Origin: Felixounavirus LF82P5
Strand: one strand, 5' to 3'
Sequence record: OZ035800.1
Length of the DNA stretch: 64,000 nt
In this document: piece after piece, positions 1-64,000 of the stretch
How positions within the stretch are numbered: the stretch's first letter is position 1
Layout of the letters: every line of letters starts with the position of its first letter
Position numbers and translations under genes: made by a program
Notes under the pieces: generated by a model
Told to the model about the DNA's origin: nothing
Databases searched by the model: none
Seen by the model: only the letters and a program-made list of their open reading frames with translations

Positions 1-1024
1 GTCTAACTTAGATGCTAGATATTTTGTTAAAACTCAGTTATTAAACCAATCCTTAATGACTGTTTCTGTAGATAACCTTGAAAACCCTTCAGGTTTTAAT
101 CTTGGATATTCAGGTTTTGTCAGAAACAATCAGGTTGCTAGTGGACTGAGAGAATTGGCAATTCATGTTGCTCACTCTAATAAGACTGCTGCACATGCAA
201 GAGGAATCTCTTTTGTGTATGGCTCAAATGGACTGGCAACATTTACCTATGCCTATGACAAAAATGGTGACTATGCCGGAGAGGCACAGCTTTACACAAC
301 TGATTTTAAACCAACCCCTTCAGATATCGGTGCATACACTAAAGCTGAAACTGACCAGAAGATTGCACAGGCAGTAAGTGACTCTACAGACCTTAATAAA
401 ATCTACCCAGTTGGTATTGTAACGTGGTTTAACAGTAATGTTGACCCTAATACGGCACTTCCTGGTCTAACTTGGACGTACCTTAACAATGGTGTTGGTA
501 GAACTATCAGGATTGCAGCAGCAAACGGTTCAGATGTTGCTACAACAGGTGGTTCAGATTCTGTGACGCTAGCTGTTGGTAACTTACCATCACACACCCA
601 TAGTTTCTCTGCTACCACTTCATCTTTTGATTATGGTACGAAGAGCACTAATAGTACTGGTGGTCATACTCACTCTGTAAGTGGTACAACAAGTGCTGCT
701 GGTAACCACGCCCACCACTTAGGTCTGCTATTGGTTAATGGTGGTGATGCTCAGTATGGTTACACAACTGTTAGCAATAACAAGACGAGAACTCTTGACT
801 GGCTTGACAGAACTGATAACAAGTTCCCTAACACTAACACAACTGGTAACCATACACACACATGGTCTGGTACTACAAGTAACACTGGTGCTCACACCCA
901 CTCTGTAGGTATTGGTGCTCACACCCATACAGTTAGTGGTAACACTGGTGGTACAGGTTCTGGTTCAGCATTTAGTGTCACTAACCAGTTCTACAAGTTA
1001 ATGGCTTGGGTGAGAACTGCTTAA
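1..1024 (+). CDS. tail fibre protein, C-terminal part (5' end lies outside the window)
   Basis: Reading frame is open from window position 2 with no upstream stop; Gly/Ser/Thr-rich with seven or more HTHS/HTHT/HAHH (HxH) repeats, resembling metal-binding tips of T-even gp37/gp12 fibres. Confidence 0.5.
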   Translation, partial: SNLDARYFVKTQLLNQSLMTVSVDNLENPSGFNLGYSGFVRNNQVASGLRELAIHVAHSNKTAAHARGISFVYGSNGLATFTYAYDKNGDYAGEAQLYTTDFKPTPSDIGAYTKAETDQKIAQAVSDSTDLNKIYPVGIVTWFNSNVDPNTALPGLTWTYLNNGVGRTIRIAAANGSDVATTGGSDSVTLAVGNLPSHTHSFSATTSSFDYGTKSTNSTGGHTHSVSGTTSAAGNHAHHLGLLLVNGGDAQYGYTTVSNNKTRTLDWLDRTDNKFPNTNTTGNHTHTWSGTTSNTGAHTHSVGIGAHTHTVSGNTGGTGSGSAFSVTNQFYKLMAWVRTA

Positions 1025-1103
1025 TCCCTTGTTGACTGATTATTAAGATGGTGTTAATATTCTTTATGGGTATTCTCACCATCTTGGCTGATGAGGTGAT
1101 TAA

Positions 1104-1298
1104 ATGCCTACAATCCTAGCAATTCTTCTAAAAAATCTAGGTAGCTTCTTCTGGAAACTCATTTTATCCCTTCTAAGTGAATACATGATTGAGAAAGTGT
1201 TCTTTAAGCTTGCAAGATACCTTGCGAGTAAAACAGACACACCTATTGATGATGAGTTCGTAGATAACTTAGAAAAAGCTTTTAAGGGGGAGAAATAA
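1104..1298 (+). CDS. small membrane protein (holin-like?)
   Basis: ATG with GAGGTGA Shine-Dalgarno upstream; 64 aa with a hydrophobic N-terminal segment. Confidence 0.45.
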   Translation: MPTILAILLKNLGSFFWKLILSLLSEYMIEKVFFKLARYLASKTDTPIDDEFVDNLEKAFKGEK

Positions 1299-1670
1299 AT
1301 GAAGTGGCTAGAGGAAGCTTTTAAAAATAATATTGGTGCAATTGTAGTTGGTATTTTTAGTGTTATTGGGATGTATACCACTATGCAAGTTTCAAGTGGT
1401 AAGCAAGAAGTGTCTGTCACAACAAAGTTACAGCAGCTAGATAATTATTCCAAAAGTAACTATTCAGCTATTCGTGATTTACAGTCTGACATGAGACTGA
1501 TTCAGCTAGGGATGGAGAACCAGAAAGTTCAGTTAGAGAATGTTAAGGGTGAAAACGCAAAACTTACCAAAACTCTTGATAAATTCTCTGACAGTGTGAA
1601 TAATCTGGCTCAATCAGTATCAGCCCTCCAAGCTATTACTGAAAAGAACACAAAGAATACTGAAAAATAA
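1299..1670 (+). CDS. membrane-anchored coiled-coil protein
   Basis: GGGGAG Shine-Dalgarno; N-terminal TM helix (IGAIVVGIFSVIGMY) then heptad-like charged region; followed by a terminator. Confidence 0.5.
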   Translation: MKWLEEAFKNNIGAIVVGIFSVIGMYTTMQVSSGKQEVSVTTKLQQLDNYSKSNYSAIRDLQSDMRLIQLGMENQKVQLENVKGENAKLTKTLDKFSDSVNNLAQSVSALQAITEKNTKNTEK

Positions 1671-1675
1671 AGTTT

Positions 1676-1708
1676 AAGGCTCCTTTTTACGGGAGCCTTT
1701 TTTGTTTT
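1676..1708 (+). terminator. rho-independent terminator
   Basis: AAGGCTCC / GGAGCCTT stem with 8-nt loop followed by TTTTTTGTTTT. Confidence 0.7.
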
Positions 1709-2606
1709 ACTTACCTACTGACAGAGGTGCTTCAATCTTCCCTGCATGTTGGTAGTTGTTAATGCCACCAATAAAATCACTTGCAGTAAGATGTTTTAAG
1801 TCACTTAAAGTGTTAAGTGGTACACCAATCTCAAAAGTAGGTGCATGGAACTCTTCGTTGTTCATCAGTTCATAAACCTGCTTCATATGATTCTGATAAA
1901 TCTGAGTATCCCCAAAGACACCTATCAAGTATCGTGGAGTGTACCCAGTCATCTTACAAAGAACTTCCAGAATAAAACCATAAGACGCAATATTAAACGG
2001 AAGTCCTAAAAAGGTGTCTACAGAACGTTGATACCATTGTAAGTCAACTTCACCTTCGTTAGTGATATAAATCTGAAACAGAACATGACAAGGTGCTAAA
2101 GCCATCGAGTTGGCTGCAATATCTGCTGCATTCCAAGCATTAACAAGCATGTAACGGTCTGTGATATCACCTTTCATCTTCGTTACTAAGGTCTCTAACT
2201 GGTCTACAACACAACCATTATGACCTTCAAAGTTTCTCCACTGAACCCCGTAGATTCTCCCACCTGCATCCTCTAACCAGTCTTGCTCAGAAGAATAGTT
2301 AGAGCTTAACCAGCGTTTAAAGTCATCTGACCAGATAGTCCAGCGTTCTCCATCATTTTCACCCCAAGTGCGATAACGGAGTTCACCAAGTTTATTCTCA
2401 CCATTCAGGAACCATAAAGCTTCCCCAATAACTTGCCGTGTAAACACCTGTTTAGATGTTAAGAGTGGGAAACCAGTACGCATATCAAAACGAAACTGTG
2501 GTGGAGCAAATGCAGAGATAACATCTCCAGTTCGTGTAGTACGCAGTTCACCAACGGATAAAACATGGTTCAGGATATTTTTGTAACTTGAATCTGCTTG
2601 TGACAT
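1707..2606 (-). CDS. thyA: thymidylate synthase
   Basis: 299 aa; sequence resembles the ThyA family throughout; adjacent to DHFR as in the T4 td-frd pair. Confidence 0.85.
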   Translation of the reverse strand: MSQADSSYKNILNHVLSVGELRTTRTGDVISAFAPPQFRFDMRTGFPLLTSKQVFTRQVIGEALWFLNGENKLGELRYRTWGENDGERWTIWSDDFKRWLSSNYSSEQDWLEDAGGRIYGVQWRNFEGHNGCVVDQLETLVTKMKGDITDRYMLVNAWNAADIAANSMALAPCHVLFQIYITNEGEVDLQWYQRSVDTFLGLPFNIASYGFILEVLCKMTGYTPRYLIGVFGDTQIYQNHMKQVYELMNNEEFHAPTFEIGVPLNTLSDLKHLTASDFIGGINNYQHAGKIEAPLSVGK

Positions 2607-2607
2607 A

Positions 2608-3153
2608 TCAAAAGTGTCCTTTTACTTGTGGAACATAAATTTCAAAAGTTGCTTTACCATCCTCTGATGGTTTTGACTGTACCTTTGTAAATACACGGTT
2701 ATCATACAGCTTCTCAAAGAAGTTTTCAAAAGGTAAATGCACAGTAGCCTCTTCAGTAACTTTATGGAAGACTGTATGGAACACCACACCAGCATACGGT
2801 AAAGCATTGACAAGGACACCTGCACCACCAATTACAAAGACATCTTCATCAATAGAGCTATCAAGATACTTCAAAAATGCTCCAAAGGATTCTTTGCTGG
2901 CCTTAGCATACATTACACCATCTTTGCCAAAATCTATACCTAAGTATGGTACAGAATTTGTTAAGATTAGGTTTGCACGTTCTGGTAGAGGTTTACTACC
3001 CAGAGTCTTAAAAGTCTCATTACCCATGACTACTAAGTTATTTTTAGTGAGTCTCTTAAACTCTTGCATGTCCTGTTTATGTCGAGGCCACGGCATACCA
3101 GTCGGTGTACCAAATTCACCGTTTTCACCACTTGCAAATATTAGTTTAATCAT
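2608..3153 (-). CDS. folA: dihydrofolate reductase
   Basis: 181 aa; DHFR-like N-terminus (MIKLIFA...GxxGxMPW) and size; next to thyA. Confidence 0.8.
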   Translation of the reverse strand: MIKLIFASGENGEFGTPTGMPWPRHKQDMQEFKRLTKNNLVVMGNETFKTLGSKPLPERANLILTNSVPYLGIDFGKDGVMYAKASKESFGAFLKYLDSSIDEDVFVIGGAGVLVNALPYAGVVFHTVFHKVTEEATVHLPFENFFEKLYDNRVFTKVQSKPSEDGKATFEIYVPQVKGHF

Positions 3154-3410
3154 TTTGTAAACCCTTTCTTAATGAACCAGTTGATGACACTCTTCACAAC
3201 TTTACTACGATGGTAGATAAAATGTGGAGATGGTTGGTATGAACCATAAGCCCAGAAAGCGATAATTTCATTACACCCTGTGCATCGGGTACTTTCTTCA
3301 GCAATATGACCGTTGACTATTTCACTTACCTCACCTTGTAAGTCTGTACACCCGCAATGTGGACAACGGATAGGTGTTCCATCAGACTCATAGCAGTGTT
3401 CAATTTTCAT
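3150..3410 (-). CDS. zinc-ribbon protein
   Basis: 86 aa with CPHCGC...CTGC cysteine pairs; ATGA overlap with folA start. Confidence 0.45.
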   Translation of the reverse strand: MKIEHCYESDGTPIRCPHCGCTDLQGEVSEIVNGHIAEESTRCTGCNEIIAFWAYGSYQPSPHFIYHRSKVVKSVINWFIKKGFTK

Positions 3411-3926
3411 CTATTTAACCTCAAAAACTGGTTCAAGAACCAATATAAAGTCTACACAGTCATCTTCTTCATCCAGAATACCATCAAAGTTCTTAGGTAC
3501 AAAGTCGAAGAGGCTCATAGAATATCGGTCAGAAGTAACCCTGATAGTGTTCCCTATATTCTCTACAGTTAATATTGTACGGCTTTCTGTTACCTCACTT
3601 AGAAGATTACTCACAAAGTCATCTAAGAAGTGTTTCATCAGTGACTTGAAGCCTTTAGGGTAATCTGTACCAGAGTATGTTTCAATCTGAGGAACAAGCT
3701 TAACATTTATACTAGTCTTTGTTAAGAACGTTTTAGAGAACATGCTATCAGGTAGCTTACAAACAGTCTTTCCAGTACCTTCATGTTCAATCTCAACAAA
3801 ACCAGCTTCGTCGCCACATGTAACTATTTTAAAAGATGCTTCATTCTCATACTGTGAAGCCATAAACTTTTTAAGCATTTCTTTAAGGAAATCTGCATGA
3901 GCATCTTGTAAGTAGATATCAATCAT
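3411..3926 (-). CDS. hypothetical protein
   Basis: 171-aa ORF tightly packed in the minus-strand operon. Confidence 0.45.
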   Translation of the reverse strand: MIDIYLQDAHADFLKEMLKKFMASQYENEASFKIVTCGDEAGFVEIEHEGTGKTVCKLPDSMFSKTFLTKTSINVKLVPQIETYSGTDYPKGFKSLMKHFLDDFVSNLLSEVTESRTILTVENIGNTIRVTSDRYSMSLFDFVPKNFDGILDEEDDCVDFILVLEPVFEVK

Positions 3927-3939
3927 AGTTAATCACCTA

Positions 3940-4299
3940 TTATGGGAACAAGCACTTAATGTCATCGTTTTTGAAAACAAAACTTGTGTAGTTGTGGCCA
4001 TCAACATCCAACCAAACAGCCTGAACATCCACACCATCAAGATTGTGGTAAAGTTCTTTGATGAAGTGGTCTTTCACAATCTGGCTGCTAGTTGTTTCCA
4101 GCTTAATGTTCGAGATTGCTGAACCTACAGCCATATAGCCCATGACCCGTTTCTTCTCAGTATGCTTAATCTTACCATCTTTGTAAGCCATAATGAGATT
4201 GGAAAGAATTTTTACACCATAATACTTTTCAAGGTGAGTAGGTACACCATAAAAGCCTAATGCGAAGTTTTCAGAGTGGATAATGTTTTCACGTTTCAT
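3940..4299 (-). CDS. hypothetical protein
   Basis: 119-aa ORF, same orientation and packing as neighbours. Confidence 0.45.
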   Translation of the reverse strand: MKRENIIHSENFALGFYGVPTHLEKYYGVKILSNLIMAYKDGKIKHTEKKRVMGYMAVGSAISNIKLETTSSQIVKDHFIKELYHNLDGVDVQAVWLDVDGHNYTSFVFKNDDIKCLFP

Positions 4300-4300
4300 A

Positions 4301-4600
4301 TTAATCTGCCAACCTTAAATTGAAATTAACACCAAATTTTTCACATACTTCCAACATATACTCAAGGGAGACGTTACCAGTGAGATGGATTATGTTGGAT
4401 ACACGAGCCTGAGAGATACCACAAATTTTAGCAACTTGCTCTTGAGAAAGTCCTCTGGATTTAATCTCTCTCTTAAAACGATGTGCAACGAAGTCTCTCA
4501 TTTCGTCTACATCCATTGGACAAATATAACTCTCCATTTCAGCCTCTCTGTCAGCCTCCCAATCATCTTGTGGAGCATAAGGGTCAAAAACCTCATTCAT
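4301..4600 (-). CDS. helix-turn-helix DNA-binding protein (XRE-like)
   Basis: HTH signature LSQEQVAKICGISQARVSNI; start moved to internal ATG with GGAAG Shine-Dalgarno (track start 4630 is TTG). Confidence 0.5.
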   Translation of the reverse strand: MNEVFDPYAPQDDWEADREAEMESYICPMDVDEMRDFVAHRFKREIKSRGLSQEQVAKICGISQARVSNIIHLTGNVSLEYMLEVCEKFGVNFNLRLAD

Positions 4601-4805
4601 CTTTCTTCTTCCGTTTGCGTGAAGTGTCAATCAATGAATCTATGTTTGTAGCCCTAACCTTTTCACGTTCATCATTGAGATAATCATCAAGAGCCTTCTC
4701 AATCTGTGAATCATCTTGACAGATGACTGTAAAGACTGTAAAGCCATCTGTATCATCAATTATATTACCATAACCGCTTCTGGGATGTAACTTTTTAAGA
4801 GCCAT
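4593..4805 (-). CDS. hypothetical protein
   Basis: 70-aa ORF with ATG start and basic C-terminus. Confidence 0.4.
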   Translation of the reverse strand: MALKKLHPRSGYGNIIDDTDGFTVFTVICQDDSQIEKALDDYLNDEREKVRATNIDSLIDTSRKRKKKDE

Positions 4806-4806
4806 A

Positions 4807-5190
4807 TTAGATACCTGTACAGCTTCTGTTTTCTAAGAAATACTCAACACCATACATAGCTTTTTGCATCAAATCTTCTTTAAACTGAATACGATGATTG
4901 AGCATAGTTTGTACATCAATATCGTCATGGTGTTTCTCTTTAATATTTGCAGATTGTAGGAAATACTCTGCAAGAACACGATACTGATAGTCAGTTACCT
5001 TATCAGTCATCTCTGTCAAAGACTCTTCAGAGATTGGTTTAAGTAGCTCACCATTAGCCAGAGCAACACCTTTTACAATCTGGCAAGTGTCTTCTGGAAC
5101 ACCTGATAAGTCTACATTTGGAAGTTCTGTTGCATTGACTGGTAAATTCATTGCCATAACCATTGCAGCGGCTAATAAAATCTTTTTCAT
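4807..5190 (-). CDS. secreted protein of unknown function
   Basis: N-terminal signal peptide MKKILLAAAMVMAMNLPVNA; GAGGT Shine-Dalgarno. Confidence 0.55.
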   Translation of the reverse strand: MKKILLAAAMVMAMNLPVNATELPNVDLSGVPEDTCQIVKGVALANGELLKPISEESLTEMTDKVTDYQYRVLAEYFLQSANIKEKHHDDIDVQTMLNHRIQFKEDLMQKAMYGVEYFLENRSCTGI

Positions 5191-5389
5191 AATGACCTCA
5201 AAGTTATATTAAATTTTGTATTACATTGAGTATAAAAATAAGCTATAACACCTGACTTGTCAACAGATTTTATAGCTTATTTGGCAGATTTTTTATAAGG
5301 CTACTGCCATCCTTCCATACTTTACCGAACATCACCCTACTGAACCCGACCCTACCTCACCCGACCCAACCGAACCGTACCGAGCACAG

Positions 5390-5468
5390 CCTTATTAAAA
5401 GACCCTCTTTAAAGACCTTTTAAAAAGGTAAGTCTCATTTTAATGTAGCTGAGACTAACTACCCATAC
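5390..5468. repeat. repeated intergenic element, copy A
   Basis: About 79 bp: CCTTATTAAAAGACCCTCTTTAAAGACCTTTTAAAAAGG plus hairpin AGTCTCA-12 nt-TGAGACT; near-identical copy at 6788-6866. Confidence 0.6.
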
Positions 5469-5527
5469 CTCACCTTACCACGCCGAACAGCACCGGACTA
5501 TACCAGACCATGCCGAACATTGCCGAG

Positions 5528-5566
5528 CCTTATTAAAAGACCCTCTTTAAAGACCTTTTAAAAAGG
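5528..5566. repeat. repeated intergenic element, partial copy B
   Basis: 39-bp quasi-palindromic core identical to the start of copy A. Confidence 0.55.
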
Positions 5567-5585
5567 AGCCTCCGAAGAGGCTACC
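5555..5585 (-). terminator. rho-independent terminator (minus strand)
   Basis: On the minus strand AGCCTC-UUCG-GAGGCT hairpin followed by a U5 run, immediately downstream of the 5594..6034 stop. Confidence 0.55.
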
Positions 5586-5593
5586 TAGTCAAC

Positions 5594-6034
5594 TTAGAAA
5601 GGTTTTCTACGTTGCTTGTTAATGTTAGCTTTCATAGCAGCTAAATGGTTTTGCTGTTCAATTAGTCGTGAACGTTCTTGATGGCTAAGTACCATAGTGT
5701 TCACATTCTCAATCGCTTGAGTGGCTTGCTTTAAAGCACGACCAATCTTACCAGACATTTTACGTTTTGCAATAGTTGCTTGATGCTTAGGTTCAACCAC
5801 ACGATAACCAACACCCATTGAAGCAACCAGATAAATCTTCTCTTCTTTAAGAAGCTTCTCAATAAACTTCTCAAGTCGATTTAAGCGTGTAAGCGCATAA
5901 GCCTTCATTTCATCTTCGTACTTAACAATGTCACCTTGATAAGTTGGCTTCACAATACCTAAGAAGGTGTCCATCTCAGAATGTGATACAGTGTCACCGT
6001 AACTAAACTTTGCTGCTAATGCTTTTGTATTCAT
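5594..6034 (-). CDS. hypothetical protein
   Basis: 146-aa ORF with ATG start; flanked by repeat elements. Confidence 0.5.
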   Translation of the reverse strand: MNTKALAAKFSYGDTVSHSEMDTFLGIVKPTYQGDIVKYEDEMKAYALTRLNRLEKFIEKLLKEEKIYLVASMGVGYRVVEPKHQATIAKRKMSGKIGRALKQATQAIENVNTMVLSHQERSRLIEQQNHLAAMKANINKQRRKPF

Positions 6035-6036
6035 AA

Positions 6037-6642
<606 letters not shown>

Positions 6643-6787
6643 TTAGTTGATTGTTAAGTTGTTTGTAAAGAACCCTCAACAGAAGACTCTTTAGAAACTT
6701 GGTAGATTTTTAACGTGCATACTACCATCCACCCATACCGTGCCACACCACACCGGACCGTACCATTCCCAACCCTACTACACCAGA

Positions 6788-6866
6788 CCTTATTAAAAGA
6801 CCCTCTCCAAAGACCTTTTAAAAAGGTAAGTCTCATTTTAATGTAGCTGAGACTAACTACCCATAC
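6788..6866. repeat. repeated intergenic element, copy C
   Basis: Near-identical to 5390-5468 (one CC/TT difference); flanked by CA-rich tracts. Confidence 0.6.
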
Positions 6867-6994
6867 ATTACCGCACCATATTATACCCTACCCCACCATA
6901 CTTCACTGCACCGAGCCACGCATTACATCACTTAAAAACCCTTTTCAAAGACTCTTAAGTGATGCTGGTGAGTACCCGTTGGTTTATGATGCTC

Positions 6995-7022
6995 AGTATA
7001 CTCACCAAATTTCCTATGTCAA
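6995..7022 (-). promoter_or_regulatory. sigma70-like promoter (minus strand)
   Basis: Minus-strand TTGACA-16 nt-TATACT upstream of the 6037..6624 gene. Confidence 0.4.
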
Positions 7023-7178
7023 CAACTTTTATAAAAAAGTTCTGATAGCTATATGCGTCACGAAACAAAAGATTGTAAACAAGACACCCATTGCAAAAGA
7101 TGTGTCCAAAAGCTTACTTGCAACGTATGACAATACAAAGACAACCAGTATAAATAGAATGACTGTACTGAACATAGT

Positions 7179-8282
7179 TTACTCATAATCCCTAATAACT
7201 AGCCCTACAGGAAACTGTAAAGAACCTTTACGAGTCATCTTCTGGAACTGAACAGTTAAAGGTTTCCCGATAAACTCTTCAGGATGTTCAGCAAGATACT
7301 GTTTCTTCTCGTGTGTAGTTTTCCATGAAACATCTACAAAGACGTTAGGAAGAGTCTCTACAACGAACTTACCATGACCACGCTTATCGGTCTTTACACC
7401 AGTCACTTTAAACTCTTCAGTGTGCATCTTCTTGTGCTTAATCAAGAAGTATGAACGGTGACAACACTCATAGAAGGAGTCTTCAGAGATTGAACGGTAC
7501 ATTGCACCTTCAAACTTAGCTTCAACCCACTTATCATGAGCTTCATCAAACTCTTCCCAAGAATTTACACGACGAGATTTAACAGGAACAACTTTACAGC
7601 CGTCTCTAAAGTCATTCAATGGTGAAGTCTCAATAATATCTCTACGCTCAGGCCACGTTTTAGTACTGTCACAGATATCATACCAGTAGAACTTAAGTAA
7701 GTGTCTGTCAGGATTGTCTTCATTTTTAATCATAGAGACAATATCTTCTAAGTCCCACCCATGAGCATAAATCTCACCATCAAATTCATCAACATCTTTA
7801 TGGAGCCTCAACATTGCCATAATGTCAGGTATTAGCTCAGTAGGAATTTTATAAATAGTGTTCTCACGAGAATATGCTGTAAATACACTGCCAATGCTTA
7901 AGTGTCTTGAAATTCTACAACGTACACCATCAAGCTTCGGTTGGGCATCAGCAGGGAATTTCAAATACTTTGCATGGCTAACCTTTGCAGTATCATGAGC
8001 AAGCTGTACACCTACCTTCTCAGTATTCTGTGCAGACTCTTTTGTGTAAGCATAACCTTTGCGGTCAACTTGCTTTTTATACTTAGCAGCAACTTCAAAG
8101 AGGGCTTGCTGTTCAGCATTACGCTCATTCTTTTTACCGATGTTTTTAGGTTCTGCTGTATACTCTTCAAACATCATCTTGCCATTTTCTTTACCGTAGG
8201 TTGTAATAACTTTGTCACCTACAGCAACACATGACCAGACGTTAAAAGAGCCGTCTTTATTTTGTTTGTACAGAATTGTCAT
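7179..8282 (-). CDS. ATP-dependent DNA ligase
   Basis: 367 aa; adenylation motif I KLDGVRC; size like T7-type ligases. Confidence 0.75.
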   Translation of the reverse strand: MTILYKQNKDGSFNVWSCVAVGDKVITTYGKENGKMMFEEYTAEPKNIGKKNERNAEQQALFEVAAKYKKQVDRKGYAYTKESAQNTEKVGVQLAHDTAKVSHAKYLKFPADAQPKLDGVRCRISRHLSIGSVFTAYSRENTIYKIPTELIPDIMAMLRLHKDVDEFDGEIYAHGWDLEDIVSMIKNEDNPDRHLLKFYWYDICDSTKTWPERRDIIETSPLNDFRDGCKVVPVKSRRVNSWEEFDEAHDKWVEAKFEGAMYRSISEDSFYECCHRSYFLIKHKKMHTEEFKVTGVKTDKRGHGKFVVETLPNVFVDVSWKTTHEKKQYLAEHPEEFIGKPLTVQFQKMTRKGSLQFPVGLVIRDYE

Positions 8283-8485
8283 TTTCTCTTACCACCAATC
8301 TCTACGTCGATAACTTGAACATCGCCAGCAACATCAAACTTATGTATGATGCTTTCCACAGTATAAGTCCAACCATCAATGCGAACCATCTCACCTTCTC
8401 GTGGAACTATTGGATTACGTTGAGCTACAGTTGTAGTGGAGTGAACAACATCATAACGATAGATATAGTTTACTAGGACTTCCAT
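8279..8485 (-). CDS. hypothetical protein
   Basis: Start moved to internal ATG with GAGG Shine-Dalgarno; stop abuts the ligase start. Confidence 0.4.
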   Translation of the reverse strand: MEVLVNYIYRYDVVHSTTTVAQRNPIVPREGEMVRIDGWTYTVESIIHKFDVAGDVQVIDVEIGGKRK

Positions 8486-8495
8486 CGTGAAAACC

Positions 8496-8756
8496 TCACT
8501 CAATAACCGTAGTATGTGATTGTCCATTTTTGCCATAGCTGTAAGATGTTGTTGTTTGAGAGTTTGGACATCTGACAACAACAATATCTCTGCTTATAGC
8601 ATCACCATGTAACTTGTATACTCTGCAATCTTGCATCTCTGGTGGGAGGCTATAAGAAGCATTTTTATCTTCATAAGAAGGGTTGCAGCCAGATAGAAAA
8701 ATAACACCAAGCGCAATTACCACTTTCCACATAACACTACTCCTATTACTGTTCAC
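8496..8756 (-). CDS. putative lipoprotein
   Basis: Signal sequence with lipobox VIFLSGC. Confidence 0.45.
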   Translation of the reverse strand: MNSNRSSVMWKVVIALGVIFLSGCNPSYEDKNASYSLPPEMQDCRVYKLHGDAISRDIVVVRCPNSQTTTSYSYGKNGQSHTTVIE

Positions 8757-8901
8757 GATGTTCTACTTCTCTGTACGTTCGTCGATAGTATATAATAAGC
8801 TGTGCTAACTCGTTGCTTTTAACATCTGAACGTAGCAGTTGCCAATCAAAACCTTTACCGACTCTTCCATATAAACTAAACAGTTTTACTTTGCGTTTCA
8901 T
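8746..8901 (-). CDS. hypothetical small protein
   Basis: Track ORF trimmed to an internal Met to avoid overlap with the upstream gene. Confidence 0.3.
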   Translation of the reverse strand: MKRKVKLFSLYGRVGKGFDWQLLRSDVKSNELAQLIIYYRRTYREVEHREQ

Positions 8902-8917
8902 TTTGGTATACCAATAC

Positions 8918-9145
8918 TCAGAAGTCAATATTAATACGTTCGCCCTTAAGGACTCCAGTACGGTCTCTTGCAATCTTGCCGTCAACAATAAGGATATGTG
9001 CAGCCCTTAAAGAGTCACTATTAAAAGCTTTTACGAACTTACTAGGCATCACTACAATGGGCATCTCCTGAATCAACTCTGGAGTATAGCAATTGTCGTG
9101 AAGTTGCTGAATAACGTCTGCAAGTGTCATTTTTGATGTCTCCAA
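8918..9145 (-). CDS. hypothetical protein
   Basis: 75-aa ORF in operon context. Confidence 0.4.
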   Translation of the reverse strand: METSKMTLADVIQQLHDNCYTPELIQEMPIVVMPSKFVKAFNSDSLRAAHILIVDGKIARDRTGVLKGERINIDF

Positions 9146-9336
9146 TACTCAATGTCAATAAGTTCTTGTGCAATGCTTTTAAGGTTACCTTTCAAGAAAA
9201 CCTTCTCAGAACCTGAAAGAGATGAATTGTCAATTAACCTGTTCATTCTCTCAAACAACTTCTGCTTACGATTTTTGATAGTCTCCTTTGAAGCACCTTT
9301 CATCATTGCTGCATGGGTTCTTCCACGATGGCTCAT
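9127..9336 (-). CDS. hypothetical protein
   Basis: 69-aa basic ORF. Confidence 0.4.
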   Translation of the reverse strand: MSHRGRTHAAMMKGASKETIKNRKQKLFERMNRLIDNSSLSGSEKVFLKGNLKSIAQELIDIEYWRHQK

Positions 9337-9387
9337 AATCCCTCCTATACAAGATGTAGTATAAGGTACTCTTCCCTGAGCACCTTG

Positions 9388-9903
9388 TCAACTTAGTTTT
9401 GCAAACTCTCCGTGGAGTTTAATAGCAGCTTCACAGTAAGCTTTATGGGCTTCTTCTTCTGTTGTGTATGTTCCTATATGTATGGTCTTGCCATTATGGT
9501 TAATCTGGGCTATCCACTTACCAGACTTGCTTCTACTTGTGCCTTTTAAGTTTTTTGATGTTCTAGGTTGTCTCCTATTAGACATGTTCTGCTCTTTTGT
9601 GGCCTCTCTTAGATTGTCCCAAGCGTTATTCAAACCATCTCCATCTTTGTGGTCAATGTGTTTATCAGGCCACTTACCTGTCATCCAGAACCAAGCAATT
9701 CGGTGATTGCCTGTCCTGTATCCTAAAATCTGTGTGTGCATATACACACCAGACCTTGTGCGCTTAATTGCTCCGGCTTGGCTTCCAATAACCACCCTAC
9801 TACTATGTGGAGGTCTGCCAATCCATGTTAAGACCCCTGTTTCGGGGTCATAATCTAACCAAGACTTTAACTGTTCATGTGTGAATCCACAATCTCTCAT
9901 CAA
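9388..9903 (-). CDS. HNH homing endonuclease with AP2 DNA-binding domain
   Basis: HNH motif HIDHKDGDGLNNAWDNLREATKEQN; C-terminal AP2-like GKWIAQINHNGKTIHIGTYTTEEEA; 4-nt overlap with the polymerase gene. Confidence 0.8.
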   Translation of the reverse strand: MMRDCGFTHEQLKSWLDYDPETGVLTWIGRPPHSSRVVIGSQAGAIKRTRSGVYMHTQILGYRTGNHRIAWFWMTGKWPDKHIDHKDGDGLNNAWDNLREATKEQNMSNRRQPRTSKNLKGTSRSKSGKWIAQINHNGKTIHIGTYTTEEEAHKAYCEAAIKLHGEFAKLS

Positions 9904-12599
9904 TGCACCTCATACCAGCTCTTACCAACCTTACCTGTGCCAGTTACAAGCGTCTCACTCTTCAAACCTAAATTCTTAGATGCCTGACCATACATCCAGT
10001 CAGTTATGGCTTTAACTTCTTGAGTCATACTTTCTGGGCATTCCCAACTGTTTTCATCGTGGTATGCCAGCAAAAGCCTAGCACCGATTGCTGGTTTTCG
10101 TCCATTTAATTTTGTCAACCCTTCTTCACATGCTCTTCTACAAGCAAGGTTAATTGCCTCATTTTGAATCTGAGCCTCCGAACCCATAAGCAAATAATTC
10201 AATAACTTATGTGGAGATTTACACCACAACCAAGCTCCAGCAACCTTTACAAAACCCCCTTTAGAGATTGCAGCAGTCTTACCAAACACCTCTTCAAGTG
10301 CCTTTTTAGTTGCTTTGTAGTCAGCTTCCAAGTCATCTAGCAGCTTCTTAATTTTAGGCAAACGAATAAAGTAAGTCTGTTTAGTCAGCGCACCTTCCTG
10401 AGTAGTTGCAGCTTTAATCGTCTTAGCAAACTTCTCATCACCTGCACCGAACAGTAGTGCATAGATACCATTCTTAGCTTTCTTACGACCTTTGCTAATC
10501 TCATGAAGAAGATTCTCATCCTGAGTAGCTCGACAAGTCAAGATATCCTGCTCATCATTCAAGCTAAAGTAAATACTGTTCAGTGTATGTGCATCAGTCC
10601 CTGAATAGACAACGTACAGGTCATTCTCAGAGTCATAACGAAGGTACTTATCAATCTCTGGGTTGAGGTACTCATCAAAGTGTTTGCAGTAATAGCGTCC
10701 ATCTTCTTGACGAATAAACTCAATCTCTTCTTTACCTTGCGTTACCGCTTTGGTGAACTCTTTATCACCCATAAAGTTACAAAGAAGAACTAGCTGGGCT
10801 GAGTTCATATCTACAGAGACAACGTTAGTACCTTCCTCACAAATCCACACTGCCCTCATTGGTTCCCCATAGACAGCAGCACCAGACGGTACGTTTACAA
10901 TACCATATTGTGTCATACGTCCAGTTGAAGTACCAAATACCATTGCACCAGCACTAAGGCGACCATCTGGACGAATCTGGTTCAGCCAACCTTTCTCGTC
11001 ATCCTTTGAGTTCTCAATAGTTCTGCGTCGGTGCATCAAAGTATAGTACTTAGCAATCTTCTGTCCAAGCTCACCTTCAATCGTATCATAAGATGATTCA
11101 GTAAGTTTTGGTGAAGTACGGATTAAGCAAGGTTCAAGCAAATCTGTGTATTTCTTCACAGACCAGTTATGCTCGATGTACTGTACACCTTCATGTTCAA
11201 CATAACTCAAACCACACCGCTCAACCATTTCCTGCCACTTAGGATGCTTTGTAATCATCTTTTTATTGTCTTTGAAACGACAAACTTTGACAGGGCGACC
11301 ATCTGAGTCTTTCTTGTAGTTCCAGTCATCTGGAATCCAACCAACTGATTTCAAGTAGTCTTTAACAACTGCTACCTGAGTCATACGAGAAACTTCAAAC
11401 TCAATTGGTGTATATGGTGCATCAATCAAACCTGTGTAGCGACTTGACTCAAGTTCAAAGTGGTTAACAACATGACTGTTATAGTACTTCACAGTTTTGA
11501 CTGTTTTTACTGGCTTCCAGTCTTTGCATTTCTTACCAATCTTTGCGTTCAACTCATTGCAAATTGCACGAGCATCCTTCATTGCTACAAAACCTTCCTT
11601 GTACTCTTCACCAGTTACAGAGTTGGTTGGTGTATAGCAATTTCTCTTTTCAATGTTAAAAATCTTTGTAGTTGGTTTACCAAATGGCTTGATTTCGTAT
11701 GTCTGCATCTCACCGTTACGCACCTGCTGACGGTACTTTGTCTTAGGGTACTTGGTAATTCTCTTCAGTCCATCTGCATGACCAAATGTTTCAACATACT
11801 CATTCCAAGCTTTTGCAAACTCTTCTCCAGTCACTTTACCTTTGGTCTTAATAGTTGGTGGAAGGTGTGGTTCAACTTCTGAAGCAAGCTCATTAGTCAA
11901 CTTGTCAAGCTCCTTTACATGGAACTCCATAAGCTCCTTATCAGCTTTCCAACCATTGATAGCTTGTTGACTCATCCAGAAAGATGTTTCTTTAGCTCGC
12001 ATGTAGGTTTCATAAGTATCTACGCCACACTTCTTCAGCTTGAGATATTCATTATCCAGTGCACGTTTAGTTTTGGCGTTAATACGGATATCTTCTACAA
12101 CACGAGTGAAGATTTCTGCATTCCAAACACCCCAATGCTCAATCTCTGGCTTACGAACACCAACACGAGCACCCCATGCAGCCAAGCCATGAGCACCCTT
12201 ATAACCTTTTGGGGTTGGTCTATCCATCCACTGAACACGAGACTGGATAAGAGAATCCTGAAAGAAATTACTCCACGGTTTACACTTTGGATTATCAAAG
12301 TTCCACAAATCAGGTGCAATGTGATTGAAAACCCACCAGTCATAACCCAGACCATTATGGATGCAAAGTCGTTTTGCCTTTAACGCAAACTCAATACCTT
12401 CACGTAAACCGCCTTTGATGTACTTGGTGTATTTGTGACCGAGGATAGGCTCATCTGTAAAGACCCATACAGGTGGCTCTTCATCGTCAGATTTATAGTC
12501 TGCGAAAGCCATTACGTGCACTTTAGTGAACTCAAGGAGTAAACCATCAGTTTCTGTATCACCAACTAAATGTAAGTTTTTAAAATCTATGTTTTCCAT
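9900..12599 (-). CDS. DNA polymerase, family A, with 3'-5' exonuclease domain
   Basis: Exo I DTETDG; Pol A motif A DMNSAQLVLL, motif B RKKAKNGIYALLFGAG, motif C YHDE; start placed at ATG 12599 with GAGGGAG Shine-Dalgarno (track start 12629). Confidence 0.85.
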   Translation of the reverse strand: MENIDFKNLHLVGDTETDGLLLEFTKVHVMAFADYKSDDEEPPVWVFTDEPILGHKYTKYIKGGLREGIEFALKAKRLCIHNGLGYDWWVFNHIAPDLWNFDNPKCKPWSNFFQDSLIQSRVQWMDRPTPKGYKGAHGLAAWGARVGVRKPEIEHWGVWNAEIFTRVVEDIRINAKTKRALDNEYLKLKKCGVDTYETYMRAKETSFWMSQQAINGWKADKELMEFHVKELDKLTNELASEVEPHLPPTIKTKGKVTGEEFAKAWNEYVETFGHADGLKRITKYPKTKYRQQVRNGEMQTYEIKPFGKPTTKIFNIEKRNCYTPTNSVTGEEYKEGFVAMKDARAICNELNAKIGKKCKDWKPVKTVKTVKYYNSHVVNHFELESSRYTGLIDAPYTPIEFEVSRMTQVAVVKDYLKSVGWIPDDWNYKKDSDGRPVKVCRFKDNKKMITKHPKWQEMVERCGLSYVEHEGVQYIEHNWSVKKYTDLLEPCLIRTSPKLTESSYDTIEGELGQKIAKYYTLMHRRRTIENSKDDEKGWLNQIRPDGRLSAGAMVFGTSTGRMTQYGIVNVPSGAAVYGEPMRAVWICEEGTNVVSVDMNSAQLVLLCNFMGDKEFTKAVTQGKEEIEFIRQEDGRYYCKHFDEYLNPEIDKYLRYDSENDLYVVYSGTDAHTLNSIYFSLNDEQDILTCRATQDENLLHEISKGRKKAKNGIYALLFGAGDEKFAKTIKAATTQEGALTKQTYFIRLPKIKKLLDDLEADYKATKKALEEVFGKTAAISKGGFVKVAGAWLWCKSPHKLLNYLLMGSEAQIQNEAINLACRRACEEGLTKLNGRKPAIGARLLLAYHDENSWECPESMTQEVKAITDWMYGQASKNLGLKSETLVTGTGKVGKSWYEVH

Positions 12600-12658
12600 T
12601 TTTACTCCCTCTAAAATCATTAACCTCATACATTACTGCAAAAAATTATAAAAAGCAA

Positions 12659-12683
12659 GTTGACAATGTACTTGACAAGGTGT
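12659..12683 (+). promoter_or_regulatory. conserved tandem-TTGACA module (candidate early promoter or operator)
   Basis: GTTGACAATGTACTTGACAAGGTGT; 24 of 25 nt identical to 56049-56073; both sit in divergent intergenic regions. Confidence 0.45.
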
Positions 12684-12857
12684 TAATCTTTGCGAAGTGG
12701 GTTTTTACTTAAAAGGTTACTTAACAGTTTAACTATACAGATACTTTAAAACTCTTAAAAGATTATTTAATAGCTTTTTAAAAAGCTTTAAAGTATAACG
12801 TATAGAATACGTTAAGATAAAAGATTAAAACTTAATAGTTACTTAAAAGAGGCTTAC

Positions 12858-13280
12858 ATGCAGAAAATGTTTGTTCACCCAGACATAGCTGACTTTGTTA
12901 GAGCTTTGCAGAAGTTGGAAGAACTTGACATTGCTGCTCAACGGGAATATGCTCACCATCACAGGAGAATGGTTGATATACAACATGAAATAGAGTTGTC
13001 TGAAGACTATGAAGATGACTTAAAATGCTCTGTATTTGAGCATATGAAAGATGTTGCTACAGCGAGACGTAAAGCTAAAGACACAGTTGCTTTACTAGAT
13101 TCTCTTAAAAAGAGGTTGCAAAGTGGTACAGACCTGTGTAATCTAGCATCACTGATTAACGATGTTGAAACTTCTTGGGATAGGCACTATTATCCACGTT
13201 CTGAAAAGACACTTGACTTTTCTTCATCCGAAAACTTAAAATGTTCTAGAAAGAAACTTAACCAACTGAGAGAGAAATAA
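12858..13280 (+). CDS. hypothetical protein
   Basis: 140-aa ORF, first gene of the plus-strand block. Confidence 0.5.
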   Translation: MQKMFVHPDIADFVRALQKLEELDIAAQREYAHHHRRMVDIQHEIELSEDYEDDLKCSVFEHMKDVATARRKAKDTVALLDSLKKRLQSGTDLCNLASLINDVETSWDRHYYPRSEKTLDFSSSENLKCSRKKLNQLREK

Positions 13281-13281
13281 T

Positions 13282-14082
13282 ATGAATATCGATGTAGAAA
13301 AGATGCTTGAAGAGAAAGGTGTTGATGAAGCATTCTTAATCAATGCCGTAGAAAGCATGGCTATGATTCTTCGTGGTAATAACTACACAGAACAGTTTAT
13401 GCCTGCAAGCTATAACTTGCCTGAAGACAAGTCTGATAACGGTGCTTTTGCAGAACAGGTTAATATGATGTTGACAGACACTACACTTGCTCTGGCATCT
13501 ATTGCGGTTGGTGTTGATGCACTTGCTGAGTTCATTTTTTATGAAATGCAAAAGAATGACTATATCAGGATGTCAGACGAAGATAAGGAACTGTTGCTGA
13601 CTAAGGACACAGATTTCATTATTGATACGCTTATCTCATCAACGAGTGCTGTTATGGCTGCTCTTGAGAAGCGAATGGAAGAGAAGCTGTCACGATATGA
13701 AAAGCTTGATTGGGGTGTAGAGGAATTAAACCCACGAATCAAAGAGATTATCCAGCAAACCAAAGATTCTTTGGAAGAAGCTGTAAAAAATGATTCTGTA
13801 GCTGACATAGAACCACTTCAGGTGAAAGTTGCATTGATGATTCCAGCCATCTCTACGATGATGAATATCGTTGCACTAATCCAGCTTTCACAGATGATGG
13901 GCACAAGCATTGAGTTCATTGAGAGTATGACTGGTGGTGTTAGTATGCAAGCAATCAATGATGTTCTGGTGAGCATTGGTGCTTCAATCATTGAAGAGAA
14001 GCTTCGCATTAACTTTGGTGATGATTTTGTGAAGCAAATCTCAGCTATGGCTGAAAAAGAGTCTGCTGAGCAACTGCACTAA
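13282..14082 (+). CDS. hypothetical protein
   Basis: 266-aa acidic ORF, 1-nt spacing to the upstream gene. Confidence 0.5.
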   Translation: MNIDVEKMLEEKGVDEAFLINAVESMAMILRGNNYTEQFMPASYNLPEDKSDNGAFAEQVNMMLTDTTLALASIAVGVDALAEFIFYEMQKNDYIRMSDEDKELLLTKDTDFIIDTLISSTSAVMAALEKRMEEKLSRYEKLDWGVEELNPRIKEIIQQTKDSLEEAVKNDSVADIEPLQVKVALMIPAISTMMNIVALIQLSQMMGTSIEFIESMTGGVSMQAINDVLVSIGASIIEEKLRINFGDDFVKQISAMAEKESAEQLH

Positions 14083-14098
14083 GTCTTTATAAATCTTA

Positions 14099-14124
14099 CA
14101 AGCCTCCTTAGTTGGGGGCTTTTT
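14099..14124 (+). terminator. rho-independent terminator
   Basis: AGCCTCC-6 nt-GGGGGCT hairpin followed by TTTTT. Confidence 0.5.
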
Positions 14125-14143
14125 AGTAATTAAGGGAGATAAA

Positions 14144-14887
14144 ATGAGTAATATTATCGCATTTACTGGAAAGGCACGCTCTGGAAAAGACACCTCATGT
14201 TCTATTGTGAAGAACATCTTAGAGGATGAGTACGGCTACAATGTTGCTGTAATGGCCTTTGCAGACAACCTTAAACTGTCTGCATCAAAGATATTTGACC
14301 TGACTTGGAATGACCTGTATGGTGAAACTAAAGAGACTCCACAGGTATTTGACTTATCATATCCTGAACTGATGTTTAAAGTTACGGAAGCTATGGAGTT
14401 CACCTTCAGAGATGAACGTTACCATATGGACTTCAAGCTTATGTCAGAGTTAACCGGACGATTAATCATGGAGCTTAAGAAGGTTGCTAAACCTACCCTA
14501 TTAACACGTCTGGGATTTAGTAAAAAGTATAAATTCTCATCAAGACAAATTCAACAGATTTGGGGTACTGAAGTTGTCCGTAAAGTAATGGGCGACAAGT
14601 TCTGGTCTAAAGACCTTGAAAAAAGAATGGTTAGATTCCATGAAATGTGCTCACTTAGAAATCAATATGGTTTTGTCTTAATCAGTGATTTAAGATTTGA
14701 CTCTGAAGCTGAATGGCTGAGTAGATTTGCACACCAAACTATTGAAGTAAAAAGAGACAATGTGGACAAAGTTTCATCACATGTTTCAGAAAATGGGATT
14801 TCTACAAAATATGAGCGTGACATTATTCATAATAATGGTACTCTTGCAGACCTTGAGAACAAGCTAAGAGCCATCATTAAAGTTTAA
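14144..14887 (+). CDS. deoxynucleoside monophosphate kinase
   Basis: N-terminal P-loop FTGKARSGKDT, closely resembling the T4 gp1 dNMP kinase N-terminus (SGVKRSGKDT). Confidence 0.65.
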   Translation: MSNIIAFTGKARSGKDTSCSIVKNILEDEYGYNVAVMAFADNLKLSASKIFDLTWNDLYGETKETPQVFDLSYPELMFKVTEAMEFTFRDERYHMDFKLMSELTGRLIMELKKVAKPTLLTRLGFSKKYKFSSRQIQQIWGTEVVRKVMGDKFWSKDLEKRMVRFHEMCSLRNQYGFVLISDLRFDSEAEWLSRFAHQTIEVKRDNVDKVSSHVSENGISTKYERDIIHNNGTLADLENKLRAIIKV

Positions 14888-14895
14888 AAGAGAGA

Positions 14896-15096
14896 ATGAA
14901 GATGAGAGTAAAAGACAATTTTAAAGTTATTGACCACCGTTTAGTGGAACTCTCATCTCTTTCCAATGAGGTAATGATTGAACGTCTTAAGAGAGTTGAA
15001 TCACGAAGGAAAGAGATTGCAGATGAAATTCATGAACTGGACAAGATTGAAAATGGATTGAAGGCAGAACTACAACGAAGAGGTGCTAATGTCTAA
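14896..15096 (+). CDS. hypothetical coiled-coil protein
   Basis: 66-aa charged ORF. Confidence 0.4.
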   Translation: MKMRVKDNFKVIDHRLVELSSLSNEVMIERLKRVESRRKEIADEIHELDKIENGLKAELQRRGANV

Positions 15097-17074
15097 GGGT
15101 CGTAAATTGAAAGAGGCTGGTCAGTTTGTTGGTCATTGCGCATGTCCACGTTGTGGTTCATCAGATGCTGGTTCAATCTATCATCATGACGATGGTTCTT
15201 ATTCAATGACTTGCTTTAGTTGTAACAAAGGTTTCCCAGAGTGGGATTTTGATAAAGGACAAATCGTGAGCACTTATTCTACTGGTTCAGACAATAAAAA
15301 CCGTACTTTCCGTGGAATGGATTTAGACGATGTGAAAGAAAACCTTGAAGCAATGGACTTAAAGGACAGGAAGATTCCTGCAAAAGTTCTTGAGCGTTTG
15401 GGTATCAAGGTTGACATTGACAGTGATGGTGAAATTGACGCGCATTTCTACCCAACTTACAAACGCAATGAAGATGGCAAGCTAGAGCATGTTGGCTACC
15501 GTGTTCGTCACCGTTACCCAGAAGACCATCCAAAAGAGCACCTACGAGGTAAGTTAAAAGACTTTTCTGGTGGTGTTGGAGACATTAAAGGTGAACTGGC
15601 AATGTTCGGTTCATGGATTGCTCCAGAAGGTGGTAACCGTCTATTCATCTGGGAAGGTGAGATGGAATGTGCGACAGCAATCTATATGACTTCTCTTGCG
15701 ATTAAGGACAAATCTCGTCGTAAGAATTACTGTCACGTATCTGTTCCATCAGGTGCAAACATCAAGTCTATCAAGGATAACTATCAGTACATTACATCAT
15801 TTGATGAGATTTACTTGTGCTTTGATAACGATGAAGCAGGTGCTAAAGCCACTAAAGAGGCTGCTGGTATCCTACCTATTGAGAAGGTTCGTTTATTCCA
15901 GTATCCAGAAGGTGTAAAAGACCTTAACGAGTGGTGGACAAAGTTCTATAAAGAAAAAGATACAGTTCTGGAAGGATTTAAGCAGCGTATCTACAATGCA
16001 CCCCGTTACTGCCCTGCTGGTATCAAGAACTTCGCAGATGGTTTTGAGGCAATGAAGAATCGTGGTCAGATTCCATTGATTCCTTTCCCAGAATCTTTCG
16101 GAGATTTGAACAGACTGACTTATGGCGGTTATGGTTTAGGTGAGATTACAACTATTGCAGCACCATCTTCAGTAGGTAAGTCAGCTTACACTCGTGAGAT
16201 GATTTACTCAGCTTGGAAAGAAACTGATTATAATATCGGTGTAATTCCTGTAGAAGATACCTATGAAGAGTTGATGGAGATGCTCTGTGCAATCCACCTG
16301 AGCAAGCAGATTTCTGAGATTCCTTATGACGAACGTGATTGGGATGAATTGAAGAAGGCACACGCAGAACTGTCTAAAGGTCGTCGTATCCACATCGTTG
16401 ACCATCAAGGGGCAATTGACCAAGATAACTTGCTGGAGTTTGTTGACTATCTTGTTAACAGCTTAGACTGTAAGATTATTATTCTTGACCCTATCACGTT
16501 AGCCCTGTCACGTTCTGATACGGATGAAGAAGAAGTTTTGTCTGAGCTATTGCGTCGTTGCAAACGCTACCAGTATGCGCAGGTAAACGTATGTCACGTT
16601 CGTAAGAGTGCAGGCGGTCAGAAAGCTAACTCTGAAGGTGGAGATATCTCTGAAGAGGATATCAAAGGTTCTGGTGCGTATTTTCAGATTTCTATGAACA
16701 ACATTCTGTTAATGCGTAACAAGGTTGACCCAGACCCTGTTAAGAAAAACTTGACAAAAATCAAGTTAACTAAGTGTCGTCGTCATGGTAAGTCAACAGG
16801 TATTGCTGGTCATACTTGGTACAATCCAGATACAGGCCGTCTTATCAAAGCTTCTGGATGTGGTGTTGATATTGATGGTGCAGCAGAAAATATTCGCCAG
16901 CAGTTTGGTATTGGTGAAGCTGAAGACCATTACGATGACTCTTTGCCACATTATGAGGACGAAGTGTTTGACCGTGAGACTGGTGAAGTCTATACTGAAG
17001 AGCAGCGTCAAAGCTCAACGATTCCACCTGTATTAAGTGAGGATGCAGATGACTGCCCGTTCGAAACTGAGTGA
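15083..17074 (+). CDS. DNA primase/helicase (T7 gp4-like)
   Basis: N-terminal Cys4 zinc ribbon (CPRCGS...CFSCNKG), TOPRIM glutamate and DxD (CFDNDEAG), Walker A APSSVGKS. Confidence 0.85.
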   Translation: MLMSKGRKLKEAGQFVGHCACPRCGSSDAGSIYHHDDGSYSMTCFSCNKGFPEWDFDKGQIVSTYSTGSDNKNRTFRGMDLDDVKENLEAMDLKDRKIPAKVLERLGIKVDIDSDGEIDAHFYPTYKRNEDGKLEHVGYRVRHRYPEDHPKEHLRGKLKDFSGGVGDIKGELAMFGSWIAPEGGNRLFIWEGEMECATAIYMTSLAIKDKSRRKNYCHVSVPSGANIKSIKDNYQYITSFDEIYLCFDNDEAGAKATKEAAGILPIEKVRLFQYPEGVKDLNEWWTKFYKEKDTVLEGFKQRIYNAPRYCPAGIKNFADGFEAMKNRGQIPLIPFPESFGDLNRLTYGGYGLGEITTIAAPSSVGKSAYTREMIYSAWKETDYNIGVIPVEDTYEELMEMLCAIHLSKQISEIPYDERDWDELKKAHAELSKGRRIHIVDHQGAIDQDNLLEFVDYLVNSLDCKIIILDPITLALSRSDTDEEEVLSELLRRCKRYQYAQVNVCHVRKSAGGQKANSEGGDISEEDIKGSGAYFQISMNNILLMRNKVDPDPVKKNLTKIKLTKCRRHGKSTGIAGHTWYNPDTGRLIKASGCGVDIDGAAENIRQQFGIGEAEDHYDDSLPHYEDEVFDRETGEVYTEEQRQSSTIPPVLSEDADDCPFETE

Positions 17075-17330
17075 TAGCTATAAAAGAGAGGGGTTCACAC
17101 CCTTCTTTGAAGAAAAAAGTTTAAATAAATTTCATGAAGAGTGTTTGACAAAGATTGATAGGTTCTATAGAATGCTCCACATGAAATGCGATGGAGAAGT
17201 TGAAATAGAACAACAGTTCCATCAAAGTATGATTACAGTCATCATTACACTGCCTCAGCATAATATTGGTTGGCTGTTTATAATGAAAGAAAATGTGTTT
17301 GAATATCAAGTATATCGGAGAATATCATGA
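17037..17330 (+). CDS. hypothetical protein
   Basis: 97-aa ORF overlapping the primase-helicase 3' end; ATGA overlap with the next small ORF. Confidence 0.3.
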   Translation: MRMQMTARSKLSDSYKREGFTPFFEEKSLNKFHEECLTKIDRFYRMLHMKCDGEVEIEQQFHQSMITVIITLPQHNIGWLFIMKENVFEYQVYRRIS

Positions 17331-17476
17331 AACACTCTAAAGCATTTGAAAAAGTTTTTGGGGATTCCTTAAAAGCCACTGCTGGAAAACCAGCAAAATA
17401 CTATGAAGAAAAACGTGTAAGAACTGGAAAAACTGCACGTAAAGCAGCTTCTAAAGATAAGCACAACTTCCAGTAA
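17327..17476 (+). CDS. small basic protein
   Basis: 49-codon ORF (MKHSKAFEKVFGDSLK...) with GGAG Shine-Dalgarno; below the ORF-track size cutoff. Confidence 0.3.
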   Translation: MKHSKAFEKVFGDSLKATAGKPAKYYEEKRVRTGKTARKAASKDKHNFQ

Positions 17477-17548
17477 TTAGTATTTGACAATAGAGTATCA
17501 ACAAATTAGAATTGGTACTCTTCATAAATTGAGATAGAGGTTTAAATA

Positions 17549-18406
17549 ATGTCTAAAGTTGTTAAAATGAAAGCTCCGGTAGAGAAGTACAACGGTACTG
17601 AACGTCAAACTCTGCGTTACCTGCTGAAAGATGTCTGGTTTTATTACCTGAACACTTCACCACGTCCGGGTAAAGGTAAATCTATTGACAAGAAATTCCC
17701 AGGAAAAGATTGTAACTACAGCGTATCAATTCTGGCAGAAGACGGTAACAAACTCTTTAAAGAGTTTACTAAGTCTAAGAAGAACCCAGAAGGTTGGGAT
17801 AAAGTTACTACTGAAGCAGTTGATGCAGATGACTTCGAAGAGAAGTTTGGTTGCAAACCACCTTTTGAAGCAGACACTTACTACATCTTGAAAGTAAGTC
17901 GTGCAGCAGCTTATAAAGATGGTGCTGTATGGACAGCTAAACAGTCATTCCCTGTAATGCTGATTGAAGAAGTAAACGGTAAACGTGTAGCTGTTAAACA
18001 GCCGATGAAGAAAATCAAAGCTCAAGCATCTGATAAGCATGAAGATGATAAGAACTATGATGTAATTCATCCAGATATTGCAGTTGGTAACGGTTCTTTT
18101 GGTAGTGTGATTCTTTCTACTCACTTCTACACTTTTGAGAACAATGTTCTGACTAAACCTATTCAGGAACAGTTTATCATTGATACTCTTGTACCTTACA
18201 CTGGTGGTAACGGTGCTAATGGTGAACCTGAACTGGATGAAGATGAACTGGCTATGCTTGGTCTTGATGGTGTCGAAGATAACGGTGAAATCACTGAAGA
18301 AGACGCAACAGACCATAAATCTTCGAATGATTCTGATGATGGTGATGATGAAGATTTGCCAGACCCAGATGACGAAGAGGATGAAGACTTCGATACAGAA
18401 GACTAA
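17549..18406 (+). CDS. single-stranded DNA-binding protein (T7 gp2.5-like)
   Basis: 285 aa with a long acidic C-terminal tail (DDGDDEDLPDPDDEEDEDFDTED); sits between primase-helicase and exonuclease. Confidence 0.55.
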   Translation: MSKVVKMKAPVEKYNGTERQTLRYLLKDVWFYYLNTSPRPGKGKSIDKKFPGKDCNYSVSILAEDGNKLFKEFTKSKKNPEGWDKVTTEAVDADDFEEKFGCKPPFEADTYYILKVSRAAAYKDGAVWTAKQSFPVMLIEEVNGKRVAVKQPMKKIKAQASDKHEDDKNYDVIHPDIAVGNGSFGSVILSTHFYTFENNVLTKPIQEQFIIDTLVPYTGGNGANGEPELDEDELAMLGLDGVEDNGEITEEDATDHKSSNDSDDGDDEDLPDPDDEEDEDFDTED

Positions 18407-18421
18407 TCTCTAAAAGTTACT

Positions 18422-18452
18422 TTAAAGCCCTGTACTTAGTATGGGGCTTTTT
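18422..18452 (+). terminator. rho-independent terminator
   Basis: AAAGCCC-13 nt-GGGCTTT hairpin followed by a T run. Confidence 0.45.
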
Positions 18453-18468
18453 CATATGGAGAGCCATA

Positions 18469-19515
18469 ATGGAGAAGTACACATTAACAAAACTTCCCGA
18501 TTCAGTTACACATGTTTTTATTGACTCTGACAGCATTGCTTATAAAGGTGCTTGTGTAGTTGAGAAAGCAAAATATAAATACGTCAATAAACTCACAGCA
18601 GAAGAATCTGAACCATTTGACAATGCGAAAGATGCTGCAAGATGGTTAGCAGACCAGAGAATCCTTGTGGAAGAACTTGGCCTGACATTTGATGAAGATG
18701 AATGGGAAAGACAGACTTGGAAAGAAGCTAAGAGTGAAAAAGAAGCTATCATGGCTACTCAACAGGTGCTTCAGGAATGGCTTAAGATTGTTGGTAAAGA
18801 AAGAACTTGGGTAGGTTATTTAACAGAGAAAGGTGTGCATAAACATAAAGACATTAAAGGTCTTGAGCACCAATATCAAGGTAACCGTAAAGATGCTGTC
18901 ACACCAACACACTTAGTCGCTTGTCGTGAATACCTTCTGTCAAGACCAGAGTTCAAACTAATTCTTGATGGATTTGAAGCCGATTCTATCGTTATTGCTA
19001 AAGCTGAAAAGATGGGTAAAAAGGCTGCCTTGATGAGTATTGATAAAGACCTTCGCCAAGCTGAAGGGACTTACTGCATTGATATGACCTATGAAAAGTC
19101 GCCTTTGATTTTCATTGCTGACAACAACGTAGGTGAAATTTGGGATTGCCCAATAAAATCAACACCAAAAGCTAAGAAGACAGTTGGTGTAGGTTTTAAA
19201 TTCCTTTGTTATCAAGCTGTGGCTGGTGACAATGCTGATAATTATTTTGGTTTAAAGGGTGTTGGTAAGGCTACTGTAATGAAAGCCCTTGAAGGTAAAA
19301 ATACTTATAAAGAGTGTCTTGATGCTATCTATGAACTTTATGCTAAGAAAGAGTCATACACTTATGTATCATGGGATGGTCAAACAATTACCAGAACACC
19401 TTTAGAGTTAATGCAGCAACACTTTTTCTTAGCTTATCAGGAAAGAAACAAGAAAGACGATTTCACTTTTGATAAGTATGGGTGGACACCAAATGTTAAC
19501 TCAACAAACTCTTAA
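18469..19515 (+). CDS. 5'-3' exonuclease (T7 gp6 / FEN-like)
   Basis: Motifs SIDKDLRQ and QAVAGDNADNYFGLKGVG match the T7 gene 6 signatures (SCDKDFKT, KGDITDGYSGIAGWG). Confidence 0.7.
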   Translation: MEKYTLTKLPDSVTHVFIDSDSIAYKGACVVEKAKYKYVNKLTAEESEPFDNAKDAARWLADQRILVEELGLTFDEDEWERQTWKEAKSEKEAIMATQQVLQEWLKIVGKERTWVGYLTEKGVHKHKDIKGLEHQYQGNRKDAVTPTHLVACREYLLSRPEFKLILDGFEADSIVIAKAEKMGKKAALMSIDKDLRQAEGTYCIDMTYEKSPLIFIADNNVGEIWDCPIKSTPKAKKTVGVGFKFLCYQAVAGDNADNYFGLKGVGKATVMKALEGKNTYKECLDAIYELYAKKESYTYVSWDGQTITRTPLELMQQHFFLAYQERNKKDDFTFDKYGWTPNVNSTNS

Positions 19516-19993
19516 AGAATACCTGCACTATGACCCCGAAACAGGGGTCTTTACTTGGTTAGTTGGTAGAAGAGGTAAGGCCAAAGCTGGCTCAGTAGCA
19601 GGTCTTAAACACCATAGTGGTTATATCTATATAAAACTCTTCGGAAAAAGATATGCAGCACACAGACTGGCATTCTTGTATATGAAAGGCTACCTCCCAA
19701 AATTTGTTGACCACAAGAATGGTATCAGGCACGACAACTGGTTCGACAATTTGAGAGAGTGTAGCAGGTCAGACAACAACTGCAATGCAGTCAAAAGAAA
19801 AGATAATAAGTCTGGTGTGAAGGGTGTATATTACCACAAGCAAAGAGGTAGATGGGCTGCACAAGTCAAGCATAATAAAGTATGCTACCATCTAGGTTTA
19901 TTTGACTCTATCACTGAGGCTGAATCAGTTGTCAAAAAGAAAAGAGAAGAACTACATAAAGAGTTTTCAAATCACGGAGAAGCTTATGAATGA
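19469..19993 (+). CDS. HNH homing endonuclease with AP2 domain
   Basis: HNH motif VDHKNGIRHDNWFDNLRE...DNNCN; AP2-like GVKGVYYHKQRGRWAAQV; N-terminal YDPETGV motif shared with 9388..9903. Confidence 0.8.
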   Translation: MISMGGHQMLTQQTLKEYLHYDPETGVFTWLVGRRGKAKAGSVAGLKHHSGYIYIKLFGKRYAAHRLAFLYMKGYLPKFVDHKNGIRHDNWFDNLRECSRSDNNCNAVKRKDNKSGVKGVYYHKQRGRWAAQVKHNKVCYHLGLFDSITEAESVVKKKREELHKEFSNHGEAYE

Positions 19994-20487
19994 AGATTAA
20001 AGGATTTGGCAATTGCCCTACCTATGGTCATTGGGTGTCTTTATGTGGGGAAGTTGACCCCACTAAACATTTTGGCTTTGTCTATTTAGTGCACTGTAAG
20101 AAGACTGGACAATATTATATCGGAAAGAAACAGCTTAACAGTGTGACCAAAAGAAAAGTTGCTGGGAAGACTCGGAAGAAGGTAGTCACTAAGGAAAGTG
20201 ATTGGATGACTTATGAGACTTCTTCCGAGTATATTAAAAAAGATATTGAGAGCTTTGGAAAAGAATTTTTTGACTTTTACATTATTCAGACCTACTACAC
20301 AAAAGGTGGCCTAGTCTATGGTGAAGCAAACCTTCAACATAAATTCGATGTAATGACAAAAAGGATTGACTCGAAGCTCAGACTCTTCTACAATGCCAAT
20401 ATTGCAGCAATTAAGTTTATCACTAAAGAAACTTATGAAGATGCTGAAAAAAGAATCCATAAGGTAATGAAAGCAAATTGTGCTTGA
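19990..20487 (+). CDS. possible GIY-YIG-like nuclease
   Basis: FVYLVHCKKTGQYYIGKK fits the G-I-Y...Y-I-G spacing with an Arg about 10 aa later; weak. Confidence 0.35.
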   Translation: MKIKGFGNCPTYGHWVSLCGEVDPTKHFGFVYLVHCKKTGQYYIGKKQLNSVTKRKVAGKTRKKVVTKESDWMTYETSSEYIKKDIESFGKEFFDFYIIQTYYTKGGLVYGEANLQHKFDVMTKRIDSKLRLFYNANIAAIKFITKETYEDAEKRIHKVMKANCA

Positions 20488-20508
20488 TAACTATTGAGAG
20501 AGAATAAA

Positions 20509-20739
20509 ATGTTTAACAAAAGCAAAGCTGTGAGTCATGTAGCAAAAGTTGACAGCAAGATTGAAGAACTTGAGCGCATCCTTGCAAATGCTAGAGAGTC
20601 AATAATCAAAGAAGTTGAAGCTGTTGAATCTCAAATGCAGCACCTAATGCTTAAACGTCAAGAGCTACGTGAGCATCTAGAATATATTGAAACACGAGAG
20701 CTAAAAGTTAACAGATTTTTAAGGAGTCCAAATGTTTAA
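20509..20739 (+). CDS. hypothetical coiled-coil protein
   Basis: Track start 20494 is TTG; moved to ATG 20509 with GAGAG Shine-Dalgarno. Confidence 0.45.
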   Translation: MFNKSKAVSHVAKVDSKIEELERILANARESIIKEVEAVESQMQHLMLKRQELREHLEYIETRELKVNRFLRSPNV

Positions 20740-21487
20740 CTCAAGAGAAGCAGTAAAAAACTGGAATCTTCGTTGTGGAAACACTCAAAAGCAACCTTAC
20801 AGTTATGAGTATTGGGAATCTTTAAAATCCCAGTCTCTGTGTATGCTGGAAGAAGCAAAAGAGCTTGTAAAAGCAATTGAAGAGAAAGACCCCATTGAGA
20901 CACTGGATGCTCAGGCAGATTTGCAATATGTTCTTGATGGTCTGATTTATCTGTCACAACATGACCATAACGGTGCTATGAAAGCTGTTTGCCATAATAA
21001 TGACCTGAAGTACACAGATGACTATGAAGAAGCTTTAAAACGTCTTGCAGACATTGAAAAGCGTACTGGTCAAGAGTGTGTTATCAGAATGTCAGTAGTT
21101 GATGGTAAAGAGTGGTATGCGATTGTCCGTGCAGCCGATGGGAAGATTATGAAGCAATCAAATCTCCCTAAAGTACAGCTTGGTGAATACATTGTAGAAC
21201 TTGAAAGCCAAGAACTTTTTGTGGTAGTATCTGAGACATGCGTTATCTGCAAAGGTATTGTAGGTAGCTTAAAGGATTTGGGTGTAGATGGTTTTGTAGA
21301 AGTTAATCCAATTACCTCTAAAGCAGATAAAGATTTCTGTAAAGAGAATGGACTATGGATTGCAGATATTATCTACTATGATGGTGAGCAGTTCCATGTA
21401 ACCTCATACCCGAAACTGAATTATGATGCTAATAACCTGAAGTGTTGGTTAAAAGGGGTTGGTTATAATGGATTCACAGAACATTAA
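20732..21487 (+). CDS. MazG-like nucleotide pyrophosphohydrolase domain protein
   Basis: N-terminal EExxE...E.LD..ADL pattern (LEEAKELVKAIE...ETLDAQADLQYVLDGL). Confidence 0.35.
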   Translation: MFNSREAVKNWNLRCGNTQKQPYSYEYWESLKSQSLCMLEEAKELVKAIEEKDPIETLDAQADLQYVLDGLIYLSQHDHNGAMKAVCHNNDLKYTDDYEEALKRLADIEKRTGQECVIRMSVVDGKEWYAIVRAADGKIMKQSNLPKVQLGEYIVELESQELFVVVSETCVICKGIVGSLKDLGVDGFVEVNPITSKADKDFCKENGLWIADIIYYDGEQFHVTSYPKLNYDANNLKCWLKGVGYNGFTEH

Positions 21488-21791
21488 TAAAGAGGGTGTG
21501 GCTCAGAAGAGCCACTTCTCAAACTACAATATTTCTATGACGGTGTTTATGAATGACCCGTTACTAGAAAAATATGGTGAGACTCCAGATACACTTCTGG
21601 ACAATGAACAAGTTTTAAAAGCAGTCCTGTACAAATATGGGATTGATATTGAGAAAGAGTATTCTTTTGAAATCTGCCAACACAGAAATACTTTTGGGAA
21701 AGTTGTAATGGCTCCACTCTTCATGGGTGTAGAAAGGACTGACTATGGTTGGTTATATCTAAAAAGAAACTTGGAGAAATACCGTGTCTAA
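21459..21791 (+). CDS. hypothetical protein
   Basis: 110-aa ORF. Confidence 0.4.
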   Translation: MVIMDSQNINKEGVAQKSHFSNYNISMTVFMNDPLLEKYGETPDTLLDNEQVLKAVLYKYGIDIEKEYSFEICQHRNTFGKVVMAPLFMGVERTDYGWLYLKRNLEKYRV

Positions 21792-22119
21792 AACAAAAAA
21801 GCTATCTTATGATGACATTATCTCAGGTGCTAAGTTAGGTGTTGACAGTATCGGACAAGATATCAAGCACGGAGACACAGTCATGTACTGTGATGACCGA
21901 AGAGGAAGAAGTGCAATCTTGTTTGGAAGGATTGTTTGCAAGATGCGAGGTAATTACGTTGTTGCAGACATGGATGTGAACGTTACACAAAAACTTGAAA
22001 CAATTATGGATGATAATACATCATCATGGCTCCTGAATTGTATGCACACTTCTTCAGTCACAAAAGTAAGTGATAAGTTTTACGATATGTGGCAGAATGA
22101 GCAAATTTTCAAGATTTAA
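21784..22119 (+). CDS. hypothetical protein
   Basis: 111-aa ORF followed by a terminator. Confidence 0.45.
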   Translation: MSKTKKLSYDDIISGAKLGVDSIGQDIKHGDTVMYCDDRRGRSAILFGRIVCKMRGNYVVADMDVNVTQKLETIMDDNTSSWLLNCMHTSSVTKVSDKFYDMWQNEQIFKI

Positions 22120-22125
22120 ACTAGG

Positions 22126-22147
22126 GAGCCTCTTCGGAGGCTCTTTT
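22126..22147 (+). terminator. rho-independent terminator
   Basis: GAGCCTC-TTCG-GAGGCTC hairpin followed by TTTT. Confidence 0.65.
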
Positions 22148-22165
22148 CATCTGTAGGATTCGAAA

Positions 22166-24400
22166 ATGATTAAGACAATTAAAAAATCAAATGGTACAGT
22201 AGTAAGCTTTGACCCAGAAAGACTGAATAAGTGGGCATCATGGGCAGATAAACGTGGAATTATCTGGTCAGAAGTCACTATGGAAGCTATGAAACGTGTC
22301 TATGAAGGTTGCACTACAAAAGAGATGCACCAAGCCATGATTGATGTTTGTGTTGATAAACAAACTCAAGAGTACTCAGATATGGCTGGACGACTGCTTT
22401 TGGGTATTATCTACAAAGAAGCCTTTGGAGGCTTTACTAAGGTTCCTACGCTGATTACCTTCGTTAAAAATATGGAGAGAGCAGGACTTTGGGAGAAGAT
22501 GGATTATTCACAGGAAGAGCTTGAATACCTGCAAGGTTACATCGTGCACTCAAAAGATATCTCTTACGGTTATGCAGTCTTGAAACAGTTCAGAGACAAG
22601 TACGGCATCCGTGATATTAAAACGGGAAGACTGTTTGAGTCACCACAATTTATGTTTATGGGTATGGCTATGAAAGCCTTTGAGAAGCAACCAAAGCACC
22701 GTAGACTGCAAGATGTTATCAAGCTGTACACTTACCTATCTGACCTGAAGATTAACGCTCCTACGCCTTATTTAAACGGTTTAAGAGCCACCAAGTCAGG
22801 CTATGCGTCATGCTGTTTGATTAAGGCAAATGATACTGCTGAATCACTTGGTATTGCTGCAAAGGTTGCTTATGATATGACTACAAAGCAAGCTGGTATT
22901 GGTATGCTGATGGAGACTCGCACTATTGGTGATGGTATCCGTCAAAATACTATTGAGCACATGGGTAAACTACCTTATTACAAGCTTGTACGTTCATCTG
23001 TAGAGGCAAACAAACAGAAGAGTCGTGGTGGTTCAGCTAATAACTTCTACACTGCTCTAGACCCGCAGATTGAAGATTTACTGCGTTTGAAGCACCCTAC
23101 AACGGTTCCTTCTAAACGTATTAATGAGATGGACTACTCATTCGGCACAAACGATTATTTCTGGCAGTGTGTTCAGTATGATACAGATTGGTTGCTATTC
23201 TCTTACAAAGATGCACCAAAACTCTATGACATGTTCTACACAGCATCTGCTGATGAGTTTGCTATGGCAGTTGGTCATGCAGTACATTCAGGTGTTAAGC
23301 ACAGACGGGTAAAGGCTCGTGAAATTGCTAAGCTGTTTATTCAACAGCGTTATGCTACAGGTCGTGTGTATCCATTCTTCACTAACAATGCAAACACACA
23401 TACACCATTTAAAGAACCATTGAAGATGTCAAATCTTTGTATGGAAATTGTATTGCCAGTGTATGGTTTTGAGAAAGAGACAGACCTTTACAGATATGAT
23501 GCTGTGAAAGAGGATGGTGAGGTGGCTCTTTGCTTCCTAGCTAGTTTGGTTGCAGGGAGAATTTCAGAAGATGAATACGCTGACGTTGCTTATTATGCTC
23601 TTGCAATGGTTGACTCCGTTATTGACCTTATGGATTATCCGTATCCGTCGATGCGTAACCACGTTCAGAAGCGTCGTTCTGTTGGGATTGGCCTTACAAA
23701 TGTGGCTCATTACCTTGCGAAGAACTACGTGAACTACTCTTCACGAGCAGGTAAAACGAAACTTCATGAACTGGCAGAGATGCACTCTTACTATCTGCAT
23801 GAAGCCTCTCTGAGACTTGCTAAAGAGCGTGGCGTTCCAGAATACATGAAGTTCACTAAGTATCCTGAAGGCTGGGTTCCTCCAAAGACAGCTAACAAGA
23901 AGATTGATGAAAAGCATGATGCAAAACTACGATATGATTGGGATGACTTAGCACAACGTATCAAAGAAAATGGTGGAATCCGAAACTCTGTATTAGAAGC
24001 TTACATGCCTAATGAGAGTTCTTCACTGGCAACCAATACGACAAATGGCTTGTATCCAATTCGTGACTTTATTTTAACTAAAAAGTCTGCAACTGGTAAC
24101 GTACTGTTTATTGTTCCAGATTATGAAGAGTTGAAGTATGTATATGAAATTGCTTGGGGTATTGACACCTTTGATATGATTGATTGTTATGCAATTGTTC
24201 AAAAGTTCACTGGTCAAGCTATCTCTTCAGACTTCTATGTTGACTATGCAAAGTCTAAGAAGGTATCATTGGCTCAAGCTCTGAAGTACATGATTTATGC
24301 CAACTCGGTAGGTATGAAAACCATGTACTATCTGAACAGCCGTATCGGTGTAGGTAAATCTGCACTGCAAGATGCTTATTGCGAGGGTTGTGGTGTTTAG
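22166..24400 (+). CDS. nrdA: ribonucleoside-diphosphate reductase, large subunit
   Basis: 744 aa; class I RNR large-subunit-like sequence; followed by nrdB. Confidence 0.85.
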   Translation: MIKTIKKSNGTVVSFDPERLNKWASWADKRGIIWSEVTMEAMKRVYEGCTTKEMHQAMIDVCVDKQTQEYSDMAGRLLLGIIYKEAFGGFTKVPTLITFVKNMERAGLWEKMDYSQEELEYLQGYIVHSKDISYGYAVLKQFRDKYGIRDIKTGRLFESPQFMFMGMAMKAFEKQPKHRRLQDVIKLYTYLSDLKINAPTPYLNGLRATKSGYASCCLIKANDTAESLGIAAKVAYDMTTKQAGIGMLMETRTIGDGIRQNTIEHMGKLPYYKLVRSSVEANKQKSRGGSANNFYTALDPQIEDLLRLKHPTTVPSKRINEMDYSFGTNDYFWQCVQYDTDWLLFSYKDAPKLYDMFYTASADEFAMAVGHAVHSGVKHRRVKAREIAKLFIQQRYATGRVYPFFTNNANTHTPFKEPLKMSNLCMEIVLPVYGFEKETDLYRYDAVKEDGEVALCFLASLVAGRISEDEYADVAYYALAMVDSVIDLMDYPYPSMRNHVQKRRSVGIGLTNVAHYLAKNYVNYSSRAGKTKLHELAEMHSYYLHEASLRLAKERGVPEYMKFTKYPEGWVPPKTANKKIDEKHDAKLRYDWDDLAQRIKENGGIRNSVLEAYMPNESSSLATNTTNGLYPIRDFILTKKSATGNVLFIVPDYEELKYVYEIAWGIDTFDMIDCYAIVQKFTGQAISSDFYVDYAKSKKVSLAQALKYMIYANSVGMKTMYYLNSRIGVGKSALQDAYCEGCGV

Positions 24401-24455
24401 TTTTAACAACTATGAGGGTCGTAAAAGACCCTCTAAAAATAACTTTGGAGAGAGT

Positions 24456-24713
24456 ATGAAGGACTTAATAGCAAATCATGAGTGGCCAATTTATCTGCTC
24501 TACAAACCTCGGAAAACGTTGTACTATGTAAGTAGTACAGATATGATGATAAAACAAAATGATGACTCATGGGTCGATGGTGTGTCATACATCTCTACAG
24601 CAGATGGTAAAATCTATGCAAGACCATATGAGATGTTCAATGAAGAAAATTGGGAAGTTCTAGACCGAAAACAAGCCTTAGAAATGATAAAGAAAGGAGA
24701 AATCACACTATGA
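24456..24713 (+). CDS. hypothetical small protein between nrdA and nrdB
   Basis: Track ORF trimmed to ATG with GGAGAG Shine-Dalgarno; ATGA overlap with nrdB start. Confidence 0.4.
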   Translation: MKDLIANHEWPIYLLYKPRKTLYYVSSTDMMIKQNDDSWVDGVSYISTADGKIYARPYEMFNEENWEVLDRKQALEMIKKGEITL

Positions 24714-25783
24714 TTAACCAACACCCAATCTTTTTAGGTGGTGAGAGAAAGACATTTGACTCACTTAATAAACACTACCCAAAAATCTTTGAGCTTTATA
24801 AACAACAAAAAGCACAAGATTGGTCAGAAGATGAGTTCCCTTTTGAACAATCACGTCTTGATTTTGAGAGTGTCCCAGCATCAATGTCAGGTGTAATGCT
24901 TGAGATTCTTAAGTGGCAGTGGGAAGCAGATACCCAAGTTGCTAAGAGCTTGGCATTCGCCTTTGCACCATTCATCTCTGATGACATCTATGCAACTGCA
25001 ATTATGAAGCAGTCTGAGATTGAAAACCTACATGCTCTTACTTACTCAGAGATTGTAAGGCAATGTATTAAAAACCCTGAAACAATCTTAGATGAGATTA
25101 ACCAGAATGTTGCTGTGCAAGACCGATTAAAAACTGTGAATCGTGTTCTTGAAGAATTACTGGATGAAGGCATAAACTATCGTCTCAGTTATGTGCGTGA
25201 CTCACTTCTGGACAAAGACCCATTACACTTCCATAAAGTGATTCTAAAAGGTCTATTTGCAGTGACTGCACTTGAAGGTATTTCCTTCATGGCATCCTTT
25301 GCATGTACCTTTGCACTTGATGCTCAGGATAAATTTCAGGGTATTGCTCAAGCTGTCCAGAAAATTATGCTTGATGAAATCCTTCACACTAAAATTGATA
25401 TTGAAGTTTTAAAAGAAACTTTAAGAGATGATGAGTGGCAGAAAGCTTTTCAACAAATTCTTCCAGAGATTAAAGTAATCTTAGATGAAGTAGTTGAAAG
25501 TGAAGAGAAATGGTCGTATTATATCTTCTCCGAAGGACGTGCTGTAGTTGGCTTAAATACAAAGCTTCTTCATGAGTGGGTTTACTATAATGCTGCCCCA
25601 CTGTATGATATGTTTGGAATTCCCAGAGATTTTGTAGCTCCTAAAGAACCACCTTTGAAGTACATGATTAAGAAGATGGAAATTGATAAAGAGCAGAATG
25701 CTAATCAGGAGCAACAGAACGGTGCGTACCTGTTGAATACTGTTGTAGATGATTTGAATAGTGGATTTTTAGAGGTTCCTTAA
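24710..25783 (+). CDS. nrdB: ribonucleoside-diphosphate reductase, small subunit
   Basis: Start moved to ATG (MINQHPIF) with AGGAGA Shine-Dalgarno; class I R2-like sequence. Confidence 0.85.
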   Translation: MINQHPIFLGGERKTFDSLNKHYPKIFELYKQQKAQDWSEDEFPFEQSRLDFESVPASMSGVMLEILKWQWEADTQVAKSLAFAFAPFISDDIYATAIMKQSEIENLHALTYSEIVRQCIKNPETILDEINQNVAVQDRLKTVNRVLEELLDEGINYRLSYVRDSLLDKDPLHFHKVILKGLFAVTALEGISFMASFACTFALDAQDKFQGIAQAVQKIMLDEILHTKIDIEVLKETLRDDEWQKAFQQILPEIKVILDEVVESEEKWSYYIFSEGRAVVGLNTKLLHEWVYYNAAPLYDMFGIPRDFVAPKEPPLKYMIKKMEIDKEQNANQEQQNGAYLLNTVVDDLNSGFLEVP

Positions 25784-26025
25784 TGACTTATGTAATTTAC
25801 TCCAAAACTGGATGCCCTCAGTGTGAGACTGCAAAGAATTTTGCAAAAGCTCGTGGTATTGACCATGTTGTGAGAATGTTAGGGCAGGACTATGAACTAT
25901 CAGACCTGATGGATATTGCACAGATGCCAGTGCGTCAGATGCCATTCATCATGAAAACTGATGGGCAAAACCTAAAGCCTGTTGGAACGCTACAGAATTT
26001 TATGGCAGAGGTGAATAATGCTTAA
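25783..26025 (+). CDS. nrdH: glutaredoxin-like protein (NrdH/NrdC-like)
   Basis: 80 aa with CPQC redox motif near the N-terminus; sits between nrdB and nrdD. Confidence 0.7.
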   Translation: MTYVIYSKTGCPQCETAKNFAKARGIDHVVRMLGQDYELSDLMDIAQMPVRQMPFIMKTDGQNLKPVGTLQNFMAEVNNA

Positions 26026-26224
26026 ACGCCTTTGGGAAGGTTTGGTTGTTGATGCACCAGCTATTGTGATTGGTATGCTTATTGTTAACCTATTTACTGA
26101 CTTTGAACAAGGTTCATTGTTTGGAGCTATGTTACTATGGGTTATCTTCGAAATATTAGAGATACAGTTAGGTATCACTGAAAAACTAAGAGAACTCTTT
26201 TCGAAGTTTTCTAAAAAGATTTAA
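26018..26224 (+). CDS. small membrane protein
   Basis: 68 aa with two hydrophobic segments. Confidence 0.35.
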   Translation: MLKRLWEGLVVDAPAIVIGMLIVNLFTDFEQGSLFGAMLLWVIFEILEIQLGITEKLRELFSKFSKKI

Positions 26225-26231
26225 AATGAAA

Positions 26232-26253
26232 GGGTCTCTTCGGAGACCTTTTT
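26232..26253 (+). terminator. rho-independent terminator
   Basis: GGGTCTC-TTCG-GAGACC hairpin followed by TTTTT. Confidence 0.6.
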
Positions 26254-26272
26254 AGCATGTAAAGGGGCAATA

Positions 26273-28417
26273 ATGAACAAAGTACAGATTATTAAAAAGA
26301 ACGGCTCACTTGAAGAACCTGATATCAAAAAAGTTTTAGCAGCAGTCACAAAGTCAGCTAACAGAGTTGGTTATAAAGAGCTTCCACCAGATGTTACTCA
26401 AGCTCTTGAGTCAGCATTTATGAGGATTCTGGTAAAGTCCACTAAGCAGAATAATTTGCTAATTTCTGTAAATGATATTCACAGTATTGTTGAGGGTGCT
26501 TTGGCAGAAGTCAATCACGAGATTTATGAGTCTTACTCAACATATAGAAATTACCGTAAAGAAGTTGCTCAAAATTGGGATGAGCTTTACCAGAAGACCA
26601 AAGATACACTCTTCTTAGGTGACCGAGAAAACGCTAATTTTGACAGCAGTTTAATTTCTACAAAAGGTTCAATTATTCGTGGTTATCTGACTAAAGAAAT
26701 CTTTAAACAGTACCACTTAACACCAGAGGAACTTGAAGCCATTGAAAAAGGGTTTATCTATATCCATGATTTAAGAGACCTAATTTTTGGTGGTATCAAC
26801 TGTTGCCTGTTTGACATTGGTAAAGTCCTGAAAGGTGGCTTTGAAATGTCTGGCATCGAATATTGTGAACCGAAGTCTGTACTGTCAGCCTTACAGGTTA
26901 TTGGTGATGTAGTTCTTTCAGCAACTGCACAGCAATTTGGTGGCTTTACTTTAGCAGAGATTGATAAGGTACTCATACCGTATGCTAAGAAGTCTCTACG
27001 CTATCATGCTGAGAAAGCAGCATCTTATGGTATTCCTAAAGAACATTACCACAATTATGTCATGGAGCAGCTACAGATTGAACTGACTCAAGGTTTCCAG
27101 TCACTTGAAATGAAACTAAACACTGTACCTTGTAGTCGTGGGGATTTTGCATTTACAACTTTGACATTTGGTTTACTTGATTCAGATATGTCCAATGAAG
27201 ATAACCGACTGCAATATATGATTGCAAGTACTCTCCTAGATGTTCGTATTAATGGACAAGGTAAGAGCAAGAAACCTGTTGTATTCCCTAAACTGGTTTA
27301 TATTTATGACCAGAAGAGACATAATGAGAATATCTGTCAAGGCCACCTGTACAGTAAAGCTATTGAGTGTTGCTCTAAAGCAATGTACCCAGATTTCTTA
27401 AGTGTGTCTGGTCATGGTGCTGTAGCAGGGGCTTTTGAGCGTTCTGGCAAGGTAATTTCACCGATGGGTTGCAGAGCTTTCTTATCCCCATATCTTAACG
27501 AGAATGGAGAAGAGTTCTACGTTGGTCGTGCTAATATTGGTGCTGTATCTTTGAACTTACCAATGATTTACCAGTATTCTAAAGAGAATGGTTTAGATTT
27601 CTGGAAAGAGCTTGATAAGTACCTAGAGATGATTCGTAGTTTCCACAAGAAACGTTACGAAATGATTGCTAATATGCCAGCAAGTTCTAACCCTCTTGCA
27701 TTTACACAAGGTGGTCTGTACAAAGGAACTAAGAAGCCTACTGACAAGGTTGGTTGGGATATTGTGAAGTCCTTCACAGCTTCTTTTGGTGTTACTGCGC
27801 TTGATGAGCTATCTGTTCTTGCTGAAGGTAAACGACTTCATGAAGTTGGAAGCTGTAGTTTTGCATACGATGTTCTGGCATACATCAACATGAAAACTGA
27901 AGAGTTTAAAAATGAAGATGGCTTCTTATATGCCGTCTATGGTACTCCAGCAGAATCACTTTGCGGAACTCAGTTAAAACAGTTCAGAGATATGTTTGGC
28001 GTTATCAAAGGTGTTTCTGATAAGGAATACTTTACAAACAGTTTCCATATGAATGTTGCAGCAGACATCTCACCATTTAAGAAGCAGGACTTAGAAGAGC
28101 CATTCTTCCATATCTGTAGAGGTGGCAGAATCCAGTATGTCAGGGTAGCTAACCCAGAAAACTTACCAGCACTTAAAAGCTGTATTACCAGAGGGATGTT
28201 GAAAGGTTTCTATCAGGGACTTAACTTTGACTTAGCAATCTGTGAACATTGTGGTAACAGACCAAAATCAGATGTTGAAGAGTGTGAAGTTTGTCACTCA
28301 CATGATATCTCTGTGATTAACAGGGTGTGTGGTTATCTTGGATGGACTAAGATTAAAGGTGAATCACGAATGAATGATGCAAAAATCGCTGAGATTCGTG
28401 ACAGAGTTTCTATGTAA
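26273..28417 (+). CDS. nrdD: anaerobic ribonucleoside-triphosphate reductase
   Basis: 714 aa; C-terminal glycyl-radical motif RVCGYLG and zinc-ribbon cysteines CEHCGN...CEVCHSH. Confidence 0.85.
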   Translation: MNKVQIIKKNGSLEEPDIKKVLAAVTKSANRVGYKELPPDVTQALESAFMRILVKSTKQNNLLISVNDIHSIVEGALAEVNHEIYESYSTYRNYRKEVAQNWDELYQKTKDTLFLGDRENANFDSSLISTKGSIIRGYLTKEIFKQYHLTPEELEAIEKGFIYIHDLRDLIFGGINCCLFDIGKVLKGGFEMSGIEYCEPKSVLSALQVIGDVVLSATAQQFGGFTLAEIDKVLIPYAKKSLRYHAEKAASYGIPKEHYHNYVMEQLQIELTQGFQSLEMKLNTVPCSRGDFAFTTLTFGLLDSDMSNEDNRLQYMIASTLLDVRINGQGKSKKPVVFPKLVYIYDQKRHNENICQGHLYSKAIECCSKAMYPDFLSVSGHGAVAGAFERSGKVISPMGCRAFLSPYLNENGEEFYVGRANIGAVSLNLPMIYQYSKENGLDFWKELDKYLEMIRSFHKKRYEMIANMPASSNPLAFTQGGLYKGTKKPTDKVGWDIVKSFTASFGVTALDELSVLAEGKRLHEVGSCSFAYDVLAYINMKTEEFKNEDGFLYAVYGTPAESLCGTQLKQFRDMFGVIKGVSDKEYFTNSFHMNVAADISPFKKQDLEEPFFHICRGGRIQYVRVANPENLPALKSCITRGMLKGFYQGLNFDLAICEHCGNRPKSDVEECEVCHSHDISVINRVCGYLGWTKIKGESRMNDAKIAEIRDRVSM

Positions 28418-28571
28418 AACTTGACATGGTGGTGTGAGTCTTGATAGGCTTACATCACCTTTTTTATTGGATGTTAGATATGGCAGAGAGTATTATTGGG
28501 TTGTTCATAGGTTCTGTCTTACTAGGGTTCTTTTTAGGACTCTCTTATTGTGAATTAAGAGGCAAGTTAAA

Positions 28572-28772
28572 ATGTTTAAAATATCAAAAGCGTTGATATA
28601 CATTCTCCACATTCTAATCTTCTTATTTGGGGTTAGTGTTATGGTATGGGGTTTTTCAGACCCACAATGGAGTTTCGCATATCAGGGTCAGATGGATTTA
28701 TGGTCATGCTTCAAACCATTTTTAGGGTTAGTCATAGCATTCAGTGCATTGCCAACTAAGGTGAAATTATGA
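28572..28772 (+). CDS. small membrane protein
   Basis: 66 aa with two predicted TM helices. Confidence 0.4.
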   Translation: MFKISKALIYILHILIFLFGVSVMVWGFSDPQWSFAYQGQMDLWSCFKPFLGLVIAFSALPTKVKL

Positions 28773-29164
28773 TTAAGTTGAACAAAAAACAGTTAGAGTG
28801 GATTAAAGATTATGCCTCAGAGTGTGGCTCTTGCGAAAAGAATCACGTAAGATATTCAACATTCCATACGACCTTCACATTGTACCTCAGCGACAACGTT
28901 CTAAGTGATTCCGTAGAAGATGGTGTAGCGTTACCTAATGAATTGCTTGACAAATTAGCTGTAGTCTCTGGAACTTGGTCTGAAGAAGACGGTCATGAAT
29001 TATCTAACGATGTTGTCTTCTACACTCTTGAAAACATTATGAATCCAGAGTACATTATACTAATGACTTGTGCACAAGATTGTGTGCCATTACAAAACTT
29101 CATTAAAGAACACTGCGAAGAATTTATTACTAAACAGGTTCCTTGTCAGGTGGTGTTTGAATGA
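28769..29164 (+). CDS. hypothetical protein
   Basis: 131-aa Cys-rich ORF. Confidence 0.4.
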   Translation: MIKLNKKQLEWIKDYASECGSCEKNHVRYSTFHTTFTLYLSDNVLSDSVEDGVALPNELLDKLAVVSGTWSEEDGHELSNDVVFYTLENIMNPEYIILMTCAQDCVPLQNFIKEHCEEFITKQVPCQVVFE

Positions 29165-29460
29165 GTAAAACAATTCGAAGAAAAGGTTTAAAGAACGTTC
29201 ATGGACTCTATGAGTGGAGAAATGAGGTACGTAACAGAGAAAATGCTTCAGATGTCTACTTCCATTCTGATATGATGTCCAGAAAAGGTGGCTCTTACGA
29301 CTTCACAAGCCAGCCTTGTAGAGAGATTAAGAAGGCCACTAAACGTCTTACAAGAACACAAATAAGGCAGCTTTCTAAGACATCCTTCTTAGATGAAGAT
29401 TTTGATATTGATAGCAAGTCTCCAAAGAAAGCCGCTAAGAACACTTATATGTATTGGTGA
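29161..29460 (+). CDS. hypothetical protein
   Basis: 99-aa basic ORF. Confidence 0.4.
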   Translation: MSKTIRRKGLKNVHGLYEWRNEVRNRENASDVYFHSDMMSRKGGSYDFTSQPCREIKKATKRLTRTQIRQLSKTSFLDEDFDIDSKSPKKAAKNTYMYW

Positions 29461-29469
29461 GGTAACTAG

Positions 29470-29955
29470 ATGAATTACATGGAGATTCGACCATTTGACA
29501 CAGCTAATGGTGAAGGGGTTCGTGTAAGCCTCTTCGTAGCTGGTTGTAAGCATCACTGTGAAGGTTGCTTTAATAAGGAATCTTGGAAGTTTAATGCTGG
29601 TAAAGAGTTCACTTATGCAAACCTTTATGGCATCATTAAGTTAATGGATGATAATGCCATCAGTGGGCTGTCAATACTTGGTGGAGAACCTCTGGATGAT
29701 AGAAACATTCAAGAGGTTACCAACATATGCAAACGTATTAAAACCGTTTACCCAGAAAAATCTATCTGGCTCTGGACAGGTTTTCAGTTACATGAAAAAA
29801 TTCACCTTGATGTGATGAAATATGTTGACGTGGTGATTGATGGTAAGTATGATTCATCTAAACCAACAGTTAAACCGTATCGTGGTTCAGATAACCAAAA
29901 CCTCTGGAGAAAAGAGTACGGATGGCAAGGTGATTGTCAGTGGAGAGCAGAGTGA
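29470..29955 (+). CDS. nrdG: anaerobic ribonucleotide reductase activating protein (radical SAM)
   Basis: 161 aa; cysteine cluster CKHHCEGC near the N-terminus; downstream of nrdD. Confidence 0.8.
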   Translation: MNYMEIRPFDTANGEGVRVSLFVAGCKHHCEGCFNKESWKFNAGKEFTYANLYGIIKLMDDNAISGLSILGGEPLDDRNIQEVTNICKRIKTVYPEKSIWLWTGFQLHEKIHLDVMKYVDVVIDGKYDSSKPTVKPYRGSDNQNLWRKEYGWQGDCQWRAE

Positions 29956-30051
29956 TTATTCTGGCAAATGGACTAAGGTATAACTCCAATTGGTATCACT
30001 GAAGAAGAACTTCATAAGTTCTGTATTAAACTTTAATGAGAGAGACTAAAA

Positions 30052-30318
30052 ATGGGAATTTTAGGTAATATGAAAGCTGGATTCTTGAAGGCACTGGAAA
30101 AAGCAGCAGCAATTGTTTCTATGACTGGAAAGCAGGTCGGTGTAGATGCTTCAGCGGTTGCACAGGTTCTTGCAAGCCAAATTGAACAGCAGCCTTACAT
30201 CTACGTAGGACGTGGTAAAGGTGGTAAGAAACAAGCCCACCGCCAATCTGGTGCAGCAGCTATTAAACGAGCAGCTAAGAAAGCTCGTAACCGTAAACGT
30301 AACAAGAAGGTTAAATAA
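30052..30318 (+). CDS. hypothetical protein with basic C-terminus
   Basis: 88 aa ending in a Lys/Arg-rich tail. Confidence 0.4.
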   Translation: MGILGNMKAGFLKALEKAAAIVSMTGKQVGVDASAVAQVLASQIEQQPYIYVGRGKGGKKQAHRQSGAAAIKRAAKKARNRKRNKKVK

Positions 30319-30320
30319 CC

Positions 30321-30641
30321 ATGAGCAAAGTTTATAACACTCGTAAATTACAGATTTTCGTACTGTGCCAGTTTATGGCTAAAGAATACAACTTCTACTA
30401 TTGTGGTACAGGTTTTATTAGCGATGATGATGGCTCATACCTCCCATTCAAAGAAGCTGTAAAACTCTTTAATGAAGAGAAAAGCTCTAAGAAAGATATT
30501 GAAAAGGTTAAGCTAACCTACAGCAAGAAAGATAAGAAGATTATCTGCCTAGATAACTTTGTGAAAGTTACTAGAGAAGCAAAAGAGTTTATGGATGAGA
30601 GTGATATTTCATTCACAAGCATCTTGAAAGTAGCTCAGTAA
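30321..30641 (+). CDS. hypothetical protein
   Basis: 106-aa ORF. Confidence 0.4.
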   Translation: MSKVYNTRKLQIFVLCQFMAKEYNFYYCGTGFISDDDGSYLPFKEAVKLFNEEKSSKKDIEKVKLTYSKKDKKIICLDNFVKVTREAKEFMDESDISFTSILKVAQ

Positions 30642-30692
30642 ACAGATACTATAAGGGGACTGTAAAGGTTCCCTTTTTATTTTGGAGGTAAA

Positions 30693-31208
30693 ATGTATCT
30701 GTCAAACCTGAAACGTTCGGTTGCAATGTCAGTTCTAAGACTCAGCTTTGATGAGCGTCAAGAGTTTATAGACTCCCACAAATATGACCCTTCAAATTCT
30801 AATCACATGGTTCTTTGGAATCGTGATAACTTCCGTGAAAGAGCACTTGTCCGTTATTACCCACACTACACAATAGATAACCTGTATGAATGGTGTGTTG
30901 TGAAGAACACCATTGCAACACTGAACAATCTTTGCAGGTATACGGGTAAGCAAACATTTACATTAGGTCATCACAAACCTGTTACAAAAGGTGGTGAACA
31001 TCACTGTGCAAACTGGTTTATCCAAACTAAAACTGATAACCAGAAGCAAGGAGATAGCCTCCTAAGTATCCCTAAGATGACCTATGAAGAGCAAGAGAAA
31101 TATATCAAAAATAATATGCCAGATGTGCTTGACAACAACTATACAGATTTGGCAATATCTCTCCTGTTGAAGTTCGAGACAGTTTATAGGGCAACTTATA
31201 ATGGCTAA
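30693..31208 (+). CDS. HNH-like endonuclease
   Basis: TLGHHKPVTKGGEHHCANWFIQTKTDNQKQGD resembles HNH (His-His...Asn...Asn) nuclease motifs. Confidence 0.45.
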   Translation: MYLSNLKRSVAMSVLRLSFDERQEFIDSHKYDPSNSNHMVLWNRDNFRERALVRYYPHYTIDNLYEWCVVKNTIATLNNLCRYTGKQTFTLGHHKPVTKGGEHHCANWFIQTKTDNQKQGDSLLSIPKMTYEEQEKYIKNNMPDVLDNNYTDLAISLLLKFETVYRATYNG

Positions 31209-31479
31209 AGAAAAGTGGGAGATTTTACCATTAGTCAGTGAAGGAGGTAATGGTTGTGAAATGTACATGATACGTGGTCATGTTCCAGAGCCAATTGCAC
31301 TTGAGATGGTAAACAACTTTACAGATGGTTCTTACAAAGACTTAGGCGAACCAACTGTCAAGCAACAATGGGTTAAACCTGTACCAGACAGCACAGGTAA
31401 CTGTAGTGTACTTTATCACGTTGTAGACCCTGCAAAATGCAAATCTGCAATGGCAGTAACAAACGTAACTTTTGATTGA
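31201..31479 (+). CDS. hypothetical protein
   Basis: 92-aa ORF. Confidence 0.4.
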   Translation: MAKEKWEILPLVSEGGNGCEMYMIRGHVPEPIALEMVNNFTDGSYKDLGEPTVKQQWVKPVPDSTGNCSVLYHVVDPAKCKSAMAVTNVTFD

Positions 31480-31490
31480 GAGAGAAAACT

Positions 31491-32372
31491 ATGAAAACAT
31501 CTATCCGTGTTACAGTTCATTCACCAACTAAAGGAACTCATGAAGAAGAGTTTAACATCATCCAATTTCCTTCTGGTGAGATTGGTGGACACTTTTCTCC
31601 AGAGTTTGTTGATTTCACTGCTTATGCAGCATCATCCATCAACAATGTGATTATGATTGTAAAAGGTTATGATAAGGATACATTGTTTGCTGTGGCACTT
31701 GCTAAAGAAGCAATTGATGATTTAATTCCTCATGATTATGCTTTAAAGACTGTCATCTTTTACTACTTACCAAATGCACGTTATGACCGTCACATGTTTA
31801 AAGGCGACGCAGCAGCTTTAAAGGTTTTTGCTAAACAGGTAAATGCAATGGGATTTGGTGCAGTCTGTGCAGTTGACCCTCACAGTTACGTTCCAGATAA
31901 CCTGTTTAACTGCTTCCAGAGTATTCCTCAAAAGGAGATTGCAGTTCACTACGCAAATGACCCACTGATTGATTACTTAGTAGCCCCAGATGCAGGTGCT
32001 GCTAAGAAGATTGCAGAGACTGCTAAAGAGGTGGATAAACCATACATCACAATGTCTAAGGTGCGTAACCTTAAGACTGGTGAAATTACTGGTATGCGAA
32101 TCCTTGACGATGTTGATTTGACAGATAAAACTGTCATGATTCTGGATGATATTTGTGATGGAGGTCGAACCTTCATAGAAGCAGCCAAACATCTTCGTGA
32201 AGCAGGTGCAAAACGTGTGGAACTCTATGTAACTCATGGTATTTTCTCTAAAGATGTTGAAAACTTGCTTGACAATGGTATTGACCATATCTACACTACA
32301 AACTCTTTAGGGGAAGCTAAAGACCGTGGCTTAACACATTATAGCCAAGTTACTGTAGCAAACCTTGATTAA
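31491..32372 (+). CDS. prs: ribose-phosphate pyrophosphokinase (PRPP synthetase)
   Basis: PRTase-type motif MILDDICDGGRT and VDPHS-type element; start moved to ATG with GAGAGAG Shine-Dalgarno. Confidence 0.65.
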   Translation: MKTSIRVTVHSPTKGTHEEEFNIIQFPSGEIGGHFSPEFVDFTAYAASSINNVIMIVKGYDKDTLFAVALAKEAIDDLIPHDYALKTVIFYYLPNARYDRHMFKGDAAALKVFAKQVNAMGFGAVCAVDPHSYVPDNLFNCFQSIPQKEIAVHYANDPLIDYLVAPDAGAAKKIAETAKEVDKPYITMSKVRNLKTGEITGMRILDDVDLTDKTVMILDDICDGGRTFIEAAKHLREAGAKRVELYVTHGIFSKDVENLLDNGIDHIYTTNSLGEAKDRGLTHYSQVTVANLD

Positions 32373-32381
32373 AACTTTATA

Positions 32382-32402
32382 GGGGCTTCCAAGCCCCATT
32401 TT
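32382..32402 (+). terminator. hairpin (weak terminator)
   Basis: GGGGCTT-CC-AAGCCCC hairpin followed by ATTTTG. Confidence 0.35.
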
Positions 32403-32417
32403 GAGAGAGATTAAAAG

Positions 32418-34199
32418 ATGACTAAATCACTTTATGCAGTACCAGCAGGTTTAAATGCAGATGCTTACAAATCTGGTCATGTTTACCAGTATCCTAGCGC
32501 AACAGAGTACTTGATGTTCAATCTGACACCACGTAGCGACAAATGGTTTAACAGCCCCTTAGCAATTGACGGTGTAGTGGCTTTTGGTATTCAACGTTTT
32601 GTTAAAGATTACTTGATAGACCACTGGAATGCCACTTTCTTTGAACGTGATAAAAAAGAAGCAATTGACGAAATCTTAGAAGTCATGAATGGTGTTCTGG
32701 GCAAAGATGCTATCGGTCGAGAGCATTGGGAAGCACTCCACGATTTAGGTTATCTACCAGTTGAAGTATATGCTGTAGAAGAAGGTACAGTTGTCCCGAT
32801 GCGTGTCCCAATGATTGTCTTCCAGAACACTGTTTCAGGCTTCCATTGGGTAGCAGGTTATCTGGAAGATGCTTTCTCTGCTGAGATTTGGAAGGCTTGC
32901 ACCATTGCGACTATTGCATTGCACTACAAACGTATATGTAAGAAGTGGGCTGACCTTACTTGTGACAATGACCTACATTTACCTTATCAGTGTCACGACT
33001 TTGCTATGCGTGGTATGTCCGGCTTTACTGATGACGCATTTAACGCTGTAGGTCACTTAACCAGCTTTAAAGGAACCGATAGCTTCCCTGCTGTATACAC
33101 GGCTAAACGCATCTATGGACAGTCTTACCCAATCTCTGATATTGGTAGTTCTGTACCAGCCACTGAACACTCTGTAATGTGTGCAAACATTGCTTGGGAA
33201 GGTGGTAATGAGTTGATTGAAGAAGAAAGACGCTTTAAAGGTGAGTTACAAACCTTCCGTCGTTTCTTAACAGAAACTTACCCAACAGGTATTGCAAGCA
33301 TTGTTTCAGATACTTATAACTTCTGGAGAACTGTGTCAGAAATCTTACCAGCACTTCGTAAAGAAATTATGGAACGTGATGGCAAACTGGTAATTCGCCC
33401 TGACTCTGGAGACCCTGTACATATTGTCACAGGTTATAAAGCAATCCACTTAGAATGTGCTAAGAAGGCTTATTACGAGCACCTAAGCAAGCTGGAAGCC
33501 AGTGACACAATGTTGAATGCTGTTCTGAACATGAAGCTTGAGAACATCAACTATGGTATTGCTGGATGGCTACTGTCAGAAGGCTACGAGATGGTTGTTG
33601 ACAGAGAAGACTTTGAAGTTGCTGATACAGTGATGTTGAAAAATGCTTATATGGTTGGTTCTGCAAACGTTGTAACACGTCCTGTAGCTGAGATTGATGG
33701 AGCTATTAAGACACTGTACAACATCTTTGGGGGAACTATTAACTCTAAAGGCTTTAAAGTACTGGATGAGCATATTGGACTTATTTATGGCGACTCTATC
33801 ACGTTGGAACGTGCAAATGAAATACTGAAGCGTTTGTATGAAATGGGTTTTGCAAGCTCTAACGTAGTGTTTGGTGTAGGTTCTTACACTTACCAGTACA
33901 TGACTCGTGACACCTTTGCATTTGCTGTCAAAGCAACCCTTGCAAGCATTGGTGGTAAAGAGATTATGCTTGCAAAAGACCCTAAAACAGATAGTGGTGT
34001 TAAGAAGTCTGCTTTTGGTGGTGTAGCACCTATGTGGGATGGTGAAAATCTGAAAGCTGTAGATGGCTATGGGTTCCAGAGCTTTGCAGATGCACTTGAA
34101 CATCCAGCTTGTGCTTTACGTCTAGTCTTTAGTGACTCTGAGCAGTTCGGCTACACAACTCTTGGTGATATTCGAAATAATATTGACAAGCAGCTTTAA
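32418..34199 (+). CDS. nadV: nicotinamide/nicotinate phosphoribosyltransferase family protein (NadV-like)
   Basis: N-terminal DAYKSGH motif typical of the NAPRTase/NAMPT family; sits next to prs. Confidence 0.6.
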   Translation: MTKSLYAVPAGLNADAYKSGHVYQYPSATEYLMFNLTPRSDKWFNSPLAIDGVVAFGIQRFVKDYLIDHWNATFFERDKKEAIDEILEVMNGVLGKDAIGREHWEALHDLGYLPVEVYAVEEGTVVPMRVPMIVFQNTVSGFHWVAGYLEDAFSAEIWKACTIATIALHYKRICKKWADLTCDNDLHLPYQCHDFAMRGMSGFTDDAFNAVGHLTSFKGTDSFPAVYTAKRIYGQSYPISDIGSSVPATEHSVMCANIAWEGGNELIEEERRFKGELQTFRRFLTETYPTGIASIVSDTYNFWRTVSEILPALRKEIMERDGKLVIRPDSGDPVHIVTGYKAIHLECAKKAYYEHLSKLEASDTMLNAVLNMKLENINYGIAGWLLSEGYEMVVDREDFEVADTVMLKNAYMVGSANVVTRPVAEIDGAIKTLYNIFGGTINSKGFKVLDEHIGLIYGDSITLERANEILKRLYEMGFASSNVVFGVGSYTYQYMTRDTFAFAVKATLASIGGKEIMLAKDPKTDSGVKKSAFGGVAPMWDGENLKAVDGYGFQSFADALEHPACALRLVFSDSEQFGYTTLGDIRNNIDKQL

Positions 34200-34213
34200 A
34201 AGTATATGATAAG

Positions 34214-34235
34214 AGGCTCCTACGGGAGCCTTTTT
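34214..34235 (+). terminator. rho-independent terminator
   Basis: AGGCTCC-TACG-GGAGCCT hairpin followed by a T run. Confidence 0.6.
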
Positions 34236-34252
34236 AATTTCTGGAGAAAACT

Positions 34253-34588
34253 ATGAAAATCAAAGAGATGAACATCAACATTGTCTTAGAAGAACGTTGG
34301 GAGAACATCAAGAAGCCTGAAGATGGCCATAAGTTTCTTAACAAAATTTTAGTAGCAGCTAAAGAAGAACTGACTGGCAAGGTCGCAGCAGCAATTACAA
34401 TAAAGGTCTGTGTAAAAGGTCTTCCAGATAATCACCAATTTGCACTTGACGAGTTTAAAGAAAGCTTCTACAATCCAAACAAACAGATGCTTGAAAGTAA
34501 CTTTGCAGTATCTACAAGTATCGTCCATGACAGAAGCTTTATCCTTTACAAGAATATGAGAGGTGAGTCATGCAAGCATATTGGATAG
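34253..34588 (+). CDS. hypothetical protein
   Basis: 111-aa ORF. Confidence 0.45.
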   Translation: MKIKEMNINIVLEERWENIKKPEDGHKFLNKILVAAKEELTGKVAAAITIKVCVKGLPDNHQFALDEFKESFYNPNKQMLESNFAVSTSIVHDRSFILYKNMRGESCKHIG

Positions 34589-34746
34589 AAATTTTACTGT
34601 CACTTGGTGGCGTAGCAGTGTTTGTTTACCTTCTTTGTAAGTACTATGCAGAGCACAAAAAATGTGACTACTGTAATGGGGAAGGTTATACAAGAGCAGG
34701 TTGTTGCCCTATGTGTGGTGGTTCTGGTAAAATGTTTAACAAGTAA
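34570..34746 (+). CDS. small membrane-anchored zinc-ribbon protein
   Basis: 58-codon ORF (below track cutoff): hydrophobic helix then CDYCNGEGY...CPMCGGSG. Confidence 0.3.
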   Translation: MQAYWIEILLSLGGVAVFVYLLCKYYAEHKKCDYCNGEGYTRAGCCPMCGGSGKMFNK

Positions 34747-34774
34747 TTTAACAGTAAACTAAGAGGAAAGTATT

Positions 34775-37141
34775 ATGCGCATGGTAAACGACCACGCAGA
34801 AGTGATTAAGAGTTCAACTTCTTTAGAGACGTCTCAAGCACAGATTACAATGACACCTGAAATGTTCAGCCTTTTGAGTTCTGGTGTATATACCTTTAAA
34901 GAAAGGGCAGTGATTCGTGAACTGTCATGTAACGCAGTAGATGCTCAGAAAGAGGCTGGAAAAGAGAACATCCCGTTCCATGTGCATTTGCCTACTCGTT
35001 TTGAGCCTTACTTTGAAGTTCGTGATTTTGGAACTGGATTAACTCATGACAAAGTTATGAGCTTGTACCTAAACTACGGGGCTTCTACAAAGAATGACTC
35101 CAATGACTACATTGGTGCAATGGGTATCGGCTCAAAGTCACCATTTGCAATTGCTCAGTCATTCACAGTATCTAGCTATGTTGATGGTGTTGTTAATAAG
35201 TACTCTGTTTACCTTGAGAATGGTATCCCTCAAGTAACTAAGCTGACAACTAACCCAACAAAAGAACCTAATGGTTTAGCTGTACGTGTGGCAGTTGCTG
35301 ACCACCGTATCTCAAAGTTCTTTGAAGAGGCTGGTCACGTATACTCATACTTTGCTGTAAAACCAGAGAGTAATGTGGAGTATAATGATATATTAGCAGA
35401 TATGGATGTGATTGCTCGTGAAGAAGGTGTCTATGATGCCATGACTCATAAGCATAGCTGGCGTTCAAGCAGCAATAGAACAGAGTTTAACGTGGTTATG
35501 GGTAATATTGCCTACCCAGTTAATATGGAGGCATTACTTGGTGATGATTTCTTCAAAGTATTACCAGAATTTTTCCGCAGGAGCATAGACCTTGTAAACA
35601 TCTACATGCCTATTGGTTCAGTTGCTATTGCAGCTTCTCGTGAAGCATTGCAGATGAATGACACGACAAAAAATGTTATCATCGAGGCTACTAAAAAGAT
35701 AACTGAAGCAATTACAAAGGATGTTATCAAGAAAGTTAATAGTCAACCTACACTCATGGATGCTGCACAGGCTTATGCTGAGTTACGCTTAAACTCACGA
35801 GAGATGTTTAATGTTGTGTGTCCAAAGCTAGAGTGGGGAGGTGTTAAGCTTGATTCTCTGGAAGAAGAATTACTAAACATTCGTCGTGGAATTATCTACG
35901 CAGAAGACGGCTCAGTCATTTATGAACGTGACGGCAAAGGCAATATTAAGGTTGATAGGAACGGGAACAATATTCCTAAAGTAGATTATCTTTATGACCC
36001 AGTTGCTTATGTCAAATTCAACTCTTTAGAGAGTAAGATTCGTGCAACATCGCTTTCCTACACTCAAGAGGCAAGCATGTTCAATATCTTTGGCGCAATG
36101 CGTAAAAGCCAAATTGAACAGTTTTTGTTTGTTATAAATGACCGTCGCAATAAAAACGGTACTGAGAAGACTGTAGGACGCAATCAAATCTTGCGTGGTG
36201 CATGTCGAGACTATGCCAGTGAGTCTAGTCTGTTTCACAGATACAATGGTATTGTATTTGTATTCTCGACTGAAAAAGAGCTAGATGACTTAGTCAATCT
36301 ACACAAACTTGATAAAAGCTTGTTAAAGATTGTGAAGATGTCTGAGAAGGAACACCATTATCAGCGTAAAGAAGCTGTAAGAGGTGTTGTAAAACTCTGG
36401 AAAGCTGTTCCAGCAGAAGGTGTAGCTTCCTATAAAGAGGTTTCAGAGGACTTTGATACAATTGAAGAGCCTCAGCTTTACATTAAGGCAGTTGGTGATA
36501 CAGTTGATGGTAGATGTTTTTGCTCATCTCCAGAAGATGTAGCTAAGTCAGTTGCTAATGTTACAGGTAAGACAGTCTATGTTTTCCGAAAAGCAAATTG
36601 GAAAAAGATACCAGAAGATTGGATTGAAGTAGATGAGAAACTCTTGAACGACAGCTTAACTGATGTTCACTGGATTAACCATAACAGATATATGACGCGT
36701 ATCTATATGAATGGTGTCCTTGACCTTACAAGCAGTTGGATTATTGCCAGAAACTTTACGTTTAATAACAGGAAGATTTCTCGCGGGTATTGTTATTCAA
36801 GGGATACTATTAAGACAATCTTCTTAGAAGGGAATGAAGATGCTGTTGAGGCAATGTTTGGTAAGATTCAGTATGTGGCTGCACCGTTTGCATACACTTA
36901 CACTATCAGTGTTCTTCAGGATTTGAAGTCATGCCTTGATAATGACACAAAACTGTACAAAAAGATTAAGAAAGCAGGTGACCGCATGGTTATCAAGCTG
37001 ACAAACTATCTTTCAAAAAGAAAACAAGAAAACTTCTTGCTTTCACACTTAGATTGGAATAAAGTATCACCTATCGAAGTGAGTAAGTTTTTAGGCTTTG
37101 ATGTGAAGTGTGTTCCAGAAGGGACTACAATTTACGATTAA
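34775..37141 (+). CDS. rIIA: rIIA-like protein with GHKL-type ATPase domain
   Basis: 788 aa; Bergerat-fold motifs N-box ELSCNAVDA, G1 DFGTGL, G2 GAMGIGSKS at the N-terminus; followed by an rIIB-sized gene. Confidence 0.55.
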   Translation: MRMVNDHAEVIKSSTSLETSQAQITMTPEMFSLLSSGVYTFKERAVIRELSCNAVDAQKEAGKENIPFHVHLPTRFEPYFEVRDFGTGLTHDKVMSLYLNYGASTKNDSNDYIGAMGIGSKSPFAIAQSFTVSSYVDGVVNKYSVYLENGIPQVTKLTTNPTKEPNGLAVRVAVADHRISKFFEEAGHVYSYFAVKPESNVEYNDILADMDVIAREEGVYDAMTHKHSWRSSSNRTEFNVVMGNIAYPVNMEALLGDDFFKVLPEFFRRSIDLVNIYMPIGSVAIAASREALQMNDTTKNVIIEATKKITEAITKDVIKKVNSQPTLMDAAQAYAELRLNSREMFNVVCPKLEWGGVKLDSLEEELLNIRRGIIYAEDGSVIYERDGKGNIKVDRNGNNIPKVDYLYDPVAYVKFNSLESKIRATSLSYTQEASMFNIFGAMRKSQIEQFLFVINDRRNKNGTEKTVGRNQILRGACRDYASESSLFHRYNGIVFVFSTEKELDDLVNLHKLDKSLLKIVKMSEKEHHYQRKEAVRGVVKLWKAVPAEGVASYKEVSEDFDTIEEPQLYIKAVGDTVDGRCFCSSPEDVAKSVANVTGKTVYVFRKANWKKIPEDWIEVDEKLLNDSLTDVHWINHNRYMTRIYMNGVLDLTSSWIIARNFTFNNRKISRGYCYSRDTIKTIFLEGNEDAVEAMFGKIQYVAAPFAYTYTISVLQDLKSCLDNDTKLYKKIKKAGDRMVIKLTNYLSKRKQENFLLSHLDWNKVSPIEVSKFLGFDVKCVPEGTTIYD

Positions 37142-37220
37142 AGTGTTTGACAAGGGGCTTCAAAGCCCCTTAGAATAGCCTCACAAATTGATTGATTAAC
37201 TAACAAGAGAGAGTAATAAG

Positions 37221-38330
37221 ATGACTACTAAAACTAAAGCACAGATTGACGCAGAAATTTACAAACTGGTTAAAGAAGGTAAGCTGACCAAAACAGCTAT
37301 TGCACAGAAATTTAACACTTCAACCCGTTCAGTTGGTCGTGCTGTAGAGCGTCATGAAGCAACCTTAAAAGGGAAGAAGAAGGTGACTTCTACACCAGCT
37401 ACGAAGACTTTGAAGCAAGTTGCTAAGACTTTTAAAAAGAAAGCTGGCAAACCAGTTGAAAAGGTCGTTAAAGACGCTGTACAGAAAGCTCCAGTAAATA
37501 AACTGCACGAAGCTATGCAGAAAGATGACAAGATTGAGTACATGATTACTGGTGATTCTGTAATTATGACTTATGGTTCAGAATCTGAAATTGTTGAGTC
37601 TACTCATCCGAACTATCAAGAGATTGTAGTTCATGTTGTGAAAGGTGAGTTCAAGAAAGCATTTGAACTGATGAACATTCGTAAGTCTATCGAAAACTTC
37701 ACTCAGGGTGCTATCACAATCAAAGGCGACAAGCTATTCTACGGTGCTGTTGAGATGCGTTCTACTCTGGTTGACCGTATTCTTCACATGATGAAAACTG
37801 GCGATAAAGGTTTTGAACGACTTGTAATGTTCTTCGAAAAACTGATGGAAAACCCATCTAAAGATTCTGTAGAACAACTTTGGGGATTTGTATCTCACCT
37901 TGATGTTGAAATTGATGAAGAAGGCTACATCATTGGTTGGAAGAAAGTCTCTACTCGTGAAGGCAAGCTGGTTGACTCTCACACCTACAAAGTGCCTAAT
38001 GATTTGGGTAACATTGTAGAAATGCCACGTTGGATGGTTGATAATAACCGTAACGTAACTTGCTCTCAAGGTCTTCATGTTGGTGCTTGGGATTATGTTC
38101 GTTGCTTCTCAGGTGATACAATCCTGAAGGTTCGCGTACATCCACGAGATGTTGTATCTGTTCCAACTGATTACAACGATATGAAGATGCGTTCCTCTCG
38201 TTATGAAGTTGCAGCAATCGTTGATAATCAACGTAAAGTGCTGGAAGCATGGGACGGTAAGACTGAAGCTTTGCATGTCATCGTTGGCACTGCTGGTGAA
38301 CTCATCTCTCAACGTAAACGTGAAATCTAA
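37221..38330 (+). CDS. rIIB: rIIB-like protein
   Basis: 369 aa directly downstream of the rIIA-like gene; N-terminal HTH-like segment and Lys-rich linker; assignment by context. Confidence 0.45.
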   Translation: MTTKTKAQIDAEIYKLVKEGKLTKTAIAQKFNTSTRSVGRAVERHEATLKGKKKVTSTPATKTLKQVAKTFKKKAGKPVEKVVKDAVQKAPVNKLHEAMQKDDKIEYMITGDSVIMTYGSESEIVESTHPNYQEIVVHVVKGEFKKAFELMNIRKSIENFTQGAITIKGDKLFYGAVEMRSTLVDRILHMMKTGDKGFERLVMFFEKLMENPSKDSVEQLWGFVSHLDVEIDEEGYIIGWKKVSTREGKLVDSHTYKVPNDLGNIVEMPRWMVDNNRNVTCSQGLHVGAWDYVRCFSGDTILKVRVHPRDVVSVPTDYNDMKMRSSRYEVAAIVDNQRKVLEAWDGKTEALHVIVGTAGELISQRKREI

Positions 38331-38345
38331 TAAGTAATTTCTTAA

Positions 38346-38368
38346 AAGGCTGCTTCGGCGGCCTTTTT
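38346..38368 (+). terminator. rho-independent terminator
   Basis: GGCTGC-TTCG-GCGGCC hairpin followed by TTTTTT. Confidence 0.55.
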
Positions 38369-38370
38369 TA

Positions 38371-38398
38371 TTTGTATTTTGTGCAGAGTGCTGTATAA
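38371..38398 (+). promoter_or_regulatory. sigma70-like promoter
   Basis: Perfect -10 TATAAT with a weak -35; the spacer contains the TTGTGCAG motif also found in the 42540-42719 repeats. Confidence 0.4.
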
Positions 38399-38430
38399 TT
38401 GTTGTCACGATAAACTAAACAGGAGAACCA

Positions 38431-38979
38431 ATGAAGAAATTGATTCTAGGTTTGTGCTTAATGTTTACAGCACACTTATCTTATGCAGTTGACTGCCCAG
38501 AGCTATCAATTAGCCAAAAAGTGAACATGTTAAAAGCTTACCAGTATGGTGAGAATAACATGGGTAAAGGTTGGGGTATCACTCTAGCAGCTATAGCCTT
38601 ACAAGAGTCAGAGTTAGGTCTGAAGGTAGAAAATAAAAAGACCCATGACTATGGTATCTTCCAGAATCACTTGAAGACTGTTGTAAAGCGTAACAAAATT
38701 AGTCCTAATGTTGCTAAAAAGAAACTCTTAAAAGACTTTGACTATGCTGCGAAGGAAACTCACAAAGAGCTTGAGTTTTGGACAAAGGTGCATGGTCAGC
38801 CAAAGTCAAAGAAGACTTTACAAAAAGTTTTAGCATCATATAATGCTGGGTATTCGTACAGAATCCCTAAAGCTAAGAAATATTCTCAAGATGTCTATAA
38901 CAACATGAAAGTTATTGCTCAATGTGAATTTGCAACAAACATTTCTAAGGTAAACCATGAAAAAATTAAAAAAGTCTGA
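38431..38979 (+). CDS. secreted lytic transglycosylase-like protein
   Basis: Signal peptide MKKLILGLCLMFTAHLSYA; SLT-like catalytic segment ALQESELG...YGIFQN. Confidence 0.5.
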   Translation: MKKLILGLCLMFTAHLSYAVDCPELSISQKVNMLKAYQYGENNMGKGWGITLAAIALQESELGLKVENKKTHDYGIFQNHLKTVVKRNKISPNVAKKKLLKDFDYAAKETHKELEFWTKVHGQPKSKKTLQKVLASYNAGYSYRIPKAKKYSQDVYNNMKVIAQCEFATNISKVNHEKIKKV

Positions 38980-39652
38980 TGAAGTACTGTGTCATGCTTA
39001 CGACTTACATCCTCATGAGTTAGGTCTTGATTCCTGTGTATGGACTCCAGAACAGTGTAGGGATTTTGAAGACACTGCAAGAGAAGTTGTATGTTCACTC
39101 GAAGAGTTCCACACATCAGAACCAATTGTGAATGTTGTAGATAAAGAGACTGGACAAACTATAGGTGTAAGTCGTGATAGCTTAGTCATAGTCAATAAAG
39201 ACCTTGTAGAAAAAGGGAATCTCATCTTAGCAGATATTGATGGTGTTCTTACAAATTTTAATCACGAAGATTGTTCAACGGAATTGACTGACGGTTCATT
39301 CTCGCAGTACACTAATCTTCTTGACTCTGTAAGAGCAAAACCAACGTATGTTTTCAATATCATTGATGCAATTGCTAATCATGCTGCTGTTGGACTCTTG
39401 ACAGCGAGAGGTGAATCTCAGAGAATACCTACTGAGATGTTTTTAAGGCATAACACAGAGCATGACTACATGCTTTTTATGCGTGGTTTTGGGACTAACT
39501 CTATAAGCGCAGAAAGTTTGAAAGTGAGGATGATTCAGTCTTGCATTCTGCCTTACTTTAATATAGTATGTTTTATAGAAGACACAGAGAAGAATGTGCA
39601 GAAGGTGAACAGAATCCTTCCACACATTAAAACCATGTTAGTTAAACATTGA
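38957..39652 (+). CDS. HAD-superfamily phosphatase (5'-nucleotidase-like)
   Basis: HAD motif I LILADIDGVLTNF (DxDGxL). Confidence 0.4.
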   Translation: MKKLKKSDEVLCHAYDLHPHELGLDSCVWTPEQCRDFEDTAREVVCSLEEFHTSEPIVNVVDKETGQTIGVSRDSLVIVNKDLVEKGNLILADIDGVLTNFNHEDCSTELTDGSFSQYTNLLDSVRAKPTYVFNIIDAIANHAAVGLLTARGESQRIPTEMFLRHNTEHDYMLFMRGFGTNSISAESLKVRMIQSCILPYFNIVCFIEDTEKNVQKVNRILPHIKTMLVKH

Positions 39653-39662
39653 GAGAAAACTT

Positions 39663-40127
39663 ATGAACAATATCATTACGGTAGCACTGGACGATACGGT
39701 AAACAAATCTGCAATAGTTCGTAAAATGATTCAAGGTAACTTTGAAGGTAAAATTTTTCGTGCTGTTAATGTAAAAGCTGATGGCAGCATTCGTGAATAT
39801 CGTGCATTATTGAATGTTAAAAAACACGTAAAAGGTGCTGGTTCAACTACTGCACACAAAGAAAACCTGATGACTATCTATGATATGGGCAAGGCTTCAG
39901 AGTTAGGTGCTGAAGGTATCGTTAAAGAAGGTGCTCCGTATCGCTCTTTCAATCTGGAAACTACTCTTATGCTTTCCTTTACAAGTGGTTCTAAAACAAT
40001 CACTTATCTCTTTACTGATGCTGCAACGGTATCTGCTATTAAGGATAGCACTGTCAAAGCTGGCGTAGTTGCTGCTGCAAAAGCTTCTTCGATGGCTGCG
40101 AATATCCTTGCTAAAGTCCTCGGTTAA
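39663..40127 (+). CDS. hypothetical protein
   Basis: 154-aa Ala/Lys-rich ORF followed by a terminator. Confidence 0.45.
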   Translation: MNNIITVALDDTVNKSAIVRKMIQGNFEGKIFRAVNVKADGSIREYRALLNVKKHVKGAGSTTAHKENLMTIYDMGKASELGAEGIVKEGAPYRSFNLETTLMLSFTSGSKTITYLFTDAATVSAIKDSTVKAGVVAAAKASSMAANILAKVLG

Positions 40128-40138
40128 GGTTAAGATAC

Positions 40139-40160
40139 AGGCTCCTTCGGGAGCCTTTTT
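40139..40160 (+). terminator. rho-independent terminator
   Basis: AGGCTCC-TTCG-GGAGCCT hairpin followed by TTTTT. Confidence 0.65.
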
Positions 40161-40179
40161 CATTTTAGGAGATTGTTAA

Positions 40180-40527
40180 ATGACATTTAAAGAGTTCTGT
40201 CAAGCTACTTTCATAATTGTTTTCTTAGTTGGTGCAGGTGTCTGGGGAGGATACTCTTACAGAGACTATCAAGTTGCTGAAACTGAGCTAAATAATGAGA
40301 AACTAATAAGTGTTGCTAAAGATGCTTATCAGGAAGGTTTAGCCACACTCAGCACCAATTACAAAAATGATTTGAAAGATGTGCTTGCTAAGAATAAGCA
40401 TACAAAAGAGGTACTAACATATGAAAAAACTAAGCCAGAGTTTTATAATGTTTGTGTTACTGATAACTATGTCAGGGTGTTCAACGAACAAAGTGAGCAG
40501 TACATTCAAAAACTCCCAAGTAAGTGA
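40180..40527 (+). CDS. i-spanin-like protein
   Basis: 115 aa: N-terminal TM helix then charged periplasmic-type region; a lipoprotein ORF overlaps its 3' end in another frame. Confidence 0.35.
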   Translation: MTFKEFCQATFIIVFLVGAGVWGGYSYRDYQVAETELNNEKLISVAKDAYQEGLATLSTNYKNDLKDVLAKNKHTKEVLTYEKTKPEFYNVCVTDNYVRVFNEQSEQYIQKLPSK

Positions 40528-40690
40528 GGGTGATAAGTACACCCAAGAAGAATCACGGTATATCATCAAAGGCAACACAGGCAGCGATGTAGCAGCAGCC
40601 CTTGAGTTCTATCGTGACGGCTTTTACCAGTGCACAATCAAAGCTAACAACCTTATTGACATGATTTTATTAGGGAATAAGCAGCAATGA
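40421..40690 (+). CDS. o-spanin-like lipoprotein
   Basis: Signal plus lipobox LLITMSGC; ATG with AGAGG Shine-Dalgarno; overlaps 40180..40527 by about 107 nt. Confidence 0.35.
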   Translation: MKKLSQSFIMFVLLITMSGCSTNKVSSTFKNSQVSEGDKYTQEESRYIIKGNTGSDVAAALEFYRDGFYQCTIKANNLIDMILLGNKQQ

Positions 40691-40956
40691 CAGAGAATCA
40701 AGATACTTTTTACGTAGAAGGGTACTTACTGTTACCACGACCAAAAGAGACTTATATGCGAATTGATTTCTCACCAACCATTATGGATAATGTGATGTGC
40801 CATATCTTTATGCAAGGTGTCACAGCACAGCTTAAACATGTTGGTAAAGAGTGCAAAATAAAGGTTGACACTCATCCAGAAATCAAAGAGAATCACTACA
40901 CATGGTTCTTACCAGATTCTAAAGAAATCTTAGCAGTTCTTAAAACGAGGAAGTAA
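40687..40956 (+). CDS. hypothetical protein
   Basis: 89-aa ORF. Confidence 0.4.
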   Translation: MTENQDTFYVEGYLLLPRPKETYMRIDFSPTIMDNVMCHIFMQGVTAQLKHVGKECKIKVDTHPEIKENHYTWFLPDSKEILAVLKTRK

Positions 40957-40958
40957 CT

Positions 40959-41285
40959 ATGCAGATTAATGGAAGAGACTTTGTAGCCGTTTACTATGAG
41001 AAAGGTAAAGAAGTTGGCGTAGCACAAGTATCTTACGGCAATGGTAAGTGGCTATATGGAACAATCGCAGTAGTAGGAACAAGAAGTGATACAAAAACCT
41101 TTAAAGATTGTGTTGACCTTCTTGAAGAATCCATCCAGAATCATTGGTGTCTGATATGGATGACTGATAACGAAGTGATGGAGCGTTTCAAAAAGATTGA
41201 TATCAACATTGACAGTATTGAGCATGTTGATTTATATGAACTAACTGAGAAGGTAAACTATGAAAGTAATACTAGCCAGAGATAA
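40959..41285 (+). CDS. hypothetical protein
   Basis: 108-aa ORF. Confidence 0.4.
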   Translation: MQINGRDFVAVYYEKGKEVGVAQVSYGNGKWLYGTIAVVGTRSDTKTFKDCVDLLEESIQNHWCLIWMTDNEVMERFKKIDINIDSIEHVDLYELTEKVNYESNTSQR

Positions 41286-41487
41286 AAAGACACGAAAACT
41301 TATAAGGTCAGCAGTATTCATTGGACGAAATGAGGTCATCCCATTTACAGCAAATGATGTGATAGCTTACAGGAAGAACTTAGTATTCACTGACTGCTTA
41401 CGTGGCTTCATCTCTGAACCATTGGAAGACTTTAAAAGTCGTTGTGGTAAAGGTATCATCATTCAAGAGGCAATTATTCATGGCTGA
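41260..41487 (+). CDS. hypothetical protein
   Basis: 75-aa ORF. Confidence 0.35.
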   Translation: MKVILARDKKTRKLIRSAVFIGRNEVIPFTANDVIAYRKNLVFTDCLRGFISEPLEDFKSRCGKGIIIQEAIIHG

Positions 41488-41680
41488 CTTCTGTAAAGAC
41501 TGTTCTATCGAAATGTTCGGACGTGATACAGGTGACTTAAAAGGTCTTATCACTGAAGATGATTTTAAAGCTGGTTATGCAATGCCAGTAATCTGTGAAG
41601 GTTGTGGGTGCATCTGGGTAGACCATGAGGGGCAACGTGTAAAACCTTCAGAAGATAAAGAATCTTGGGAGAGATGCTAA
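41480..41680 (+). CDS. small zinc-binding protein
   Basis: Track ORF trimmed to internal ATG; cysteine pairs CKDC...CEGCGC. Confidence 0.35.
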   Translation: MADFCKDCSIEMFGRDTGDLKGLITEDDFKAGYAMPVICEGCGCIWVDHEGQRVKPSEDKESWERC

Positions 41681-42466
41681 ATGGGTATTGTAAAAATCAT
41701 CAATGGTGATATCTTTGCTGCATTTGATAAAGGTAAGTTTGACATCATTGGTCATGGTTGTAACTGCATGAACCTAATGGGCGCAGGTATCGCTGACAAG
41801 ATTTCTAAACTTTACCCAAAAGCATATGAGACCGATACAGAAGTTTATCTCTATGCAGGTGGTATAGGTCACAAACCCTGTGAGAATTTACTAGGTAATT
41901 TCTCTGTAGCACGCTTAAAACAAGGTCGTATAGCTAACCTTTACACTCAGCTTAAGACTGGTAAAGATGCCCGATACAGTGCTTTAGAGTCATCTTTGAA
42001 ACAGCTTAACAGATACTGTGAAGTTAATCAGTTGAAGAAAGTTGGTTTACCTATGATTGGTGCAGGTATCGGTGGACTTGACCCTCAAGCCATCACAGTT
42101 ATCATCAATCAGGTGATGAAGAGTGTAGATGTTTATCTGTATGTCTATGAAGGCGAGATGTACCACAAGTTACGCTCAGGTTGGAAGAACTACTGTGAAC
42201 CAGAATACTTTGCAGGTGTAGCAGTGTTCACAGATAACGCAGTTACCCTCTTCAGACGAAGAAAAGGTAAGATACATCAAAGTAACCCTCCGGTTGAAAA
42301 GATGTCTCTAAGTAACGCTCTAGTTACCCACCTGTCAAAGAGCAATCACAGAATTGCTGTAACATTTGGTAGTGATGCAGAAGCTTATATCTATGCAAGA
42401 ACTGATGAGGATATCGAGGCAATCTTCTCTTCACCAGAAGTTACCTTCTTAGACGCAAAGAACTAA
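41681..42466 (+). CDS. macro-domain protein (putative ADP-ribose-binding/hydrolase)
   Basis: N-terminal GDI...DII.HGCNCMNLMGAGIA and GLPMIGAGIGGL resemble macro-domain signatures (GDIT...VNAAN.LLGGGGV; FPAISTGVYG). Confidence 0.45.
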   Translation: MGIVKIINGDIFAAFDKGKFDIIGHGCNCMNLMGAGIADKISKLYPKAYETDTEVYLYAGGIGHKPCENLLGNFSVARLKQGRIANLYTQLKTGKDARYSALESSLKQLNRYCEVNQLKKVGLPMIGAGIGGLDPQAITVIINQVMKSVDVYLYVYEGEMYHKLRSGWKNYCEPEYFAGVAVFTDNAVTLFRRRKGKIHQSNPPVEKMSLSNALVTHLSKSNHRIAVTFGSDAEAYIYARTDEDIEAIFSSPEVTFLDAKN

Positions 42467-42539
42467 GAAACTCTGTAGGATATTCACAATAGCCTAAGCC
42501 TTTCTTATCTGGTAAATTTTTCAGGTAAGGAGGGCTTTT

Positions 42540-42561
42540 TCATTTTAGAATTGTGCAGGTA
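42540..42561 (+). repeat. iteron-like direct repeat R1
   Basis: TCATTTTAGAATTGTGCAGGTA; identical to R4. Confidence 0.6.
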
Positions 42562-42612
42562 GAGTTCTGTAGAGAAATCTGTAGAGAGAATTTTGAACTC
42601 CAAAGAGAAAAT

Positions 42613-42634
42613 TCATTTTCAAACTGTGCAGGTA
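42613..42634 (+). repeat. iteron-like direct repeat R2
   Basis: TCATTTTCAAACTGTGCAGGTA. Confidence 0.6.
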
Positions 42635-42651
42635 ATCTCCAAAGAGCTTTT

Positions 42652-42673
42652 TCATTTTCAAAACGTGCAGACC
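42652..42673 (+). repeat. iteron-like direct repeat R3
   Basis: TCATTTTCAAAACGTGCAGACC. Confidence 0.55.
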
Positions 42674-42696
42674 CCGCTCAGGTCGGGCAAGAAAAA

Positions 42697-42718
42697 TCAT
42701 TTTAGAATTGTGCAGGTA
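42697..42718 (+). repeat. iteron-like direct repeat R4
   Basis: TCATTTTAGAATTGTGCAGGTA. Confidence 0.6.
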
Positions 42719-42733
42719 GGTTTTTATAGACAG

Positions 42734-42772
42734 CCAGCCCAACCCCTCTCCCCCTCTTACTCCCCCTCTCCC
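42734..42772 (+). other. polypyrimidine (C-rich) tract
   Basis: CCAGCCCAACCCCTCTCCCCCTCTTACTCCCCCTCTCCCC, strongly out of character for a roughly 39% GC genome. Confidence 0.6.
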
Positions 42773-42894
42773 CAAAAGTCAAGAGAAAAATTTGTAGCGG
42801 ATTGAAAAATAATTCTTGATTTGCGTTCTGTTTTGTGGTAGTCGTGCGCACCCGTTTCATTACAGTTTTGCCAAAAATATTTTTAAAATTTTTA

Positions 42895-42986
42895 TTGACT
42901 CTTTGAACGTGGTTATCTAATATTTACATCAACGGGGAGGGAATGACCTTCCCCACTAAATAAAATCCTAAACTGGAGATTCAAAA
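42895..42986 (+). promoter_or_regulatory. promoter-hairpin-RBS cassette, copy 1
   Basis: TTGACT-17 nt-TAATAT, then GGGGAGGGAATGACCTTCCCC hairpin, then ...CCTAAACTGGAGATTCAAAA-ATG. Confidence 0.6.
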
Positions 42987-43175
42987 ATGGCATCAAGAAA
43001 AATTAAAGTTGGCGATGAGGTTAACATTAAGCACGAATACTCTTACAAAATGCTAACTATACGCTCTTATAAGGTTTATCAGGTGGAAGCTATCCACAAA
43101 GATAATACTTTTTCCTTAAAAGGGTATAGCGAACGTTTCCCTGCTGAACTCTTTGAGAAATGGAGCGCGAAATAA
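42987..43175 (+). CDS. hypothetical small protein
   Basis: 62-aa ORF driven by cassette copy 1. Confidence 0.5.
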   Translation: MASRKIKVGDEVNIKHEYSYKMLTIRSYKVYQVEAIHKDNTFSLKGYSERFPAELFEKWSAK

Positions 43176-43381
43176 TGCTTTACAGTCGCGAATTGATGGT
43201 TACAACTAACGTTAACACAAAGGCAAAACGTTTTTACATGCAAATCTGTGGCGTATGGTCCAGAATATCAGAAGCTGACTATTGCAACTATGTAGAAACA
43301 GCTATAAACTCTAATTGCTACCTTACAAGAAATACTAAAAAATTTACGAGACAGACAGCAATTTACTACTACGATAAATAA
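43175..43381 (+). CDS. hypothetical small protein
   Basis: Start at ATG overlapping the upstream stop (TAATG); 68 aa. Confidence 0.4.
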   Translation: MLYSRELMVTTNVNTKAKRFYMQICGVWSRISEADYCNYVETAINSNCYLTRNTKKFTRQTAIYYYDK

Positions 43382-43395
43382 AAAGTACTTTACAA

Positions 43396-43424
43396 GGGGC
43401 TTATAGTTCGATAAAGTAAGCCCC
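43396..43424 (+). other. intergenic hairpin upstream of conserved leader
   Basis: GGGGCTTA-13 nt-TAAGCCCC then the conserved leader ...CCTTAAACTAGGAGATTCAAAA-ATG; no T run. Confidence 0.4.
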
Positions 43425-43467
43425 AGATAAAGAGCTTTACACAATCCTTAAACTAGGAGATTCAAAA

Positions 43468-44010
43468 ATGAAATGCTATCACGGAACTACTCAAGAAAAT
43501 TTCCTCAACCTGATTAATAACGGTGATAAACCATCAGGCGCATGGAATTGTTCGGATATGGACGGCAATTTTTACGTGTATCCAGAAAATAAAATCTATG
43601 GCGACGATGAGGAAGAAATAGCATCAGAGGGCATTCAGCAAGCTCTAGGCAATGCCACTATCACCGCAGCTTTTCAGATGAAGACTCAAAATATTGTTAT
43701 CTTAGAACTCGATATTCCAGAGGATGAGCTAAATGATGATTATTCTTGTGATAATATGTCGAGTGTAGCAAGTTTTACAGAGTACTTTGATGTAAATTGG
43801 ATTAAAAAGGTCTATACAACAGAGTTTAACGCTATGTATTCACCTTTTTGTCTTCCTTCATTGGATAACCCAAATTTAAACTATCTTGATGAGTCTCTGG
43901 AGCTTCTTGCTAAAAGTGTTCAACAGTCGGACAGTATTCAGGTTTATTGTGACATCATGGATACACTGACAGGAAACATTGCAGAAGAGGATTTAAAGAG
44001 CTTTTTCTAA
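43468..44010 (+). CDS. hypothetical protein
   Basis: 180-aa acidic ORF with conserved leader and RBS. Confidence 0.5.
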   Translation: MKCYHGTTQENFLNLINNGDKPSGAWNCSDMDGNFYVYPENKIYGDDEEEIASEGIQQALGNATITAAFQMKTQNIVILELDIPEDELNDDYSCDNMSSVASFTEYFDVNWIKKVYTTEFNAMYSPFCLPSLDNPNLNYLDESLELLAKSVQQSDSIQVYCDIMDTLTGNIAEEDLKSFF

Positions 44011-44041
44011 AAACCTATGCAATCACCTTATAAACACTAAT

Positions 44042-44062
44042 CAGCCCCTTGTAGGGGCTTTT
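44042..44062 (+). terminator. hairpin (weak terminator)
   Basis: AGCCCC-TTGTA-GGGGCT followed by TTT. Confidence 0.35.
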
Positions 44063-44076
44063 AGAGGGCTTAAATC

Positions 44077-44310
44077 ATGCTTACAACCATTTACCTCATC
44101 CTTTCCATCTGTAATGGTCATTCATGTGATTTTAAAGGGCTTGAAGAGTTTACAGGAAGTAAAGAAAATGCTATTCAAGTTTGCCAGATAGCAAGACAAG
44201 ACTATCCCGCTAGTGATGATATACAATGTTACTTTAAGACAGAAGATGAAGACGGTATCTATTTTGACAGCGTAGATGGTCAGTATGAAATTATCATTGA
44301 AAAAGACTAG
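44077..44310 (+). CDS. hypothetical small protein
   Basis: 77-aa ORF. Confidence 0.45.
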   Translation: MLTTIYLILSICNGHSCDFKGLEEFTGSKENAIQVCQIARQDYPASDDIQCYFKTEDEDGIYFDSVDGQYEIIIEKD

Positions 44311-44401
44311 ACAAGCCTGATAAAAATCTGTAAATTGTCAATCAACGGGGAGGGAATGACCTTCCCCACTAAGTACAATCCTTAAACTAGGAGATTCAAA
44401 A
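44308..44401 (+). promoter_or_regulatory. promoter-hairpin-RBS cassette, copy 2
   Basis: TAGACA-17 nt-TAAATT, the same GGGGAGGGAATGACCTTCCCC hairpin, AGGAG RBS; -35 overlaps the upstream stop codon. Confidence 0.55.
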
Positions 44402-44743
44402 ATGGCTTATGTAACCGTAATTACCGATAAAGAAAATTCATCTTGGTCAACTCAAGTAAGTGATAAGATGTCACCTATGCAGTGCCTAAAATACTTTGAA
44501 CAGTGGAACAAAGGCGAGGACACAAGCCCCTTTCAAGTGATGCAGATTATCCATGTAGATAACGAAGGGAATAAAACGGTTTTAAATAGTGAGTACTACG
44601 CAAGCCGTTTTGAAACGAGAAGTAAAACAATGAAGCTTTTACGTGAATCCGGTTATGCCCATATCGCCGCGTTAATCTGGGATGACCTGCTAAAAAACCA
44701 ACGTATCAGCTATGTAAAACCTGAAAAAATATTCATCAGTTAA
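44402..44743 (+). CDS. hypothetical protein
   Basis: 113-aa ORF driven by cassette copy 2. Confidence 0.5.
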   Translation: MAYVTVITDKENSSWSTQVSDKMSPMQCLKYFEQWNKGEDTSPFQVMQIIHVDNEGNKTVLNSEYYASRFETRSKTMKLLRESGYAHIAALIWDDLLKNQRISYVKPEKIFIS

Positions 44744-44774
44744 TCAATAACTTACAAAAAACTTTTAAAAAAAT

Positions 44775-44796
44775 GTTGACAATACCCCTTGACATT
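44775..44796 (+). promoter_or_regulatory. tandem TTGACA module (third copy, divergent)
   Basis: GTTGACAATACCCCTTGACATT; same tandem -35-like architecture as 12659 and 56049. Confidence 0.35.
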
Positions 44797-44872
44797 GGTA
44801 ACTTTGTTCGAGGGGGTTTATCTAAAAGGGATTCACTTAAAAGATTCTTTATAGATAAGCTCAAAAAATTAC

Positions 44873-44966
44873 TTGCAATCAGCTATCAAAACAAGTAAAT
44901 TACTAATCAACGGGGAGGGAATGAACTTCCCCACTAAACAAAGCCCTTAAACTAGGAGATTCTAAA
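44873..44966 (+). promoter_or_regulatory. promoter-hairpin-RBS cassette, copy 3
   Basis: TTGCAA-17 nt-TAAATT, hairpin GGGGAGGGAATGAACTTCCCC, AGGAG RBS. Confidence 0.55.
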
Positions 44967-45497
44967 ATGAACAAGTTCAAAGCTATCAACTACATCCGTT
45001 CAAATGCTGTAATGTCTAAGCCTGTAAAAGATACATACGAATTTCGTTGTAATGGGGTACACTTTGCAACCATCACTAAGTCAGAAAACGGGGCTTATTA
45101 TGTACATCGTCGTAATGTTGCAACCGTTGTAGTCTCTCACTTTATGCAAGCTGTAGCGGAATTATTACCGTTATTCTTAGAGATTTACTTAAATGAGTGT
45201 AAAAACGTTCACAACCACGTTAAAAACCTTTTAAACGGTTATAAAATGGCTTATGAACGCTCTATCAAGTCACTAAACAAGTTTTACAATGCACCTGCAA
45301 ATACTGTTTCAATGGCTTATGATGTAAACGGTGAGTTAGTTAGTCTCTTTAAAGTGGAAGAGATTAAACTGTATAATTTACGTCCTAGTGGTTACTCTAA
45401 GACTCTTGGTGAAGGTTTAACGTTCAATATCAAGAACTTAGAAAAAACTTTAAAAGATATTGAAAAAGATATTGACGAGACACTTAAAAGTCTGTAA
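44967..45497 (+). CDS. hypothetical protein
   Basis: 176-aa ORF driven by cassette copy 3. Confidence 0.5.
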   Translation: MNKFKAINYIRSNAVMSKPVKDTYEFRCNGVHFATITKSENGAYYVHRRNVATVVVSHFMQAVAELLPLFLEIYLNECKNVHNHVKNLLNGYKMAYERSIKSLNKFYNAPANTVSMAYDVNGELVSLFKVEEIKLYNLRPSGYSKTLGEGLTFNIKNLEKTLKDIEKDIDETLKSL

Positions 45498-45563
45498 ATT
45501 GTCAATCAACGGGGAGGGAATGACCTTCCCCACTAAATAAAGTCCTAAACTGGAGTTATCAAG
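45472..45563 (+). promoter_or_regulatory. promoter-hairpin-RBS cassette, copy 4
   Basis: TTGACG-17 nt-TAAATT where TAA is the stop codon of the upstream gene; same hairpin; GGAG RBS. Confidence 0.6.
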
Positions 45564-45827
45564 ATGGAAAACGTAGAATTAACCACACTTTTACAAATTG
45601 CAACCGACAAAGAAAACGTAGCTTTATTTCACCGCATCGAAAGTGATTTGTTCAATGGTGAAATCATCAAAGAGTCTTACGAGGTTGTTGGATTCAAAGA
45701 TGGTAAAACATTTGGATTCTTTGACCTCGAAAAAGGCAACGCTGTTACAAAATATGATGTTTTATCTTGTGAGATTCTTACAAAATACAACGAAAAAAGG
45801 CTTGCAACATACGCTAATATGCAGTAA
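45564..45827 (+). CDS. hypothetical small protein
   Basis: 87-aa ORF driven by cassette copy 4. Confidence 0.5.
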   Translation: MENVELTTLLQIATDKENVALFHRIESDLFNGEIIKESYEVVGFKDGKTFGFFDLEKGNAVTKYDVLSCEILTKYNEKRLATYANMQ

Positions 45828-45893
45828 ATTACTAATCAACGGGAGGCGATAACCTCCCCACTAAATAAAACCCTTAAACTAGGAGATTCAAAA
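45802..45893 (+). promoter_or_regulatory. promoter-hairpin-RBS cassette, copy 5
   Basis: TTGCAA-17 nt-TAAATT (TAA is the upstream stop), variant hairpin GGGAGGCGATAACCTCCCC, AGGAG RBS. Confidence 0.55.
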
Positions 45894-46142
45894 ATGGCAA
45901 CTATCCGCGCTACTGTTAACGAGTTCGGTTTTTCCTCTCTGGATGTTAAATTTGACATTGCAGGCACTGATAACGCCTTTGAAATGGTGAAAGGTCTTAT
46001 CAGTCAGACCATCAAAGACTATAATCCTTCTGATGAGTTCTGGAAAGAAACAAAACAGGAAGTTCTCAAAGAGGGTTATTCTTATCACTATTGGGGTGAA
46101 AAAATTGTCTCTCTGTACTACGACAAAGAAGGCACTAACTAA
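45894..46142 (+). CDS. hypothetical small protein
   Basis: 82-aa ORF driven by cassette copy 5. Confidence 0.5.
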   Translation: MATIRATVNEFGFSSLDVKFDIAGTDNAFEMVKGLISQTIKDYNPSDEFWKETKQEVLKEGYSYHYWGEKIVSLYYDKEGTN

Positions 46143-46182
46143 ACGCCGCAGCGGGGCTAAATAGCCCCAGATACCTTTATAC

Positions 46183-46204
46183 AGCCCCTCATAGGGGCTT
46201 TTTT
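46183..46204 (+). terminator. rho-independent terminator
   Basis: AGCCCC-TCAT-AGGGGCT followed by TTTTTT; preceded by a second hairpin GGGGCT-AAAT-AGCCCC. Confidence 0.7.
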
Positions 46205-46205
46205 A

Positions 46206-47801
46206 CGTCTATCCAATCCTTATACAATCCCTTTCCCTTTCCTTTCCAGAATCTTATCAGACCTTAAAAACAATAACTCTATAGTCTACTCTATAACCCT
46301 TTATCAAATCAACTTAAATATAAGCCCATAACCCGAAAGGGAAGGGCAACCATTAAAACGCTCTATAAAGCTCTATAACAGCCTTATCAACCTAACTTAA
46401 GGGATTGCATTAACCTATCTTAAAAAGCTCTTTACAGGGCTTTATAGAGCCTTAAAAGAATCTTATAAGGGTGTAAGCTTTATCATCTCGTTAGCTATCT
46501 TGTGAATAACTAAAAAGGGCTATGAGATAGGAATCTATCGAATCCTATTGATAGTGTCTAAAAAGTATGTTATAGGGGCTATAAAGTTACTTTGAAGTAG
46601 CTTAAAAGTTACGTAAATGCTAGCCCCCTTAACATTCTCTTAACAAATTCTTAACAATCCCTACATAGTTATGCTTGTTAGCAACTTGTTAGCCCCTTGT
46701 TAAATCTCTGTTAAGACCACGTAAAAGCCTTGTAAGAGCCTTTGACATAGCCTTAAAAGCTCCTGTAAAGCCCTATAAAGAGCTTTCTTCATAGTTGGGG
46801 TGTAATTACTAGGAAGAGCCTTAAAAGAGCTTACAAGGAGCTATAGAGAGCTTTTAAGAGGTATGTTTAAAGAGTCACTAAGAGGGAAAGGGAACGATAA
46901 GAAAAGAGATAGTGACCATGTTAATAGCTTGTTAAAAAGATTAAATACTTGTTAGAAACTTGTTAATTATCTTAACAAAATAACTCTTTAAAATTAACTT
47001 GTTAGCTCTTGTTAGTCATCTGTTAAGCCTCTGTAAAGACTATTCAGCAACTGTTAAGAAACTGTTACAGCCTTGTTAGTTCTGTTAAGAATCTGTTAAG
47101 ACCTTTGAAGAGCTGTTAAGAAGATGTGAGAACTGTTAAGAGATTGTTAAGGATATTTTAAAATTTTGCAAAGTACTTGTAAGGGAGCTGTTAAGGGCTA
47201 CCAAGCAGATATACATCTTCTACAGATATTTTTGAGTTCCTTCAAAGACCCTAAAAAATGACTTGACAGTCCTATTTTATAAAAATTTTAAGATTCTGAA
47301 TAATTACCTATACAGTCTTTTAAAAATACAGGTAGAAACAGGTTTATAAGATACCTTGTTAGTACCGTGTTAGACCTTGTGAGATAAGGTCTGTAAAGAT
47401 ATTCCTGTTAAGTTTGTTAAAACAGTCTATATAGAGGCTTAGTAATACCTAGTGAACACCTATAGAGAGTGTCATAGCTTACATAGAGATTAAGAGGTGT
47501 ATAGGAGCTTCTAAGAGTGTGTAGAGAGATGGTTAAGATGATTGTATAGGTTGTTTAGAAGGCTTGTTAGAAGAGTGTTTAGATGGCTATTTAGAAGGGC
47601 TATACAGAGGGCTATTAAGACCACTAGATAGTTGCTAAGATACTATATAGTACTATATAACTATATAGAGAGTAAGATTAAGAAGGTTGTTAAGAAGGGT
47701 AGATATTTTGTTCACATATGATGGTGACCCAGAGGTTGGGACAACCGATAAAATTTTATAAAAATTAAAAAGCCCCCAATTAAGGAGGCTCTTAAGATAT
47801 T
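46206..47801. other. 1.6-kb repeat-dense region with no ORF of 60 codons or more
   Basis: No track ORF on either strand; dense short direct and inverted repeats (CTGTTAAG, CTTGTTAG, AGCCTTAAAAG, CTATAAAGAGC, TTTAGAAGG, ACTATATA). Confidence 0.6.
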
Positions 47802-48425
47802 TTAAATCAGTGTTTCCAGAACTGTCTTCAGTGATGACTTGGTTGTCTGATAAAAATGAGTAAATCCATTGTTGTTATCGAATATCTGCATCATGATATC
47901 ATCTCCCTTGATTGGGTACACTCGGATATCATAGTGAAAACCATTAAAGACACAAGAACCACTACAGAATGCACTAAAGTCAGCCACTGAGATGTACTCT
48001 TCATGACCTGTGATTTTTATACAGACACCCTTACTTGGTCTCTTAGGGTTGATATCTTCCATCACAGACATACTCTGTCCACCAAGAGATACCATAGTGA
48101 CCACTTTACGGTTCTTCTGTCTAAAGTACATCTTAACTTTCTGTAAAGTGTCTTCATAGAACGGATAAGACCTTTCTACAAAGATTCCTTCAAGTGGCTC
48201 TTTACCATTTTCAACTTCTCGGTTATGCCGTACTGCAAAGATAATTTGTTCGAACCAGTCAAGATTTTCTTCGGAGAGTGCTTCTCGAACATCACTCCAG
48301 TCAAGTACTAGGTAGTTACCTTCAACTTCTTTTAAGTTATCTTTTTCCATAGATATCACACCATTATCGTAAAACTTGATATTCTGGTACTGCGAATTTA
48401 TTACTATTGTTCTTGATGAGGTCAT
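47802..48425 (-). CDS. hypothetical protein
   Basis: 207-aa ORF, last gene of a compact minus-strand block. Confidence 0.45.
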   Translation of the reverse strand: MTSSRTIVINSQYQNIKFYDNGVISMEKDNLKEVEGNYLVLDWSDVREALSEENLDWFEQIIFAVRHNREVENGKEPLEGIFVERSYPFYEDTLQKVKMYFRQKNRKVVTMVSLGGQSMSVMEDINPKRPSKGVCIKITGHEEYISVADFSAFCSGSCVFNGFHYDIRVYPIKGDDIMMQIFDNNNGFTHFYQTTKSSLKTVLETLI

Positions 48426-48828
48426 CCTCTGAAACTAAAAATGTAATACCACATAAGTGTCTGTAACGACTATCATACTCGAATATCTTAAACAGATATT
48501 TACCATCATGATAAACCTGTTGCACTTCACCTTCTGCAACAATCTCGCCTGTAATAAAATTTTTTAGTTTATACACATTACCAACTTTAGGTACTGTTTT
48601 CATCTCAGGCTCTTTTAGTGCTACACCTATTTTTGCATCACCGAGTAAATGAGAACTCTCAAAAGCTACGTGTTTCATATAAGCTTCTGAACATTCCCAA
48701 ATAAAACAATGTACAAGAATCTTAGCAGCATGTCTTGAACAGTTCAACTTATCACAAATTTCTGTGTACATCTCATCTTTAGTGGAATTGTCAAGCATTG
48801 CTCTTTGCACTACTTCTTTAATTTTCAT
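48364..48828 (-). CDS. hypothetical protein
   Basis: 154-aa ORF. Confidence 0.45.
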   Translation of the reverse strand: MKIKEVVQRAMLDNSTKDEMYTEICDKLNCSRHAAKILVHCFIWECSEAYMKHVAFESSHLLGDAKIGVALKEPEMKTVPKVGNVYKLKNFITGEIVAEGEVQQVYHDGKYLFKIFEYDSRYRHLCGITFLVSEDDLIKNNSNKFAVPEYQVLR

Positions 48829-49246
48829 AAGCTCTCCGAATAACCCTATTAAGCATCTCTAAAGTCAGCTTTCCAGATTCTAAATGCGGCATAACAAGCT
48901 TTAAAGCTTTTTCAACATCATGCACAACATCTATTATACCTTCTGCATAGGCTTCCACAAGGATATCTTTTACGTTTTGTGGATTACCTTTTTGTGGTAT
49001 CACTAGGCACATATCAAACTCATTTGCTTGAGGATGGTTCTTACCACGCCAGTAACCATCTTTGTTAAAGCTGATGTAGTCACCGTGGTAAAAGTGTACA
49101 CCATTAGCTTTAAACTTCTCCAGCACAAGGCATTGAATTGGGTATTCAGTATTCCACTCCCTGACTCCTATAACCTTCACTGTTGCGATGTACTCCTGTG
49201 TTTTTGCATCTATGATGTCAAGTTCTTGACCAGCAATGATTTGCAT
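48818..49246 (-). CDS. hypothetical protein
   Basis: 142-aa ORF. Confidence 0.45.
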   Translation of the reverse strand: MQIIAGQELDIIDAKTQEYIATVKVIGVREWNTEYPIQCLVLEKFKANGVHFYHGDYISFNKDGYWRGKNHPQANEFDMCLVIPQKGNPQNVKDILVEAYAEGIIDVVHDVEKALKLVMPHLESGKLTLEMLNRVIRRAYEN

Positions 49247-49299
49247 ATTCGCTACCTTCTAAGTTTCTACAAAGGGGCTATCAAGTAACCCCTAAGTTA

Positions 49300-49524
49300 T
49301 TACTCAGACTTTTCAGTCTTCTTATCGGATTTCTTACTAGTCTTCTTCTCAGCCTTCTGCTCAGGTTCCTTCTCAGAAGTTGCCTTGATAACCATATCAA
49401 GAAGCTCTGATAAGTCACTCTTCAGCAAAGTAACAGGCTGCTCGTTGTAGAAGTTTTTGTCAAGATAAACTTTGAACTCTTCTATAGAAGGAAATCCAAA
49501 AATTGGTACAGGTGTCTTAATCAT
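49300..49524 (-). CDS. hypothetical protein
   Basis: 74 aa with Lys/Ser-rich C-terminus. Confidence 0.4.
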   Translation of the reverse strand: MIKTPVPIFGFPSIEEFKVYLDKNFYNEQPVTLLKSDLSELLDMVIKATSEKEPEQKAEKKTSKKSDKKTEKSE

Positions 49525-49600
49525 TACTTAGTCTCTCCATAGGCATCTTTTAAGATTGCCTTGTTAATCATTTCAGCGATTGCAAAACGAACACATACAG

Positions 49601-50134
49601 CTATAATTGTAGGTTGCATTCTTTACTTACCTCTTCAAGTTTAACCTCAGAATCCTTAAGTCGTTTCTTATAAACTCTGAACCTCATTAGTGAGATGATG
49701 ATACCAGCTAAAGGAACAACATACAAGTACCAGACATCATGCAACTTTGCAGTAATCTGTGTAATGGTCAAGTCTTGAGCTATACAACTGATTGCTGATA
49801 CTACCAGTAACATTGCTAAGAAGAACGCCAATACCATAACAATACTTAGGCATCCTCTGGCATGGTGTTCATGCTTAATACACTTGTTCTTTTCATCAAC
49901 AACCATGTTGTAGTCGTTTGTAAAGTCTCTGTAGAAAGCTTTCAAGTATTCTTGACTGTAGCCCTCAAAGCAACCTGTACCGTACCAATAATCACCACCA
50001 AAATGTGCTATGATACCGGTATCTCCATTCGGTTTGGTTACTCTAAGAGAAGTATGATGACCAGTCTTCTGGTAATCTATTTTGTATCTTTCTTCGTAAA
50101 TCATTTCCCAACCCCTCTCAATCGTTTGTTCCAC
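49601..50134 (-). CDS. membrane protein of unknown function
   Basis: 177 aa with two hydrophobic helices in the C-terminal half. Confidence 0.45.
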   Translation of the reverse strand: MEQTIERGWEMIYEERYKIDYQKTGHHTSLRVTKPNGDTGIIAHFGGDYWYGTGCFEGYSQEYLKAFYRDFTNDYNMVVDEKNKCIKHEHHARGCLSIVMVLAFFLAMLLVVSAISCIAQDLTITQITAKLHDVWYLYVVPLAGIIISLMRFRVYKKRLKDSEVKLEEVSKECNLQL

Positions 50135-50319
50135 TCAAGGTCAACAAGCCTTTGCAGGACTTTCCCTCTAGGTGTTACACCCTTTAAATCTGCATCGTAG
50201 CAACGGTAAAAGTCACCTTCAGCGTGTTTACCATAGCATTTTCTGATATTCTGGCTCCTACGATACTGCTCTAACAGGGACAGTTTGTAGTAGTTTTCAA
50301 CTGTAGTTAGTTTTTTCAT
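50101..50319 (-). CDS. hypothetical protein
   Basis: 72-aa ORF. Confidence 0.35.
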   Translation of the reverse strand: MKKLTTVENYYKLSLLEQYRRSQNIRKCYGKHAEGDFYRCYDADLKGVTPRGKVLQRLVDLEWNKRLRGVGK

Positions 50320-50861
50320 TCTTTCACCATAGCATTTCTGAACTGGCGTTGAGTCTCTCTTGTAATTTCGTTTGGAGTAAACCCTGCTTTTAGCATATCT
50401 CTGAAAAGAACTTCTAAATGGTTCCTCTCAATGATGTAAATGGCATTCTGAATAGCTGTTTTGCGCTCCTTCAGGTCACTACTAATCTCTTCGCACTTAC
50501 TGGTAAGTTCTGTGTCAACTTTCTTATAGACTGGCATAACATGTGCGTAGCAACCTTTATTAGTCTCCATGAAAAATTTAAAAGATTCTTCAGAGTCCTT
50601 TAGAGCAATCCCTATAAAGTTTTTGTAAGCACCTGTGAAAGATAAGGAATCAATCTCAGCAGTTGAGTATACAGTCCCTGCACACAGTCTTGCAGAAGTA
50701 CTGAATGTGTGGTTTGGTGTTGTGTCAAAGTCTAAGTTCTTCAGTGGTCGGAAATAAACTGTACCATTGTGTGAGATGTGTGTTACAACAGCCTCAACAC
50801 TCTTTGAAGGATTCTGTTTAACATACAAAATAATTTTATCGTGTTCTTTCACTTTAGCCAT
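50316..50861 (-). CDS. hypothetical protein
   Basis: 181-aa ORF. Confidence 0.45.
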   Translation of the reverse strand: MAKVKEHDKIILYVKQNPSKSVEAVVTHISHNGTVYFRPLKNLDFDTTPNHTFSTSARLCAGTVYSTAEIDSLSFTGAYKNFIGIALKDSEESFKFFMETNKGCYAHVMPVYKKVDTELTSKCEEISSDLKERKTAIQNAIYIIERNHLEVLFRDMLKAGFTPNEITRETQRQFRNAMVKE

Positions 50862-50933
50862 ATCTATTCTCCAGAAACTAAAAAGGGAACTACCTCTCGA
50901 TAGCTCCCATCATAATCAATATTGTATACTCGG

Positions 50934-51515
50934 TCAAGAGTATTTTTTAGGCAGCAATGCACTGCGCTTGTTGCTCTCTTCACTCAATAGTGCAATGAAA
51001 TCATCACTTTTACCTTTCCACGGGCTGAATGAAGGGATATGTTCACGGATAGCCTCGATAACCGTCTTAAGTGCCGTGTTCTTCATCCACCAATCAGAAT
51101 CTGCTGATGCCACCACGTAGTATCCACCGTCATCAGTTAAAATTGGCTCTGAAATACATGGTGAAATCAAAGTGGTGATAATTGAACCATTGTTCATGTA
51201 GTATGTGCGTTTCATAACCTTTTCAAGAAGCTTGTGAAGGTCGCCAAACAATGTTACAAGTTCTTTGTGGTCAATATCTTTTTCGAGGTTTGCTCGATAC
51301 TTCAATAGTGCAGCATCAACCTCTCTGTCATTGAACTTGAAATATTGAACCTCTTCAACAAGGCAAACACTGATATTGTTGACATTCATAGTCAACTTGC
51401 AAACTTTTACAGGAGAGTTGATATTTGGTTGAAAAAGTGCAATACAACCTTCAATATTTCCAAAATGTTGTACCAGTGTTACTTGTGGAGTAATATTCTG
51501 TTGCTCTTCGGACAT
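50934..51515 (-). CDS. hypothetical protein
   Basis: 193-aa ORF. Confidence 0.45.
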   Translation of the reverse strand: MSEEQQNITPQVTLVQHFGNIEGCIALFQPNINSPVKVCKLTMNVNNISVCLVEEVQYFKFNDREVDAALLKYRANLEKDIDHKELVTLFGDLHKLLEKVMKRTYYMNNGSIITTLISPCISEPILTDDGGYYVVASADSDWWMKNTALKTVIEAIREHIPSFSPWKGKSDDFIALLSEESNKRSALLPKKYS

Positions 51516-51859
51516 TACAGTTTCCTCATTAAATACTTTTTAAGTTGTGTGTTAGGTTTCTCAAAAACTTCTATAGAAGATATCTTGACAGATTCACCTC
51601 GCATACCAGTATGTTTGAATATGTAATACTCTAACATCCCTATGTACTTTGCTGGTAAGTCATGCTTGACATACACCGTTACAGAATCTTCAAATTCGAC
51701 AACCTTCGTACCATCTTTGTAGTTAAACTCTTTAGGATGGTTGTAGTTATCTATGTCGTACATTAAAAATAGTCTTTTACGTTGTAAGTCAAGCTTATTT
51801 GTTAAAGACTCTTTGATATCTGAGAAGTTTTTGTAAACTGTGACATGGAGCTTACTCAT
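51515..51859 (-). CDS. hypothetical protein
   Basis: 114-aa ORF; 1-nt overlap with neighbour. Confidence 0.45.
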   Translation of the reverse strand: MSKLHVTVYKNFSDIKESLTNKLDLQRKRLFLMYDIDNYNHPKEFNYKDGTKVVEFEDSVTVYVKHDLPAKYIGMLEYYIFKHTGMRGESVKISSIEVFEKPNTQLKKYLMRKL

Positions 51860-52145
51860 CGTTAAACTCTCTGACGAAGAAATAGTTGACTTTATTATTA
51901 CCTACCATAAGGTCAAAGCAGGTATTCTCAAAAGGTTTGTTGTAGGCATCATATGAAACGTATGGGTCAGATACTTGCTTAGTACTTAACTTCTTACTTG
52001 ATGGGTTTAAGAGGCCACCATACAGCTTCTTGATAGCCTCTTCTACAACAGACCAGATAATTTCGTCAGTAATTTCTTCGTACAGGTCAAGTTCACGCTC
52101 TAGTGAGAAGTCACAAATAGGGAAAACAACCTGTACTTTACTCAT
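51852..52145 (-). CDS. hypothetical protein
   Basis: 97-aa ORF. Confidence 0.45.
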   Translation of the reverse strand: MSKVQVVFPICDFSLERELDLYEEITDEIIWSVVEEAIKKLYGGLLNPSSKKLSTKQVSDPYVSYDAYNKPFENTCFDLMVGNNKVNYFFVREFNDE

Positions 52146-52534
52146 TAACGAATCACCTGTGAGACTTGAATTGCTTCAGTTACTGACAAGTCACCTACTT
52201 TCTCTTCTTTGATAAAAGTGAAGGTGAGTTCAACAGGCTCTTGCTCTTCTTGCTCAACTGGAATGCCATTAAGCTCATCGCGGATTGATTGAGTTGTCCA
52301 GTCTTCTCCACCATCTGGATAATGGATGGCGTAACGAGGAAACTCCATATCATACCAGCCAAATACAGGACAACCATCTTCATCATCTCGCATTCTGCGA
52401 AGGGTGCTACCTGAGCCTGTAAAGCGAAGACTAATATTCCCATTACACTCAAAAATCACTGCGTCGGCAAGTCCAGCATCTTCTCGACCATCATGTCCAA
52501 AAGTGTCAACTTTTACTTGAATCTCTTTATTCAT
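52145..52534 (-). CDS. hypothetical protein
   Basis: 129-aa acidic ORF. Confidence 0.45.
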   Translation of the reverse strand: MNKEIQVKVDTFGHDGREDAGLADAVIFECNGNISLRFTGSGSTLRRMRDDEDGCPVFGWYDMEFPRYAIHYPDGGEDWTTQSIRDELNGIPVEQEEQEPVELTFTFIKEEKVGDLSVTEAIQVSQVIR

Positions 52535-52925
52535 AAAAACCTCTCTCTGCTTGTTCGATTTTTGCTCTTAAAACTTCACAACGTTCTATGTGATATCTGG
52601 CCTCATGCTCATGTGTTGCCAAAGTCCTTTCAAGAACTGTTTTATAGTAACTCGCAAGCTGCTCTCTTGTCAAGGGGTGTTCTGAAATAATATCAAGGCC
52701 ACTTTCCCCTAGAGTATTAAACTGCCCGTGTTCATTTACATGGTAAGTCTCAAACTTGAACAGGCCGTTGTTAGCAGATTCAATAGGTGATAGTTCAGCC
52801 AACTCAACAGTGAACATTGTGTGTACCCTATCACCAATTGTAACAATGTTACTCCCAATGATTCTCACCATTGAGCCATTGCGAGTGTACTTAAAAGCCC
52901 CAACATCATCAGCCCAAAGTTTCAT
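52527..52925 (-). CDS. hypothetical protein
   Basis: 132-aa ORF. Confidence 0.45.
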   Translation of the reverse strand: MKLWADDVGAFKYTRNGSMVRIIGSNIVTIGDRVHTMFTVELAELSPIESANNGLFKFETYHVNEHGQFNTLGESGLDIISEHPLTREQLASYYKTVLERTLATHEHEARYHIERCEVLRAKIEQAERGFYE

Positions 52926-52943
52926 AGTTTTCTCCTTAGAAAA

Positions 52944-52967
52944 TAAAAAAGGCTCCCGAAGGAGCCT
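52944..52967 (-). terminator. rho-independent terminator (minus strand)
   Basis: On the minus strand AGGCTCC-UUCG-GGAGCCU hairpin followed by a U6 run, downstream of the endolysin stop. Confidence 0.6.
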
Positions 52968-52976
52968 ATGAAGATA

Positions 52977-53441
52977 TTACTTTGGGTATACACTGTCAAG
53001 ATAAATGTCAGCTTCCATTCTACGTCTGTTTTTCAGGCCGTTTGAAGTGACCTTCTTACCTTTGACTGTAACCTTGTTCCACCACTGCATAGCTTCTGCA
53101 CAACCGACCTTATTACCAGCATTGTGGCGCTTGATAAATGTGGAATCCTGCATAGCTGTGATACCGATGTTGTATGTTTCACTTACAAGTGCATCAAACT
53201 CGTTCTGAGAAGTTGGAACCTTGATGGCTTTATTCACTGCTGCAACGAATTTTTCAACATCTGCAAGAAGATACTGTTCAGCTTGTTCAGCAGTAATTTT
53301 CATACCCATCTTAACAGGTTTTCCGTCAATACGGATTGTTCCATAACCGATTGTTGGGATTCCGGCAGAGTCTTCGTAAGCCTCTAACTTCAGACCTTCA
53401 AAGAACTTAATAGCCTCTAAACCTTTTCTTGAGAGTTGCAT
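52977..53441 (-). CDS. endolysin, T4-lysozyme-like (GH24)
   Basis: 154 aa; GLKLEAYEDSAGIPTIGYG contains the Glu-8 aa-Asp-5 aa-Thr catalytic arrangement of T4 lysozyme. Confidence 0.7.
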   Translation of the reverse strand: MQLSRKGLEAIKFFEGLKLEAYEDSAGIPTIGYGTIRIDGKPVKMGMKITAEQAEQYLLADVEKFVAAVNKAIKVPTSQNEFDALVSETYNIGITAMQDSTFIKRHNAGNKVGCAEAMQWWNKVTVKGKKVTSNGLKNRRRMEADIYLDSVYPK

Positions 53442-54574
53442 TATGCCTCCCCTGCTGGATTAACTGTAACTGTTGCTGCGTTAGATGTTACAGAGCCACC
53501 TGCACCAGTAACTACACAGGTGTAGCTTCCTGAATCAGCAGCGGTTGCACCTTCTTTGGTGTAAGTTGCAGTAGTTGCATCGAGGATGTCTTCCTCACCT
53601 TTCTTCCACTGGTAACTTGTTGCACCTGTTGCCACAACATTCAGCGTTAAGGTATCACCTTCAGTGATTCCTTGATTGGTTGGCTGTTGAGTGATTACTG
53701 GAAGTGCGTTCACAGTTACTACAGCAGCATTAGATTCCACTGCACCACCTGCACCTGTTACAACGCAAGTGTATGAACCTGCATCTGCTGGCAGAGCACC
53801 AGACTTGCTATAGGTGGCATCTGTAGCCGAAGGAATGTCAGAGCCATCTTTCTTCCACTGATAACCTGTTGCACCTGTTGCAGTCACTTCCAAGTTGATG
53901 TTTCCACCCTCATTGATAGTCTGGCTAGAAGGTTGTTGTGTAATCACAGGTAGTGCGTTCACAGTCACTGTTGCTGCATCTGAGGTAACACTTGTTCCAC
54001 CCTCTCCAGATACAACACAAGTATAAGAACCAGCATCAGAAGGTGCTACAGACTGTTTTGTGTAGGTTGCAGATGTGGCGCTAGTGATATCCTCACCATC
54101 CTTTTTCCATTGATATCCAGTGGCATTAGTTGCAATAATGCTTAGGGTAAGTGTACCACCTTCATTTACTGTTTGATTGGTTGGTTGCTGAGTAATTGAT
54201 GGTGGCTTGATAGCGTCCTTCAACTTAGCATTCAACATTGAGAATGGTTTAACTCTTGCCAGCCATTCACAATAAACTGTATCAACGTCTTTACCATTGA
54301 TAATTGCATATTGTAAGTCCATGAAGAAGTCAGAAGTTCTCATTTGAGCACCAACGCTATAAAGCAACTCATCACTAAATGGAACTTTGTAGTCTGGTTT
54401 GTAGTCAAACTTCTCAACTTCTGCGATATCAGCTTCAGGCCAATATGAGCTATAGGTGAGTGGTAAAATAGCCTCTTGATATGTTCTAAAATCATATCTC
54501 TTACCAGCCTTTACATTTGCAATGAAGCCCTTCACAAACTCTTTGAAGTCTGGGTAAGTCTTTGCTTTAATCAT
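53441..54574 (-). CDS. protein with three tandem Ig-like domains
   Basis: N-terminal roughly 130-aa domain plus three repeats of about 80 aa (ITQQP...YQWKKDG...AGSYTCVV...VTVN). Confidence 0.55.
   Translation of the reverse strand: MIKAKTYPDFKEFVKGFIANVKAGKRYDFRTYQEAILPLTYSSYWPEADIAEVEKFDYKPDYKVPFSDELLYSVGAQMRTSDFFMDLQYAIINGKDVDTVYCEWLARVKPFSMLNAKLKDAIKPPSITQQPTNQTVNEGGTLTLSIIATNATGYQWKKDGEDITSATSATYTKQSVAPSDAGSYTCVVSGEGGTSVTSDAATVTVNALPVITQQPSSQTINEGGNINLEVTATGATGYQWKKDGSDIPSATDATYSKSGALPADAGSYTCVVTGAGGAVESNAAVVTVNALPVITQQPTNQGITEGDTLTLNVVATGATSYQWKKGEEDILDATTATYTKEGATAADSGSYTCVVTGAGGSVTSNAATVTVNPAGEA
53460..54200. repeat. tandem DNA repeats (three units of about 250 bp) encoding the Ig-like domains
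   Basis: Repeated blocks on the plus strand such as CACCTGCACCAGTAACTACACAGGTGTAGCTTCCTG / CACCTGCACCTGTTACAACGCAAGTGTATGAACCTG. Confidence 0.5.
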
Positions 54575-54942
54575 TTCTTTTTAGCCTCTAAATGTGCGTT
54601 TAGTCTAAAATAACCTTTGTGATGCGGAGATACATCACCAACAACAATACCTTTAACCTTATAACCTTTACCAATTACATACTGGATATCCATAAGGAAT
54701 CTTCCAAGACCAACAATATGGAACATTGGATATAATAGATTCTCAGAATCTGGAATATTGATTTCAGGTTTGTAGGTACGCTGTTCGCTTGTTGGTGTAA
54801 TATCTTCTTCAGGCCACTTACTGAGTCTCCATGTCAAAGGTGTTGGGATAACATCATTAAGGTTGTACCTTTCACCATTTTGCACGGAATTGATATAGGA
54901 TTGTAGGAAGCAATAAAAGTCTTTTGCACTCTTAGCTTTCAT
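54571..54942 (-). CDS. paralogue of the N-terminal domain of 53441..54574
   Basis: MKAKSAKDFYCFLQSYINSVQNGERY... aligns with MIKAKTYPDFKEFVKGFIANVKAGKRY...; shared ...FLMDIQYVI motif. Confidence 0.45.
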   Translation of the reverse strand: MKAKSAKDFYCFLQSYINSVQNGERYNLNDVIPTPLTWRLSKWPEEDITPTSEQRTYKPEINIPDSENLLYPMFHIVGLGRFLMDIQYVIGKGYKVKGIVVGDVSPHHKGYFRLNAHLEAKKK

Positions 54943-54989
54943 TAAATATCCTTATAAATAGTTAAAGGGGCATCAGCCCCTATTCACAC

Positions 54990-55580
54990 TTAAGCTTTGG
55001 TCTTAAGTAGGTTCTTAAGTTTTTTAAGATTCATACTCTCATCAAACTTAAAACCAAATCCATTGACATAATCAATGAACTCGGATTTCTTACTAAGTGA
55101 CAATGCGTAACTCATATCAAAGTTCTTACTTGTTTCTGCGTCTGGACTAGAGTTCACATCAAATGAAATTTCTGTAGGCTCTTGCTTACTTTTTCTCATA
55201 TTATCAACCAACAAACATGTATAGTTTGCTGGATAGAAGTTTACACTACCATCAACGTAGCTGTACTTATTATTATGGATAAGGTTGGAAAATACCTTAA
55301 GAAATGTTTCTGAGTCGTGGCAAACAAGTTTGAATTGGCTGCTCTCTCCAAGCGCAACTAATGAGTACGGACTTTCACTATCAAAGTCATAATTTGGATT
55401 CGATGCCGTCACTGTTACACGCATCAAGTTATTAGCAATAGTCTTCTGTTTAAAAGAATTTTGAACATAGTGAAGACCTCTATCACACTGATTGACTAGC
55501 TCTTTAAGTAGGTCATTTGCATATGGTGAATTAATTGATACAGAGCCATCACTATTGTAATTAAAACTTACTGTTAACAT
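54990..55580 (-). CDS. hypothetical protein
   Basis: 196-aa ORF. Confidence 0.45.
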   Translation of the reverse strand: MLTVSFNYNSDGSVSINSPYANDLLKELVNQCDRGLHYVQNSFKQKTIANNLMRVTVTASNPNYDFDSESPYSLVALGESSQFKLVCHDSETFLKVFSNLIHNNKYSYVDGSVNFYPANYTCLLVDNMRKSKQEPTEISFDVNSSPDAETSKNFDMSYALSLSKKSEFIDYVNGFGFKFDESMNLKKLKNLLKTKA

Positions 55581-55807
55581 TTTTCAGTTCTCCTGCGATT
55601 TATAATTTTGCTGCAATAGAGAAACGAAGTAAACTCACTGGAAGAAACCATCAAGTGTTGTTCACTAGATTGAGCCATTGCCCTGAAATACATTCCAGTC
55701 AAAGCATCATAGTGACTATTCTTTCCAATTGAGGTTATATAGCCATGACTCTTTGCAGTTTGATATAAATCTATAATATCTGCGATTTCTAATTGGGAAC
55801 TACACAT
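55574..55807 (-). CDS. hypothetical protein
   Basis: 77-aa ORF. Confidence 0.35.
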   Translation of the reverse strand: MCSSQLEIADIIDLYQTAKSHGYITSIGKNSHYDALTGMYFRAMAQSSEQHLMVSSSEFTSFLYCSKIINRRRTEKC

Positions 55808-55971
55808 AGATAATCCTCTTGTCTTCTGTAATTTTGAAAGAACAGGTACAGACCAATTTCAGAGGATGAATAGTAGATTAACTCTACCCTTTTTGATTCC
55901 TTACAGTGATTGGTATTCTTACCTTTCTTCGGTTTATTTGATTTTCTCATTAAGTCTCCTTTGTAGAACAA
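55789..55971 (-). CDS. hypothetical small basic protein
   Basis: 60-aa ORF, first gene of the minus-strand block. Confidence 0.3.
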   Translation of the reverse strand: MFYKGDLMRKSNKPKKGKNTNHCKESKRVELIYYSSSEIGLYLFFQNYRRQEDYLCVVPN

Positions 55972-56048
55972 GGCAGACCTACAGCTTTAAGTAAGATGGT
56001 ACAGTAATCCATACAACAAGTCAAGAACTATTGCAAGTTAAAAAAGTT

Positions 56049-56073
56049 GTTGACAAAGTACTTGACAAGGTGT
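56049..56073 (+). promoter_or_regulatory. conserved tandem-TTGACA module (second copy)
   Basis: GTTGACAAAGTACTTGACAAGGTGT; downstream shares ACTTAAAAGGTT with the 12659 copy; TATAAATA at about 56079. Confidence 0.45.
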
Positions 56074-56199
56074 AGGCTTATAAATACTTAGAAGATAACT
56101 TAAAAGGTTCCTCTAAAAAGGCTATTTAAACAGATATCTTTCTGGATATCTATCTTTTATCTTAAAAGCCTTTTAAGAGGTCTTATAAGAGGCATACCA

Positions 56200-56571
56200 A
56201 TGAAAAACAGAACAAACAAAGGCCAGTTTAAAAAAGGCCAGTCTGGAAACCCATCTGGAAGACCGAAAGGCTCTCGTAACAAAAGCTCACTCGTAAAAGC
56301 TCAACTGACCATTGATAATTCTGCTGAGTTTGCTGCAAAGTTGTTTGAGGCAATTGTTACAAGGGACGCTGCTAAGCTTGCAGAGTTCGGTTTAAACACA
56401 GATGACGTAACCATCAAGAGCATGATTGAGGTCGGTAAAACTATCTTTACTCACTCAGCAGGTGAGATGAAGGCACTTGCAGCAGACACTAAGAAGACTC
56501 CTGATAATGGTGGTCAACAACAGACAGATAACAAACCAACGTTCTCTGCTGTAGCGACTCTCAAAAAATAA
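56200..56571 (+). CDS. hypothetical protein with GNPSGRPKG motif
   Basis: 123 aa; N-terminal basic KGQFKKGQSGNPSGRPKGSRNK. Confidence 0.45.
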   Translation: MKNRTNKGQFKKGQSGNPSGRPKGSRNKSSLVKAQLTIDNSAEFAAKLFEAIVTRDAAKLAEFGLNTDDVTIKSMIEVGKTIFTHSAGEMKALAADTKKTPDNGGQQQTDNKPTFSAVATLKK

Positions 56572-56652
56572 TTTTAAAAGGTGTTGACAGACTCTACAAA
56601 GTTGCTCTAAAGTCTGTCACATCAAACAACAGATGAGAGAAGAGAGTAAAAT

Positions 56653-58068
56653 ATGAGCGAGTTATTTAAACATGCGCACCTTCATGCAGGTCGAACTGAA
56701 AATGGTGCTGTAAACCATACTTCATCAATGTCTGCTCTGGTAGACTTCTACAAAGCCGCTGGCTCAAGCCGTAGCAATGTAGAAATCTTACCAGACCTGT
56801 TCTACAAAGCTTTGCGTGAGGATGTTGATGTTGCAGTTCGTATTTTACTGCATATGCGAGATGTACGAGAAGGTATGGGTGAGCGTAAAGCTTTCCGAAC
56901 TGTTTTACTTCAAGCGATTGAAGATAAAGTTTTAGAGCCTACACAGGTTCTTCGCATTATGGACAAGATTGCAGAACTTGGTCGTTTTGATGACTTCAAA
57001 ATCTTCGTAGGTACTCGTTTCGAGACAGATGCCTTCAAACATTTAGAAGCAGCATTACTAGACCCTGCAACAGCAGGTTTAGCAGCTAAGTGGTTGCCAC
57101 GAGTAAAACCACGCCACAAACAGTTTGTAAAACGTTTCTGTAAGTTTGCAAACTTAAGTGAGAAGGAGTATCGCACACTGTTATCTGCACTGTCTGATAC
57201 GGTTGAGCAAAAAATCTCTGCGAATGAGTTTGGTAAGATTGACTACAGCAAGATTCCTTCACTCGCTGCTGCACGTTACCAAAAACTCTTTAACCGTAAA
57301 GATGGGGAACGTTACAAAGCTTACATCGAGTCACTCTCAAAAGGTGAGTCTAAGATTAACGCTGGTGCTGTTTACCCATACGATGTGATTAAATCTATTA
57401 AGTATGGTAATGCAGATGTTGCTAATGAGCAGTGGAAAGCACTTCCAAACTGGATGGCAGAAGGTGAAAACATCTTGTGTATGACTGATGTTTCAAGCTC
57501 AATGTCTTGGGTGAATCTTGGCTCAATTACTGCCCTTGATATTGGTGTATCACTTGCCTTATATGTAGCAGAACGCAATACAGGTTGCTTTAAAGATGAG
57601 TTAATGGTCTATTCAACAAACCCTCATTTCATTGAACTGAGTGGTGATTTACGAAACCGTCATCGTCAGGTAATGCGTCATGTTGAATATGGTTCAACTA
57701 ACTTACAAGCAGCTTTTGACCGTATTCTTGAGATAGGTAAGAGAAACAACTTGACTCAGAAAGATATGCCAAGTAAGCTTATCATCTTCTCCGATATGGA
57801 GTTCAATCAGGTTGATGGAGCTAACGGTCGTACAAACTTTGAAGCAATTCAGAGTAAGTACAAAAAAGCTGGATATGAGATGCCACAACTAGTATTCTGG
57901 TACTTAGCAAACCGTAATGGTACTTGCGAAGTGTCTGTTAAGGATAATGGTGTAGCAATGGTATCAGGGTTCTCTCCAGCCACTTTAAAAGCTCTGCTTG
58001 GTGGTGAGAAGTTTGACCCAATCAGCGTAATGCTCAAAGCAGTAATGATTGACCGTTACATCTGGTAA
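56653..58068 (+). CDS. vWA-domain protein with N-terminal helical domain (possibly Ro60/TROVE-like)
   Basis: 471 aa; MIDAS-type DxSxS (MTDVSSSMS) with downstream Thr and LIIFSDMEF; helical N-terminal half; directly upstream of the tRNA array. Confidence 0.45.
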   Translation: MSELFKHAHLHAGRTENGAVNHTSSMSALVDFYKAAGSSRSNVEILPDLFYKALREDVDVAVRILLHMRDVREGMGERKAFRTVLLQAIEDKVLEPTQVLRIMDKIAELGRFDDFKIFVGTRFETDAFKHLEAALLDPATAGLAAKWLPRVKPRHKQFVKRFCKFANLSEKEYRTLLSALSDTVEQKISANEFGKIDYSKIPSLAAARYQKLFNRKDGERYKAYIESLSKGESKINAGAVYPYDVIKSIKYGNADVANEQWKALPNWMAEGENILCMTDVSSSMSWVNLGSITALDIGVSLALYVAERNTGCFKDELMVYSTNPHFIELSGDLRNRHRQVMRHVEYGSTNLQAAFDRILEIGKRNNLTQKDMPSKLIIFSDMEFNQVDGANGRTNFEAIQSKYKKAGYEMPQLVFWYLANRNGTCEVSVKDNGVAMVSGFSPATLKALLGGEKFDPISVMLKAVMIDRYIW

Positions 58069-58086
58069 AAAGTTTTAAAAAGGGTA

Positions 58087-58115
58087 TTGACAATGTGTTT
58101 GATACCCTTTAATAT
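58087..58115 (+). promoter_or_regulatory. sigma70-like promoter for the tRNA array
   Basis: TTGACA-17 nt-TAATAT; the -35 is embedded in the inverted repeat AGGGTAT...ATACCCT. Confidence 0.55.
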
Positions 58116-58233
58116 GTTCTACATAGAAACGAAATGAGAGCTTTTCTAAGATACTGAAAAATATTTTAAAAAAGTTCTTGACAACCACTAAAAAATAATG
58201 TTAAAGTGGTTACATAGAGTTTGAAAAGTTTAT

Positions 58234-58310
58234 CTCTGTTTAGCTCAGCTTGGTAGAGCGTTCCGTTTGGGGCGGTAAGGCCGGAGGTTCAAGTCCTCCA
58301 ACAGAGACCA
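58234..58310 (+). tRNA. tRNA-Pro (anticodon TGG)
   Basis: Hand-folded cloverleaf: acceptor CTCTGTT/AACAGAG, D-stem GCTC/GAGC, anticodon loop TTTGGGG, T-arm GGAGG-TTCAAGT-CCTCC, encoded CCA. Confidence 0.6.
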
Positions 58311-58317
58311 AATTAAT

Positions 58318-58395
58318 GTTCCAGTAGACAAAATGGTAAAGTCACCACTCTTTCAAAGTGGATATTTGAGGGTTCAAATCCCTTCTGGAACGCCA
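58318..58395 (+). tRNA. tRNA-Glu (anticodon TTC)
   Basis: Acceptor GTTCCAG/CTGGAAC, anticodon stem CCACT/AGTGG, loop CTTTCAA, T-loop TTCAAAT, CCA. Confidence 0.65.
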
Positions 58396-58402
58396 GTTTT
58401 GA

Positions 58403-58475
58403 CAGAAGACCAATTGCAGCAAACTTAATCTTATTCATCTGACACGAAATCGGACAAAGAAGAGATTTGGTCTGG
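58403..58475 (+). ncRNA. stem-closed structured element E1 (candidate small RNA)
   Basis: 5' CAGAAGACCAATTGCAGCAA ... 3' TTTGGTCTGG; 7-bp closing stem AGACCAA/TTGGTCT. Confidence 0.35.
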
Positions 58476-58486
58476 TCATTAAGAAT

Positions 58487-58563
58487 TGCGGGTATAGAGA
58501 AAGGGCGTCTCACATGTCTCATTAGCATGGTATCGGCAGGTTCGACTCCTGCACCCGCCTCCA
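58487..58563 (+). tRNA. tRNA-Met (anticodon CAT)
   Basis: Anticodon stem CATGT/GCATG, loop CTCATTA, T-arm GCAGG-TTCGACT-CCTGC; U1-C72 mismatch in the acceptor stem. Confidence 0.55.
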
Positions 58564-58569
58564 ATTTTG

Positions 58570-58629
58570 CAGAAGACCGTATTCAGCAACAAAATACTTT
58601 TTGCGGATAAAAGAAAAAACACGGTCTGG
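58570..58629 (+). ncRNA. stem-closed structured element E2
   Basis: 5' CAGAAGACCGTATTCAGCAA ... 3' CACGGTCTGG; closing stem AGACCG/CGGTCT. Confidence 0.35.
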
Positions 58630-58640
58630 CAATGTATTAA

Positions 58641-58717
58641 GGTTAGGAAGCACATAAGGTATGTGCGGTCGCCTGTTAAGCGAATGGCACAGGGTTCGAA
58701 TCCCTGACTAACCGCCA
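58641..58717 (+). tRNA. tRNA-Asn (anticodon GTT)
   Basis: Acceptor GGTTAGG/ACTAACC, D-stem GCAC/GTGC, loop CTGTTAA, T-arm CAGGG-TTCGAAT-CCCTG, CCA. Confidence 0.6.
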
Positions 58718-58726
58718 AATTTAAAT

Positions 58727-58814
58727 GTGTCGTTATCCCGTAGATGGTAGCGGTGGGGACTGTAAATCCCTTGTCATTGAGACTCGGTAGGTTCGACTCC
58801 TACACGGCACACCA
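58727..58814 (+). tRNA. tRNA-Tyr (anticodon GTA), long variable arm
   Basis: Anticodon stem GGGGA/TCCCT, loop CTGTAAA, 14-nt variable arm, T-arm GTAGG-TTCGACT-CCTAC, CCA. Confidence 0.6.
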
Positions 58815-58820
58815 AATAAA

Positions 58821-58898
58821 GGTTATGTAGTTTAATCTGGTTAAAATACTCCCCTGTCACGGGAGATGATGAGGGTTCAAATCCCTTCGTAACCGCCA
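58821..58898 (+). tRNA. tRNA-Asp (anticodon GTC)
   Basis: Anticodon stem CTCCC/GGGAG, loop CTGTCAC, T-arm GAGGG-TTCAAAT-CCCTT, CCA. Confidence 0.65.
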
Positions 58899-58985
58899 AA
58901 TTATAATAAGTATTTCAAGATGATGTTTTGAGATGGCTATTTAGCCCCTCCCTTAAAGAGTTCTTACGAGTATTCTTTAAAGGAG

Positions 58986-59062
58986 CAGAAGACCAAATTC
59001 AGCAAGTACGTATGATATTTTCAAGCCAATTTAATTTTGAAAAAATTTAAAACTTGGTCTGG
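58986..59062 (+). ncRNA. stem-closed structured element E3
   Basis: 5' CAGAAGACCAAATTCAGCAA ... 3' ACTTGGTCTGG; 7-bp closing stem. Confidence 0.35.
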
Positions 59063-59075
59063 CTCAACAAATTTA

Positions 59076-59207
59076 CAGAAGACCGTTTACAGCAAAACTT
59101 AAACAATCTATTTCTCCGGTAAAGAAAAGGCGAAGGTTCGATTCCTTCACTCGGCAGATGTCGAGTTGGTGTAATGGTAGCACTTAAGATGATAAACAAC
59201 GGTCTGG
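59076..59207 (+). ncRNA. stem-closed element E4 with embedded permuted tRNA-like module (candidate Y-RNA-like RNA)
   Basis: 8-bp closing stem AGACCGTT/AACGGTCT; inner helix CTTAA/TTAAG; T-arm GAAGG-TTCGATT-CCTTC; acceptor-like helix ACTCGGC-AGAT-GTCGAGT capped by a 4-nt loop; D-arm GTGT-AATGGTA-GCAC. Confidence 0.4.
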
Positions 59208-59356
59208 TAATTATCTTTGTAGATAAGTTATTAAGCTTACCTGTGAGTATGCGACCACAAAGGGTGAAAGGGTAAATTCTAGATTTAAACCCAACAAGGC
59301 ACATCGCTACAGACCTTAAGCAAGTCTGGGTAGCTTATCTACAAAGATAATTTAAT

Positions 59357-59432
59357 GGAAGTGTAGCAGAATGGTGATGCGGCAGACTTTTAATCTGACA
59401 GGCGATGGGTTCGAATCCCTCCACTTCTACCA
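59357..59432 (+). tRNA. tRNA-Lys (anticodon TTT)
   Basis: Acceptor GGAAGTG/CACTTCT, anticodon stem CAGA/TCTG, loop CTTTTAA, weak T-stem, CCA. Confidence 0.5.
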
Positions 59433-59436
59433 ATAT

Positions 59437-59513
59437 GGTTCAGTCGCAGATAAGGTAATGCAGGGGTCTCATAAGCCCTATGAATGTGGGTTCGATTCCC
59501 ATCTGAACCTCCA
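59437..59513 (+). tRNA. tRNA-Met or tRNA-Ile2 (anticodon CAT)
   Basis: Acceptor GGTTCAG/CTGAACC, loop CTCATAA, T-arm GTGGG-TTCGATT-CCCAT, CCA. Confidence 0.55.
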
Positions 59514-59514
59514 A

Positions 59515-59590
59515 GCTGGTATAGTTAAGAAGGTTATAACACTCCCCTGATAAGGGAACATCGGTGGTTCGATTCCACCTACCAGTACCA
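59515..59590 (+). tRNA. tRNA-Ile (anticodon GAT)
   Basis: D-stem GTTA/TAAC, loop CTGATAA, T-arm GGTGG-TTCGATT-CCACC, CCA. Confidence 0.6.
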
Positions 59591-59605
59591 ATTTCAATAA
59601 AGTTG

Positions 59606-59634
59606 TTGACATTGAGATGTGACCACTTTATAGT
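59606..59634 (+). promoter_or_regulatory. internal sigma70-like promoter within the tRNA array
   Basis: TTGACA-17 nt-TATAGT. Confidence 0.5.
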
Positions 59635-59837
59635 AACCTTAGTTTTCGTTGCGTAGCGTCTATTTTGCAAATTTAAAATAAATGCAAACGACAATGTTTT
59701 TCTGGCAGTAGCTTGATAGGCTAAACACCAGTGAGGTCTTCCAATCCCTCATCAAAGAATTTGGCGTACTCGCCCACGGTATGATTAATAAGGTGGGCAT
59801 CTTTAAGGGCTTTCTAAGAGAGTCTTTAAAGATTAAT

Positions 59838-59914
59838 GCACCCTTAGTTCAATTGGATAGAGCAACGGTCTTCTAAATCGTTAGTTACAGGTTCGAATCC
59901 TGTAGGGTGTGCCA
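59838..59914 (+). tRNA. tRNA-Arg (anticodon TCT)
   Basis: Acceptor GCACCCT/AGGGTGT, D-stem GTTC/GAGC, loop CTTCTAA, T-arm ACAGG-TTCGAAT-CCTGT, CCA. Confidence 0.65.
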
Positions 59915-60062
59915 AATAGTTAGCAGATTGCTTAGACGACCTTATCGGGTCTCCGTGTAAGGAGGTGGTCTGTATCTCATGTTTTCCAGAACATGTAAAT
60001 AATCTGAGAAGGGGCTTTACAGTGTTGCGAAAATACGGTAAGCTTCGAATTATAGTTTTAAT

Positions 60063-60133
60063 AGGGGTGAGCTATGGCAGCAATAGAGTCTCCAAAATTC
60101 TTGATTAGAGTTCGAATCTCTACACCCCTGCCA
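60063..60133 (+). tRNA. tRNA-like sequence with degenerate anticodon arm (possible pseudogene)
   Basis: Good acceptor AGGGGTG/CACCCCT, D-stem CTAT/ATAG and T-arm TAGAG-TTCGAAT-CTCTA, but no pairable anticodon stem and only about 68 nt. Confidence 0.3.
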
Positions 60134-60147
60134 GAACAGGTGCTTGT

Positions 60148-60552
60148 ATGAAACTTTGTAGAAAATGTTCTCAAGAAAAGCCTTTAAGCTGCTTTCATAA
60201 AAGAGGTAATGGCTATCAGTCTGCTTGCAAAGATTGTAAAGCTAAGTACTCAGCAAAGAGATACAAAGAAGACCCTACTTATAAAGCAAAAAGAAAAGTT
60301 AGGGCGAAATATGACAAAAAGAGGAACAGAGAGTTCCTTAGTAGATATAAAAAGTTTTGCAAATGCAGAATATGTGGCGAATCTGAGCCAGTAGCTTTGG
60401 ATTTTCATCACTTAGACCCTAAAGAGAAAGATTTTGCTCCAAGCAATCTTAAGACTTACTCTAGAGGCACTATTAAGCGTGAAGTCCGTAAGTGTGTTGT
60501 GCTTTGTTCAAACTGTCATAGGAAAGTTCATGCAGGACTGTTAAGTATTTAA
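60148..60552 (+). CDS. HNH endonuclease embedded in the tRNA array
   Basis: 134 aa; Cys-rich zinc-binding N-terminus and HNH core DFHHLDPKEKDF...CSNCHRKVH. Confidence 0.7.
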   Translation: MKLCRKCSQEKPLSCFHKRGNGYQSACKDCKAKYSAKRYKEDPTYKAKRKVRAKYDKKRNREFLSRYKKFCKCRICGESEPVALDFHHLDPKEKDFAPSNLKTYSRGTIKREVRKCVVLCSNCHRKVHAGLLSI

Positions 60553-60565
60553 CAGTCTTATTAGG

Positions 60566-60655
60566 GGTAGGTAGCGGCTAATGGCAGCCAAACAGTCTTG
60601 AAAACTGTTGCCACTGTAGAGATACGGTGAGGGTTCGACTCCTTTACTTACCGCC
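60566..60655 (+). tRNA. tRNA-Ser (anticodon TGA), long variable arm
   Basis: Anticodon stem ACAGT/ACTGT, loop CTTGAAA, roughly 20-nt variable arm, T-arm GAGGG-TTCGACT-CCTTT. Confidence 0.6.
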
Positions 60656-60811
60656 TAATAAGATTTAAAGCCAAGCTTCATTCGGATGTTGCTTTGGTAT
60701 CCCTCGTGTATTGTCGTACACGCACAGTAAAGCACCTAGTAGGTGTCACGGAGAAGAGATAATATCAAGCTCTCCAAAGGTTCTAGTCACCGGATTAAAC
60801 AAGACTATGCA

Positions 60812-60832
60812 AAGACCAAATTAGGTCTTTTT
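60812..60832 (+). terminator. hairpin plus T run inside the tRNA array
   Basis: AGACC-AAATTA-GGTCT followed by TTTTT. Confidence 0.4.
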
Positions 60833-60911
60833 AGAGGGCTTCTAAGGTTATTACAGCTTGTTGTGGAACCTTGTTGCTTAGGTTCTTAGAAGTTCTCTAA
60901 AAAGATTTAAT

Positions 60912-60988
60912 GCACCTATAGCCCAATTGGTAGAGGCAGCAGACTTAGAATCTGCTCAGTGTGAGTTCGAATCTCTCTAGGTGTACCA
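60912..60988 (+). tRNA. tRNA with Leu-type anticodon TAG, short variable arm
   Basis: Acceptor GCACCTA/TAGGTGT, Leu-like D-arm GCC-CAATTGGTAGA-GGC, 6-bp anticodon stem AGCAGA/TCTGCT, loop CTTAGAA, 5-nt variable region. Confidence 0.45.
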
Positions 60989-60995
60989 AATTAAT

Positions 60996-61071
60996 GCAGG
61001 TGTAGCAAAATGGTTATGCGGCTGACTCTTAATCAGTAAGACGATGGGTTCAATTCCCTCCACCTGTACCA
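60996..61071 (+). tRNA. tRNA-Lys (anticodon CTT)
   Basis: Acceptor GCAGGTG/CACCTGT, loop CTCTTAA, same weak T-arm as the other Lys tRNA, CCA. Confidence 0.5.
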
Positions 61072-61077
61072 AACATT

Positions 61078-61153
61078 GGGGTCATAGTTTATATGGTTAA
61101 AATTCGAGTTTTGCAAACTTGGGAACTGAGTTCAATTCTCAGTGACTCCACCA
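61078..61153 (+). tRNA. tRNA-Ala (anticodon TGC)
   Basis: Anticodon stem CGAGT/ACTTG, loop TTTGCAA, T-arm CTGAG-TTCAATT-CTCAG, CCA. Confidence 0.55.
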
Positions 61154-61159
61154 ATTAGT

Positions 61160-61234
61160 GCATCCATAGTTTAAACGGGAAAATTACAGTCTTCCAAACT
61201 GAGGTTGAGGGTTCGATTCCCTCTGGATGCTCCA
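61160..61234 (+). tRNA. tRNA-Gly (anticodon TCC)
   Basis: Acceptor GCATCCA/TGGATGC, loop CTTCCAA, T-arm GAGGG-TTCGATT-CCCTC, CCA. Confidence 0.6.
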
Positions 61235-61241
61235 AATTAAT

Positions 61242-61317
61242 GCTCCTATCGTATAATTGGCTATTACGGTTGCCTTGTAAGCAACTTATCAGGGTTCGAA
61301 TCCTTGTGGGAGCACCA
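61242..61317 (+). tRNA. tRNA-Thr (anticodon TGT)
   Basis: Anticodon stem GTTGC/GCAAC, loop CTTGTAA, T-arm CAGGG-TTCGAAT-CCTTG, CCA. Confidence 0.65.
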
Positions 61318-61321
61318 ATTC

Positions 61322-61408
61322 AGAGGTCAAGTGAAAGACCGCTTTGAGTCAACTGAAGACCGTAACAAATCCCACGGAGTTGAGTTAGCGGCACAACTTC
61401 AGACCTCT
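61322..61408 (+). ncRNA. stem-closed structured element E5
   Basis: Perfect 7-bp closing stem AGAGGTC/GACCTCT enclosing about 73 nt with two AGACCG motifs and internal hairpins; no T-loop. Confidence 0.3.
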
Positions 61409-61413
61409 TTCAT

Positions 61414-61488
61414 ACTCGCTTAGTTTATATGGTAAAACATCACCCTTACAAGATGAAGAAAAAGGTTCAAGTCCTTTAGTGAGTACCA
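61414..61488 (+). tRNA. tRNA-Val (anticodon TAC)
   Basis: D-stem GTTT/AAAC, loop CTTACAA, T-arm AAAGG-TTCAAGT-CCTTT, CCA. Confidence 0.55.
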
Positions 61489-61489
61489 T

Positions 61490-61567
61490 GTTCCAGTATC
61501 CCAATTGGCAGAGGATGCAAGCTCAAACCTTGTACTAGTGACGGTTCGAATCCGTCTTGGAACACCA
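61490..61567 (+). tRNA. tRNA with Leu-type anticodon CAA, short variable arm
   Basis: Leu-like D-arm TCC-CAATTGGCAGA-GGA, anticodon stem GCAAG/CTTGT, loop CTCAAAC, T-arm GACGG-TTCGAAT-CCGTC, CCA. Confidence 0.45.
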
Positions 61568-61572
61568 ATTTT

Positions 61573-61648
61573 GCAGGATTAGTTCAAATGGATAGAGCAA
61601 CAGTCTACGAAGCTGTTAATAGGGGTTCGAATCCCTTATCCTGCGCCA
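61573..61648 (+). tRNA. tRNA-Arg (anticodon ACG)
   Basis: Acceptor GCAGGAT/ATCCTGC, loop CTACGAA, T-arm AGGGG-TTCGAAT-CCCTT, CCA. Confidence 0.6.
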
Positions 61649-61667
61649 ATTTAAAGAGGCTATTTAG

Positions 61668-62225
61668 ATGAGATATTTGAAGTATGCTTCATGGATTTTC
61701 TTAGCTTTGTTAGAGCCATTTGCAGCAATCTTAGCAGTTATCTTAGCACCTTTCGTAGTTCCATTCTACAGTGAGAAGAAAGGACATCTCCCTTTTGGAT
61801 TCAGATGGATGGAGACATATGACAACCAAATTGATGGTGATAAAGGTCATGTCGAACGATGGGCTAAGATTAGAAAGATTGGTAAGCTTGGTGTCTATAT
61901 GCAGAGAGTTGGTTGGCTCTGGAGAAACAAAGCTTATAACTTCTCTTACCATGTGTTAGGAAGAGATGTAAAAGATGTTACTAAGTGGAAAGGCAATATC
62001 AATGTAAGTTCTAACCCTGAAGATAATCAGACAGGTTATCTCCTAATGTGGAACAGTAATGCTTGGGGATTATTCGCTTTTGTACCATCAATTAAAATCT
62101 TTGGTAAACAATTCTACTGGAGAATTTATGTTGGGTGGAAACTTAAAAGTGTTGTCCCAGAAGAAAGGGCATTCTCAAGGGAAAGAGTTATGTTGGCATT
62201 CTTTATTCATCCACTAAGAAAATAA
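61668..62225 (+). CDS. membrane protein of unknown function embedded in the tRNA array
   Basis: 185 aa with AGAGG Shine-Dalgarno; hydrophobic N-terminus (WIFLALLEPFAAILAVILAPFVVPF). Confidence 0.5.
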   Translation: MRYLKYASWIFLALLEPFAAILAVILAPFVVPFYSEKKGHLPFGFRWMETYDNQIDGDKGHVERWAKIRKIGKLGVYMQRVGWLWRNKAYNFSYHVLGRDVKDVTKWKGNINVSSNPEDNQTGYLLMWNSNAWGLFAFVPSIKIFGKQFYWRIYVGWKLKSVVPEERAFSRERVMLAFFIHPLRK

Positions 62226-62233
62226 AGATTTAA

Positions 62234-62309
62234 AGGGGATTAGTTTACAAGGTTAAAACCTCGGTCTTTGAAATCGAAGAAGTTGGTTCAATTCCAACAT
62301 CCCCCGCCA
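62234..62309 (+). tRNA. tRNA-Gln (anticodon TTG)
   Basis: D-stem GTTT/AAAC, anticodon stem TCGGT/ATCGA, loop CTTTGAA, T-arm GTTGG-TTCAATT-CCAAC, CCA. Confidence 0.55.
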
Positions 62310-62311
62310 AT

Positions 62312-62390
62312 GCTCCATTACTCCAATTGGCAGAGAGGCCAGACTTAAAATCTGTGTTATGTATCGGTTCGAATCCGATATGGAGTACCA
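62312..62390 (+). tRNA. tRNA with Leu-type anticodon TAA, short variable arm
   Basis: Leu-like D-arm CTC-CAATTGGCAGA-GAG, anticodon stem CAGA/TCTG, loop CTTAAAA, T-arm ATCGG-TTCGAAT-CCGAT, CCA. Confidence 0.45.
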
Positions 62391-62395
62391 AATTT

Positions 62396-62471
62396 AGCGG
62401 TATAGCATAACTGGCAATGCAACAGTCTCTGAAGCTGTCTTATTAAGGTTCAAATCCTTATGCCGCTGCCA
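62396..62471 (+). tRNA. tRNA-Gln (anticodon CTG)
   Basis: D-stem GCAT/ATGC, anticodon stem ACAGT/GCTGT, loop CTCTGAA, T-arm TAAGG-TTCAAAT-CCTTA, CCA. Confidence 0.55.
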
Positions 62472-62502
62472 CTTCTAAGGGTTCTTACGAGAGTCCTTAA
62501 AT

Positions 62503-62578
62503 GTGGCCTTATCATAAATGGTAATGACCCATGCTGTGAACATGGTCTATACGGGTTCAAATCCCGTAGGTCACCCCA
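62503..62578 (+). tRNA. tRNA-His (anticodon GTG)
   Basis: Anticodon stem CCATG/CATGG, loop CTGTGAA, T-arm ACGGG-TTCAAAT-CCCGT, CCA. Confidence 0.6.
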
Positions 62579-62583
62579 ATTTA

Positions 62584-62658
62584 TAGTCCAAGTAGCTTAT
62601 ATGGTTAAAGCGCGTGTCTGAAAAACATGAGAAGAGGGTTCAAATCCCACTGGACTAC
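62584..62658 (+). tRNA. tRNA-Phe (anticodon GAA)
   Basis: Perfect acceptor TAGTCCA/TGGACTA, loop CTGAAAA, T-loop TTCAAAT; D-arm register uncertain. Confidence 0.45.
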
Positions 62659-62676
62659 CAATTTCAAAGGTGCTTA

Positions 62677-63411
62677 ATGAAAGAGATGACAGAACAAGGT
62701 AAGGAGATTTTTAATCTCTTAAAAACCGGTAGAGGGTTTTCTAATCCCCTTATTACTGGTGCAGCAGTTCTCGGTGGAACCGTAGCTGCCTCTACATCAC
62801 TTGTAAGCTCTATTAGCTCTGTATCAGACCCTACAGTAAAGGATAAGCTTGTTGCTGCTGGACTTACAACAGTTCTGCTTAACAGCTTTACCACGAGTCT
62901 GACAAGCACTACATCAACTACCAAAACACTAACAGATTACGGTCAAAAGTCCATTGATGAGTTTTCATCACGTATGCAGGTAGCAAAAGGTTACTCTAAT
63001 GTTATGGGTGCAGCAGGTGAACAAGTTGGCTGTACACCATTTAGTGGTATTATGGGTGTTGCTACAGAGTATGGTCAAAAAGCTATTGACACGATTAACA
63101 GTACACTAGATAGTGTTAACGATGTGTTAAGTGACTTACAAGATGCTATTGATAAGGGTCTTGATACTGTTTCTGATTTAGCTAACCAAGCTGTTAGTAA
63201 GATTAATGAAGGTATCTCAAAGATTACAGCTTATGCAGATGAAGTTGTGCAGATGATTGAAGAAGAAGCTGCCCTTATTGCAGAGTACCTTAAAACGAAT
63301 ATCAATGGGTTCTTAGCAGGTATCTTACCAGACTGGTTTGATGATGCCTGTAAAACTGGTGTAATTGACACTATTGCAACACCAGAAATGAAGAGCGCAT
63401 TACAGAAATAA
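62677..63411 (+). CDS. Ser/Thr-rich protein of unknown function
   Basis: Track ORF begins with GTG inside tRNA-Phe; start moved to ATG 62677 with AAAGG Shine-Dalgarno. Confidence 0.45.
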   Translation: MKEMTEQGKEIFNLLKTGRGFSNPLITGAAVLGGTVAASTSLVSSISSVSDPTVKDKLVAAGLTTVLLNSFTTSLTSTTSTTKTLTDYGQKSIDEFSSRMQVAKGYSNVMGAAGEQVGCTPFSGIMGVATEYGQKAIDTINSTLDSVNDVLSDLQDAIDKGLDTVSDLANQAVSKINEGISKITAYADEVVQMIEEEAALIAEYLKTNINGFLAGILPDWFDDACKTGVIDTIATPEMKSALQK

Positions 63412-63412
63412 T

Positions 63413-63505
63413 GGAAGATTAACCCTAAAAGGTAAGGGAGCAGTTTGCTAAACTGCCAGTAGCTGAGAAATCGGTGTACCAGTTCAAGTCTGGTATCTTC
63501 CTCCA
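63413..63505 (+). tRNA. tRNA-Ser (anticodon GCT), long variable arm
   Basis: Perfect acceptor GGAAGAT/ATCTTCC, anticodon stem GCAGT/ACTGC, loop TTGCTAA, 20-nt variable arm, T-arm ACCAG-TTCAAGT-CTGGT, CCA. Confidence 0.65.
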
Positions 63506-63509
63506 ATTT

Positions 63510-63585
63510 GAATCCGTGACAGAAATGGATATGTACCTGTCTGCAAAACAGGTTTATAAGGGTTCGAGTCCCTTCGGATTCTCCA
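63510..63585 (+). tRNA. tRNA-Cys (anticodon GCA)
   Basis: Perfect acceptor GAATCCG/CGGATTC, anticodon stem CCTGT/ACAGG, loop CTGCAAA, T-arm AAGGG-TTCGAGT-CCCTT, CCA. Confidence 0.65.
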
Positions 63586-63621
63586 AGTTATTTTACTCTC
63601 TCTCAATTAAAATAATAATAA

Positions 63622-63681
63622 TGCCCTGCTATAAGTATTCTTCCTTTCGCTACCGAAGAGTATTTTTAGACAGGGCTTTTT
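63622..63681 (+). terminator. large hairpin terminator closing the tRNA array
   Basis: GCCCTG...CAGGGC stem enclosing an imperfect inner hairpin, followed by TTTTTT. Confidence 0.5.
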
Positions 63682-63807
63682 TACAGAGTTATACTTTATA
63701 GGAAGACTTATACAGTATGTCTCTGACGTACATTGTGGTTTCTCCTTGACGGTCTCTGTGCCGTCTTTTTTAAGGGGAAACATGGTTAATTATTTGGAGA
63801 AAACATA

Positions 63808-64000
63808 ATGAGCGAGACCGTTTACAAAGAACTTTATGAAGCTAATAAAAAGCTAGAATTTATGCAGAACACTATCATGGCAATTGCAGATAGATTATCT
63901 GTAGCAACAGGTATTGATATTAAAGAAGCATCTATGGATGCACTTCTTGATGCTGTTGATGAAAAGTTCGAAGTTAAGAAAGAAGAGACTGCTACAGACT
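63808..64000 (+). CDS. hypothetical protein (3' end outside the window)
   Basis: ATG with GGAGA Shine-Dalgarno; frame open to the window end (MSETVYKELYEANKK...). Confidence 0.4.
   Translation, partial: MSETVYKELYEANKKLEFMQNTIMAIADRLSVATGIDIKEASMDALLDAVDEKFEVKKEETATD

Follow-up and report, generated by a model that had tools for sequence, protein, structure and literature searches.

A compact run of small genes in the Felixounavirus genome record OZ035800.1 raises the question of what its products do for the phage. Within the window (the whole 64,000-nucleotide stretch analysed, which shares 99% identity with phage LF82P5), the block occupies positions 47802-52925 of the minus strand and is 97.3% coding. 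The preliminary description had placed it between a repeat-dense region and the endolysin, and we located both flanks: a repeat-rich non-coding gap of 1.66 kb (46143-47801) and a gene for a GH24 endolysin (52977-53441; PF00959, E 7e-41). Equivalent blocks are Felix O1 genes 24-34, Bas63 g112-g122 and gp5-gp18 of Sf14, a Mooglevirus and hence a member of another genus. The block is not a new system, its genes having carried the label hypothetical ever since the 2010 Felix O1 genome; it is an already known non-structural accessory module of the Ounavirinae and belongs to the recognised "dark matter" of phages. As to its role, we consider that this conserved module probably supplies host-interaction factors, the likeliest products, which tune fitness on particular hosts.

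The twelve minus-strand open reading frames described beforehand (O1, beside the gap, to O12, beside the endolysin gene) are all present. They are genuine genes, because each matches its own PHROG family (E 1e-43 to 1e-111), the block is found at 88-99% identity in more than 170 phage records (173 records cover at least 80% of it), Sf14 gp5-gp18 are syntenic with it gene for gene at 25-72% amino-acid identity, and pairwise dN/dS values lie between about 0 and 0.3 throughout, apart from 0.48 for O3 against its distant allele. All block genes are thus under purifying selection. The idea that some or all of the frames are chance, non-coding openings in AT-rich DNA can draw only on the absence of known motifs and has practically no probability left: it is already refuted by the conservation pattern, as order, lengths and overlaps are kept across the two genera and dN/dS is far below 1 for each frame, including one of 31 aa, and RT-PCR detected transcripts in Felix O1. 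The total of twelve was one short, however, since that 31-aa gene (O4b, 49524-49619) had been overlooked. Similarly, the overlapping or abutting start and stop codons described for the whole block were found within sub-blocks only, and gaps of 72 nt between O8 and O7 and of 53 nt between O4 and O3 each hold a hairpin.

From the endolysin side (all genes on the minus strand; counterparts in the order Felix O1, Bas63, Sf14), O12 (52527-52925; 132 aa; gp34, g122, gp18; phrog_4266, E 7e-77) has alleles of two classes, one sharing 80-82% and the other 95-97% identity, and a dN/dS of 0.10-0.22. O11 (52145-52534; 129 aa; gp33, g121, gp17; phrog_4348) is among the most divergent block proteins within the genus, with classes at 68-73% and 92-98% identity and a dN/dS of 0.28; it is strongly acidic (net charge -15, pI 4.3) and its poly-Glu linker varies. 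Neither of the two had a PDB or Pfam match. The acidic core protein O10 (51852-52145; 97 aa; gp32, g120, gp16; phrog_4385) is 95-99% identical across the genus and 70% identical to its Sf14 counterpart, and the basic O9 (51515-51859; 114 aa; gp31, g119, gp15; phrog_4040) belongs with O4 and O4b to the most conserved products (97-100% within the genus, dN/dS 0-0.03). For O8 (50934-51515; 193 aa; gp30, g118, gp14), no fold relative was recognisable.

Beyond the O8/O7 gap lies O7 (50316-50861; 181 aa; Felix O1 gp29, Sf14 gp13; phrog_5380), whose last ~30 residues are nearly invariant in the alignment. It is followed by the very basic O6 (50101-50319; 72 aa; gp28, g117, gp12; phrog_4459; pI 9.8, dN/dS 0.05-0.09), which overlaps each neighbour by 4 nt. 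The 177-aa GTG frame O5 is annotated as a 167-aa ATG frame (49601-50104; gp27, g116, gp11; phrog_4343). O4b (Bas63 g115, Sf14 gp10) separates it from O4 (49300-49524; 74 aa; gp26, g114, gp9; phrog_4457), which has a Lys/Glu-rich tail and 97-100% identity within the genus. O3 (48818-49246; 142 aa; Sf14 gp8 at 25% identity; phrog_7193) has two very different alleles (58% and 88-95% identical), with dN/dS reaching 0.48, while O2 (48364-48828; 154 aa; gp25, g113, gp6; phrog_4713; dN/dS 0.12) carries a separately recurring domain in its N-terminal ~50 aa (phrog_9565 on residues 2-53, E 4e-12). The last frame, described as 207 aa, exists, but its start was probably set too far upstream: O1 most likely begins at 48350, at a Met that all 23 homologues share and that four of eight checked records annotate as the start, giving 182 aa (47802-48350; gp24, g112, gp5).

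Divergence differs widely between neighbouring genes. Within a single genome pair, dS values as low as 0.08 (O3) and as high as 1.56 (O8) were obtained, and allele classes were seen for O2, O3, O7, O8, O11 and O12. O3 and O7 occur in 96 and 79 phage records, respectively, versus 252 for the O9-O10 stretch; O3 is missing from Felix O1 and Bas63, and O7 from Bas63. Both absences are clean in Bas63, where the ribosome-binding-site region of O3 now precedes O2. O3 and O7 are accessory genes, and the block proteins evolve as a mosaic, by gene-sized recombination combined with gain or loss of whole genes.

The statement that the proteins have no recognisable motifs holds for sequence searches of Pfam, NCBIfam, PADLOC and the PDB, which gave no significant match, and every block protein belongs to a PHROG without assigned function. 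The preliminary description had named homology to structural or assembly proteins as the finding that would speak against it; none was found in Pfam, PHROGs or the PDB. Virion proteomics of Felix O1 identified gene products 23, 36, 49, 53 and higher, and none of 24-34 (PMC3185647). Likewise, the mass-spectrometry-checked virion gene product table of Sf14 contains none of gp5-gp18 (PMC11821841), nor are block proteins listed in published cryo-EM work.

The block can be read as two sigma70-type units, O12-O8 and O7-O1, in which promoter use is predicted from sequence. The candidate promoter of the first unit, P1 (52971-52999, minus strand; TTGACA-17-TATCTT), has its -35 in the last endolysin codons, and its -10 ends 3 nt ahead of the stem of a terminator hairpin between the endolysin gene and O12 (52950-52967, minus strand; AGGCTCC-ttcg-GGAGCCT plus T-run). 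Eight relatives, Sf14 among them, carry this hairpin unchanged, and the XTG1 and wV8 records list it as a terminator. In Sf14, P1 is a weaker match (-35 TTGACg, -10 TAGATT); its partly coding nature and weak -10 were counted against our main reading. The second candidate, P2 (50909-50937, minus strand; TTGACC-17-TATGAT), ends its -10 right at the stem of the O8/O7 hairpin (50885-50908, minus strand; 10-bp stem plus T-run). The non-coding spacer of P2 has diverged in Sf14 and the hexamers are kept (TTGACA, TATGAT), and the hairpin is conserved there except that a single A-to-G substitution in the 3' arm turns a U-A pair into a G-U wobble; XTG1 and wV8 again carry a terminator annotation.

A weaker hairpin between O4 and O3 (49273-49293, minus strand; AGGGG...CCCCT, then TTGTAG), with stem but not loop conserved in Sf14, also bears a terminator annotation in XTG1 and wV8; it was not called by our terminator scans and may be an attenuating terminator. 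The block ends at a strong intrinsic terminator (47768-47793, minus strand; annotated in XTG1 and wV8). Promoters abut terminators at 4 of 17 hairpins, where 0.23 were expected (P = 6e-5). Sigma70-like matches as such are not enriched over the whole region (27 versus 29.8 expected), which was also counted against the main reading. Each unit would begin at a promoter set against the terminator of the preceding unit. Transcripts arriving from upstream would end at the hairpin, and those born at the promoter would start inside its 5' arm and therefore read through.

Since the late-type genes for the Hex-Dec decoration protein and the endolysin immediately precede the block on its strand, a position that was counted against the main reading, the block could instead belong to late morphogenesis and lysis, encoding assembly chaperones, scaffolds or lysis regulators (O5 as holin or antiholin) co-transcribed with that pair. 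Felix O1 genes 40 to 24 have been described as one 'transcripton' (PMC3185647). RT-PCR in the same study was positive for all ten genes tested among 24-34. Eight of them peaked at 25 min, like the lysin gene 35, gene 31 (O9) at 5 min and gene 30 (O8) at 60 min, like genes 36 and 37, so that the block is mostly middle class and gene 30 late. This timing was counted against the main reading as well, classic host takeover being expected in the early class; the data are noisy, the major capsid gene 58 being scored early, for example. Against co-transcription stands the strong conserved terminator between endolysin and O12, and against a morphogenetic role stand the lack of structural or assembly homology, the absence of block proteins from the listed virion components and the natural dispensability of O3 and O7.

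The lysis candidate O5 is a predicted inner-membrane protein. It has a conserved domain of ~85 aa at the N-terminus, two hydrophobic segments marked by windows at residues 81-115 and 124-142, and a charged tail at the C-terminus that is invariant in the alignments. All homologues found came from Ounavirinae phages, E. coli/Salmonella records or other contigs. A lysis-related role of gp116 (O5) was raised as a speculation by the PhageMaP authors (PMC11482910). However, no holin family in Pfam or PHROGs matched O5; the holin candidates named by the Felix O1 authors are gp79, gp116, gp118, gp119 and gp131 in Felix O1 numbering and not gp27 (O5) (PMC3185647); the T4-like class III holin described in the genome report of the Felix-O1-like phage Mushroom has a single transmembrane domain, against two in O5; and the Bas63 spanins g89 and g90 lie elsewhere. 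We therefore regard a late lysis and morphogenesis role for the block as highly improbable.

In the reading we prefer, O5 would be an inner-membrane component among small cytoplasmic proteins, with O4b as its 31-aa partner. O4b is translationally coupled between O5 and O4, sharing 19 nt with the end of O5 and overlapping the start codon of O4 with its stop. It is annotated in Bas63, HMD-P10, UAB_Phi87 and Sf14, has a hydrophobic N-terminal half, and keeps 97-100% identity within the genus (dN = 0) and 72% in Sf14. O4, O4b and O5 would work at or near the membrane. In the Bas63 knockout screen, g114 (O4), described as roughly XseB-like, and g116 (O5) were more essential on S17-1 only (PMC11482910). 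Positions ~66-80 kb of Bas63 were described as small hypothetical genes of varying essentiality (PMC11482910), most genes being reportedly dispensable in the laboratory hosts.

These knockout data fit the earlier suggestion of host takeover or anti-defence, but no clonally validated Bas63 counter lies in the block and no defence-related model matched its proteins. A host-interaction or anti-defence reading is plausible but unproven, a reasonable prior and not a finding. In its strict form, the block would be an anti-defence island with several proteins directly inhibiting bacterial immune systems; for instance, the acidic O11 might thwart restriction or BREX-type systems by mimicking DNA, and O4, O4b and O5 might counter an exclusion function on the RP4/Mu elements of S17-1. 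Such an island would be in keeping with the arms-race-like divergence within the genus (allele classes of O11, O12, O2 and O3, gain and loss of O3 and O7), the charge and variable linker of O11, the conditional, single-host essentiality of g114 and g116, and validated counters among nearby Bas63 accessory genes, such as g130 against ppl. Yet all the clonally validated counters reported in a preprint (g77, g79, g80, g84, g85 and g130) lie outside the block, dN/dS is well under 1 for all genes, O4, O4b, O9 and O10 are near-invariant (95-100% within the genus), unlike typical anti-defence genes, and the Pfam, NCBIfam, PADLOC and PDB searches showed no similarity of a block protein to a known family. 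On balance, a dedicated island is conceivable but rather unlikely.

O1 offers the only fold-level lead. Its N-terminal domain of ~75 aa is a widespread orphan and is joined to a C-terminal domain of 2x(beta4-alpha) architecture, which we confidently assign as Whirly-like at the level of the fold (7-14% identity). This fold is common to the Whirly, PUR and MRP1-MRP2 single-strand nucleic-acid-binding proteins, and it appears to point to nucleic-acid binding and not to specific counter-defence. O1 is also the block gene closest to the 1.66-kb gap, which contains 25 copies of TGTTA[AG] against 1.5 expected, many of them 11 nt apart, and this neighbourhood is preserved in Sf14 and Bas63. O1 at least might therefore serve replication or recombination at the iteron-rich gap, as a single-strand-binding or origin-accessory protein. 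We consider this improbable: adjacency alone ties O1 to the repeats, and the polymerase, primase/helicase and ligase genes are clustered elsewhere (Bas63 g39-g56). An SsgA-like protein is also among the fold matches, and to our knowledge its family does not bind nucleic acid. Plant Whirly proteins carry a KGKAAL motif, of which no counterpart was seen in the O1 sequence.

Taken together, the module of host-interaction factors that we favour would consist of thirteen small genes in two tightly coupled units, whose products act independently to adjust fitness on particular hosts, with O1 presumably binding single-stranded nucleic acid through its Whirly-like domain. New here are this fold on an orphan N-terminal phage domain and the two-unit sigma70-type layout.

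Among known systems, clusters of small non-essential early and middle genes in T4-like phages encode host-modifying or defence-countering factors. In the block, too, short genes are densely arrayed and translationally coupled, vary between relatives, are mostly dispensable in laboratory hosts and are presumably transcribed by host RNA polymerase. No sequence or fold relationship was found, however, the published timing of the Felix O1 block is mainly middle and not immediate early, and the block lies downstream of late-type genes. O5 resembles holins, antiholins, superinfection-exclusion proteins and other small phage inner-membrane proteins in its two hydrophobic stretches, its charged C-terminus and the tiny hydrophobic partner gene beside its own, but it has the additional ~85-aa N-terminal domain and its gene does not adjoin the endolysin. 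The closest likeness is to the blocks of Felix O1, Bas63 and Sf14, which gene-for-gene maps to Bas63 and Sf14 bear out: genes, order, strand and terminators are the same, as are the flanks (iteron-rich gap; GH24 endolysin and Hex-Dec pair), while O3 and O7 differ in presence, Sf14 has one extra gene, gp7, and allele classes vary gene by gene.

The preliminary description had listed twelve minus-strand open reading frames at 47802-52925, between a repeat-dense region and the endolysin, and an ORF listing recovered every one of them exactly where it had been placed. Numbered in transcription order from O12 down to O1, they are O12 (52527-52925), O11 (52145-52534), O10 (51852-52145), O9 (51515-51859), O8 (50934-51515), O7 (50316-50861), O6 (50101-50319), O5 (49601-50104), O4 (49300-49524), O3 (48818-49246), O2 (48364-48828) and O1 (47802-48350). 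The count itself was one short, as the first list had lacked a conserved 31-aa gene, O4b (49524-49619), which shares 19 nt with the end of O5, has a stop codon overlapping the start of O4, and is already annotated in the related phages Bas63, HMD-P10, UAB_Phi87 and Sf14. The description of the genes as overlapping or abutting needed a similar adjustment: neighbours do overlap by 1-19 nt and the coding share of the block is 97.3%, but gaps of 72 nt (O8|O7), 53 nt (O4|O3) and 13 nt (O2|O1) interrupt it. The location was confirmed, with a GH24 endolysin (52977-53441, minus strand; PF00959, E 7e-41) upstream, followed by a protein with three Ig-like domains in Pfam (Hex-Dec, the capsid decoration protein; 53441-54574, minus strand), and a non-coding, repeat-rich gap of 1.66 kb (46143-47801) downstream. 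The start of O1 is most likely 48350, giving 182 aa, and O5 begins in annotated relatives with the ATG at 50104, giving 167 aa. All-against-all BLASTP revealed no paralogues within the block, and no Rfam family matched 45800-53000 at E ≤ 0.1.

Each protein matched its own PHROG at E 1e-43 to 1e-111, all of these PHROGs being of unknown function. Using the Nei-Gojobori method against five Felixounavirus genomes and the Mooglevirus Sf14, we obtained dN/dS values of 0-0.3 for every gene, O4b included, with a maximum of 0.48 for O3 against its distant allele. Gene lengths and overlaps were also conserved among relatives. Together, the PHROG matches, dN/dS values and conserved lengths and overlaps argue firmly that the ORFs are genes.

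The block was 99.0% identical to Felixounavirus LF82P5 and matched 247 phage records, nearly all of them Felix O1 group phages of Escherichia, Salmonella, Shigella and Citrobacter, where its genes are carried as hypothetical proteins. In Bas63 (MZ501086), O1, O2, O4, O4b, O5 and O6 correspond to g112, g113, g114, g115, g116 and g117, O8-O12 to g118-g122, the endolysin to g123 and the Ig protein to g124, while O3 and O7 are missing. Felix O1 carries the block as genes 24-34 and the lysin as gene 35, a numbering of the block that we derived from protein lengths in the paper's supplement and cross-references in wV8. The full block also occurs in the same order in another genus, as gp5-gp18 of Sf14. 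By tblastn, all thirteen proteins were homologous to their counterparts in relatives. Identities were 68-100% among members of the genus, with the distant O3 allele at 58%, and 25-72% in the comparison with Sf14. The endolysin and Hex-Dec were 86% and 70% identical to those of Sf14, so that all block proteins fell below the endolysin and, O4b (72%) excepted, at or below Hex-Dec. Across the annotation tables of HMD-P10, XTG1, Bas63, Sf14, VpaE1, wV8, UAB_Phi87 and Shy, position and minus orientation were kept, with non-coding repeats on one side and the endolysin and Hex-Dec on the other. Homology, position and terminators thus agree that the block belongs to a conserved accessory module of the Ounavirinae (Felix O1 gp24-gp34).

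Three strong intrinsic minus-strand terminators, all hairpins annotated in XTG1 and wV8, bracket and divide the block (52967-52950, 50908-50885 and 47793-47768); the comparison with Sf14 covered the first two, and both are conserved there. A weak internal hairpin precedes O3 (49293-49273, minus strand). Directly against the first two terminators we found sigma70-type promoters on the same strand, TTGACA-17-TATCTT (52999-52950 with the hairpin), where 3 nt separate the -10 from the stem, and TTGACC-17-TATGAT (50937-50885 with the hairpin), whose -10 ends at the stem. The equivalent O8|O7 element of Sf14 retains the hairpin and both hexamers, TTGACA and TATGAT, despite a diverged non-coding spacer, which we take as good evidence that this promoter is functional. 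From the terminators with their abutting promoters, the block reads as two predicted host-polymerase units, O12-O8 and O7-O1, with the weak hairpin before O3. The same arrangement occurs on the plus strand at 30624-30675 and 34183-34233. Over the whole window, 4 of 17 terminator-like hairpins have a sigma70-like promoter directly against them, compared with 0.23 expected (binomial P = 6e-5), and in all four cases the -10 ends 0-3 nt before the stem, on its upstream side. A transcript starting 5-9 nt past the -10 would begin inside the 5' arm of the hairpin. In such a design, transcripts arriving from upstream would terminate at the hairpin, and those of the promoter itself would be unable to form it and would read on.

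Published data on orthologues bear on when and where these genes act. In Felix O1 they lie within the '40 to 24' transcripton. The RT-PCR survey there covered ten of genes 24-34, all but gene 27 (O5), and every one gave a transcript. Eight of them (24, 25, 26, 28, 29, 32, 33 and 34) peaked at 25 min, like the lysin gene 35; gene 31 (O9) peaked at 5 min and gene 30 (O8) at 60 min (PMC3185647). This timing and the shared strand keep a role in late morphogenesis or lysis alive. However, a conserved terminator follows the endolysin. Virion proteomics of Felix O1 listed gene products 23, 36, 49, 53 and higher, and none of gp24-34 (PMC3185647), and the mass-spectrometry table of Sf14 virion gene products contains gp20 and gp29-55, and none of gp5-18 (PMC11821841). 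Clear homology to conserved structural or assembly proteins, which the preliminary description had named as the result that would speak against it, was likewise not found for any block protein in sequence or profile searches. Because of this terminator, the absence from published virion lists and the lack of a family match, we consider a late morphogenesis or lysis role unlikely.

Hex-Dec itself matches a described structure, as the Ig-domain hexamer decoration protein seen by cryo-EM of Bas63 (PMC12609058) corresponds to g124. The cryo-EM study predicts four Ig-like domains for Bas63 and between one and three for other Felixounavirus species (PMC12609058); three were found here by Pfam. The sole nearby paralogue pair in BLASTP, g125 with the Hex-Dec N-terminus, lies outside the block: a 123-aa protein upstream of Hex-Dec (54571-54942, minus strand) is a paralogue of the N-terminal capsid-binding domain of the decoration protein, with 37% identity over ~100 residues (E 1e-15).

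Within a single genome pair, dS shifts abruptly between neighbouring genes, for example against HMD-P10 from 0.08 (O3) and 0.10 (O4) to 0.98 (O2), 1.03 (O12) and 1.56 (O8), and, by protein identity, O2, O3, O7, O8, O11 and O12 each occur in discrete allele classes. As judged from sequence comparison, gene-scale recombinational mosaicism shapes the block. Gene content varies as well: matching DNA was present in 252 phage records for O9-O10, 96 for O3 and 79 for O7. O3 and O7 are both cleanly missing from Bas63, where the RBS region of O3 has come to lie in front of O2. By within-genus identity, O4, O4b, O9 and O10 are near-invariant (95-100%) and O6 reaches 93-99%. In the otherwise nearest genome, LF82P5 (OZ035761.1), the O3 region (48829-49246) is only 96.7% identical, whereas O7 and O9-O10 are 100% identical; this contrast suggests that one gene was exchanged locally and very recently.

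Searches for function agreed with the initial statement that the proteins carry no recognisable motifs, as no match above noise came from Pfam, NCBIfam or PADLOC. The proposed check by remote homology was run as a profile search of ten proteins against all PDB sequences, and none matched at E < 0.005. Homologues of O8, O5 and O1 (19, 19 and 114 clusters, respectively) came only from named Ounavirinae phages, a few records labelled bacterial or archaeal, and unnamed contigs. O8 could have a fold without a solved relative. The N-terminus of O2 and the C-terminus of O7 have a helix-turn-helix look that no tool supported, and we do not claim it. The orthologue of O11 in HMD-P10 (10345-10740, equivalent to 52145-52534) is labelled 'D-alanyl-D-alanine carboxypeptidase', which Pfam, NCBIfam and PDB did not support; the label is probably wrong, and other records could inherit it.

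A specific anti-defence role for the block is possible, since O11 is very acidic and fast-diverging and O4 and O5 are host-conditional. Among the ten larger proteins no PADLOC defence-system model matched at E ≤ 0.1, and no Pfam anti-defence family, such as ArdA or Ocr, matched in the block. In the PhageMaP preprint, which reports a knockout screen of Bas63, the clonally validated counters g77, g79, g80, g84, g85 and g130 all lie outside the block, and the text makes no mention of g112, g113 and g117-g122 (PMC11482910). The DRT7 trigger, Bas63 gene 035, is also outside it. The neighbouring endolysin g123 (52977-53441 here) is reported as a trigger of the Ec67 retron, its expression being toxic only with the retron (PMC11482910), an unexpected role for a lysozyme. 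We consider it rather doubtful that the block is a store of several new protein families for host interaction or counter-defence.

In the Bas63 knockout screen, g114 (O4) and g116 (O5) are reported to be needed more strongly on strain S17-1 alone (PMC11482910). O5 has an N-terminal soluble domain of ~85 aa, two hydrophobic segments and a Lys/Arg/Glu-rich tail; no holin family was found for it in Pfam or PHROGs, and ~2.9 kb separate it from the endolysin, which falls into another predicted transcription unit. A DivIVA/GpsB-like assignment of residues 45-79 was rejected: it came from a single PDB match, GpsB, at E 0.06, and a Pfam search with 12 O5 family members yielded no DivIVA match even at E ≤ 5. 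The host strain S17-1 carries on its chromosome an integrated RP4 derivative with Mu and Tn7, so the S17-1-specific requirement could reflect these integrated elements rather than pili. O4, O4b and O5 could be three membrane-associated partners that neutralise an exclusion function of S17-1 tied to its RP4/Mu elements.

O1 gave the one lead at fold level. In its AF2 model the C-terminal domain consists of two consecutive beta4-alpha repeats, as expected of a Whirly-like fold: strands 83-87, 93-98, 108-112 and 117-121 with helix 122-128, then strands 133-136, 140-148, 151-158 and 164-170 with helix 171-181. Ten-residue blocks in these repeats had mean pLDDT 87-96, and the domain superposed on several Whirly-like family members above the noise level. 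Apart from the orthologue, a BFVD fold search brought up only a few Bacillus-phage proteins, all uncharacterised, and we noticed no counterpart in O1 of the plant Whirly motif KGKAAL. The N-terminal ~75 residues (1-77) form a separate domain with the motif YLVL..D.....EPLEG.FVE.SYP.YE, or a variant resembling YLVLK..D...L.....PL.CVVVE.DWPEYE. This domain occurred in at least 241 clusters of otherwise unrelated small proteins at E ≤ 1e-3 in a profile search of 1.84 billion representatives and matched four other PHROGs on O1, all of unknown function. It stood alone or, mostly, at the N-terminus of proteins of 70-250 aa, and the C-termini of the members inspected were varied. No Pfam family covers the domain, and ten long members contained no Pfam domain at all. 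O1 could be the founder of a class of phage single-strand binders with a Whirly fold, and the model yields the concrete biochemical prediction that it would bind single-stranded nucleic acid.

The gap at 46143-47801, which separates convergent gene sets, contains 25 plus-strand copies of TGTTA[AG] against 1.5 expected, most commonly spaced by 11 nt and sometimes by 20-22 nt; the motif also occurs 19 times in the corresponding gap of Sf14 and 28 times in that of Bas63, and the gap had no Rfam match. The array looks iteron-like and conserved across genera, and may be a replication origin or an array to which a protein binds. From fold and position only, namely the Whirly-like fold and the adjoining iteron-like repeats, it is conceivable that O1 has a role linked to replication.

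The best-supported reading is that the block is a conserved, non-structural accessory module whose members are largely independent and tune fitness on particular hosts. Felix-O1-like phages are used for Salmonella diagnostics, proposed for biocontrol and common among therapeutic E. coli isolates, and about one tenth of their gene count lies in this block, all without an assigned function. Follow-up can be better targeted with a module that is non-structural, conserved across genera and predicted to form two host-polymerase units, and in which O9, O10, O4 and O4b are near-invariant and O3 and O7 are gained and lost; the predicted single-strand binding of O1 gives it a further target.

As a discovery, the block itself is ordinary and already known, since its hypothetical genes have been annotated since 2010 and were included in a genome-wide knockout screen. 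Our additions are modest: a thirteenth gene, a map of core versus accessory members, the Whirly-like fold of O1 with its orphan N-terminal domain, and the promoter-against-terminator design. The 2010 Felix O1 genome paper left open how phages of this group carry transcription across so many terminators, and this design may provide the answer.

Follow-up and report, generated by a model that had tools for sequence, protein, structure and literature searches.

The Ig-repeat gene at 53441..54574 and its upstream neighbor very probably encode, respectively, a Hoc-like capsid decoration protein (Hex-Dec) and an ancient duplicate of its anchor domain alone, the latter expressed late, translationally coupled to Hex-Dec, and under selection yet dispensable. 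The pair lies within the window, the whole 64,000-nt stretch of Felixounavirus LF82P5 DNA (OZ035800.1) that was analyzed. The Ig-repeat protein itself has been known for Felix O1-type phages since 2025, and its identification here has corrective value, as annotations commonly mistake Hex-Dec for a tail protein. Interest also attaches to the conserved, coexpressed anchor copy and to the decoration by Hex-Dec of only one of two hexamer classes. The features of the locus are as follows.

52950..52967, minus strand: intrinsic terminator hairpin past the endolysin gene (7-bp stem, 5 GC pairs, T-run), closing the three-gene unit
52977..53441, minus strand: endolysin, T4-lysozyme-like, GH24, 154 aa (PF00959, E = 6.6e-41; phrog_7)
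53441..54574, minus strand: Hex-Dec gene, 377 aa, anchor domain plus three Ig domains (ORF call; PDB and PHROG matches)
53441..53455, minus strand: 4-aa tail and stop codon of Hex-Dec
53456..53704, minus strand: Ig unit 3, aa 291–373 (83 aa), terminal, module D (96% identity to module D)
53705..53953, minus strand: Ig unit 2, aa 208–290 (83 aa), module B whose 3′ end is of module-C type
53954..54205, minus strand: Ig unit 1, aa 124–207 (84 aa), module A, I-set/Ig_3 type (Pfam)
54206..54574, minus strand: capsid-binding domain (CapBD), Hex-Dec aa 1–123, aligned residue by residue to solved chains
54571..54942, minus strand: CapBD-only paralog, 123 aa, 14.3 kDa, pI 9.1, phrog_4463
54967..54980, minus strand: GC-rich hairpin GGGGC-TGAT-GCCCC in the gap that separates the paralog from the upstream gene (from the sequence)

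As the initial annotation had proposed, the two back-to-back ORFs are real, both on the minus strand, and the longer encodes an N-terminal domain followed by three Ig domains (123 aa, then units of 84, 83, and 83 aa by Pfam). The product of the shorter is paralogous to this N-terminal domain (BLASTP, 37% identity over 101 aa, E = 5e-17). The proposed location beside the endolysin and outside the structural module was likewise borne out, with the PF00959 gene immediately downstream and no gene of known structural function detected by Pfam and PHROG searches among those flanking the locus. The TGA stop codon of the paralog overlaps the Hex-Dec ATG (ATGA, 4 nt), and the Hex-Dec stop codon shares one base with the endolysin ATG (TAATG). 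A programmed frameshift joining the paralog to Hex-Dec was considered and rejected, since the two genes meet in an ordinary ATGA stop-start overlap that has a Shine-Dalgarno sequence of its own. The wV8 record annotates a terminator hairpin after the endolysin and also a rho-independent terminator at the site homologous to the 54967..54980 hairpin; the latter was not called by a terminator consensus scan of the window because its T-run is imperfect. A sigma-70 promoter scan returned sites no more numerous than in shuffled sequence, with none directly upstream of the paralog, and an Rfam scan of 52400..58400 matched tRNAs only, therefore indicating no RNA element in the locus. The paralog–Hex-Dec–endolysin order and its overlapping junctions are common to the window, wV8, Felix O1, Moogle, and Sf14. 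Among 26 IMG/VR loci whose Hex-Dec is complete, 25 have the same order and junctions (the exception, L024, carries a paralog pseudogene), as does a divergent metagenomic lineage, so that the three-gene synteny extends down to 48% identity.

Hex-Dec of the window matched the solved chains of Bas63 (PDB 9NCF chain S; phmmer E = 5.2e-278) and Sf14 (PDB 9C2D chain S; phmmer E = 4.8e-167), as well as phrog_3995 (E = 1e-208), and its orthologs are Bas63 Hex-Dec, Sf14 gp20, Felix O1 gp36, and wV8 gp41. Residues 1–123 align end to end with the Bas63 anchor domain at about 98% identity. Both I-set and Big_2 had been suggested as domain families for the repeats; Pfam recovered I-set (E = 3e-26), together with Ig_3 (E = 1.3e-33) and Ig_2 (E = 4e-25), each over three stretches, and gave no Big_2 match in Hex-Dec. 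The three Ig domains are acidic (pI 4.1). In the Bas63 cryo-EM structure, Hex-Dec was modeled at the centers of hexamers on facet edges, with flexible Ig domains. In Sf14, one gp20 per asymmetric unit is present in the capsid map, and gp20 was detected in virions by mass spectrometry (MS). By cryo-EM, the orthologs occupy the 60 pentamer-adjacent hexamers of a T=9 capsid. Felix O1 gp36 was identified in purified virions by MS with 14 peptides and 44% coverage. The initial annotation had set the protein apart from Hoc-type capsid decoration proteins, holding that it would instead count as a conventional decoration protein if found in abundance in virions; because orthologs (Felix O1 gp36 and Sf14 gp20) have been detected in just this way, and in capsid maps, that distinction is refuted by its own standard.

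In Sf14 gp20, Arg79 and Arg107 are reported to make salt bridges to the major capsid protein (MCP) at Asp221 (PMC11821841), and both arginines are kept at the same positions in Hex-Dec of the window; the MCP gene, sought in order to check Asp221, was not found in the 64,000-nt window. According to the Sf14 authors, a displaced Asp221 at the three-fold hexamers misses Arg79 and Arg107, such that Hex-Dec is excluded there (PMC11821841). Judging from these orthologs, the CapBD of Hex-Dec would plug, as a monomer, the center of each of the 60 pentamer-adjacent hexamers, probably held by salt bridges from Arg79 and Arg107 to Asp221 as seen in the orthologs and consistent with the conserved arginines, and the three Ig domains would project outward as a flexible fiber. 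By analogy with T4 Hoc, we infer that this fiber may adhere weakly to cells, mucus, or other surfaces, or may govern particle aggregation. Hex-Dec is predicted to be dispensable in the laboratory from the “Not Fit” result for its SUSP1 ortholog agp125 in a CRISPRi-ART screen; this call, like the same call for the SUSP1 paralog agp126, is a weak negative because lysozyme also scored “Not Fit.”

The anchor-only paralog corresponds to Felix O1 ORF37, wV8 gp42, Sf14 gp21, and SUSP1 agp126. It matched the solved Bas63 chain (9ncf_S) over residues 2–117 (phmmer E = 1.2e-11). An AlphaFold2 model of the paralog was poor (pLDDT 59, from a 17-sequence alignment), and Foldseek with this low-confidence model returned 9c2d_S and 9ncf_S at the top (prob 0.99 and 0.97, TM about 0.48). 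In alignment A2, the position of Arg79 is Gly in all 16 of 16 paralog sequences and in P0055, and that of Arg107 is H, Q, or occasionally R. The paralog is basic and retains most residues that are invariant in the wider family, features with which it may bind stably to the acidic hexamer center. Transcription of both Felix O1 ORF36 and ORF37 peaks at 60 min (late). In the favored reading, the paralog arose long ago by duplication of just the anchor domain, and it would be made late from a short transcription unit with Hex-Dec and be translationally coupled to it.

Published virion analyses, with MS negatives read from the lists of the 2010 and 2015 studies, do not report the paralog. It is not in the MS-derived Felix O1 virion protein list, which includes proteins of 9.7–13 kDa and low-copy tail parts; going by the main text of the VpaE1 paper, it is not among the 22 virion proteins of that phage; and it is neither listed nor modeled in the published reports on Sf14 and Bas63 virions. 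A literature search found no paper discussing the paralog, both cryo-EM papers being silent on it, and the HIDEN-SEQ and transposon-mutagenesis preprints include no Ounavirinae phage. The paralog is tentatively regarded as a nonvirion late accessory factor, acting transiently on hexamer centers or in Hex-Dec loading rather than as a stable decoration.

A second, Ig-less cap is an unlikely alternative role, in which the paralog would stably fill the 20 true three-fold-axis hexamers closed to Hex-Dec and so leave all 80 hexamers plugged. Homology to the anchor domain along the whole length of the paralog, late expression coupled to that of Hex-Dec, and a pI of 9.1 against an acidic pore are each compatible with such a cap, and the altered positions are precisely those of Arg79 and Arg107, whose Asp221 partners shift at the three-fold hexamers. 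However, both cryo-EM studies report the other hexamers to be without density, neither the Felix O1 virion proteome nor, by inference, the 22-protein VpaE1 proteome contains the paralog, and it has been lost in a thriving, diversified lineage of at least 18 isolates, that of Z31, SP116, and REP5-12. Similarly doubtful is the proposal that the paralog is an unrecognized hexamer binder that either caps the 20 three-fold hexamers or sits transiently at hexamer centers during assembly, setting the placement of the Ig fibers; if true, each member of the paralog pair would serve one of the two classes of hexamer in a T=9 capsid.

Decay of the paralog as a functionless remnant of a tandem duplication is considerably less probable still. 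Its apparent dispensability (pseudogenization in 19 deposited genomes, all with one common junction, and the “Not Fit” call in SUSP1) and its nondetection in virions would be expected of such a remnant, as would a median dN of 0.081, about four times the 0.020 of the Hex-Dec anchor domain, with dN/dS about three times higher. In opposition, the paralog exhibits a dN/dS of 0.12–0.14 with dS up to about 1.2 and, judged by these substitution rates, is under purifying selection. The gene is intact in 232 of 252 genomes, and many positions are invariant solely within the paralog family. In Felixounavirus, Mooglevirus, and Suspvirus, as in an uncultured lineage at 48% identity, its length holds steady at 122–124 aa and its start-stop coupling to Hex-Dec is kept.

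Comparison with known systems places the locus closest to its published relatives. Bas63 (Escherichia phage JohannRWettstein) belongs to the same genus and carries the same gene, with I-set Ig units, an upstream paralog, and a Hex-Dec gene that adjoins the endolysin and lies over 10 kb away from the structural module. Bas63 Hex-Dec has 460 aa and four Ig units (A-B-C-D), whereas the 377-aa form of the window has three (A-B/C-D), lacking one 83-aa unit through an apparent in-register deletion. Sf14 gp20 (Mooglevirus; PDB 9C2D/9C3A chain S) resembles Hex-Dec of the window in its three Ig units and in Arg79 and Arg107, and gp21-gp20-gp19 reproduce the order of paralog, Hex-Dec, and endolysin, but Sf14 is of another genus, and gp20 has more diverged Ig units. 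The type-species orthologs are Felix O1 gp36 (“tail protein,” 31.6 kDa) and ORF37; gp36 (294 aa) is abundant in virions and has only two Ig units, A and a B/D chimera, as compared to three in the window. The reading of the Ig protein as a tail or “major tail” protein, a label carried by most GenBank records, PHROG 3995, and the 2010 Felix O1 paper (for gp36) and echoed by PHROG matches to “major tail protein” families across the Ig region, merits almost no credence, being already refuted by two independent cryo-EM structures in which capsid hexamers hold the N-terminal domain (PDB 9NCF and 9C2D), explicitly called wrong by the Bas63 authors, and dependent on “tail” PHROG matches confined to promiscuous Ig domains.

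The Hoc-like reading of Hex-Dec is reminiscent of T4 Hoc in its mode of action: Hoc also sits as a monomer at hexamer centers, bears an acidic Ig-like fiber, is nonessential, and varies in Ig number among relatives. In contrast, the capsid-binding domain of Hoc lies at the C terminus, is smaller, and differs in topology, sequence similarity being minimal (per the Bas63 authors). The Hoc order (Ig domains N-terminal, anchor C-terminal) is reversed in Hex-Dec, whose anchor is N-terminal. Hoc binds all hexamers, and Hex-Dec only the 60 pentamer-adjacent ones. PHROG Hoc-like matches (phrog_2973, 4069, and 3945) cover residues 121–290 only, within the Ig region. Given the reversed domain order and Ig-only matches, Hex-Dec was not assigned to the T4 Hoc family, although it is functionally Hoc-like. 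The Ig domain of T5 pb10 (PDB 5LXK and 8ZVI) is detectably similar to Hex-Dec (E = 9e-12), but pb10 carries just one Ig domain, its anchor domain is unrelated, and the alignment is limited to the Ig region. Kolesnikvirus proteins (Erwinia phage phiEa21-4 gp38-like), annotated as conserved structural proteins, are distant members of the anchor-domain family and display one Big_2 domain in place of the I-set repeats; no anchor-only paralog was found in Kolesnikvirus genomes, each giving a single match. The anchor domain in nature carries one to four I-set domains, a Big_2 domain, or nothing, and because it is a natural modular display scaffold, the locus could be of interest for engineering Felix O1-type phages for display or therapy.

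The Ig domains had been described in the initial annotation as near-identical tandem DNA repeats of about 250 bp, prone to expansion and contraction. Near-identity was not observed: the units are 62–66% identical in DNA and 67–69% in protein, with third-codon-position identity of 35–42% (close to saturation) and a longest common in-register run of 12–15 nt, and Tandem Repeats Finder (minimum score 30) reported no array of about 250 bp. The repeats are old, diverged modules rather than unstable near-identical DNA. Changes in repeat number, the other part of the claim, did emerge from the proposed comparison of isolates, with 1, 2, 3, or 4 Ig units among 32 related loci; such variation among relatives has already been published in the Bas63 and Sf14 papers. 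Across relatives, the units are orthologous modules A-B-C-D, of which the window carries A-B(/C)-D. Ig unit 1 of the window is 96% identical in nucleotide sequence to module A of the four-Ig form, and Ig unit 2 is 88% identical to B, with informative sites of B type giving way to C type near nt 205. This B/C switch, as read from the informative sites, marks the probable in-register junction where a unit present in the four-Ig form has been lost. Changes in unit number would appear to arise from infrequent unequal recombination, in register, between old units that are roughly 65% identical, events predicted to leave chimeric junction units. Forms with a single Ig unit are chimeras of A and D, joined at three distinct breakpoints; the Felix O1 arrangement is A-(B/D), and that of one further locus is A-B-(C/D).

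The Ig-repeat gene, referred to here as Hex-Dec, is the middle cistron of a three-gene trio that also encodes an anchor-only paralogue of its N-terminal domain and an endolysin:

54967..54980, minus strand: GC hairpin ahead of the trio, at a site whose homologue in phage wV8 carries a terminator annotation
54571..54942, minus strand: paralogue ORF, 123 aa
53441..54574, minus strand: Hex-Dec ORF, 377 aa
52977..53441, minus strand: endolysin ORF, T4-lysozyme type, 154 aa (PF00959, E=6.6e-41)
52950..52967, minus strand: hairpin downstream of the endolysin, a clear intrinsic terminator after the trio

ORF calls for the paralogue and Hex-Dec reproduced the coordinates of the initial annotation exactly. 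A separate Shine-Dalgarno sequence precedes each cistron; the paralogue TGA stop overlaps the Hex-Dec ATG (ATGA), and the endolysin ATG overlaps the Hex-Dec TAA by one base (TAATG). Over its 2.7 kb the locus matches Felixounavirus LF82P5 (OZ035761.1) at 100% identity and numerous Felix O1-like Escherichia, Salmonella, and Shigella phages at 95–97%, and by sequence the window is assigned to Felixounavirus. The trio's immediate neighbours, 54990..55580 (minus strand; phrog_4034, 196 aa) and 52527..52925 (minus strand; phrog_4266, 132 aa), show conservation throughout Ounavirinae and contain no Pfam domain.

Among solved structures, Hex-Dec matched PDB 9NCF chain S (“Immunoglobulin-like domain protein,” 460 aa; E=5e-278) and 9C2D/9C3A chain S (“tail protein,” 372 aa; E=5e-167). 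These chains come from icosahedral reconstructions of the capsids of two phages, Bas63 of Escherichia (Felixounavirus) and Sf14 of Shigella (Mooglevirus), respectively. The name Hex-Dec comes from the Bas63 study, in which flexible Ig-like domains follow the capsid-binding anchor domain; the protein is functionally like T4 Hoc but has a distinct topology and reversed domain order (PMC12609058). The Sf14 orthologue, gp20, is present at one copy per asymmetric unit, and therefore 60 per T=9 capsid, and was detected by virion mass spectrometry (PMC11821841). Its Arg79 and Arg107, both found in the window Hex-Dec, form salt bridges to Asp221 of the major capsid protein; these Asp residues are displaced in the 20 true three-fold hexamers, which is the authors' proposed reason why gp20 does not bind there (PMC11821841). 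The Felix O1 orthologue, gp36 (31.6 kDa), was likewise identified in purified virions in 2010 (14 peptides, 44% coverage). The initial annotation had set this protein apart from Hoc-type decoration proteins and named detection as an abundant virion protein as the contrary observation; virion detection of the orthologues therefore supplies that observation, and the claim is refuted. The Ig-repeat gene encodes a conventional Hoc-like decoration protein of the hexamers, already known from Felix O1-type phages; its location beside the endolysin and variable Ig number were both already published.

In Hex-Dec, an N-terminal domain of 123 aa is followed by three Ig units (84, 83, and 83 aa). Pfam placed these units in the eukaryote-like families Ig_3 (1.3e-33), I-set (3e-26), and Ig_2 (4e-25), with three stretches for each family, and returned no Big_2 match. 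The domain plan and paralogue of the initial annotation are borne out by ORF calls, Pfam, and BLASTP, but its description of the Ig units as near-identical ~250-bp DNA repeats is not. Tandem Repeats Finder reported no ~250-bp array at the Ig units, and a separate repeat search recovered only a 33-nt family (64–76% identity, 249-nt spacing). Codon-aligned units share 62–66% DNA and 67–69% protein identity, with third-position identity of 35–42% and in-register identical runs of at most 15 nt; they are old duplications with saturated synonymous sites.

Unit number nevertheless varies, as both cryo-EM papers previously reported (1–4 units; PMC12609058, PMC11821841). Among 32 loci compared (28 from IMG/VR plus several from GenBank, some phages being counted twice), Hex-Dec lengths of 210, 294, 377, or 461 aa correspond to one, two, three, or four Ig units (4, 13, 12, and 2 loci, plus one truncated case). 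The predicted expansion and contraction is thus borne out across the family, but its stated cause, near-identity of the units, does not apply. Across loci the units are orthologous modules, A-B-C-D in the four-unit form. The window Hex-Dec is A-B-D, and its middle unit carries B-type informative sites up to ~45 nt from its end and C-type sites thereafter, a switch that marks an in-register deletion junction. The Felix O1 orthologue is A-(B/D chimera), one three-unit phage is A-B-(C/D chimera), and three one-unit phages carry A/D chimeras, each with its own breakpoint. The copy number therefore changes repeatedly through in-register unequal recombination involving whole units, despite only ~65% identity between them. 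Purifying selection acts on Ig unit 1 (dN/dS about 0.10–0.12), so the units are functional rather than mere spacers. In Shigella phage Z31 (MN655999.1, 3498..4070) the lone remaining unit carries an internal deletion and in-frame stop (...ITQQPIKQ*), predicting an Ig-less 134-aa anchor domain, and the paralogue of this genome is a pseudogene as well; the shortened Hex-Dec may be either a real, naturally occurring “bald” variant or an error in sequencing.

The gene upstream of Hex-Dec is the conserved anchor-only paralogue. It has no Pfam match, but BLASTP aligned it to the Hex-Dec N-terminal domain (37% identity over 101 aa, E=5e-17) and the corresponding families, phrog_4463 and phrog_3995 (Ig protein), cross-match at 1e-15 to 1e-16, indicating a real paralogue, as initially annotated. 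Its AlphaFold2 model was poor (pLDDT 59), and Foldseek with this poor model ranked 9c2d_S and 9ncf_S first. An anchor-domain HMM scan of 1.84 billion representative proteins returned only 12 clusters, so the domain is narrowly distributed. It is also modular, occurring with one to four I-set domains (Felixounavirus, Mooglevirus, Suspvirus), with a low-complexity tail, with nothing (the paralogue), or with a single Big_2 domain rather than I-set repeats in Kolesnikvirus of the Erwinia phiEa21-4 type (annotated “conserved structural protein”), where no anchor-only paralogue was detected.

Of 252 matching phage records, 232 carry an intact paralogue, and its family is tight (122–124 aa). The order paralogue, Hex-Dec, endolysin and the overlapping junctions are kept in Felixounavirus, Mooglevirus, and Suspvirus, and in an uncultured 87-kb lineage whose paralogue is only 48% identical. 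Purifying selection is evident (dN/dS 0.12–0.14; Hex-Dec anchor 0.044), with a median dN about fourfold that of the Hex-Dec anchor (0.081 versus 0.020). In 19 deposited genomes from E. coli, Salmonella, and Shigella hosts, including Z31, SP116, mio, REP5-12, and Tf, it is a pseudogene lacking its start codon, with frameshifts and a ~223-nt internal deletion; the common junction at 92–100% identity suggests a single old loss, after which the lineage diversified, and shows the gene to be dispensable there. CRISPRi-ART screening of SUSP1 scored both agp125 (the Hex-Dec orthologue) and agp126 (the paralogue) as “Not Fit,” weak negatives because lysozyme received that score too.

By RT-PCR in Felix O1, ORF36 (Hex-Dec) and ORF37 (paralogue) peak late, at 60 min, as do portal and tail-fibre genes. 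Flanking ORF35 (endolysin) and ORF38 are maximal at 25 min. ORF35–38 (homologous to window 52977..55580) lie on one strand with only hairpins between. The difference in timing is a hint that a late promoter or antitermination control, so far unrecognised, lies just ahead of the paralogue, where a search for sigma-70-like sites gave none. The paralogue is missing from the list of Felix O1 virion proteins, which reaches down to 9.7 kDa, and we infer that it lies outside the 22 VpaE1 virion proteins; both absences speak against a stable virion role. Our preferred reading, held tentatively, is that the paralogue arose from the anchor domain and serves as a late accessory factor that is not part of the virion. 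A rival of greater interest, in which the protein caps the 20 three-fold hexamers, would fit the specific loss of both arginines (Gly at the R79 position in all paralogue sequences compared; H or Q, and occasionally R, at R107) and the basic charge (pI 9.1 versus 6.3 for the Hex-Dec anchor), but is disfavoured by virion proteomics and by the capsid maps, no density being reported on the remaining Bas63 hexamers (PMC12609058), and we consider it unlikely. A functionless remnant is highly improbable because of the selection signal. Bas63 and Sf14 each encode the paralogue (Sf14 gp21, directly upstream of gp20), which is absent from both structural papers; no discussion of it was found in the literature.

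GU169904.1, a 147-kb record labelled as Staphylococcus phage SA1, carries a paralogue and Hex-Dec locus of the Felix O1 type at 99% identity, suggesting a chimeric or contaminated assembly. Divergent from the Hex-Dec block, a DUF5681 protein (56200..56571, plus strand) and a 471-aa DUF2828/DUF7788/vWA protein (56653..58068, plus strand; labelled “RNA-binding protein” in PHROGs) are encoded directly upstream of a tRNA array. Scanning with Rfam detected tRNAs alone, with neither a Y-RNA-like element nor any other structured RNA beside these genes. The dense array (58234..63585, plus strand) begins ~170 nt past the DUF2828/DUF7788 gene, comprises 27 tRNA genes covering most amino acids, and is the counterpart of the tRNA cluster known in Felix O1 and wV8.

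What the first reader, a model, noticed from the sequence alone, without database searches (positions are those of the whole stretch)
56653..58068. vWA-domain protein (possibly Ro60/TROVE-like) encoded immediately upstream of the tRNA / structured-RNA array
The 471-aa protein has a helical N-terminal half and a C-terminal von Willebrand A domain with MIDAS motif DxSxS (DVSSS) and downstream Thr and Asp; the N-terminal ENGAVNHTSSMSALVDFY segment loosely resembles the start of TROVE domains. The gene ends 19 nt before a TTGACA-17-TAATAT promoter that drives the tRNA array containing the stem-closed elements. Ro60 orthologues are typically encoded next to their Y RNAs, so this adjacency is suggestive. 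The TROVE assignment is inference; only the vWA motifs are directly visible.
Basis: partly seen in the sequence, partly recalled or inferred. Interest (0 to 1): 0.75.

Follow-up and report, generated by a model that had tools for sequence, protein, structure and literature searches.

The report
Phage Ro60-like protein with partner RNAs
This Felix O1-type phage gene encodes a divergent relative of the Ro60 RNA-binding protein, a link already suggested in the literature. Beside it lie four small structured RNAs of a seemingly undescribed type that accompany this protein family in phages of many bacterial phyla, much as Y RNAs accompany Ro60.

Summary
Window 56653-58068 (+) encodes a 471-aa protein with a helical N-terminal half and a C-terminal vWA domain carrying a complete, invariant MIDAS motif. 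A promoter-like site and a 27-tRNA array follow.

The protein-level idea is not new. The window is a Felixounavirus, and the protein is 98% identical to Bas63 gp130. A 2024 preprint called gp130 Ro60-like, showed that it counters the Ppl defence, and guessed at Y RNAs among the tRNAs.

What appears new is the RNA partner. Four stem-closed elements (E1-E4, 58400-59210) share a closing helix followed by UWCAGCAA. E4 encloses a permuted tRNA-like module like that of bacterial YrlA.

The same element lies within a few hundred nt of the gene, on its strand, in two independent locus sets. Enrichment is 20-fold (viral contigs) and 49-fold (bacterial assemblies). It is also present in Mycobacterium, Listeria, Staphylococcus, Campylobacter and Synechococcus phages, and absent from control tRNA arrays. 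It matches no Rfam family. Physical binding is inferred, not shown.

The parts
56584..56613 (+). Promoter-like site (TTGACA-18-TAAAGT) upstream of the gene
   Evidence: Consensus scan, 10/12 matches. Consensus match only, not shown to be functional.
56653..58068 (+). Gene for a 471-aa Ro60-like protein (Pfam DUF2828 + DUF7788; PHROG 850 'RNA-binding protein'); orthologue of Bas63 gp130
   Evidence: ORF. Pfam 5e-29 and 2e-43. PHROG 850 at 1.9e-183 over the full length. 98% identical to bas63_0130. AF2 pLDDT 89.9. Ro60 fold.
56653..57447 (+). N-terminal all-helical domain (aa 1-265), TROVE-like by fold
57475..58017 (+). C-terminal vWA domain (aa 275-455) with a complete MIDAS motif (D279, S281, S283, T349, D381)
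   Evidence: DUF7788 at 2.4e-43 and VWA_2 at 4e-4. MIDAS residues invariant in 60 sequences. Pfam vWA_Ro60 weakly hit by 13/60 members.
58079..58110 (+). 12-bp hairpin just after the stop codon, overlapping the -35 of the next promoter-like site
   Evidence: Terminator-like scan. No clear U-tract, so its role is uncertain.
58087..58115 (+).
58178..58207 (+). Second promoter-like site (TTGACA-18-TAAAGT with TG) 27 nt before the first tRNA
58400..58478 (+). E1: short stem-closed 'CAGCAA' RNA element, between tRNA-Glu (ends 58395) and tRNA-Met (starts 58487)
   Evidence: Repeat family D12. Common fold. Descriptor hits. Conserved in Felixounavirus and Mooglevirus.
58567..58632 (+). E2: short CAGCAA element between tRNA-Met (ends 58563) and tRNA-Asn (starts 58641)
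   Evidence: In relatives its outer helix changes from UUGC/GCAA to UUAC/GUAA and stays paired.
58983..59065 (+). E3: short CAGCAA element downstream of tRNA-Asp
59073..59210 (+). E4: long CAGCAA element enclosing a permuted tRNA-like module: T-arm 59132-59148, a closed 7-bp acceptor-like hairpin, then a D-arm (YrlA-like layout)
   Evidence: Fold. The only orphan T-arm in the window. Permuted layout. RNAalifold consensus with 3 doubly compensated pairs in the acceptor-like hairpin across Felixounavirus and Mooglevirus. Weak Rfam tRNA hit of 22 bits at 59099-59149.
58234..63585 (+). Array of 27 tRNA genes in which E1-E4 are embedded near the 5' end
   Evidence: ARAGORN. Rfam tRNA.

Best explanation
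The gene encodes a divergent Ro60-type RNA-binding protein: a helical TROVE-like ring domain plus a vWA/MIDAS domain. It belongs to the sequence family DUF2828/DUF7788, a sister to canonical TROVE proteins that is very widespread in phages. Its likely partners are the four small RNAs E1-E4 encoded 330-1140 nt downstream at the head of the tRNA array. Each is closed by a 7-8 bp helix (5'-W-A-G-R-N4 ... N4-Y-C-U-G-3') followed on the 5' side by a single-stranded U-W-CAGCAA motif. E1-E3 are short (66-83 nt). E4 (138 nt) carries a circularly permuted tRNA-like module, as bacterial YrlA does. E1 and E2 sit 3-8 nt from flanking tRNAs; E3/E4 lie in the 458-nt gap after tRNA-Asp. The elements are probably transcribed with the array, and E1 and E2 at least would be released by ordinary tRNA 5'/3' processing. 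The resulting Ro60/Y-RNA-like particle most likely acts on RNA metabolism during infection, either protecting phage RNAs or tethering and restraining a host exoribonuclease such as PNPase, as shown for Thermus phage phiRo60. The protein also neutralises the host Ppl defence, as shown by others for its 98%-identical orthologue. Shown here computationally: the fold, the RNA structures, and their genetic linkage to the protein family. Shown experimentally by others: the anti-Ppl phenotype. Inferred: physical protein-RNA binding, co-transcription and processing, and the downstream target.

For: RNA elements: four copies with one architecture and paired-but-different outer helices. In E4 orthologues the T-arm, D-arm and closing stem are constant while the acceptor-like hairpin is compensated: ACUCGGC/GUCGAGU, ACCCUUC/GAAGGGU, ACACG/CGUGU.

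Linkage: across 80 viral loci there are 111 strict hits on the gene's strand and 16 on the other. In the 75 non-Felixounavirus loci, density is 0.70/kb within 250 nt and about 0.035/kb beyond 2 kb; 40 of these loci have an element within 700 nt, including 22 of 42 with no tRNA. Features not imposed by the descriptor are conserved: G at -9 in 61/64, U at -2 in 59/64, 3' G in 58/64. In a test with no pairing pre-selection, a closing helix accompanies 39% of CAGCAA sites near the gene on its strand, about 4% on the minus strand and 0/55 inside the gene (p = 2e-11). Replication in 80 bacterial-assembly loci gives 141 vs 22 hits, 1.82/kb vs 0.037/kb, and 54/80 loci. All five distant phage homologues (29-37% identity) have 2-3 elements beside the gene, and 68 kb of control regions from phages lacking the protein (three tRNA arrays plus one other region) have none. 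Elements lie mostly outside long open frames: 27% are covered by one, against 79% of random segments. Long variants with orphan T-arms occur in at least 13 further loci. There are 71 orphan T-arms on the gene's strand and 0 on the other.
Against: No binding data exist. The elements lack the known Ro60-binding motifs (GGUCCGA bulged helix; GNCGAAN0-1G / CGAA) and do not match Rfam Y_RNA or YrlA models. Pfam TROVE never matches the protein. gp130 alone, without Bas63 RNAs, rescues T7 on Ppl hosts, so at least that activity needs no phage-encoded partner RNA. About a quarter to a third of loci show no element with my descriptors. Helix pairing in the 64-element table is partly imposed by the selection criterion. 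No covariance model was built because MAFFT could not keep the 3' strands in register.
Confidence: 0.68

Rival explanations
1. The protein works alone, as a protein-binding inhibitor. Its vWA/MIDAS face or ring binds and blocks the Ppl ATPase-PHP effector or another host protein. The neighbouring CAGCAA RNAs would then be functionally independent of it.
For: gp130 expressed alone from a plasmid or from the T7 genome restores T7 plaquing on Ppl hosts (PMC11482910). The MIDAS motif, a classical protein-ligand site, is invariant.
Against: This does not explain why a specific RNA element stays next to the gene, on its strand, across phages of at least five bacterial phyla and two independent data sets. 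It also does not explain why the whole Ro60 RNA-binding ring fold is preserved. Host RNAs could substitute in the T7 experiment.
Confidence: 0.17
2. The CAGCAA elements are cis-acting signals rather than trans-acting partner RNAs. They could be leader or trailer structures that control expression of the gene (for example autoregulation), or processing and punctuation signals of the tRNA operon.
For: In the bacterial-assembly set 127 of 135 flanking elements lie upstream of the gene, many within 30-250 nt. In the window they lie inside the tRNA transcription unit.
Against: In Felixounavirus they are downstream, separated from the gene by promoter-like sites and two tRNAs. In other lineages they lie on either side. 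They occur as 2-4 tandem paralogues, with long versions carrying a tRNA-like module. They are absent from tRNA arrays of phages lacking the protein and present in 22 of 42 loci without tRNAs.
Confidence: 0.12
3. This is an ordinary vWA-domain protein (structural, chaperone-associated or MoxR-type) with no RNA role, and the Ro60 resemblance is limited to the vWA domain.
For: Only the vWA part is detectable by sequence: VWA_2 at 4e-4, and Ro60 1yvp at E = 1.1 at the MIDAS motif only.
Confidence: 0.03

Closest known systems
Bas63 (Escherichia phage JohannRWettstein) gp130, described in the PhageMaP preprint (PMC11482910)
   Same: It is the orthologue: 98% identical, same length, same synteny (DUF5681 gene, gp130, then tRNA-Pro and the array). 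It was reported as structurally similar to Ro60 and as a counter of the Ppl defence, with the suggestion that some neighbouring 'tRNAs' may be Y RNAs.
   Different: The preprint names no RNA partner. Here the candidates are not among the annotated tRNAs. They are four unannotated elements in the gaps between them, which Bas63 also has at L084:16066-16912.
Thermus phage phiLo phiRo60 with Yrl1/Yrl2 (PMC12135203; PDB 9KOP, 9L5Y)
   Different: phiRo60 is annotated as a TROVE-domain protein and its RNAs carry a CGAA motif. The window protein is 15-17% identical to it, is not matched by Pfam TROVE, and its RNAs carry UWCAGCAA instead.
Bacterial Rsr (Ro60) with YrlA/YrlB or Yrn1 (Salmonella, M. smegmatis, Deinococcus; PMC4201824)
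   Same: The protein fold is shared. Partner RNA genes lie within a few kb on the same strand. There is one long RNA with a tRNA-like module whose acceptor stem is closed by a loop (YrlA) plus shorter RNAs without it (YrlB). In the Listeria phage locus an RtcB ligase lies nearby, as in the rsr-yrlBA-rtcBA operon.
   Different: The protein sequence family differs. The GNCGAAN0-1G motif is replaced by CAGCAA. Rfam models do not match. The 2014 survey covered only genomes with TROVE-annotated proteins, so this family was not examined.
Phage T4 rnaC/rnaD stable RNAs in the tRNA cluster
   Same: They are small stable non-tRNA RNAs encoded within a phage tRNA gene cluster and matured with it (annotation in RB27; general knowledge of T4).
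   Different: The T4-like control region has no CAGCAA element, and no E. coli phage outside the Felixounavirus group matched the protein.

Membership tests
Ro60 / TROVE proteins | Overall fold: alpha-helical (HEAT-like) ring domain followed by a vWA domain | tested here: met
Ro60 / TROVE proteins | Match to the Pfam TROVE model (PF05731) | tested here: not met
   No hit at E <= 1 for the window protein or at E <= 10 for any of 60 family members. A profile search against PDB sequences gives Ro60 only at E = 1.1, at the MIDAS motif.
Ro60 / TROVE proteins | vWA domain with a MIDAS motif, of the Ro60-specific type | tested here: inconclusive
   The MIDAS residues DxSxS...T...D are invariant. Pfam vWA_Ro60 (PF25045) is hit only weakly, by 13/60 members with best E 4.7e-4.
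Ro60 / Y RNA ribonucleoproteins | Small structured RNA genes encoded within a few kb on the same strand as the protein gene | tested here: met
   E1-E4 lie 330-1140 nt downstream. Family-wide enrichment is 20-fold and 49-fold in two data sets, with a strong strand bias.
Ro60 / Y RNA ribonucleoproteins | The RNA carries the known Ro60-binding determinant (GGUCCGA bulged helix, or GNCGAAN0-1G / CGAA) | tested here: not met
   The elements instead have W-A-G-R-N4 / N4-Y-C-U-G closing helices and UWCAGCAA. There are no Rfam Y_RNA or YrlA hits at E <= 5 or E <= 1.
Ro60 / Y RNA ribonucleoproteins | At least one partner RNA has a tRNA-like module with a loop-closed acceptor stem (YrlA type) | tested here: met
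   In E4 the order is T-arm, closed 7-bp hairpin, D-arm, with compensatory changes. The same layout is seen in BigCheese, L006 and other loci.
Ro60 / Y RNA ribonucleoproteins | Physical binding of the RNA by the protein, and recruitment of an exoribonuclease | not testable with these tools
   This needs RIP/CLIP, EMSA and pull-downs.
Pfam DUF2828 + DUF7788 / PHROG 850 | Significant matches to both Pfam models and a full-length match to the PHROG profile | tested here: met
   PF11443 at 5.2e-29 and PF25043 at 2.4e-43, both above the gathering scores. phrog_850 at 1.9e-183, positions 1-476 of 476.
Anti-Ppl counter-defence protein (Bas63 gp130) | Orthology to the experimentally tested protein | tested here: met
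   461/471 identical, with identical gene order. The phenotype itself comes from PMC11482910 and was not tested here.

The most novel reading that the evidence does not exclude
DUF2828/DUF7788 proteins and the 'CAGCAA' stem-closed RNAs (short forms plus long forms with a permuted tRNA-like module) together form a previously unrecognised, very widespread second branch of Ro60/Y-RNA particles. The branch is specific to phages and prophages of many bacterial phyla, has its own RNA recognition code, and is used to manipulate host RNA decay or nuclease-based defences.
Probability: 0.5. Interest if true: 0.8.

Novelty: new variant of a known kind. Interest (0 to 1): 0.7.

Why it matters
Ro60/Y-RNA particles are conserved from bacteria to humans, yet their roles remain only partly understood. 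Phage versions have been studied in only one system. This protein family occurs in about 700 sequenced phages and in thousands of metagenomic proteins. It is usually labelled 'hypothetical' or 'RNA-binding protein' without any known RNA.

A concrete, sequence-definable partner RNA turns a vague annotation into a testable particle. It explains unannotated gaps, and probably some spurious small ORFs, in phage tRNA arrays. It also gives a handle on how gp130-type proteins defeat the Ppl defence, which is relevant to engineering therapeutic Felix O1-like phages. In evolutionary terms, it would show that the pairing of a Ro60 ring with a tRNA-mimicking RNA persisted even after both protein and RNA sequences diverged beyond recognition.

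Tried and rejected
- **Sequence searches against solved structures.** phmmer found nothing relevant. A family profile found Ro60 only at E = 1.1, so sequence alone cannot establish the relationship.
- **Rfam.** No Y_RNA or YrlA hit, or any other family, on E1-E4 at E <= 5, or on the elements of five distant loci at E <= 1. The weak Dicty_Class_I, tmRNA and miRNA hits in the array were treated as chance.
- **Exact Felixounavirus motif (GACC...GGTC core) in distant loci.** Only chance hits, so the descriptor was generalised after L006 showed compensated helices.
- **Covariance model.** Three MAFFT alignments (A2-A4) could not keep the 3' strands in register because the interiors vary from 40 to 180 nt. 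I did not build a model on a poor alignment and used structure-aware scans with strand, distance and control-locus tests instead.
- **tRNA adjacency as the defining link.** Real but partial. Of 75 loci, 33 have tRNAs in the flanks and 17 have one within 1 kb, always on the same strand. The RNA element is the tighter correlate.
- **Defence-system membership.** No PADLOC hits for the protein or its upstream neighbour.
- **NCBIfam.** No meaningful hit.
- **Finding Bas63 by guessing accessions** cost several searches before the paper gave MZ501086.

Full report
**1. The observation.** The ORF at 56653-58068 (+) is real and encodes 471 aa. A family alignment of 60 homologues (40-89% identical) shows that the MIDAS residues D279, S281, S283, T349 and D381 are invariant. 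So are many basic residues in the N-terminal half: R40, R69, R72, R78, R111 and K146. The TTGACA-17-TAATAT site lies at 58087-58115, 18 nt after the stop codon. A second promoter-like site is at 58178-58207, and the gene has its own at 56584-56613. Promoter-like sites are not over-represented relative to shuffles, so they are consensus matches only. ARAGORN finds 27 tRNA genes, all on the + strand, from 58234 to 63585. Rfam confirms 24 of them at gathering score.

**2. Identity of the genome and the gene.** The region is 100% identical to Felixounavirus LF82P5 and 94-99% identical to many Felix O1-like phages. Pfam assigns DUF2828 (5e-29) and DUF7788 (2e-43), with a sub-threshold VWA_2 hit. 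PHROGs gives a full-length match to phrog_850, 'RNA-binding protein' (1.9e-183). tblastn finds relatives in 709 phage records from Escherichia, Mycobacterium, Salmonella, Vibrio, Listeria, Staphylococcus, Campylobacter, Enterococcus, Bacillus and other phages. They are variously annotated 'RNA-binding protein', 'Ro-like RNA binding protein', 'vWFA protein', 'DUF2828' or 'hypothetical'. Among 8000 scored candidates, 2249 cluster representatives match in the large protein collection.

**3. Is it Ro60-like?** Sequence alone does not show it. phmmer against PDB sequences finds nothing relevant. A family profile reaches Xenopus Ro60 only at E = 1.1, over the MIDAS segment. The Pfam TROVE model never matches any of 60 members even at E <= 10, although the Ro60-specific vWA model PF25045 is weakly hit by 13 of them.

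**4. Prior art.** The PhageMaP preprint (PMC11482910) studied Bas63, a Felixounavirus. It reports that gp130 has 'high structural similarity to Ro60' and lies directly upstream of the tRNA genes. Its deletion makes Bas63 sensitive to the Ppl defence (ATPase + PHP domain). gp130 alone, from a plasmid or inserted in T7, rescues T7 on Ppl hosts. The authors speculate that some annotated tRNAs might be Y RNAs. I located Bas63 (MZ501086). bas63_0130 is 461/471 identical to the window protein and has the same neighbours.

The 2014 survey of bacterial and phage Y RNAs covered only genomes whose proteins were annotated with the Pfam TROVE domain, so the DUF2828 family was not examined. Full-text searches for DUF2828, YrlA + phage, 'Ro-like RNA binding protein', Ppl/Ro60 and CAGCAA + Y RNA found no description of partner RNAs for this family. 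The library lacks most subscription-journal papers, so this is not proof of absence.

**5. The stem-closed elements in the window.** The gaps at the head of the tRNA array contain a four-member repeat family. All four fold the same way. There is an outer 4-bp helix that differs in sequence but stays paired (UGAC/GUCA, UUGC/GCAA, GAGC/GCUC, UUAC/GUAA). Inside it is an AGA/G internal loop, then a conserved helix AGACCNN/NNGGUCU, followed on the 5' side by (A/U)U(N)CAGCAA. A structure-aware scan finds exactly these four, plus four looser chance hits across both strands of 64 kb.

E1 (58400-58478) lies 4 nt after tRNA-Glu and 8 nt before tRNA-Met. E2 (58567-58632) lies 3 nt after tRNA-Met and 8 nt before tRNA-Asn. 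Ordinary tRNA end-processing would therefore release them (inference).

E4 (59073-59210) contains the only orphan T-arm in the window. Its interior order is T-arm GAAGGUUCGAUUCCUUC, a closed 7-bp acceptor-like hairpin, one nucleotide, then a D-arm GGUGUAAUGGUAGCACU. This is the circularly permuted tRNA-like layout that defines bacterial YrlA. In orthologues from Bas63, Citrobacter phage Maleficent and Shigella phage Sf19, the T-arm, D-arm and closing stem are unchanged. The acceptor-like hairpin reads ACUCGGC/GUCGAGU, ACCCUUC/GAAGGGU or ACACG/CGUGU. RNAalifold on four orthologues recovers the whole architecture and counts three pairs with changes on both sides.

**6. Do the RNAs travel with the protein?** I fetched 80 viral-contig loci encoding relatives, of which 75 are non-Felixounavirus at 39-47% identity.

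- *tRNA adjacency.* It is frequent but not universal. Of the 75, 33 have tRNAs in the flanks and 17 have one within 1 kb, always on the gene's strand.
- *Generalising the motif.* The exact Felixounavirus motif is confined to Felixounavirus. Locus L006 (47% protein identity) has analogous elements with compensated helices (AGAGCAC/GUGCUCU, AGAGCAGU/ACUGCUCU, AGGACAC/GUGUCCU) and the same UUCAGCAA. One of them encloses an orphan T-arm.
- *Strict descriptor* (at least 7 bp helix, 1-4 nt, CAGCAA, 3' strand within 170 nt). It gives 111 hits on the gene's strand against 16 on the other. Density is 0.70/kb within 250 nt of the gene, 0.50/kb at 250-500 nt and about 0.035/kb beyond 2 kb. Of the 75 loci, 40 have an element within 700 nt, including 22 of the 42 with no tRNA at all.
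- *Features the descriptor did not impose.* Among 64 distinct elements, G at -9 occurs in 61, A/U at -10 in 61, U at -2 in 59, and G after the 3' strand in 58. Helix positions -7 to -4 each show three or four different Watson-Crick pair types, plus rare G-U.
- *Test without pairing pre-selection.* CAGCAA itself is enriched near the gene on its strand: 1.20/kb, against 0.36/kb far away and 0.23/kb nearby on the other strand. A closing helix accompanies 39% of those sites, 9.7% of far sites, about 4% of minus-strand sites and 0 of 55 inside the gene (Fisher p = 2e-11).
- *Relaxed descriptor.* It raises coverage to 56/75 loci, with about 5 expected by chance, and finds long elements enclosing orphan T-arms in at least 13 further loci.
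- *Orphan T-arms overall.* There are 71 on the gene's strand and none on the other in 1.36 Mb.

**7. Controls, reach and replication.**

- *Negative controls.* Four regions from phages lacking the protein give no strict hit on either strand: the T5, T4-like RB27 and rV5-like tRNA arrays, plus 30 kb of phage JohannJBalmer, 68 kb in all.
- *Distant homologues.* All five loci tested (29-37% identity) have 2-3 strict elements beside the gene. Mycobacterium phage BigCheese has three in tandem 41-297 nt downstream. Listeria phage LMSP-25 has three upstream. Staphylococcus phage S-CoN_Ph16 has three downstream. Campylobacter phage F367 has two upstream. Synechococcus phage B23 has one on each side. 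BigCheese's long element again has a T-arm, a closed 7-bp hairpin and a D-arm-like stem.
- *Replication.* An independent set of 80 loci from bacterial genome assemblies (33-43% identity) gives 141 hits against 22. Density is 1.82/kb within 250 nt against 0.037/kb at 2-4 kb, and 54/80 loci have an element within 700 nt, mostly upstream of the gene.
- *Coding context.* The elements lie mainly outside long open frames: 27% are covered by a stop-free frame of at least 100 codons, against 79% of random segments.
- *Rfam.* None matches an Rfam family.

**8. Interpretation.** The most economical reading is a Ro60/Y-RNA-type particle in which both partners have diverged beyond sequence recognition. 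The protein keeps the ring + vWA fold. The RNAs keep the general Y-RNA plan: ends paired in a conserved stem, an adjacent conserved single-stranded motif, a variable interior, and one paralogue with a tRNA-like module. The recognition motif differs from the known ones.

Shown by others for related systems: Y RNAs tether Ro60 to PNPase in bacteria, and phage phiRo60 with its Yrl RNAs binds host PNPase and slows it. By analogy, the Felixounavirus particle may restrain or redirect host exoribonucleases, or protect phage tRNAs and transcripts. An RtcB RNA ligase near the Listeria phage gene fits an RNA-damage context. None of this is shown for this family.

The anti-Ppl activity of gp130 does not need Bas63 RNAs. 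The protein therefore may have an RNA-independent activity, or may use host RNAs. This is the main evidence for the rival in which the protein acts alone.

A cis-regulatory role for the elements is less likely. They occur on either side of the gene, in tandem copies, with tRNA-like versions, and in Felixounavirus they lie inside the tRNA unit. It cannot be excluded for lineages where they sit just upstream.

**9. Limits.** The fold evidence rests on a predicted model. The helix statistics partly reflect the selection criterion. The independent evidence is the strand bias, the distance dependence, the non-imposed conserved positions, the control loci and the orthologue covariation. No covariance model or R-scape-type test was possible with the alignments obtained. 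Specificity was tested on only four control regions. Absence from the searchable literature and from Rfam 15 does not prove the RNA is undescribed.

**10. Verdict.** The Ro60-like interpretation is supported at the fold level and was already proposed for the orthologue. The neighbouring 'stem-closed elements' turn out to be members of a widespread, apparently undescribed RNA class that is genetically coupled to this protein family. I rate this a new variant of a known kind (Ro60/Y RNA) and of considerable interest, because it makes the function of a very common phage gene directly testable.

Noticed in passing
window 59209-59352 (+): A separate, very stable stem-closed structure immediately after E4. 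It has a closing stem of about 24 bp (AUCUUUGUAGAUAAG...CUUAUCUACAAAGAU), MFE -48.3 kcal/mol, z = -6.0, with 0 of 200 shuffles as stable. It has no CAGCAA motif and its nature is unknown (structured RNA, or a DNA-level inverted repeat).
   Followed up: partly
window 60148-60552 (+): A 134-aa Cys/His-rich ORF inside the tRNA array. The equivalent gene is annotated as an HNH (homing) endonuclease in related phages. Its presence and position vary between relatives, suggesting mobility.
   Followed up: no
window 59591-59837 and 59915-60062 (+): Two further non-tRNA gaps in the array. The first begins with the best promoter consensus in the region (TTGACA-17-TATAGT at 59606-59634) and has weak tmRNA-like Rfam hits (E about 3e-3 to 5e-3, below gathering score). 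The second is unexplained. In some relatives an extra T-arm that ARAGORN does not call as a tRNA precedes the equivalent of the second gap.
   Followed up: no
window 61668-62225 and 62614-63411 (+): Two protein-sized ORFs (185 aa, hydrophobic N-terminus; 265 aa, Ser/Thr-rich) interrupt the tRNA array. Both are annotated as hypothetical proteins in Bas63 (bas63_0153, bas63_0159).
   Followed up: no
window 56200-56571 (+): The 123-aa upstream neighbour (DUF5681 in RefSeq annotations) keeps its position next to the Ro60-like gene in Felixounavirus and Mooglevirus. It has no PADLOC hit. Whether it works with the Ro60-like protein is unknown.
   Followed up: partly
L091 (Listeria phage LMSP-25) 1428-1979 and 5808-7019: A near-threshold ROOL RNA (88.5 bits, gathering score 99.1, E 1e-16) lies about 1 kb upstream of the Ro60-like gene. 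An RtcB 'tRNA-splicing ligase' lies 1.3 kb downstream. Together with tRNAs and three CAGCAA elements, this forms a dense RNA-centred neighbourhood.
   Followed up: no
L084 (Bas63) 16749-17023; L092 4471-4560; L093 2903-3040: Small 'hypothetical protein' CDSs annotated in public records overlap the CAGCAA elements (or, in Bas63, E3/E4 and the adjacent hairpin). They are probably annotation artefacts over RNA genes.
   Followed up: partly
L094 (Synechococcus phage B23) 4848-4957: A 110-nt 'tRNA-Undet' (Rfam tRNA 51 bits across 110 nt) directly follows a CAGCAA element downstream of the Ro60-like gene. It may be an intron-containing or otherwise unusual tRNA-like RNA.
   Followed up: no
L030, L046, L077 (viral contigs), e.g. 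L077:11843-11917: Some permuted tRNA-like modules have a 'CCA' right after the acceptor 3' strand in the closing loop (for example CACCACA-ccaacta-UGUGGUG; also Maleficent ACCCUUC-gccaaaca-GAAGGGU). This resembles circularly permuted tRNA genes. It raises the possibility of RNase P or CCA-related processing, as reported for M. smegmatis YrlA.
   Followed up: partly
window 53441-54574 (-): A 377-aa protein with three near-identical immunoglobulin-like repeats (annotated as an Ig-like domain protein in Bas63), next to the endolysin region.
   Followed up: no
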